A DNA stretch of 64,000 bases from an uncultured Chlamydiales bacterium (GTDB lineage: Bacteria > Chlamydiota > Chlamydiia > Chlamydiales > Rhabdochlamydiaceae), in the NCBI GenBank assembly GCA_963700985.1, contig OY969554.1, positions 512,001 to 576,000 on the forward strand, in the 5' to 3' direction. Made by a program: the position numbers and the translations under genes. The first letter of the stretch is position 1. Every line of letters starts with the position of its first letter. Shown here one piece after another: positions 1 through 64,000 of the stretch. A model generated the notes under the pieces. The model was given only the letters and a program-made list of their open reading frames with translations. It did not search any database and was not told the DNA's origin.

Positions 1-2
1 GC

Positions 3-1022
3 TTGGGCTGCTATAAGATGTTTCTGATCATCGCCGGCATAATCGTAGGAGGGAACCTCTTCTGCGCGCTGTTCCTAAAAAAGATATTTGTTCTTCCCTT
101 CCTCTTTTACATCTGGAAGGAGATCTACATCTTGCTCATGCTGCAGCAGCTCTGGTCGGTTATCCATGCCACGATTGATATGAAGCGGGCCAAATACCTG
201 TATGGCATTCTATTTGGAGTTGGGGGACTGGGGGGAGTAGCGGGGAGTTTGGTGCCGGGCTTTGGCGCTGTTAAATTCGGTTCGGAAAACTTGCTCTTCT
301 TTTCACTGCCGATCTACGGGGTGCTGCTTTTTAGTTACTTTCTGCTTTTAAAAAATAGTTCGTCGCGTGTGCAGACTCAACTAAGCACCCAAAATCGCGA
401 AGCCTTTCACGCATTAAAGAACATCAAGAGCTCACCATTTTTGCTCTTTATCTTACTCATTGTGGTGATGATGCAGATGGCTTCAACCATCATCGATTTT
501 CAATTTAACACCATGCTTGAGCAGAGCATTGCAGATAAGGATCTGCGCACAGAATACACGGGACGCATTTTCAGCTTGGTCAATCTAGCCTCCACATGCC
601 TGCAATTTATTGGCTCGTTTTTGTTAATTCAGTTTTTGGGGCTTAGGCTAAGCCACTTTGCGATTCCAGCACTTTTGTGTTTAAACGCCTGTGCATTTCT
701 TATCGCACCCGTCTTTAGCGTAATCTCATTCTCCTACATCACCATCAAGTCGTTTGATTTTTCGCTCTTCAATATCGTCAAAGAGATGCTCTATATTCCG
801 CTTAAAACCGACGAAAAATTCCGTGCCAAGGCCTTTATCGATGTCTTCGCTTATCGCTCCGCCAAGGCCTTTTCATCCCTACTTATTTTGCTGCTGCAAG
901 TCACTACAAGCTTTTCTCTCTTGTCCTGCTTGAGCTGGGGAGTTATTCTACTTTTTGTATTCTGGGGTCTAATGGTGATTCGGCTATTTAAAAAAGACCC
1001 CGTTCAACATATCGAAACTTGA
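3..1022 (+). CDS. Npt1/Npt2 (TLC) family nucleotide transporter-like MFS protein, 5'-truncated by window edge
   Basis: Many TM helices; KEMLYIPL...KFRAKAFIDVFAYR motif typical of the NTT/TLC family. Confidence 0.75.
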   Translation: MGCYKMFLIIAGIIVGGNLFCALFLKKIFVLPFLFYIWKEIYILLMLQQLWSVIHATIDMKRAKYLYGILFGVGGLGGVAGSLVPGFGAVKFGSENLLFFSLPIYGVLLFSYFLLLKNSSSRVQTQLSTQNREAFHALKNIKSSPFLLFILLIVVMMQMASTIIDFQFNTMLEQSIADKDLRTEYTGRIFSLVNLASTCLQFIGSFLLIQFLGLRLSHFAIPALLCLNACAFLIAPVFSVISFSYITIKSFDFSLFNIVKEMLYIPLKTDEKFRAKAFIDVFAYRSAKAFSSLLILLLQVTTSFSLLSCLSWGVILLFVFWGLMVIRLFKKDPVQHIET

Positions 1023-1031
1023 AAGAGGTCC

Positions 1032-1253
1032 ATGTCTCATAATAATCCAGCAAAACCGAAGATTAACTCAGGAACATCTATGCCGCCTCAGATGCAAGCA
1101 CAAGGCGCACGCTCGTCACCAAGTCCGCAAGGAATGGCTGCAACCCCGGATTGCCTCGAAACTTCTATCCCAGAAGCTGAGCAGGGCGAGGGTTTTTGGA
1201 AGGCCATACTTCTATTTTTTAAACGCCTTTTCAGTCAGGGCAAAAGCTCATAG
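1032..1253 (+). CDS. Small hypothetical protein, S/P/Q-rich with C-terminal amphipathic helix
   Basis: RBS AAGAGG before ATG; ends EGFWKAILLFFKRLFSQGKSS. Confidence 0.55.
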   Translation: MSHNNPAKPKINSGTSMPPQMQAQGARSSPSPQGMAATPDCLETSIPEAEQGEGFWKAILLFFKRLFSQGKSS

Positions 1254-1384
1254 CCTAAGTCATTGCTGTTAAGTTGTTTATATATTTCTTTTTCGAGGAA
1301 GTCCTATTTTATCAACAATTAATTTACGCATCTCAATTTAATGTTATTTCTGTTAAAATATTAAAATTAATACGAGGTAATAAC

Positions 1385-2407
1385 ATGTCAGGTGAAGTTC
1401 ATAATCCATTACGTGCACAGCAAACAACCACTTTAGTTCCTCCTACTATTGGATCGGATGAAACTGCTATTTCTCAACAAGGCCTTCCCGCTGTTCCTGA
1501 TCGTTTGCATGCCGTGGCAGCTCTCTCCAGTTGGGACTGTTTCACCCCGTGTTTAGAATCTGTTAAAGATTTTTTTAATTATTTATTCTCCTGCTGTTTT
1601 TCGTGCTTTCAAGAGATCGCTATTGTGCTCGGATGCATGGATCGTCCGCCCCCTCCAGCTCACCCTTCTGTAGCTCACATGTTCCAAAGATGGGTAGCTC
1701 CTTTTAGAGAAAGAGAATCTTTAGTGCGCGCATTTGATCAAGCAGTCCCAACACTCGCTTCCGAAATAGCCTTTCAAGCTGCAGTAGCAAGAGGCGATCA
1801 GAATTTCCAAGTCACACAGGCACATCTTGCAGCAGCTCAACGTCGTTGCAAAGAAAGCCAAGAACAACAAATTAAACAGATTCAAAATGAACGTTTTGGA
1901 GATGCATTTGTTAAAGATATACAACTTCGAATGCTCGCATCCCAGCTGCGCGCTGAAGCTACAAAGCTTGATAGCACGGTCATTGAACAAGATCTGTCGC
2001 TTTACTTGGATGAAGCTTTACGCATCCGCACGAATCCTGTTACAGATTTAGAAGCATCTCAACAAAAAGCAACAAAAAAATTGGCCGAAAATGTAGCTCT
2101 TAAAAAAGCCCAAGATGTTTTCGCAGAACTCCACACAGCAGATGCTACATGGGGAGTGTATAACCTTGGTTTCGAAGACAACGGCGTAACTGATAAAGCT
2201 GCAACACTTTTTTGGGCAGATTTTCAACAACTTCCAGCAGATATCAAAGAGCGCATCTTGCTAAAAGTGAAAGACGAAGACATAAGTATGATCAATGGTT
2301 TTGTCATCACTCGCAATATCACGATTGATGAGGCTGTTGAGGTATATCTCAAAGCTGCCCCGAATGAAGTGGTCTTGAAGCAGCTTGAACTCGAATCACG
2401 ACAATAA
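1385..2407 (+). CDS. Hypothetical putative effector, paralog of 2608..3288
   Basis: ATG 1385 after GAGGT RBS (track start 1274 lies in the AT-rich promoter); shares QQGL..V.DRL..SW.C...DFF..CC and FW..QQLPA...APN blocks with the next gene. Confidence 0.75.
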   Translation: MSGEVHNPLRAQQTTTLVPPTIGSDETAISQQGLPAVPDRLHAVAALSSWDCFTPCLESVKDFFNYLFSCCFSCFQEIAIVLGCMDRPPPPAHPSVAHMFQRWVAPFRERESLVRAFDQAVPTLASEIAFQAAVARGDQNFQVTQAHLAAAQRRCKESQEQQIKQIQNERFGDAFVKDIQLRMLASQLRAEATKLDSTVIEQDLSLYLDEALRIRTNPVTDLEASQQKATKKLAENVALKKAQDVFAELHTADATWGVYNLGFEDNGVTDKAATLFWADFQQLPADIKERILLKVKDEDISMINGFVITRNITIDEAVEVYLKAAPNEVVLKQLELESRQ

Positions 2408-2415
2408 TCCTTCCC

Positions 2416-2500
2416 TTTTGGAGTGCGGAGACTTGTCGATGCTCTTTTTCAAAATTCTCATACCATTCAGTTGTATTGACAAGTCGCGCACACTCCAAAA
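2416..2500. repeat. Degenerate REP/REPIN-like inverted repeat
   Basis: TTTTGGAGTGCGGAGACTTGTCGAT (2416-2440) is nearly complementary to ATTGACAAGTCGCGCACACTCCAAAA (2475-2500). Confidence 0.6.
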
Positions 2501-2607
2501 ATAATTGTGTTTATAATACTTGTTTTAATTTAAAAATCTAATTCATAGATTAATTAAAACGAGATTCAATTATAATTAATATCACTTTTATTAAATCAAG
2601 GTGATAT

Positions 2608-3288
2608 ATGACAAATCCAGTTCAAGAATCTGTAAGAATTGCACAAGTATCTCAAACTTCAGATGCGCAGATAAGCGTACATCAACAAGGTTTGGAGCAA
2701 GGCTTAGCTCAAGTGTCTGATCGTTTAAATTCAAACGTTGCGCTTACAAGCTGGTGCTGCCTCGATGCAATTCAAGATTTCTTCGAAGGCATGTTTGCAA
2801 GCTGCTGCAGTTTCTTTAGAGCGATCGGTGAAGCGCTTGGATGGATTGCTCCCTTAGTGCCGCCAGCTCCTACATTTACTGAAGAGGAGATTGCGCGCCT
2901 TGATGCATTTGTGAAGATGTGGGTCGATACTTATGCAAAACTGCCATCTATGGACGAACAGCAAAAAAATGGAACTTTCGACCCGAAAACTACAGTTTTC
3001 TTTTCCCTTTTTTGGAACGTATATGGTGATGCTGAATCTGATTCAGAAAGAAGTGATCGTTTCTGGACAGAACTCCAGCAGCTTCCTGCATGCGTTGTAA
3101 AATCACTGCAGGCTGATTTGCAGGCTGAATATGCTTACATTGCAACAAATCTTGCAAAGAACAAGGGTGGCAGCGCAGAACAGCACATGGATGAAGCTTT
3201 TAAGACTTTCGTTACTAGTGCGCCTAATCCTCGTCTATTACAGGCTGTTCAAAGGGCTCTCACTACTGCACAGTTGGCAAAGGCTTAA
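2608..3288 (+). CDS. Hypothetical putative effector, paralog of 1385..2407
   Basis: AAGGTG RBS; shared N- and C-terminal blocks with the upstream gene. Confidence 0.75.
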   Translation: MTNPVQESVRIAQVSQTSDAQISVHQQGLEQGLAQVSDRLNSNVALTSWCCLDAIQDFFEGMFASCCSFFRAIGEALGWIAPLVPPAPTFTEEEIARLDAFVKMWVDTYAKLPSMDEQQKNGTFDPKTTVFFSLFWNVYGDAESDSERSDRFWTELQQLPACVVKSLQADLQAEYAYIATNLAKNKGGSAEQHMDEAFKTFVTSAPNPRLLQAVQRALTTAQLAKA

Positions 3289-3344
3289 ACTTTTTGCCTC
3301 TGGCATTGACATCGCGCCTGTGACAAGTTAGGGTAGAAGAGAAT

Positions 3345-5021
3345 ATGGATAAGACTCCACTTTCTCTTCCTCCTGAACAGATCCTAAGCGATCCTTTTTT
3401 AAATAAAGGGAGCGCTTTCACGCAAGAAGAGCGCAACGAACTGAAGTTGCACGGCCTTCTGCCTTTTCATATCTCCACAATCGAAGAACAAGTTAAACGA
3501 CGCTATGAAAATTTCTGTGAGCGTCCTGATCCTATTTCACGTTACATCTTTTTAACTGCACTGCAAAACCGCAACGAGATTCTTTTCTATCGTCTGGCTA
3601 TAGAACATTTAAGCGAAATGCTTCCCTTGATCTACACACCCACAGTTGGGTTGGCCTCGCAGCAATATAGCTCGCTCTATCGAGAAAGCCGCGGTCTTTA
3701 CCTCTCATATCCGCTTAAAGATAAACTTCCTGAGATTCTGGCACGTCAGCCTAGGAATGAAATCGATATCGTGGTTGTCACAGATGGTCAGCGCATTTTA
3801 GGCTTAGGGGATTTGGGTGTGGGCGGGATGGCCATTCCTTTGGGTAAGCTTGCACTTTACACGCTCTTTGGAGGCATATTACCTATCCGTACGCTGCCTA
3901 TTCTGCTAGATGTGGGAACAGATAACCCAGAACTCTTAAATGATCCGCTTTACTTAGGCTGGCGCCATCCGCGCATTACAGGCAAAGAGTATGATGAATT
4001 CATCGATACCTTTGTGCATGCGCTTAAAAAGCGTTATCCACGCGTTCTTTTGCAGTGGGAGGATTTTGGTCGTCAGCATGCGCAGCCACTCTTAGAGCGC
4101 TATCGCGATGCACTTTGTTCTTTTAACGATGATATCCAAGGCACAGCAGCCACGGTTTTATCTGCGATTTTAACCGCAGTGCACGCAAGTGGCGGATCAT
4201 TGAAAGGCCAGAAAATCGCTATGTTGGGTGCGGGTTCCGCGGGGCTCGGCATCTGCCGTAAGCTTGTGCAGGCGATGCAAGCTGAAGGAATGAGTGAAGA
4301 AGAGGCACTGCAAAATTTCTTCCTGGTTGATATCCATGGGCTGATCCATACAAAATTAACGGATGCAACAGAATCTCAAAAGAAATTCGCGCAGAATTTT
4401 GAGACGATTGCTAAGTGGAAGGTGAAAGATCCAACTAACATTACGCTACTTGAGGTGGTGCAAAACGCGCAGCCTTCGGTTTTGATTGGAGTTTCTGCAC
4501 AACCTGGCACATTTACTGAAGAGATCGTCAAAACAATGGCTGCTCATCAGAAACAGCCCATTATTCTGCCGCTTTCAAATCCGACATCAAAATGTGAAGC
4601 TGAGCCTAAAAATCTTATTCAGTGGACCGAGGGGAGAGCGATTATCGCCACCGGCAGTCCATTTGATCCTGTTTCTTTCAATGGAAAAACGATTCCGATT
4701 GCACAATGCAATAACGTCTATATCTTCCCAGGTGTGGGCCTGGGCGTGATTGTTTCGCAGGCGAAAAAAGTTACTGATAAGATGTTTTTACGCGCGGCTC
4801 AAGTTTTAAGCGATCATGCGCCACTTCTCAAACAAACTGACGGCGCGCTTTTTCCGCATTTTGATACCTTGCGCGCAGTTTCACGCGAGATCGCACGCAA
4901 CGTGGCTCTGATGGCCCAAGAAGAGGGAGTCGCAGAGCGCCTTTCCACAGACGAACTAAATGCACGCCTAGATCGCACCATGTGGTATCCCAACTATCCC
5001 ACCTACTGCTCTGGCTTTTAA
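3345..5021 (+). CDS. maeA: NAD-dependent malic enzyme
   Basis: NKGSAFT, YTPTVG, TDGQRILGLGDLG, QWEDF, FNDDIQGT, GAGSAG, LSNPT motifs. Confidence 0.95.
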   Translation: MDKTPLSLPPEQILSDPFLNKGSAFTQEERNELKLHGLLPFHISTIEEQVKRRYENFCERPDPISRYIFLTALQNRNEILFYRLAIEHLSEMLPLIYTPTVGLASQQYSSLYRESRGLYLSYPLKDKLPEILARQPRNEIDIVVVTDGQRILGLGDLGVGGMAIPLGKLALYTLFGGILPIRTLPILLDVGTDNPELLNDPLYLGWRHPRITGKEYDEFIDTFVHALKKRYPRVLLQWEDFGRQHAQPLLERYRDALCSFNDDIQGTAATVLSAILTAVHASGGSLKGQKIAMLGAGSAGLGICRKLVQAMQAEGMSEEEALQNFFLVDIHGLIHTKLTDATESQKKFAQNFETIAKWKVKDPTNITLLEVVQNAQPSVLIGVSAQPGTFTEEIVKTMAAHQKQPIILPLSNPTSKCEAEPKNLIQWTEGRAIIATGSPFDPVSFNGKTIPIAQCNNVYIFPGVGLGVIVSQAKKVTDKMFLRAAQVLSDHAPLLKQTDGALFPHFDTLRAVSREIARNVALMAQEEGVAERLSTDELNARLDRTMWYPNYPTYCSGF

Positions 5022-5033
5022 ACTCTAGAAGAA

Positions 5034-5095
5034 AACAGGATAAACAGGATCAGGTAGGATATGAAGGATGGAAGAAATATCCTGCATATCCTGTA
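5034..5095. repeat. Degenerate palindromic element of about 9-nt-spaced AGGAT / ATCCTG units
   Basis: AGGAT at 5037, 5046, 5056, 5065 and inverted ATCCTG at 5079, 5088, between convergent maeA and tpx. Confidence 0.55.
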
Positions 5096-5124
5096 AATGA
5101 TTTACCAAAAGAGCTCGATTTCAC

Positions 5125-5631
5125 TTAAGTTTTGGTGAGGGCTTCGAGGGCTTTATCGTAATTGGGCTCTTGAGTGATTTCAGGAACCAGTTCTCGATAA
5201 ATTACACGATCATTTTCATCTAGCACAACCACAGCTCTTGCGCAAATGCCTGCCAGGGGGCCTTCTTCAATCAGCACACCGTAATTTTTCGCAAAATCTT
5301 TTGAGCGCATCATTGAAAGAGTCAGAACATTTTCTACTTTCTCTGACTGACAGAACCGTTTTTGCGCAAAGGGGAGATCGGCCGAAATTACCAAGATCAC
5401 AACTCCGGGCTGTTTTTTGGCAGCTTCATTGAACTTCTTAGCTGAAAGAGAGCAAACTGCTGTATCAAGGCTTGGCACAATTGAGAGGAGTTTACGTTTG
5501 TCTTTGAATTCACTTAGGCTGTGGTCTTTTAAATCCGCATCGACAAGTAAAAAATTTGCTGCAACGGCATTAAGCGCAGGAAGATCACCTGAAATGCGTA
5601 TCGGATTTCCTTTAAGAGCGACAGTAACCAT
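5125..5631 (-). CDS. tpx: Thiol peroxidase (atypical 2-Cys peroxiredoxin)
   Basis: PSLDTAVC, SADLPFAQKRFC, EITQEPNY; ATG 5631 after AAGGAG. Confidence 0.95.
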   Translation of the reverse strand: MVTVALKGNPIRISGDLPALNAVAANFLLVDADLKDHSLSEFKDKRKLLSIVPSLDTAVCSLSAKKFNEAAKKQPGVVILVISADLPFAQKRFCQSEKVENVLTLSMMRSKDFAKNYGVLIEEGPLAGICARAVVVLDENDRVIYRELVPEITQEPNYDKALEALTKT

Positions 5632-5774
5632 GAGTTTTTTCTCCTTAAGAATTTGTGTTTTACACAAAGAGTAGTCAAATCGAATCTTTCTCTCAAGGAC
5701 GCTTTAAAAAAAATTGCATGAATTTAAAGATTAGGTTAAAATCTTGTTAAATTTTTTTATGGTGTCCATTCGCG

Positions 5775-6341
5775 ATGAGCAATCAAAACTCTTTAAAACA
5801 TGAGGCCAAAAAAGTAAGCGGTCTCGTTTCTGAGGAGCGTCAACCTTTCTACAAAGAAGATAGCGGATCGCATCACTATAAATTTGTTCGTCTGCCCAAA
5901 GTGATGCCAGCTAAAGCAAAAGCCCTTGGCTCAAAGCGTGAACTTCCTGCGATGTGTATCATGCATATCGACGAGCAAGAAAAAAAGGGCAAAACTGAAG
6001 GTTGGGGATTAGCAGCCCTGCATGCCCACCAATGTTGCGCTAGTCAAAAACATCCCGCTTTTGTCCATCTCGAACAACTATTGAAGCGCAATAACTCGTT
6101 AAATAGCCAGCGCGTCACTGAGTGGAAATTCAAAGAATATCTAGTGGTTGCCAAGAAACTTAAATCTTTTATCAAAGATCAGCTTGAGAGACCAAACACA
6201 GAACGCAAAAAACGCATCATCGCCTTAATCAACGATAGTCTGCCAGCCCCAGCAAAAGATGAGCAGCAAGAAGCATGGGATGAGTATTTCCAAACTAAAT
6301 CCGGCGCTCAGCTTTTTGAGATGCCAGGCACCTTCAAATAG
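5775..6341 (+). CDS. Hypothetical protein
   Basis: 188-aa ORF with own promoter region; no recognised motif. Confidence 0.6.
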   Translation: MSNQNSLKHEAKKVSGLVSEERQPFYKEDSGSHHYKFVRLPKVMPAKAKALGSKRELPAMCIMHIDEQEKKGKTEGWGLAALHAHQCCASQKHPAFVHLEQLLKRNNSLNSQRVTEWKFKEYLVVAKKLKSFIKDQLERPNTERKKRIIALINDSLPAPAKDEQQEAWDEYFQTKSGAQLFEMPGTFK

Positions 6342-7066
6342 CCATATCCGATGTAACCCATTTTAAGTGAAGAGCTGAACTGAAAGCGAAAATCAGCTGG
6401 AACTTTTCGCGTGCACAACATTTTCAAAAGCGACAAGGAGTTTAGCTTAGGATTAAGCCCACGCATTTCAATACTTTCAATGCCCGCAAGCTCACACATA
6501 TTTGCAAGTTCTTCGGGTTTGATAAAGAGATCATAGACATGCATGTGTTTTGGCGTGTTGCGCACAGCCCACTCCACGCCTTTAATCACCAAGAGCCAGC
6601 TTAGAAAATTGCGATTGAAGGTGTGAAAGAAAAAAAGCCCACCCGGTTTTAACACGCGCGCAGCTTCGCGAATAACTGTCTGTGGATGGTGGACGTGTTC
6701 TAAAAGATCTAAGGCCGTGACTACATCGAAACTCGCATCATCAAAAGGCAGAGCTTCTGCATTAGCTTGGATGTATTTAACGCTTTTAGTTAGATCTTGC
6801 ATGCGCGCCACTTTCAAACTATCAGGCGAAAGATCCACGCCAGTTACTTGATGTTTTCTTTCGGCTAATCGATTGGTTAGCATACCAGCGCCACAGCCAA
6901 TATCTAGCACTTTACAATGCTCTGGACACTTAGCCGAGATCACATCGATAATCCACGGCGTACGCACGGCATTTTCAGCTCGCAAAAGCGCCACCGGATG
7001 ATCGCTGGCCGTATACCAGCGTGCGCCCAATGTGTCGTAAAAATCGTTGTTTATTCCGGTTTCCAT
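6308..7066 (-). CDS. ubiG: UbiG-like class I SAM-dependent O-methyltransferase
   Basis: VLDIGCGAGML, GVDLS, FDVVTALDLLEHV, LKPGG, TFNRN, FIKPEEL; overlaps the upstream gene. Confidence 0.8.
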   Translation of the reverse strand: METGINNDFYDTLGARWYTASDHPVALLRAENAVRTPWIIDVISAKCPEHCKVLDIGCGAGMLTNRLAERKHQVTGVDLSPDSLKVARMQDLTKSVKYIQANAEALPFDDASFDVVTALDLLEHVHHPQTVIREAARVLKPGGLFFFHTFNRNFLSWLLVIKGVEWAVRNTPKHMHVYDLFIKPEELANMCELAGIESIEMRGLNPKLNSLSLLKMLCTRKVPADFRFQFSSSLKMGYIGYGYLKVPGISKS

Positions 7067-7545
7067 ATGAAGTTCCAATAGATGGCTTGATAGAGCATAA
7101 AGAGCGCTGCAATGGTTGCTTGCACACTAAGAAAGTAGATAAAGATTTGCGGAGAGGAAAGATGCGCAAGTAGCCATGTGGGGCCTGATTCACTACTCAT
7201 TGCTGCCCACATGAGTCCAGCTGAGGCGAGCATCACAGGATGGTTGATGAATAAAAGAGCATGCAGCCAGTGTTCACCCACAGGACAATGGTGTTTATGC
7301 ACAAACTCATCTTTCGTTACCATCAGACAAGAGAGGATCGCCAGAGCTACGTAGTATTTGATCATGGGCATTGAAAAGGGCACGCAGAGCACGAAAAAGA
7401 GACAGGCTACCACAGTTAAAGTATCTAGCGGATGGCCGATGCGTTCCCAGCGAGGAAGACCACGTTTGATGTGATAGTAAACCTCATCTACACCAATCGC
7501 GATTGCTTGGATGAAAAAGGGAATAAAAAAAGCGTAATCAAGCAT
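7051..7545 (-). CDS. Integral membrane protein with duplicated DE..H / E..H motifs
   Basis: About 5 TM segments; DEVYYH..ERIGH and DEFVH..EHWLH; ATG 7545 overlaps the PKS stop. Confidence 0.75.
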   Translation of the reverse strand: MLDYAFFIPFFIQAIAIGVDEVYYHIKRGLPRWERIGHPLDTLTVVACLFFVLCVPFSMPMIKYYVALAILSCLMVTKDEFVHKHHCPVGEHWLHALLFINHPVMLASAGLMWAAMSSESGPTWLLAHLSSPQIFIYFLSVQATIAALFMLYQAIYWNFIWKPE

Positions 7546-8665
7546 GTTTTTCAAAGAGTGCCCCACAAGCAGTAAGTCCCGGACCAAAAGCTAAGCTGAT
7601 GATGCCAGTTTTGGGTTTTATATTTTTATCACGCGCCATTTTTTCCCAAACATGGGGCAAAGTCGCAGAAGACATATTGCCATAGTTATAAAGCACCTCT
7701 TGGCTATGGCGAACCTGCGCATCTGAAAGATTGAGCATTTTCTTAATCTGATCGATGATTTTTGGACCACCAGGGTGGATCGCAAAGAGAAGATCTCCGT
7801 CAGCTTTTTCTTCCCATTGGGCTTTCTGTTTCAAACGTTGGATGAAAGAGGGGAGTGCACGGCTAATTAAAACGGGCACCTCTTTAGCGATCGACATGCG
7901 CATGCCCCAATCTTCAGAGCGCCAGCTCATGTGTTTAGCTGTGTCTGGCAAAATTTCTTCATGCAGAGCGCAGATTTTAAAAACTCCAGGTTCTTGCGAT
8001 GCGCTATACTTGATAAAGCCATCTGCAAAAAGACTTTGCACAACCAGTTGTTCTGTTTCATGCAGCAGAGGGTTCATGTGCAAAGTACATAGCTCTGTGT
8101 GAACTAGATCAACTCTTTCTTCAGGAGCATTGGAAGAGTTTAAAAAACCACTGGCCATACGCATGGCAGGGATAGAGGCGTAGCAGCCCATGTGATACGC
8201 ATGCGTGACTTGCGTTTTACTTCCTAAGCTTCGTTTAGAAACCAGATGTTGCGCGCCACTTGGCGAAACATAACCCGTGCAAGTTACATGGATGAGATTA
8301 GATGGTAGAAGAGAGCTTTCAGGATAAAATTCTTCGAATAACTGATTGACAGACGCTTCAAAAAAGCGCGTACGCGTTTTAAGTCCGCAGCCTTCTGCAA
8401 ACTCTGATTGATCGTAAATTTCCGCAGGGGCATTTGGAAAGAAAACTTCGCGAATATGCGAGCCGCGTCTCTGAATTTTTCCGTTTCCGACACCCACTTT
8501 TATCAGGCGCTGACGCACGTCTTGATGGAATTGGAAGTCTAAAGATTTACCTGTTTTTTTGGCCTCTGCCTTCGCATGCATCGATGCAATCCATTCTAGA
8601 ATCTCTAGCTGGCTGGCTTCATAAGTCGGTCGAATCACATGAAAATCAGAAAGATAGATAGGCAT
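7538..8665 (-). CDS. Type III polyketide synthase (chalcone/stilbene synthase family)
   Basis: Catalytic Cys (HMGCYAS), His (IHPGG) and Asn (GNMSS); ELCTLH, LFADG, AFGPGLT. Confidence 0.92.
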   Translation of the reverse strand: MPIYLSDFHVIRPTYEASQLEILEWIASMHAKAEAKKTGKSLDFQFHQDVRQRLIKVGVGNGKIQRRGSHIREVFFPNAPAEIYDQSEFAEGCGLKTRTRFFEASVNQLFEEFYPESSLLPSNLIHVTCTGYVSPSGAQHLVSKRSLGSKTQVTHAYHMGCYASIPAMRMASGFLNSSNAPEERVDLVHTELCTLHMNPLLHETEQLVVQSLFADGFIKYSASQEPGVFKICALHEEILPDTAKHMSWRSEDWGMRMSIAKEVPVLISRALPSFIQRLKQKAQWEEKADGDLLFAIHPGGPKIIDQIKKMLNLSDAQVRHSQEVLYNYGNMSSATLPHVWEKMARDKNIKPKTGIISLAFGPGLTACGALFEKHA

Positions 8666-8751
8666 AAGTGTGCGAATGTATCAGACACCGCTTTCTGCCT
8701 ACAAATAAAAAAGAAGCCGAGCCCAAGCACGCGGTACAAATCGGATTTAAA

Positions 8752-9528
8752 TTAAGGAGCTATCCCTGCTGCAACATTGAATTTCAAGACCCAAGTGTTA
8801 ATTTCCGGATCTGCGTGTTGTTTTGCCCAGTTTTTTATCGCTCTAAACTCTCTAGGACTTACCTCATCCTGTTTTAATAATCCTTCAATCACAAAAAGCT
8901 CATTGCTGAGTTCCTGCTTATTTGTTTCATACAATCCATCAAGCTCTGAAATACTTGGCAGAAACTGATTGTAACTTTTTGTTTTTGTCGGAGAAACCGT
9001 GATGCGTTCTAGACTTCTTTTAGAAGGTAACTGCGCTGAAAAATCATCCAACGTAGGTTGTGTTTTAGAGGCACATCCCTCGCGTTCCTCCGCAATTTCC
9101 CATGGTCGTTTAAGATGATGAACCGGAGACAATTTACGCTCGAAAGGAACAGGAGCTTCTTCTATATTTTGGGGAATATCTCCTAAAATATGCTCTCTAG
9201 AAATCTCTGCAGATGGTAACTGAGAACCGCTTAATACTGACTTAGCTGAGCGTATTGCCAAAGCTGCGCCTGCATTCACAGCCCTTATTGTTAGTGTAGC
9301 GGTCACTGATATTGCAAAAACCCCCACCGCTTGCCTTACTTTATTACCTCGAAGGATAAATATACCCATGGCTCCCGCATAGGGAATACACACAGGTACT
9401 ACGTGCTTTGCCAGGCTGCCCATCACATTTTCAGCCTTATCAACCATAAGTGTTTCGAATTTCCCACAGTGACTGTCGATTGTCGTGAAAACTGTTTTGA
9501 GTTTACCTGTTATTGCTGCCGCTGCCAT
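8752..9528 (-). CDS. Hypothetical protein with two adjacent N-terminal hydrophobic segments
   Basis: GAGG RBS; hydrophobic stretch at about residues 43-90. Confidence 0.65.
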   Translation of the reverse strand: MAAAAITGKLKTVFTTIDSHCGKFETLMVDKAENVMGSLAKHVVPVCIPYAGAMGIFILRGNKVRQAVGVFAISVTATLTIRAVNAGAALAIRSAKSVLSGSQLPSAEISREHILGDIPQNIEEAPVPFERKLSPVHHLKRPWEIAEEREGCASKTQPTLDDFSAQLPSKRSLERITVSPTKTKSYNQFLPSISELDGLYETNKQELSNELFVIEGLLKQDEVSPREFRAIKNWAKQHADPEINTWVLKFNVAAGIAP

Positions 9529-9601
9529 GATTTCCTCGCTAGATTTGATCTTGAATAAGAAAGCGCAAGAAAGATAGCAGACAGGTTTTCTATCCTCAAA
9601 T

Positions 9602-9635
9602 AAAAAAAGCTTCTTCCAGTGAAGGAAGAAGCTTT
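9602..9635 (-). terminator. Rho-independent terminator
   Basis: AAAGCTTCTTCC-AGTGAA-GGAAGAAGCTTT stem with an A-run on + (U-tract on -), downstream of 9664..10293. Confidence 0.8.
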
Positions 9636-9663
9636 AATGCTTTAAAAAGTGAAGAGGAGAAAT

Positions 9664-19150: not shown

Positions 19151-20068
19151 ATGACAAACAACTTTAATATAGACCTGCTTAATTCAAGTGCAGCAATTAG
19201 AGGGTATTTAAATGCAGACGCTGAAATCGAACAGATCCTGCAGCAAGTTGCTCATAATAAGCCGCATCAGCTCGCCAATTGCTGGAATGTGACCTGGCTG
19301 GTGGTGACTGCCCCCTTTCGAATGATTTTGGTCATCTTTTTGAGCTGCGTGAGTTTTGTTGCAGATTGCGTGGGCTTAAGAGACCTCTCCTGCCACTGCA
19401 GCCTTATGGCTAAGCATCAAGCATCTGAAGTTAGTCTATTGTTCTGGCTACATACCTATGGATCGGACTTGATCGCGCCTCTTTTTAACCTTTACGCTTT
19501 TTCTGCACATGAAATCTATCTACAGCCAAACCTCCCTAGCACAGCACTTCAACCCGATCCAGAAATGGCTCAGGTAATGAAAGATCAAGAGCTGATTAAT
19601 TTCTGGAATAGTGGAGTATGTAGAGGGATAACCAACTGGTTTTTCGCCCTCTATTTACATACCAAAACTGAAGGCTTTGATTTAGAAGCTCACTTATGCA
19701 CAATTGCAGCCCAATTCTATCCAGGGGCTCCTAAGCAAGCTGCACTTTTACACGCGCTGCATTTCCCAGAAAACAAACTATTAAACCTTCAGAGAGATCC
19801 CATAAGCGAAGTCCTCTTTTCAGCACCGCCTGAGAAACAAGCAGAAGTTGCAGGTGCTCTTGAGGCTGGTCTCTATGAATTATTCCTGCCAAGCCATCGC
19901 CTTGCGTACATCAAAGTCGACGCTCAGCTAAGTTATTTAATCGATCCGGCAATCGGAATGATTAGAGTACGCGGTAATGATCATGCCGCGCGGGTGGCGA
20001 ATCACTGTCTTCAATATAAAAATTCTGAAGATCCAACGAACAAGATCATTTTTGTTAAAGTTTCGTAG
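19151..20068 (+). CDS. Putative YopT/AvrPphB-like (C58) cysteine protease with N-terminal hydrophobic segment
   Basis: GVCRGITNWF (Cys), SHRLAYI (His), LIDPAIG (Asp) in C58 order and spacing. Confidence 0.65.
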   Translation: MTNNFNIDLLNSSAAIRGYLNADAEIEQILQQVAHNKPHQLANCWNVTWLVVTAPFRMILVIFLSCVSFVADCVGLRDLSCHCSLMAKHQASEVSLLFWLHTYGSDLIAPLFNLYAFSAHEIYLQPNLPSTALQPDPEMAQVMKDQELINFWNSGVCRGITNWFFALYLHTKTEGFDLEAHLCTIAAQFYPGAPKQAALLHALHFPENKLLNLQRDPISEVLFSAPPEKQAEVAGALEAGLYELFLPSHRLAYIKVDAQLSYLIDPAIGMIRVRGNDHAARVANHCLQYKNSEDPTNKIIFVKVS

Positions 20069-21992
20069 ACACCCTTTTTACATTGATGAGGCCGCCAGCG
20101 AGCATCTCTTCAAGTTCACGCGCGTTCAGATTATGCTTGGCTTGGAAGGTGCGATTTTTTGTCTTGTTAAATACAGCAATCGTTGAGCCTGCTTTGATTG
20201 TCTTGCGAATATCGCGCATCTCCAAGAGATCGTTTTGATCGATCTGAGTGTAATCCTCTTCTTTATCAAAAAGGAGAGGCAAAATTCCAAAATTAATCAG
20301 ATTCTTGCGATGAATCCGTGCATAGCCTTTGGCGATTACAGCCCGCACGCCTAAAAAGCGTGGCGCGATGGCCGCATGCTCTCGGCTAGATCCTTGGCCA
20401 TAGTTTGCTCCCCCAACAAGTAATGAGCCGCTTTTTTGATATTTTAGCGCGCGCTCTGCATAGCTCTCATCGAGTTGAGAAAAAGTGAACTGCGCTATAG
20501 CTGGGATATTGCTGCGAAAAGGCAAAACTTTGGTGCCAGCTGGCAAGATCTCATCTGTCGAGACATTATCCCCCATTTTAAGCAGCACGGGGCCAGAGAT
20601 CTGATCTTCGAGTTCTGGAAAGATCGGAAGTGGCTTAACATTCGGCCCCATCTCCAATTTTGTTTTTGGATCATGTTGAGGAGCGCTTAAGGCTTCTGGA
20701 TTGAGAAGAATCTTTTCTGGCTCTTTGAATTCGGGATAGGCCATCTTTAAAGTGCGTGGATCGGTGATCACGCCTGTTAAAGCAGATGCAGCGGCTGTTT
20801 CTGGGCTACAGAGATAAACCAGATCATCTTTTGTCCCTGAGCGTCCAGGGAAATTTCGCGGAACGGTTCTAAGGCTGATTTTATGGCTTGCCGGCGCTTG
20901 TCCCATGCCGATGCACCCGTTACAGCCAGGCTGATGAATTCGGGCCCCTGCGTGCAGCAGAGCTTCTAAATGTCCCATAACGGTTAAATTCTCGAGAATC
21001 TGACGTGAGGTGGGAATGATATCCAAAGAAACACGCTCGTTTACGCGCTTTCCTTTTACAATAAGTGCGGAAATCGCAAAATCGCGCATGCCTGGATTCG
21101 CCGAAGAGCCGATCATGGTCTGATAAACTTCTTTTCCGGCAACTTGTGAAACTGGCACCACGTTTCCTGGACTACTAGGGCATGCGATGAGCGGTTCTAA
21201 TTTTGAGAGGTCGATCTCATCGTGTTCATCGTAAGTGGCATCTTTATCTGCACAGATCTCCTTCCAGTCTTTCTCGCGGCTTTGCTGTTTTAGAAAAGCG
21301 CGCGTATTTTGATCGGAGGGGAAAACACTTGTGGTCGCTCCCATCTCGGCTCCCATGTTGGCGATCACGTGGCGATCCATGGCAGTGAGATTTTCAAGGC
21401 CGGGCCCATAATATTCAATAATCCGCCCTACTCCCCCATCCACATCATGCCTTCGCAACATCTCTAAAACTACATCTTTGGCGCTAACCCAAGCTGGTAA
21501 TTTTCCGACAAGGCGCACACCTAAAATTTTGGGCATGCGCACATAAAATGGTTCACCGGCGATCGCGAGCGCTACTTCAAGACCACCCGTGCCTATCGCT
21601 AGCATTCCCATAGACCCCGCTGCACACGTATGGCTATCGGAGCCAAGCAAAGTTTTTCCAGGAATGCCAAAGTTCTCCATGTGCACAGGATGACTAACCC
21701 CATTGCCGGGCCGGCTAAACCAGATGTTGAACTTTTTGCAAGCGCTCTGCAAAAAGATATGATCATCTGCGTTCTTAAAGTCGGTTTGCAGCAAGTTATG
21801 ATCGACATATTGTGCAGAGATTTCTGTGTGTGCCTTTTGCAAATCCATCGCCTCAAGCTCCAGCATCACCATGGTGCCTGTGGCGTCTTGAGTAAGCGTT
21901 TGATCGATCTTTAGCCCGATCTCCTCCCCAATCTTCATTTTGCCAGAAACCAGATGGCTTTCGATCAATTTATGCGCAACACTTTTACCCAT
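20055..21992 (-). CDS. Aconitate hydratase (short Aquifex-type)
   Basis: QDATGT, DHN, GSDSHT, GCNGCIGMG, RNFPGRSG, NYGQGSSREHA. Confidence 0.92.
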   Translation of the reverse strand: MGKSVAHKLIESHLVSGKMKIGEEIGLKIDQTLTQDATGTMVMLELEAMDLQKAHTEISAQYVDHNLLQTDFKNADDHIFLQSACKKFNIWFSRPGNGVSHPVHMENFGIPGKTLLGSDSHTCAAGSMGMLAIGTGGLEVALAIAGEPFYVRMPKILGVRLVGKLPAWVSAKDVVLEMLRRHDVDGGVGRIIEYYGPGLENLTAMDRHVIANMGAEMGATTSVFPSDQNTRAFLKQQSREKDWKEICADKDATYDEHDEIDLSKLEPLIACPSSPGNVVPVSQVAGKEVYQTMIGSSANPGMRDFAISALIVKGKRVNERVSLDIIPTSRQILENLTVMGHLEALLHAGARIHQPGCNGCIGMGQAPASHKISLRTVPRNFPGRSGTKDDLVYLCSPETAAASALTGVITDPRTLKMAYPEFKEPEKILLNPEALSAPQHDPKTKLEMGPNVKPLPIFPELEDQISGPVLLKMGDNVSTDEILPAGTKVLPFRSNIPAIAQFTFSQLDESYAERALKYQKSGSLLVGGANYGQGSSREHAAIAPRFLGVRAVIAKGYARIHRKNLINFGILPLLFDKEEDYTQIDQNDLLEMRDIRKTIKAGSTIAVFNKTKNRTFQAKHNLNARELEEMLAGGLINVKRVSTKL

Positions 21993-22119
21993 TAGATTTT
22001 CCTCTACTTACTTTTCCTCTATACGTTTCACGTCGGCTTTTTGGCTCGTAAAATTTCAATAGCTCCATAAATCCTCGCTGGGCACAATGCCGAGAATAAC
22101 CAAAAAAGAAGGAAAACTT

Positions 22120-23421
22120 ATGGCCAAGAGAACAAAATCTGCCCCCCCTAAGAAGAAAAGCAAAAAGTCGCCTTGGTTGGTATTTCTCGCTATCGCCCTT
22201 GGCATCGTTATAGGGCCGCTTGTAGGAACCAAAAGCGCGCTTTTTGGAATCACCTTCTATTCTCTATTCGACGTGATCGGCACTTTATTTATCCGCGCCT
22301 TGACCTTGATCGTTGTTCCCCTAGTTGCTTCTTCGATCATTAGCGGCATCGCCAGAATGGGCAGTGAGAGCACCTTCGGCCGTCTTGGGCTTAAGACCTT
22401 TGGTTTTTATATCACCACCACTTTTTTAGCTGTGCTGACTGGCATTTTGTTCGTAAATATGATTAGACCTGGCGTGGATGGGGTTTCTGAAGCGATGACC
22501 CAGCAAGCGCAGCAGTATGCTACCAGCCCAGAACATCTCGCCGCGCAAAAATTGAATTCAGCGGGTGATTTGCTCTTTCAAATCATCCCTGCAAACATAT
22601 TCGATGCCTTTTCGAAGGGCAATATGCTCGGTATTATCTTCTTTTCGCTGCTTTTTGGTTATGCGATGTCTAGAATTGATAAATACGCCGATACTTTATT
22701 AAGTTTCTGGCAGGGTGTGTTTCAGGCTATGATCCGCATTACGCATGTGATCATGAAGTTTCTACCACTTGGAGTTTTCTGTCTCGTGGCGAAAGTTTTC
22801 GCAACCACCGGCCTTGATTCTTTAAAATCGCTACTCTGGTTTTCACTCACAGTGATCCTAGCTTTGGCTTTCTTCATGTTCGTGGTGCTGCCACTGCTGC
22901 TTAAATTTGTGGGTAAAGTCAGCCCGATAAATCACTTCCGCGCCATGGCACCGGCACTCGTGACAGCTTTTTCTACTAGCTCCTCTTCGGCCTCCCTTCC
23001 AGTTACATTAGATTGCGTGGAAAAACGCGCTGGCGTGTCTAACCGGATTTCGAGCTTGGTTGTTCCCCTCGGAATCTCTCTCAACCTTGCAGGTTCGGCA
23101 CTTTATGAGTGTGTGGCGGCACTTTTCGTAGCTCAAATCTACGGAATTGAAATCTCGCTTGTTACTCAATTTATCGTCATCTCTTTGGCCTTGATTACCT
23201 CCATGGGCGTAGCTGGGATACCAGCCGGCAGCATGGTGGCCGTGATTGTCATTTTAAAGGCGTTAGGGCTTCCTGCAGAGGCAATTGGCTTATTTATTGC
23301 CGTCGATCGTCTGCTCGATATGTGCCGTACAACAGTTAACGTCTTTAGCGATAGTTGCTGTGCCGTACTGGTAGCGCGCACCGAAGGCGAGAAGAACGTC
23401 TTGGTAAAAAAGACCTTCTAA
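22120..23421 (+). CDS. Dicarboxylate/amino acid:cation symporter (DAACS)
   Basis: AFSTSSSSASLP, PLG..NL.G, S.GVAGIP, DR..DMCRTTVN. Confidence 0.92.
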   Translation: MAKRTKSAPPKKKSKKSPWLVFLAIALGIVIGPLVGTKSALFGITFYSLFDVIGTLFIRALTLIVVPLVASSIISGIARMGSESTFGRLGLKTFGFYITTTFLAVLTGILFVNMIRPGVDGVSEAMTQQAQQYATSPEHLAAQKLNSAGDLLFQIIPANIFDAFSKGNMLGIIFFSLLFGYAMSRIDKYADTLLSFWQGVFQAMIRITHVIMKFLPLGVFCLVAKVFATTGLDSLKSLLWFSLTVILALAFFMFVVLPLLLKFVGKVSPINHFRAMAPALVTAFSTSSSSASLPVTLDCVEKRAGVSNRISSLVVPLGISLNLAGSALYECVAALFVAQIYGIEISLVTQFIVISLALITSMGVAGIPAGSMVAVIVILKALGLPAEAIGLFIAVDRLLDMCRTTVNVFSDSCCAVLVARTEGEKNVLVKKTF

Positions 23422-23542
23422 TCATAAGTGCCTGACAGTCAATAAGATAAATATATAGTTATTTTATAATTATATACTTTAAATTTTATTGATAATGTTG
23501 TATAATATATTTCAACATTAACAATTAATTTAAGGTATTTAA

Positions 23543-24160
23543 ATGTCACAGATTACAAAGCCAGCCCCCTCTCTTACATTCAAAGACTTCTACCCGATTA
23601 ATAACTGGGAATTAGATAACGATAAAAACTGCCCAACTTGGCCAGTAGAAAGCCCGCTTGATCCACATAAATTTATATGGGGTTCTGTACCCACAAACGT
23701 GATAGACAAAAGTACGGGACGTTACTACCTGCATGAATCAGAATCTTGGGTGAGTTTCAAGTGTACCCTGGTTTTCTTCGTTACACTTATCGCTCAACCA
23801 TTTGGGTGTCTCTTTAATGCACTCTATAGAATCAAGAAAATCATCACAGTCGACTACCCTACCGACTCTGCATTCTTTGCGGGAAAACACCCCATGAAAG
23901 CTTTAAAAGCTGCAATGTGGTTAGACATCAAACGCATCTTATTTACTCCAGTTGCGCTTGTCTGCCTGCCTCTCTCTGCTTTGTATGGAATCGTCAGGCC
24001 CAATGATGGGAAAAAACTATATACGAGCTTCGAGCGAGCGCTTTACGGACGTCCGATCTTTGCGGCAGCCTTCGGCCTAGCTTCTAGCGATGATCGTTAT
24101 GGCCACGCAAAAAGCTTAGCCCATACACAATATCTGCGTGGAAGAATCGCGAGCGGATAA
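23543..24160 (+). CDS. Hypothetical membrane-associated protein
   Basis: Two hydrophobic segments; AT-rich promoter; AAGGT RBS. Confidence 0.7.
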   Translation: MSQITKPAPSLTFKDFYPINNWELDNDKNCPTWPVESPLDPHKFIWGSVPTNVIDKSTGRYYLHESESWVSFKCTLVFFVTLIAQPFGCLFNALYRIKKIITVDYPTDSAFFAGKHPMKALKAAMWLDIKRILFTPVALVCLPLSALYGIVRPNDGKKLYTSFERALYGRPIFAAAFGLASSDDRYGHAKSLAHTQYLRGRIASG

Positions 24161-24171
24161 AGTAAGTCTCT

Positions 24172-24247
24172 AAAAATAAACGCAAAGACACCAAGTCGCA
24201 AAGAAAACTCATCTTCTTCACGACTTGGTGTCTTTGCGTTTATTTTT
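24172..24247. repeat. Palindromic element copy 1 (CGCAAAG triplet family); probable bidirectional terminator
   Basis: Perfect 27-bp inverted repeat AAAAATAAACGCAAAGACACCAAGTCG; 53/62 nt identical to 25890-25951. Confidence 0.85.
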
Positions 24248-25096
24248 TTAGTTAAACTTAGGAAAAACCTTATGAAAAGCCTCAGGAAGAGGCACTTCGA
24301 AGAGAAGTGGCAGCTCAGTAACTGGATGGACAAAGCCTAGCTTGCAAGCGTGCAAACAGAGCCGCGAGGCGGGATTCGTTGCCGCACCATATTTTTTGTC
24401 TCCCGCAATGGGATGCCCAGCTTCTTTGCAATGCACGCGAATCTGATTCTTCCGGCCTGTTTCAAGGCGAAAGCGCATTAAACTGTGTGTTTTGGTCTCA
24501 GCTAACACTTCATAATGCGTGACGCTCCATTTGCCTTGTTCAGGCGAAGAGGTGCTTTTCACCACATAATTATTGTCTTCTTTTAGATAACTCTCCCAAC
24601 TCCCCTTCTTCTCCTTTAAAACCCCTTCTACAATCGCGCTATATTCGCGATCAATCGTATGGTCATGAAAGAGCTTCTTGAGGCCATCTCGCGCCTTTTC
24701 GCTATACGCAAAGACCATGATGCCTGACGTTTCGCGATCTAAGCGTTGCACAGGATAAACCATACGGCCATCTGTGCGCCGTTTAAGGATCTCATGCGCG
24801 CTGATGGTTAGATCAGAGTCGGTAGCTACGCTAAGCAGCCCCTCGGGCTTATAAACCACAACCAAATGGGCATCTTCATAAAAAATACGCATATCCTGAC
24901 GAATAAAATTAGCTTTTTTGCCAATTGAGACGACCTCGTCTTTTTGTACGCGTTTATTCCCTTTTTTAACGATGCGTCCGTTCACGGTCACACGCTCTTT
25001 TTCAAGCCAAGAACGCAAGGTATTGTTCGAGCTCTCAGGAAAGTGCTGCTTTAGAAGGGCTAAAAGATCTACTGACTCAGAAACTGTAATTTGCAT
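24248..25096 (-). CDS. RluA/RluD family pseudouridine synthase with S4-like domain
   Basis: KPEGLL, VQRLDRETSG, LETGRKNQIRVH, GDKKYG, LHA..LGF.HP. Confidence 0.92.
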   Translation of the reverse strand: MQITVSESVDLLALLKQHFPESSNNTLRSWLEKERVTVNGRIVKKGNKRVQKDEVVSIGKKANFIRQDMRIFYEDAHLVVVYKPEGLLSVATDSDLTISAHEILKRRTDGRMVYPVQRLDRETSGIMVFAYSEKARDGLKKLFHDHTIDREYSAIVEGVLKEKKGSWESYLKEDNNYVVKSTSSPEQGKWSVTHYEVLAETKTHSLMRFRLETGRKNQIRVHCKEAGHPIAGDKKYGAATNPASRLCLHACKLGFVHPVTELPLLFEVPLPEAFHKVFPKFN

Positions 25097-25254
25097 AGGT
25101 GGAAAATATTAACATAGAAATGCACAAAAAGCCAGCTTGATCAAACCATTTAGAATCAGCAGGTTACAATAATTCAACCTACAAAATATTTTTGTAGACG
25201 AAGCTCTAGGGATTCATTTATATCTTTAGTCTTTAATTTTTGGAGGAAATTTAG

Positions 25255-25869
25255 ATGAATACCAGTCGTGAAAAAGCTAGCTATTGCATTGGTCTCGAAA
25301 CAGGCAAACAGCTGCGCGAACAGTTTAAAGAAATGGACTTAAATTTTCTGGTCACAGGCTTCCAAGATGGTTTTGGACAAGCTGAGCCAAAGCTATCTGT
25401 CGATGAGATCAAGGCTGTTCTAAATGCAATTCGCGAACAAGTTGAGGCACAGCAGAAACAGTATGTGGCAAAACTCGCTCAAGACAATAAATCTAAAAGC
25501 GAACAGTTCCTTGAGAAAAATAAAAATAGCGAAGGCGTAAGCACACTGGCCAGCGGTCTTCAATATAAAGTTCTGCAAGCCGGAACAGGCGCTACACCTA
25601 CACTTCTTGATGTGGTAACAGTGCATTACACGGGTTACTTCATCGATGGAAAAGAATTTGAAAGCACCTATCAGCGCAACAAGCCACAGACCTTCCCAGT
25701 TAATCGCGTGATTCCTGGTTGGGGCGAAGCTCTGCAGAAAATGAAAGTTGGTGACAAGTGGAGAATCTTCATTCCTTCTTATCTAGCCTATGGCGAAAGT
25801 GGATTTGGTCCAGAGATCGAGCCAAACATGGCGCTCATCTTCGACATGGAACTCCTGGGCATCAACTAA
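25255..25869 (+). CDS. FKBP-type peptidyl-prolyl cis-trans isomerase (FklB/Mip-like, no signal peptide)
   Basis: SY.IG, SGLQYKVL, VHYTG, VIPGWGEAL, IPSYLAYG. Confidence 0.93.
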   Translation: MNTSREKASYCIGLETGKQLREQFKEMDLNFLVTGFQDGFGQAEPKLSVDEIKAVLNAIREQVEAQQKQYVAKLAQDNKSKSEQFLEKNKNSEGVSTLASGLQYKVLQAGTGATPTLLDVVTVHYTGYFIDGKEFESTYQRNKPQTFPVNRVIPGWGEALQKMKVGDKWRIFIPSYLAYGESGFGPEIEPNMALIFDMELLGIN

Positions 25870-25887
25870 GAATTCAACATTCGGAAT

Positions 25888-25953
25888 TTAACGCAAAGGC
25901 GCCAAGCCGCAAAGAAAATTCTTCTTCTTCGCGGCTTGGCGCCTTTGCGTTAA
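25888..25953. repeat. Palindromic element copy 2 (CGCAAAG triplet family)
   Basis: Perfect 23-bp inverted repeat TTAACGCAAAGGCGCCAAGCCGC. Confidence 0.85.
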
Positions 25954-25969
25954 TCTTTTTCTGTTTTAT

Positions 25970-26155
25970 TAGACCTCTTGCGTAATTCCATTTGCCCGCT
26001 AAAACCACCCTTTTTCCTCTGGTTTTTATCGCATCTCCTCATCGATCCAATTTGGGGTCGCCTCGTCAATGCGACACGAGCCAGCAAGCTGGCTCTAAAA
26101 ACCAGAGAAAAAATCTTCGATTTTTTCGGACAAAGCGAATTACGCAAGAGGTCTA
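25970..26155. mobile_element. MITE-like element with 19-bp perfect terminal inverted repeats
   Basis: TAGACCTCTTGCGTAATTC (25970-25988) / GAATTACGCAAGAGGTCTA (26137-26155); further imperfect internal pairing (CTCTGGTTTTT/AAAAACCAGAG); TA at both ends. Confidence 0.75.
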
Positions 26156-26162
26156 TTTTTAC

Positions 26163-26792
26163 TCAGAGGATTTTTGGGGCGTCGCGTTTTTTCCAGTATT
26201 CTTCACCATAGTCGTAAGTTAGCTGCTCGCCCTTTTTTACCCAGTGCCGGGTAAGAAGAATCACATGCATTAACTCATTAGACAGAACGGAAACCGGCTC
26301 CAGATTCGGTGTATTGCTGTGATTGATGAAACGCGTAATATTCCCCTGCTTTTCTGCATCGATGATGAAAGGGCTTTTCTTGCCTTCGCCAATCGAATAG
26401 TCAAAACAGTAGCTGTTTTTCTTATCTGCTCGGCAGCGTTTACGCACCGTGCCCGTGTATTCCCCAATAAAAGTAAAAGGTGGAAGATCCGTTTCAGCAT
26501 ATACTCCGTAACCGATCTGCTCATCGATCCATTGAATGAGCAACTCAGGATGCCGGCCGCGTTCGATGTCATCTGCAAAAAGCACGCCTAGCCATTTCTG
26601 CTTTCTTTCGATCTCCCCTTTGCGCTGAGCTTTTTGACAAAGCTTTGTCACTTTGTCGAAGACTTTGCTCTTTGGAAATGTTAAATTGGGAAGAAACGCG
26701 AGCTGCATAGCACTTTCAAATTCTTGAAGTAAATACGTTCGGCTCTCAGAAGTATCAGCATGCAAAACCTTAATCAAATTACTCTCTGGCAA
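26163..26792 (-). CDS. SET-domain lysine methyltransferase (chlamydial NUE-like)
   Basis: GYGVYA, IGEYTG, RFINHSNTPN, EQLTYDYG..YW; TTG 26792 after GGAGGAG (track start 26816). Confidence 0.9.
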   Translation of the reverse strand: MPESNLIKVLHADTSESRTYLLQEFESAMQLAFLPNLTFPKSKVFDKVTKLCQKAQRKGEIERKQKWLGVLFADDIERGRHPELLIQWIDEQIGYGVYAETDLPPFTFIGEYTGTVRKRCRADKKNSYCFDYSIGEGKKSPFIIDAEKQGNITRFINHSNTPNLEPVSVLSNELMHVILLTRHWVKKGEQLTYDYGEEYWKKRDAPKIL

Positions 26793-27377
26793 AGCGGCTC
26801 CTCCTCTCCAAGTCAATATTCCCTAAGTGAACTCGAGTTGCTTTTAAACTTCCACTATCTTCCGCATCTTACTTTTAATCCGGAAGAAAAGATTTTAGAA
26901 AAAGGATTAGAAAAGTGGGAAAATGGCGCGGTACTGCCCGATCACTTGTACAATGGAATTCTCTTTAAAGCCGAGATTGAACAAGCTTACATTCCCCAAG
27001 TATCTGTACGTTCATGTGAAGAGCCGGTTGGATGGGGGCTTTTTGCAGAAGAGGAGCTCCAAGAAGGAGCTTTTGTCGGAGAATATACCGGGCTTGTGCG
27101 CAAAAATGATGAGCACCATTGCCTCAATGACTATCTCTATCGCTATCCAGTCCCAGACCCCATCGGCCGAGATTATGTCATCGATGCTACGGCAGGTAAC
27201 CTGATCCGCTTTGTAAATCACAGTTCAACGCCCAACTTAAAACCGTATTATGCTTTTAAAGATGGCTATTACCATGTTATTTTGCTGAGTATTCACGCAA
27301 TTAAAAAGGGAGAGCAACTGACTTATGACTACGGACAAAATTACTGGTATGTACGCACACCTCCAAAAACTATATAA
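26760..27377 (+). CDS. SET-domain lysine methyltransferase (chlamydial NUE-like)
   Basis: GWGLFA, VGEYTG, NDYLYRYP, RFVNHSSTPN, EQLTYDYG..YW. Confidence 0.9.
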   Translation: MQNLNQITLWQSGSSSPSQYSLSELELLLNFHYLPHLTFNPEEKILEKGLEKWENGAVLPDHLYNGILFKAEIEQAYIPQVSVRSCEEPVGWGLFAEEELQEGAFVGEYTGLVRKNDEHHCLNDYLYRYPVPDPIGRDYVIDATAGNLIRFVNHSSTPNLKPYYAFKDGYYHVILLSIHAIKKGEQLTYDYGQNYWYVRTPPKTI

Positions 27378-28203
27378 GCCTGTAGTTTTTTTGGCGTTTT
27401 TGTTAACAGTTCCATTATTAGGAGCCGACATGCCTTTGGAACGCCGCGCATTTTTAATCGATAATAATAAGCCTACACCTGCGCTCACTGAGCTCTTGTC
27501 TCTATTAGACATACCAAGTAACAGCACGCTTCCTTCTCTTGTCCAAGCAACTCAAAAAGCCTGGTATCAACCCGGAAAAGAGCGTTGGCAGTTTGAGAAG
27601 CGCTATGTGGACAAAAAAGAACAAGCCTGGCCACTTTTAATTCAGCTTGGATGCATCGAAAAAGTCTCTGCTTCAAAAATGCACTACGAATATGCACTCC
27701 TGCTGGGTGGTTACGCGCCACGTATGCAAGAGAGAATTCAATTCCTTATTCAAGAATGGAAGCGCGGCGTGCGCTTCAATCAGCTAGTGATGCTTACCGG
27801 TGAAAGACCATTAGATCCTGAGCACGAAAAAGGCACTTCCTCTCTAAACACTGAAACCGAAATGTTTTTGTATTTATGGTCACAAGCAGATCTTCCCCAA
27901 AGTTTACGCCAAACTCCCCTGCTCATAGTCAATGCGCCGATGACAAACACCCGGCCAACAACTTTAGATACCATAAAAGAGTGGTTAAAACAGAGCCCAG
28001 CGCCCGGAAGCTGTCTGATCGTGTCTAACCAACCGTTTAACGGTTATTTTGATGCAGTTTTTCGCACCTATATGCCAACTACTTTCACCCTAGAAACAAT
28101 CGGAAATGTAGCAGACCCAGAACTTCCCTTTGCAGTCTTTCTTGACAATTTAGCGCGCTGCCTTTACCAAGAGCAGATAAGAGCAAAATATGTTGAAAAA
28201 TAG
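27349..28203 (+). CDS. Exported hypothetical protein, possibly DUF218/YdcF-like fold
   Basis: Signal peptide; ALLLGG, LTGERPL, TETEM, RPTT.DT, VSNQPF. Confidence 0.65.
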   Translation: MYAHLQKLYKPVVFLAFLLTVPLLGADMPLERRAFLIDNNKPTPALTELLSLLDIPSNSTLPSLVQATQKAWYQPGKERWQFEKRYVDKKEQAWPLLIQLGCIEKVSASKMHYEYALLLGGYAPRMQERIQFLIQEWKRGVRFNQLVMLTGERPLDPEHEKGTSSLNTETEMFLYLWSQADLPQSLRQTPLLIVNAPMTNTRPTTLDTIKEWLKQSPAPGSCLIVSNQPFNGYFDAVFRTYMPTTFTLETIGNVADPELPFAVFLDNLARCLYQEQIRAKYVEK

Positions 28204-38409: not shown

Positions 38410-38853
38410 ATGTCATCACCAGTCAACCCTCCGAATAATGGCGTGCCTTCTTGGTATATAGCAATTACGGGCGCTACCCCTCCTCCTGCACTTGAGGGAT
38501 CGCTTGATCCTAAGCAAGGAATGATCGACGGGATGAATGAGCTAAATAAGCTCATCTCAAAAATTGAGAAAGAATACGCAGAAGCTAAAGATAAGGCCGA
38601 ATTTCGTGCAAAGATGAAAGCGCCAGATGGATACCTCGCTGCAATTAAAAAACTAACCAACCAGTTGCACGTATGTAATAATGGTTTGCTTATCAGTAAT
38701 GATCGACACAATGAAAACAGCAGAATTATCGATTCTGTGGATAAAGTGGTAAGTGATATGTCAAATGCTGATACGGACGCCAAGTTTAGTGAATCAGCCG
38801 ATCAAGCACACGGCTGGGTGACTATCTTGTTTCTTGATTTTATGAAAAGTTAA
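38410..38853 (+). CDS. Hypothetical helical protein, paralog of 37835..38317
   Basis: Shared blocks as above; GGGAG RBS. Confidence 0.75.
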   Translation: MSSPVNPPNNGVPSWYIAITGATPPPALEGSLDPKQGMIDGMNELNKLISKIEKEYAEAKDKAEFRAKMKAPDGYLAAIKKLTNQLHVCNNGLLISNDRHNENSRIIDSVDKVVSDMSNADTDAKFSESADQAHGWVTILFLDFMKS

Positions 38854-38862
38854 TTTCAGTAT

Positions 38863-38897
38863 AAAAAAAATCGAGCAAGCCATGGACTTGCTCGATA
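38863..38897 (-). terminator. Rho-independent terminator
   Basis: A-run + ATCGAGCAAG-CCATGGA-CTTGCTCGAT. Confidence 0.7.
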
Positions 38898-38946
38898 CCT
38901 TGAAAGCGAAATAAGGCTTAGACTAGCGTCTTAGCCTTATATGTAA

Positions 38947-39069
38947 TTACTTACGAGCAGCAGACTTGCGTCTTGTTGCTGTTTTTTTGCGACGTACAGT
39001 CGATTTTTTCGCTTTAGATTTAGTAGACTTACGAGCTGTCTTTCTAGATGTTGCTCTTTTTTTTGCCAT
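38947..39069 (-). CDS. 40-aa histone H1/protamine-like basic protein (absent from ORF track)
   Basis: MAKKRATSRKTARKSTKSKAKKSTVRRKKTATRRKSAARK; 20/40 K+R; AAGGAG RBS; downstream hairpins. Confidence 0.85.
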   Translation of the reverse strand: MAKKRATSRKTARKSTKSKAKKSTVRRKKTATRRKSAARK

Positions 39070-39092
39070 GACATTTCTCCTTGTTATCATAG

Positions 39093-39147
39093 ATGAGAGG
39101 AGAGATGCAACTTCGGGTATTAACCCTTAAAGTCATTTCCTTCTCAT
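39093..39147 (-). promoter_or_regulatory. Long 5'-UTR hairpin upstream of the histone-like gene
   Basis: On -: ATGAGAAGGA..ATGACTT..GGGT-TAAT-ACCC..AAGTTGCAT..TCCTCTCAT; TGTATATT -10-like box just upstream. Confidence 0.55.
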
Positions 39148-39451
39148 ACCTTCAATATACAAATTCCAGAATTAAAAATAAAATATTTTTTATTTGACTC
39201 AATTTTTCAAACCAGAAACAAAATTCAATTTTCCTGCTTAGAAGTATACTAGAAGCCTTTTTTTAAGTTTTTAAGCTCGCTTAAAAAAATTATTTATAGC
39301 TCTAAAAATAAGTCTGATTTAACGCTCAACTAACCATTTTTTACTGAATTAGATTGTTCCAAAACTACGGAAACAACTGAAAATCAACTTGAATTACATT
39401 TGTTTCATGACCATTAACTGAATAATTACACCACCTAAACAGAAAAAGAGT

Positions 39452-39553
39452 GAACATGATCCGCTTCGCTCGAGGATTGCCTTCGGCGACAGGATATACA
39501 CGATAGCCTATCTATCCTTCCTACGCGTAATCGTCGATCATACTTATCTTGTT
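39452..39553. repeat. Degenerate ACAGGAT-type palindromic element with GAA mini-hairpins
   Basis: AACATGAT..GCTTCGC..GCCTTCGGC-GACAGGATATACACGAT...ATCGT..ATCTTGTT. Confidence 0.4.
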
Positions 39554-39602
39554 ATTTCAGCTTTTTTTTTAATGACACTGTTACAAATATGAAATAAGAA
39601 CT

Positions 39603-39636
39603 AAAAAGAAAAGCGAGCAAGAGATCTTGCTCGCTT
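39603..39636 (-). terminator. Rho-independent terminator
   Basis: AAAAAGAAAAGCGAGCAAG-AGAT-CTTGCTCGCTTT. Confidence 0.8.
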
Positions 39637-39656
39637 TATAGATAACAGCAATTAGA

Positions 39657-39803
39657 TTAACGTTTTTTCTCTGGAGACTGTGGTTGCTGTTTTGGCCATG
39701 GCTGACCTTTTTGCTGTTGTTGTTGCTGCTGTTGCGGTTGTTGCTGGTGCTTCTGGCCTGGCTGACCTTGTCCTGGCTGATTAGGTGCTTTATTCTGTTT
39801 CAT
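39657..39803 (-). CDS. 48-aa Q/P/K-rich low-complexity peptide
   Basis: MKQNKAPNQPGQGQPGQKHQQQPQQQQQQQQKGQPWPKQQPQSPEKKR; AAGGAG RBS; own terminator. Confidence 0.7.
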   Translation of the reverse strand: MKQNKAPNQPGQGQPGQKHQQQPQQQQQQQQKGQPWPKQQPQSPEKKR

Positions 39804-40029
39804 ATTACTCCTTGATGTTTCTGAAGAAAGCAGAAATGTTCTTTTTTCATGCCTTCTATTCAACACTACTCGTTTTCGTAAATAATTAAAATATTTTTAA
39901 CAATATTTCACATCTAGCTAAATATTAGATGTTTATGCCTTATAAAGAAGCTAAAGGAGAAAACACTTCACAACTTTGCACAGGTCCATTACAAGAACTC
40001 AGAAAGTCTACTTAATATTAGGAGGCCAA

Positions 40030-41451
40030 GTGCACGAAGCCGCTGTATCCAAAAAGAGACGTGTCGTTAGCGTCTTTGTACTGGCTATGCTTAATGTCTC
40101 CATTATGGCCAGCCTTAGAAACCTGCCGCTTGTGGCTGAATATGGTTTAAGCATCGTTTTCTACTTCTCTGTAGTAGCTTTCCTCTTTTTAATCCCCTGC
40201 GCGCTTGTATCTGCGGAACTGGCCACAGGTTGGCCGAAGAACGGCGGAATCTATATATGGATTAGAGAAGCTTTAGGAGATCGGTGGGGATTCTTTGGAA
40301 TCTGGATGCAGTGGGTGCATAATGTGGCTTGGTATCCGGTGATTCTTTCTTTTGTTGCCACAACCTTTGCTTATGTAGTAAGCCCAACTCTAGCACAAAA
40401 CAAGGTCTATGTCTTATCGGTGATCTTAGGCAGCTTCTGGGGAATGACTCTCCTTAACTATCTTGGCATCCGCACTTCAAGTCTTTTTAGCACCATGGGT
40501 GTGATTTTGGGTACAATCGGACCTGGAATCTTAATTATTGGGCTTGGTCTTAGCTGGTTAATTGGAGGGAATCCCGCTCAAATTCAATTCACTGCTAGCG
40601 CCATGCTCCCCGACTTATCCAGCGTAGGCAATCTAGTATTTTTATCCGGTCTCTTTTTGGCTTTTGCAGGGCTCGAAGTGACCGCAGCCTTTGCGGGTGA
40701 AGTAGAAAATCCTAAGAAAAACTATCCAAGAGCCATTCTGCTTTCTGCGATTATTACTTTTGGTCTATTTATGTTGGGTTCATTGGCAATTGCGATCGTT
40801 ATTCCGAGAGCTGAGATCAGTTTGGTGGCGGGATTAATGGATGCATTTAAAGTCTTTTTTGAGGCGTATAAATTGGGTTGGATTCTGCCCGCCTTGGGAT
40901 TTCTCTTAATTCTGGGTGCAATTGCAGAAGTCAACTCATGGATCGTAGGCCCAGTAAAAGGATTATATGCGACCTCTGTGCATGGGAATCTCCCTCCTTT
41001 TTTACAAAATCTCAACAAGCACGGCACACCAACACATCTATTACTCTTTCAAGCGATCATTGTCACATTCACTTCGTGCGTATTTCTATTCATGCCCTCT
41101 TTGAGCAGCTCCTATTGGATTTTAAGCGCTATGAGCGCACAAAGTTATCTAATCATGTACATCTTGATGTTCATCTCAGCGATTCGTTTGCGTTACACCA
41201 AACCGAATGTGCCGCGCGTCTATGAAGTTCCCTACAAAACGCGTGGGATGTGGTTTTTCTCAACCGTGGGCATTCTCGCTAGTTTGTTTGCGATCTTTTT
41301 GGGATTTGTTCCCCCTACGCAATTGAATGTTGGGAGCATCTACTTCTATGAGGGATTTTTGATCACAGGTCTTGTGATTATGGTGATTATTCCCATGGTG
41401 ATCTACCGCTTCCGTAAACCTAGCTGGGTCTTAAAAGCACACCGGCATTAA
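40030..41451 (+). CDS. APC family amino acid permease/antiporter (GadC/XasA-like)
   Basis: SLRNLP, SAELATGWP..GGIY.W, FAGLE, NPKKNYP; GTG after AGGAGG. Confidence 0.9.
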   Translation: MHEAAVSKKRRVVSVFVLAMLNVSIMASLRNLPLVAEYGLSIVFYFSVVAFLFLIPCALVSAELATGWPKNGGIYIWIREALGDRWGFFGIWMQWVHNVAWYPVILSFVATTFAYVVSPTLAQNKVYVLSVILGSFWGMTLLNYLGIRTSSLFSTMGVILGTIGPGILIIGLGLSWLIGGNPAQIQFTASAMLPDLSSVGNLVFLSGLFLAFAGLEVTAAFAGEVENPKKNYPRAILLSAIITFGLFMLGSLAIAIVIPRAEISLVAGLMDAFKVFFEAYKLGWILPALGFLLILGAIAEVNSWIVGPVKGLYATSVHGNLPPFLQNLNKHGTPTHLLLFQAIIVTFTSCVFLFMPSLSSSYWILSAMSAQSYLIMYILMFISAIRLRYTKPNVPRVYEVPYKTRGMWFFSTVGILASLFAIFLGFVPPTQLNVGSIYFYEGFLITGLVIMVIIPMVIYRFRKPSWVLKAHRH

Positions 41452-41462
41452 AGCGTGTAGAT

Positions 41463-41690
41463 AAAAAAAGACCTTCCTGCCGCTTGCGCAGCAGGAAGGT
41501 GGGAAACCATTTTTTTCTCAGGCCAGATTGCTCTTAGGCTGCTAATGAAGCACGACCTATGAGCTTGGACCTCTATTAGAGGCCTTGGTACCCTGAGAAT
41601 TCGTTGGCAGTTAAACGGCTAGCGGAGAAGATCTCGACACTAACCCCCGGCCTCAGAAAATGGCTTCAGTGGTGAGGGGTAACTCCCTCT
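41463..41690 (-). ncRNA. Candidate structured ncRNA, 6S (SsrS)-like rod
   Basis: TTGTTA-17-TAGTTT promoter; 5' GAAGCCATTTTCTGAGGCCGG pairs with 3' CTGGCCTGAGAAAAAAATGGTTTC; apical GGCCTC-TAATA-GAGGTC; GC terminator + U7; no ORF. Confidence 0.55.
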
Positions 41691-41756
41691 ATCTTTAAAC
41701 TATCATTAAAGAATTAATTTAACAAGCCCCTGAAATCACAAGCCACTAATACTTAA

Positions 41757-42698
41757 TTAATTAAAAATTTGCGAGGCTATTTCGGGGCCACCCACGGCTG
41801 AGAGGTAGTTGAGAACTGCCTCAGTACGCTCACGAACTTGAGGATGATTCAAACTTCCAAACCAGACTCCCCATTGAATGTCGTCTTGAGGAGCATTAGC
41901 TTGTGTAGACATGATTGAAAAAGCCAGCCACCCCCCTTTTATGGTCTTAAAAAGATAGGTAGCACCGATCATATCCGGCTCGATTTTAGAACAATTCAAC
42001 ACATGATCTACCAGTGAGTGTGCGTACTTGGCTCTTGCTGCATCGTAGATCTGAAGTTGTTCAGGTGTGCGCTTTTCTCGCCCGCCTTGCGGATAGGTTA
42101 CATAAAGCACTGCGCCTTTTTCTAAATAATCGCGGATAACACTTGGGCGCTCTTGTACGGTATAAAGGCGTTTGAGATCTTCTTCCATCGAACGATCGAC
42201 AGGGCTGGGCATAATCTCGCCTTTAGTGCACAGCGGCGTAGCGGGCGTAGGTGTGTGAATCACGCCCACTAAATGCACAATCTCATGTTTCTGAAAAAAA
42301 TAGGCCAGCGTGCGTTCAATCTCAGCTTGGGCGCCTACAAAGGGAGGACGCACTTCTGCATCTTTACCTGTGCGTAAAACCAGCCCTGTCGCTTGGAGTT
42401 CTTTTAAAAGAGCGAGAATTTCAGGTTTGGCATTCGACTTGCCAATTTCAGTGATCTGTTTAACCTCTTCTAAAAAGTCATAGGCAAACATATCTGTGGG
42501 AATAGGAAGGTAATTATGACAGATCTCACTTAAACAGATCTTGGGATGTTGCAGAAAACTTGTTCGCGAAGAATAGGCAAAGTGATGGTAAAGAGTTGCA
42601 CCGATTATGAGTGTAATTAACCCACCTGAAAAAAGCAGGTTTGTACGTAGAGAAAAAGAAGTCGCAGGTTTAGTGCTGCGCGAGTGTTTCTGTGGCAT
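41757..42698 (-). CDS. Hypothetical protein with N-terminal membrane anchor
   Basis: 313-aa ORF overlapping the ispG stop. Confidence 0.7.
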   Translation of the reverse strand: MPQKHSRSTKPATSFSLRTNLLFSGGLITLIIGATLYHHFAYSSRTSFLQHPKICLSEICHNYLPIPTDMFAYDFLEEVKQITEIGKSNAKPEILALLKELQATGLVLRTGKDAEVRPPFVGAQAEIERTLAYFFQKHEIVHLVGVIHTPTPATPLCTKGEIMPSPVDRSMEEDLKRLYTVQERPSVIRDYLEKGAVLYVTYPQGGREKRTPEQLQIYDAARAKYAHSLVDHVLNCSKIEPDMIGATYLFKTIKGGWLAFSIMSTQANAPQDDIQWGVWFGSLNHPQVRERTEAVLNYLSAVGGPEIASQIFN

Positions 42699-44592
42699 TT
42701 TCTTCAGGCTCCACCCAACGGTTATGTGCTTTAATTAGGGCAATGAGACGCTCATCGGCACCGACAAAATCGATATCGCGTTCGACGCACGTTTTGCCAA
42801 CATAGAGATCGACTTTTCCGGTCTTAGACCCCACATAGCCAAAATCTGCATCGGCCATCTCGCCAGGCCCGTTGACAATGCAGCCCATGATGGCAATCTT
42901 AACACCTGGCAGATGCGAAGTTTTAGCACGGATCTGCTTGGTTACGGTCTGCAACTCAAAAAGAGTGCGGCCACAGCCAGGGCATGAGATAAATTCGGTC
43001 TTTGAAGTGCGCATACGCACGGCCTGCAGAATGTTGAAACTGAGACCACGCATGAAATCGATCTCACAAGGCGTGTGTAAGCAGAGTCCTTCACCTAGGC
43101 TATCTGCTAGCAACGCTCCGCATTCGGCTGAAGCGTGAATCACTAGATCTTCAGGTGAGCAGGTATAAGTGAAGTTCAGCAATACAGGAATTTCTAATCC
43201 TTCGCGTTTGAGCCATTCAAAAAAATGACGGCTGGCATGCAAAGGTGAGTTTTTTGGTGCCAATAGAATGAAAGCCGGGCGCATTGTAGCTAAACGCTTC
43301 CACTCTTCTTCCTTATCGCTTGTCACTCTCACCACGCTATTAAAATCGGCATCCAGAGCCTCATTTAGGTCTTTGAGAAGAAGTGTATCTGGAATATGAG
43401 GAGAGCGTGTGATCATGCCAATTCCTGCACGCACCAGCTTTTGCACCATATTTAGATGCTTTTCATCGGCAGGCAGCTCATCAATTAAGAGCGCATCAGG
43501 TGTTGCACGGGTGCGCACAACGAGGCCTAGCTGCACTTTGCATCCTAGCTGAGTAAAGAGATCTTCACGGTGTAAATCAGCCGCTTTTAGCGGAAGGAGC
43601 ACTGAGCCATCGCGGTGCAAAGGGCCATCTTCACGGAGAAGAACTTTACGACGAACGATGTTGTCGATTGAGCGATGCGTTTCTTCAAAGGGCGCAATTC
43701 CTTTGCCTCGGTAGCCCTCAAAGAAGCGATTAAGCCGTTTGCAGGGGTCGATCTCTTCCCAAGGGTCTTCAGTGAGTGAGACACGGATCGTGTCGCCTAA
43801 GCCATCTAGGAGCAGCGCGCCGATGCCGACAGCCGACTTAACTCTGCCATCTTCACCCTCTCCTGCCTCAGTTACACCGAGATGGAGTGGGTAATCCCAC
43901 CCGAGCTTGATCATCTCAGCCACGAGCAGGCGATAGGCTTGCATCATCACTAGCGGATTGCTAGCTTTCATAGAGAAGATAATTTCATGATAATCATACT
44001 TTCGACAGACGCGCGCAAATTCAAGCGCCGATTCAACCATACCAAAAGGCGTATCGCCATAGCGATTCATGATGCGATCAGAAAGCGAGCCGTGATTTGT
44101 GCCAATGCGCATTGAACGTTTCAGGCGTTTACACTTTTCAATCAGCGGTGCAAACCCTTCTTCGATCTTCTCAATCTCGTCTTGATATGACGCATCATCG
44201 TATTCAAGTGTTTTAAAGGTAGCTCGCTTATCGACAAAATTGCCGGGATTAACGCGCACTTTGTCGACAAAATCGGCCACACGCATAGCTGCAGGTGGAT
44301 AGAAGTGGATATCAGCCACTAGTGGAATCTCATAGCCGCGTTTTAGCAGGCCATTTTTGATGCCTTCGCATGCATCCGCCTCTTTCATGCCCTGCACAGT
44401 TACACGAGCAATCTCGCAGCCTACATCAGCCAGGCGCATGATCTGTTCCACCGTGGCATCGACATCACGTGTGCTCGAAGTGGTCATCGACTGCAGACGG
44501 ATAGGATTATCTCCTCCAACGCCTACATTGCCAACTTTTACTTCGCGCGTTTTCCAGCGGCGAGTTTGATAGATCAGCTCATTGTATATCAT
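42670..44592 (-). CDS. ispG: 4-hydroxy-3-methylbut-2-enyl diphosphate synthase (long form)
   Basis: QSMT, VADIHF, RVNPGN, IGTNHGSLS, HLGVTEAG, SCPGCGR, MGCIVNGPGE. Confidence 0.96.
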   Translation of the reverse strand: MIYNELIYQTRRWKTREVKVGNVGVGGDNPIRLQSMTTSSTRDVDATVEQIMRLADVGCEIARVTVQGMKEADACEGIKNGLLKRGYEIPLVADIHFYPPAAMRVADFVDKVRVNPGNFVDKRATFKTLEYDDASYQDEIEKIEEGFAPLIEKCKRLKRSMRIGTNHGSLSDRIMNRYGDTPFGMVESALEFARVCRKYDYHEIIFSMKASNPLVMMQAYRLLVAEMIKLGWDYPLHLGVTEAGEGEDGRVKSAVGIGALLLDGLGDTIRVSLTEDPWEEIDPCKRLNRFFEGYRGKGIAPFEETHRSIDNIVRRKVLLREDGPLHRDGSVLLPLKAADLHREDLFTQLGCKVQLGLVVRTRATPDALLIDELPADEKHLNMVQKLVRAGIGMITRSPHIPDTLLLKDLNEALDADFNSVVRVTSDKEEEWKRLATMRPAFILLAPKNSPLHASRHFFEWLKREGLEIPVLLNFTYTCSPEDLVIHASAECGALLADSLGEGLCLHTPCEIDFMRGLSFNILQAVRMRTSKTEFISCPGCGRTLFELQTVTKQIRAKTSHLPGVKIAIMGCIVNGPGEMADADFGYVGSKTGKVDLYVGKTCVERDIDFVGADERLIALIKAHNRWVEPEENATETLAQH

Positions 44593-44667
44593 GGCAAAAG
44601 ATTATATAAATTTTGTTATCAAAATCCTATTCAAATATGCTACATAAGATAAGAAACATCTATTTTT

Positions 44668-46212
44668 ATGCATTCTAAAATTTTCTTCACATCTCTTCTG
44701 GCTGTTTTACTCGCTCTTTGCGGCTGTAGCACCAATCCCGTAACAGGCAGATCAGAGCTAATGCTCCTCTCGGAAGAGCAAGAAGTGCTTATCGGAGAGC
44801 AAAACTACAAGTTTATGCAGCAAGCCGAAGGGGGTGATTATGTCACCGATTCAGATGTGCAAAAATATGTCGAAAGAGTGGGAATGCGCCTGGCAAAGGT
44901 CAGCGATCGTCCCCACCTCCCCTACGAATTTGTGGTGCTTAACAATTCGATTCCCAATGCCTGGTCTCTACCTGGCGGAAAGATCGCCATCTATCGTGGG
45001 CTTTTGCAAGAGCTAAATAGCGAGGCAGAGCTTGCCGCCGTTCTTGGGCATGAAATCGTACACAGCGCTGCTCGCCACACCGCTCAAAGAATGCAGCGCG
45101 GCATGCTGCTTGAAACAGGGATGATTGGCCTTTCAGATCTCTTTGAAGGCCACAAATATGAAGATCTACTCATTCAAGGTGCAGGCATTGGAGCGGGCAT
45201 CATCTTTTTTAAATATAGTCGGGAAGATGAGCGCGAAGCTGACCTCTATGGAATTAAATATATGGTAGCGGCGGGCTATGACCCGCAAGCTGCGGTAGAG
45301 CTGCAACGCACATTTGTCAGACTTGCAAATGAACGCGGGGGAAATAACGACTGGCTCTCGGGTCTGTTCGCTTCACATCCTCCTTCAACTGAACGTTTGG
45401 AAAACAACCGCATCGCCGCAGCAACTTATCCTCCGGGCGGCATGTTAGGAACTAAAGAATATGCTCACGCCATGACCCGACTTAAGAAAGACAAGCCGGC
45501 CTATGACAATCTCGATCATGGATATTTGGCACTCGTAAAAGGGAATTCTAAAGAAGCTCTCTCGCTCGCAGAGCGTGGCATCAAAATCGAGCCTAAAGAA
45601 GCGCACCTGTTTAACCTCAAAGGCAAAGCTGAGCTCGCGCTTGGACAAACCCAAGATGCTCTCGGCTCATTTAATCGAGCACTCACCTTAAATTCAAACT
45701 ACTTTGACTTCTATCTGCAAAAGGGATTGCTTGAGTATCAGTTGCAAAGCTTAGACTCCGCTGAAATTGATTTAAAAAAGAGCATCGATCTTCTGCCTAC
45801 CGCCGATGCATATAATGTGCTGGGTAATATCGCCTTAAAGCGTGGCAGAAAAGAGGAGGCCCTTGAATATTTCCGCATTGCCGAAGCATCCTCTGGATCT
45901 GCCGGTATTTCTGCTCGCGCAAGCGCTAAGAAATTAGAAGGAACTCAGAATGCGCAATCCAAAGTCTTAGTTGAAGTTGAGCTCACTTCTACTGGCACAT
46001 TGAATTTCTATATCGAAAACCTCTCTCGCCAAACCATCCAAGAGCTCATCATAGATCTGACTTTTTATGACAAACAGCATAGGGTGCATGGCCAGCAGCG
46101 AGTGCGCATCGTCGACGCCATCCCAGCAGGAGAAAAGTTCTTTTTCCCTTCTTCCTTGCATGCCCCTTCAGGCACCTTTTTCGCAGAAGCTATTCTACTC
46201 AGCTTTAATTAG
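44668..46212 (+). CDS. M48 metalloprotease with TPR repeats, lipoprotein (BepA/YfgC-like)
   Basis: Lipobox LCGC-STNPVTG; NAWSLPGG, GHEIVH, E.EAD, SHP; TPRs. Confidence 0.88.
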   Translation: MHSKIFFTSLLAVLLALCGCSTNPVTGRSELMLLSEEQEVLIGEQNYKFMQQAEGGDYVTDSDVQKYVERVGMRLAKVSDRPHLPYEFVVLNNSIPNAWSLPGGKIAIYRGLLQELNSEAELAAVLGHEIVHSAARHTAQRMQRGMLLETGMIGLSDLFEGHKYEDLLIQGAGIGAGIIFFKYSREDEREADLYGIKYMVAAGYDPQAAVELQRTFVRLANERGGNNDWLSGLFASHPPSTERLENNRIAAATYPPGGMLGTKEYAHAMTRLKKDKPAYDNLDHGYLALVKGNSKEALSLAERGIKIEPKEAHLFNLKGKAELALGQTQDALGSFNRALTLNSNYFDFYLQKGLLEYQLQSLDSAEIDLKKSIDLLPTADAYNVLGNIALKRGRKEEALEYFRIAEASSGSAGISARASAKKLEGTQNAQSKVLVEVELTSTGTLNFYIENLSRQTIQELIIDLTFYDKQHRVHGQQRVRIVDAIPAGEKFFFPSSLHAPSGTFFAEAILLSFN

Positions 46213-46293
46213 TTACGTTATTAAATTAAATATTGAATTATTAATTCAATTTATGTATAATATTTAATATAATTAATTAATGGAGAAATAGAA

Positions 46294-46737
46294 ATGTCAA
46301 CTTTTAGACCAATAACAGCTTCTCAGTCCTTTACCTATGGGGAAACTGAACATAAAACCCCTCCAACAAAAACCAAGAATACACCTAGCTTAAGAGAGGG
46401 CCATCCTACATTAGCTCAGCGAACTTTAACGGCCAGAAAATTAAACGGACGCCTTTCTCCTATGGAGAAAAAAATTTACACTTTAGATTTACAACACAGC
46501 AAAAAAACAAAGGATTCAAACGCACTGTTACTAGCTTGCGCGAGTTACATTTTAGAATCGGATGATTTTGATAAAGCTGATGCCAAAACATTAATCTTTT
46601 GGATCAAAGATAAGATCTACAGCACTCCTTCGATTACAATTCAGTCGGCTAGGTTAGCCTGTGCAGCTTATAACCGTTGTAATCACGCTCTCGGTCGAAA
46701 ACCGCTCGAATTATCTAGTTTTTTAGGCGAAAACTGA
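46294..46737 (+). CDS. Hypothetical putative effector
   Basis: T/P/S-rich N-terminus, GGAG RBS, AT-rich promoter. Confidence 0.6.
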   Translation: MSTFRPITASQSFTYGETEHKTPPTKTKNTPSLREGHPTLAQRTLTARKLNGRLSPMEKKIYTLDLQHSKKTKDSNALLLACASYILESDDFDKADAKTLIFWIKDKIYSTPSITIQSARLACAAYNRCNHALGRKPLELSSFLGEN

Positions 46738-46741
46738 AAAG

Positions 46742-47566
46742 CTAATAGTCGAAGTCAGACCACTCAGTTTTACAATAACGGATGTTTTTGTTTAATCCGT
46801 CTATTTGCGCCATCTCAGCATTTGTCAATACGAAATCGAAGATGGCCAGGTTTTCTTTCAAATGCGCCTCAGATGAGGCTTTTGGAATCGTCGGAATCTG
46901 CTTCTGGATCAGCCAGCGCAGGATGACTTGAGCTGGGGTTTTTTGATGCCTTTTGCCGATCTCTTCAAATATCGGTTCATTTACAAGCTTTCCCTTTCCA
47001 AGCGGGCGATAGCTTTGTAACACAATCTTCTGCTTTTTGCAAAACTCCCAGAGCTCTTTTTGATAAAGATAAGGATGAAACTCCACTTGATTGACATGCA
47101 CTTGAATGCCAGCATCGATAAAGTCTTGGAGGTGATGGATGGTGCAATTGCACACGCCGATGCTACGAAGTTTACCCTCTTTAATCAGGCCTTGCATTCT
47201 CTTAAGGATCTCAATCATGGGCAAAGAGCGATCAGGCCAGTGCAAAAGATAGAGATCGATATATGAAGTATTGAGCTCCTTTAAGGCAAGCTCGCAGGCT
47301 TTTTCTATGCTTGTGACTACGTGCTCTCGGTTGATTTGGCCAAGCGAGAGCTTAGTCGTTAAAAATAGACTCTCTCTGGCTACGCCCTTGATCCCTTCTG
47401 CAATCACTCGATGATTTCCATACAGATGCGCAGTATCGAGAAGCCTATAACCTAGCTCAAGCGCGTTTCGCACTTCTTTGGCGCTCTCTAAATGGTAAGT
47501 GCCTAACCCCAAAAGAGGCATCTTCTGTACATTGGCTAATGAAACCGTCTGCATAGAATCACCCAT
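46742..47566 (-). CDS. Aldo/keto reductase
   Basis: GLGTY, DTAHLYGN, IDLYLLHWP, NQVEFHP, IPKAS. Confidence 0.92.
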   Translation of the reverse strand: MGDSMQTVSLANVQKMPLLGLGTYHLESAKEVRNALELGYRLLDTAHLYGNHRVIAEGIKGVARESLFLTTKLSLGQINREHVVTSIEKACELALKELNTSYIDLYLLHWPDRSLPMIEILKRMQGLIKEGKLRSIGVCNCTIHHLQDFIDAGIQVHVNQVEFHPYLYQKELWEFCKKQKIVLQSYRPLGKGKLVNEPIFEEIGKRHQKTPAQVILRWLIQKQIPTIPKASSEAHLKENLAIFDFVLTNAEMAQIDGLNKNIRYCKTEWSDFDY

Positions 47567-47685
47567 AAACTGCGCCTTCCTCTTAGCCTTTTATATGCCA
47601 AGATTTGGTTTAACATTTATATTTTATAAGAGCAATTAGAGAAGATGAGCTTGTTCAGCAAGGAGAAAAAGGAGATTTGTGGTTT

Positions 47686-64000: not shown

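Follow-up and report, generated by a model that had tools for sequence, protein, structure and literature searches.

The closest described counterparts of the gene reported here encode the chlamydial histone-like proteins Hc1 (HctA; PF07432) and Hc2 (HctB; PF07382, NF038052). Chlamydiaceae-type genomes have hctB flanked by pepA on one side and a holA-like gene on the other, and the hctB product carries a C-terminal RTAxxWR motif. To our knowledge, environmental chlamydiae have been described as mostly lacking hctB. Hc2 is reported to bind and condense DNA, and also to bind RNA (PMC2848022). Hc2-like proteins of Protochlamydia, Bordetella (BpH1), and Burkholderia are, like the protein discussed below, described as repeat-only, basic, and encoded at loci unrelated to hctB, so proteins of this type have appeared repeatedly; those of betaproteobacteria are ~150–230 aa in length, and BpH1, a dispensable protein, is expressed during exponential growth (PMC2848022). 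One Rhabdochlamydiaceae symbiont is described as having neither hctA nor hctB, yet as forming dense nucleoid-like bodies, and was proposed to be either unable to pack chromatin or equipped with "a yet undescribed mechanism" (10.1101/2024.11.28.625222). In C. trachomatis, nucleoids reportedly still condense upon knock-down of both histones (PMC13317200). A further parallel is offered by animal sperm protamines, which are likewise small (3–10 kDa), enriched in Arg, and of proposed H1-type descent, but contain up to 80% Arg as opposed to 20% in our protein (PMC11607694); the likeness is an analogy only.

The window, a stretch of 64,000 nt from a 2.07-Mb genome (G000) assembled as a single contig, contains on its minus strand (38947..39069) a CDS for a 40-aa protein built almost entirely of K, R, A, T, and S (K12 R8 A7 T6 S5 M1 V1), an assignment based on translation, orthologs, and pN/pS. 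Lys and Arg make up 20 of the 40 residues and Asp and Glu are absent, giving a computed mass of ~4.6 kDa and a charge of ~+19.5 at pH 7. Translation and inspection of the flanking signals bear out the preliminary description of an ORF of this length with 50% K/R, no acidic residues, a ribosome-binding site (RBS), and a terminator. That description had also called the ORF unannotated; the exact sequence is indeed absent from the protein collection, as are those of 10 of 10 orthologs, an absence that may only reflect the filtering of low-complexity proteins. The peptide has no match in Pfam, NCBIfam (neither PF07382 nor NF038052 reaches its cut-off), or PDB, and a protein database search returned no candidate. 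Its look-alikes in the protein atlas are short basic proteins without names, with HC2 appearing at 0.86, which serves as a lead only. DdbA was rejected as an identity because that protein is reported at ~18 kDa (PMC8343073).

The 40-aa protein resembles Hc2 in its K/R/A/T composition (common to its orthologs and Chlamydiaceae-type Hc2), its lack of acidic residues, its spacing of two K/R per 4–5 positions with A, T, V, or P as filler, its TARK and TVRK words, and a repeat-driven variation in length among orthologs, some long members of which pass the Pfam cut-off. It differs in being 40 rather than 154–261 aa long, in having more Arg and no RTAxxWR C-terminal domain, in lying beside nitroreductase and permease genes instead of pepA and the holA-like gene, and in having a sigma66-type rather than a sigma28-type promoter. 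A sigma28-like box lies upstream of hctB in L099–L121, and not upstream of the 40-aa gene. With Hc1 the protein shares the character of the basic, K/A-rich tail; it lacks the N-terminal dimerisation domain (PF07432), and hctA is a separate gene in this genome (G000:1835353), adjoining an RNA methyltransferase gene and yajC.

The hctB position is likewise occupied. At G000:367883-368050 (L176), a 53-aa protein is encoded beside the holA-like gene and fabI; it keeps the C-terminal motif as TAEGW and has no repeats, while pepA is directly followed by an rluA-like gene. The TAEGW pattern occurs in 69/80 relatives, and among 30 such loci fetched, two were chance matches, one was that of G000 itself, and 27 encode proteins of 43–88 aa, whose median of 57 aa compares with the 154–261 aa of Hc2. 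Since the gene at this position (L176; L149–L178) retains the Hc2 C-terminal motif without the repeats, hctB looks reduced rather than absent. The 40-aa gene was rejected as an hctB ortholog on the basis of locus, C-terminal motif, and promoter, and, given a separate hctA and a separate gene at the hctB position, it represents a third locus. Among the relatives, hctA was found in 63/80; at the loci examined the usual site lacks it in G003, G095, and G074 (L300, L302, and L303), and in G004 it is reduced to a 54-aa basic tail (L301:2671-2835). All four of these genomes keep the short basic gene.

Other small basic genes were observed in the same genome and in related ones. G000 encodes a 90-aa H1-like protein with its own terminator (G000:C1:1272674-1272946, minus strand) and a 62-aa protein (774426-774614, minus strand); the former was considered as a candidate hctB and rejected because its neighbours do not match. 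Other chlamydial families have short Hc2-like genes of their own (54–97 aa), in L132, L134, L140, L141, L144, and L146 (family f3) and in L133, L142, and L145 (f31), at other loci and with other promoters and terminators.

Direct protein search is nearly blind to orthologs of so short and repetitive a protein, detecting them in 2/60 relatives, so we searched by synteny from the neighbouring permease gene. The stretch upstream of this gene was obtained from 54/80 relatives (best match of at least 63% identity, with the 5' end intact) and from G005, giving 55 loci within the family. Forty of the 55 contain a basic ORF of 31–120 aa (median 39 aa; ≤55 aa in 35/40) with RBS, -10 box, and terminator in common, among nitroreductase, PAP2/PPIase, and amino-acid-permease genes. 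The gene is absent from the remaining 15, of which 10 are cut by a contig end and five are full 4-kb stretches; none of these 15 has the terminator, and in two cases the gene is present on another contig of the same genome. When all GTDB genomes were scanned at the DNA level for nothing but the terminator, 37 loci were identified, 36 of which have the gene directly upstream (35 whole, one cut), and the same element is present in both Rhabdochlamydiaceae and Ca. Acheromyda records. Thus the gene is real and conserved. In six disjoint close pairs pS is 0.14 and pN 0.039, a pN/pS of ~0.28 in which pN is biased low, because pairs were picked at ≥78% identity; as judged from these pairs, the ratio shows purifying selection. 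Together with the intact conserved ORF, the RBS and terminator, and a recurrent TATATT box and 5' hairpin, it indicates a conserved, stand-alone gene that is likely translated.

In sister families (f5, f10, f19, f27, f33, f34, and f43) the equivalent locus encodes repeat proteins of 82–197 aa. These long forms have PAP2, nitroreductase, or permease neighbours, an identical -10 box and RBS, and a terminator stem that is mostly identical. Whole genes outside the family that were chosen by the terminator and not by HC2 score are all long (13/13, 82–173 aa). Of 10 long proteins scanned, three exceed the 40 bits required by Pfam HC2 (L126, 57.3; L148, 46.3; L262, 41.6), and none reaches the cut-off of the NCBIfam Hc2 model (best 42.7 vs 135). 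The orthologs form a length continuum in which the short forms grade into proteins of 82–197 aa with scores on Pfam HC2. This gradation lends support to the preliminary description of a minimal Hc1/Hc2-like protein that likely condenses the nucleoid. By parsimony, the long forms are probably ancestral. Shorter proteins contain more Arg (rho -0.69 between Arg fraction and length, n=73), a correlation that is overstated because kin are not independent. The family shows K/R autocorrelation peaks at lags 4–5, of which the 40-aa copy has a weak one at lag 5 (0.2).

We consider it probable, at roughly two chances in three, that the 40-aa polycation belongs, as one of the short members, to an Hc2-like family of variable length at a third locus, and that it helps condense the nucleoid of the elementary body (EB). 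As a disordered polycation translated from a short, hairpin-protected mRNA, it would bind DNA (and RNA) without sequence specificity, and would neutralise the charge of the DNA backbone and compact DNA in the EB in the manner reported for Hc2 (PMC2848022). Expression may be high, if hairpins capping both ends stabilise the mRNA, and its timing may be late and possibly Euo-repressed, by analogy and from a weak Euo-like tract. The protein could then supply the repeat polymer that is missing from the family's hctB-position protein. The low-complexity likeness to Hc2 may be convergent, and the role may be redundant, as the genome also has hctA and the 90-aa H1-like ORF; the knock-down result in C. 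trachomatis likewise calls for caution.

Because Hc2-like proteins outside the Chlamydiaceae are already known, what is new here is the third locus and the miniaturisation. A gene of 31–55 aa, too small for the usual gene-calling thresholds, is a concrete candidate packer in genomes where hctA and hctB are reported missing. The natural length series of 31–197 aa also raises the question of the minimum length at which a bacterial protein can condense DNA, and the shift toward Arg with shortening parallels the trend from histone H1 to protamine. We found no publication on this locus in the mostly open-access main texts searched; supplementary annotation tables might name the long forms "HC2."

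The short gene is framed by conserved signals, all on the minus strand. An RBS (AACAAGGAG, 39077..39085), common to the orthologs, lies 7 nt before the ATG, and is preceded by a predicted 5'-terminal mRNA hairpin (39093..39147) that is also predicted in most orthologs, with variable inner sequence; in 50/72 parsed UTRs it has z < -2 against mononucleotide shuffles. The predicted sigma66-type -10 box TATATT (39154..39159) is kept in orthologs, and only one sigma70-family factor of G000 exceeds its cut-off. An A-tract/T-tract over the -35 region (39180..39195) bears a weak likeness to the Euo consensus of Waddlia, useful as a lead only (PMC4989314). Matches to that consensus average 11.7/15 in the promoters and 10.5–10.9 in shuffles, a weak difference, and at least 12/15 positions match in 35/64 promoters compared with ~8 in shuffles (PMC4989314). 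A scan with the promoter profile did not place hctA among its top 30 sites and yielded no clear late-gene regulon. Downstream are a predicted 3'-UTR hairpin with a GCTA loop (38911..38940), recurrent in orthologs, and a predicted intrinsic terminator (38863..38896) with a 12-pair stem (9 bp conserved), a TCCATGG loop, and T8. The transcript as a whole has a fold z of -6.2.

Orthologs share the sequence of the terminator stem: in a hand-picked alignment (40/74 sequences) the stem is 100% paired, with three pairs changed on both sides. In most orthologs its loop reads CAGGG, complementary to a CCCTG just 3' of the stop codon. In the synteny set, in which three of 41 loci have no parsable terminator, CCTG and CAGG are both present in 18/38 loci, both absent in 17, and represented by the loop word only in three; CCTG also occurs in 31/35 pattern-found loci, though it was not part of the search pattern. 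Pairing in the CCTG/CAGG helix reaches 87%; its two-sided changes rest on single sequences, and L282 and L283, outside the alignment, provide one more matched change. Such complementarity hints at a pseudoknot, or else an alternative fold, with a possible effect on stability or termination; the top of the stem would have to open for it. Both halves of the CCCTG/CAGGG pair are lost in the window copy, in G003, and in L044. We also observed that the palindromic loop TCCATGG (window 38880-38886) is found in G000 and G003 and, separately, in L044, each with the upstream CCCTG lost.

These UTR elements bear on the possibility that the protein is mainly an RNA-binding polycation, which would coat mRNA or ribosomes and dampen translation in the EB, its UTR structures setting its own dose. 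Post-transcriptional control is indeed suggested by the CCCTG/CAGGG pairing and by a terminator stem whose sequence is unusually well conserved from family to family, and Hc2 is reported to bind RNA better than Hc1 and to repress translation more strongly (PMC2848022). However, a length range of 31–197 aa arising by gain and loss of repeats fits no fixed ribosomal pocket, and Rfam 15 gave no match at its gathering score, nor any leader match. We regard RNA binding as unlikely to be the principal role; it is compatible with, and not exclusive of, nucleoid condensation by the same polycation.

A bolder version of the condensation hypothesis would make the gene a bacterial protamine: a shrunken, Arg-gaining gene missed by gene callers that serves as the main EB condenser in a lineage where hctB has lost its repeats and hctA is sometimes gone, with ARK[S/T] sites reversibly methylated by the core chlamydial DOT1-like enzyme or by SET for condensation and release, and with dose set through the 3'-UTR pseudoknot. 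Taken as a whole, this scenario seems doubtful to us.

Part of it overlaps with the proposal, made in the preliminary description, that the peptide may be the substrate of SET or DOT1-like enzymes encoded nearby, in a bacterial chromatin-marking system; on this view, lysine methylation at ARK[S/T] would tune compaction of the nucleoid. The window contains two SET genes, which are both SET genes of the genome, and one DOT1-like gene, all above Pfam cut-offs. The family's abundant ARK[S/T] words, with T or S following ARK in 84/100 internal cases (T 64, S 20), make the protein a chemically plausible lysine-methyltransferase substrate. Histone H3 carries TARKST at residues 6–11 and AARKSA at residues 24–29. 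The first of these words occurs in our peptide at residues 11–16 (39022..39039, minus strand) as an S variant of the repeat unit TARK; as for the second, RKSA and AARK are both present at the C-terminus, as previously noted, but overlap in reversed order, and AARKSA itself is absent. TARKST is unique in the six frames of the genome and arises in 0.15% of 300,000 composition shuffles (p 0.0015). We reject this p-value as a sign of H3K9 mimicry, because composition shuffling is the wrong null for a family built from TARK-type repeats; the proper null is the repeat grammar.

The reading of TARKST as an H3K9 mimic fails on conservation. Of the 60 non-redundant orthologs, 4 have TARKST, 10 have TARKS, 16 ARKS, 19 TARKT, and 33 TARK. 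Same-genus relatives with the locus have TARKST in 0/4 and TARKS in 3/4, the latter count favouring methylation at ARK[S/T]. TARKT is found in 22/73 family proteins and 12/23 Chlamydiaceae-type Hc2 proteins, and TARKST in 1/23 of the latter. As the orthologs and Chlamydiaceae Hc2 use the same words, TARKST likely reflects an incidental change from T to S in the repeat unit, and selection for H3K9 mimicry or for a substrate role appears improbable. The histone-mimic angle is thus the weak part of the finding.

Genomic association does not strengthen the case for methylation. SET genes occur in 76/80 and DOT1-like genes in 65/80 family genomes, and they are found no more than 20 kb from the small gene in 10 and 15, respectively, of 20 genomes, with about ten genes between; these genomes were selected for the length of their contigs once the positions of SET and DOT1 were known. 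But in the same 20 genomes other neighbours are linked as often (rluA 11, FKBP 11, pyrG 11, smr 15, pfp 15, sua5 17), so we attribute the linkage to background synteny of housekeeping neighbours and reject a specific tie between the peptide and these enzymes. The DOT1-like methyltransferase gene itself (window 48724-49401, minus strand) is pan-chlamydial, present as a single copy in 255/300 genomes of the order, Chlamydiaceae-type ones included, and occurring in families where the small-gene locus was not seen; with this query it was not found in G074, G067, and G006, which have the small gene. Its product has a weak match, of 29 bits where the cut-off is 200, to a model of an archaeal protein-lysine methyltransferase, and eukaryotic DOT1L is described as targeting H3K79, not K9 (PMC10117894). 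The literature is split on methylation of Hc1 by SET proteins: cpnSET is reported to bind Hc1 and Hc2 and to methylate Hc1 (PMC3980110), whereas NUE is described as secreted and as leaving full-length Hc1 unmethylated (PMC2904774). Methylation of the 40-aa peptide is possible, though the motif gives it no support, and a dedicated substrate role strikes us as improbable.

Much less probable is a secreted histone-tail decoy that sequesters host writers or readers of H3K9/K27: viral histone mimics are reported to exist, and the window copy has a six-residue identity with the ARKS-type H3 tail, but the motif is not conserved, the orthologs are uniform polycations resembling cytoplasmic Hc2, and the gene occupies a fixed housekeeping locus, where it evolves under purifying selection. 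Equally remote is a functional structured RNA with an incidental or untranslated ORF, which the strong transcript fold and UTR elements whose sequence is better conserved than that of the coding part would favour and the lack of an Rfam match would allow, but which fits poorly with intact frames, a conserved RBS, ~50% K/R in 73 sequences, the pN/pS of 0.28, and an ORF retained in the window copy where the 3' pairing is lost.

Several other small ORFs lie around the locus. A 48-aa Gln/Pro-rich ORF (window 39657-39803, minus strand), which has an RBS as well as a terminator stem resembling the one at the basic gene, has no Pfam match and is kept in G001 and G003 (L005 and L004). A second family of basic peptides, 22–31 aa long and ending in W-x-W or C-x-W, is encoded near the same locus in relatives (L009:2981-3055, L013:2956-3024, L015:639-707, L027:3253-3324, L044:1203-1295, and L048:2743-2838). 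Between the nitroreductase gene and the small gene are two plus-strand genes (window 37835-38317 and 38410-38853) for proteins of 147–160 aa without a known family; in same-genus relatives their place is taken by genes of comparable size that are not similar to them. Finally, in G003 a tandem array of ~45–50-nt units lies upstream of the small gene (L004:480-900).
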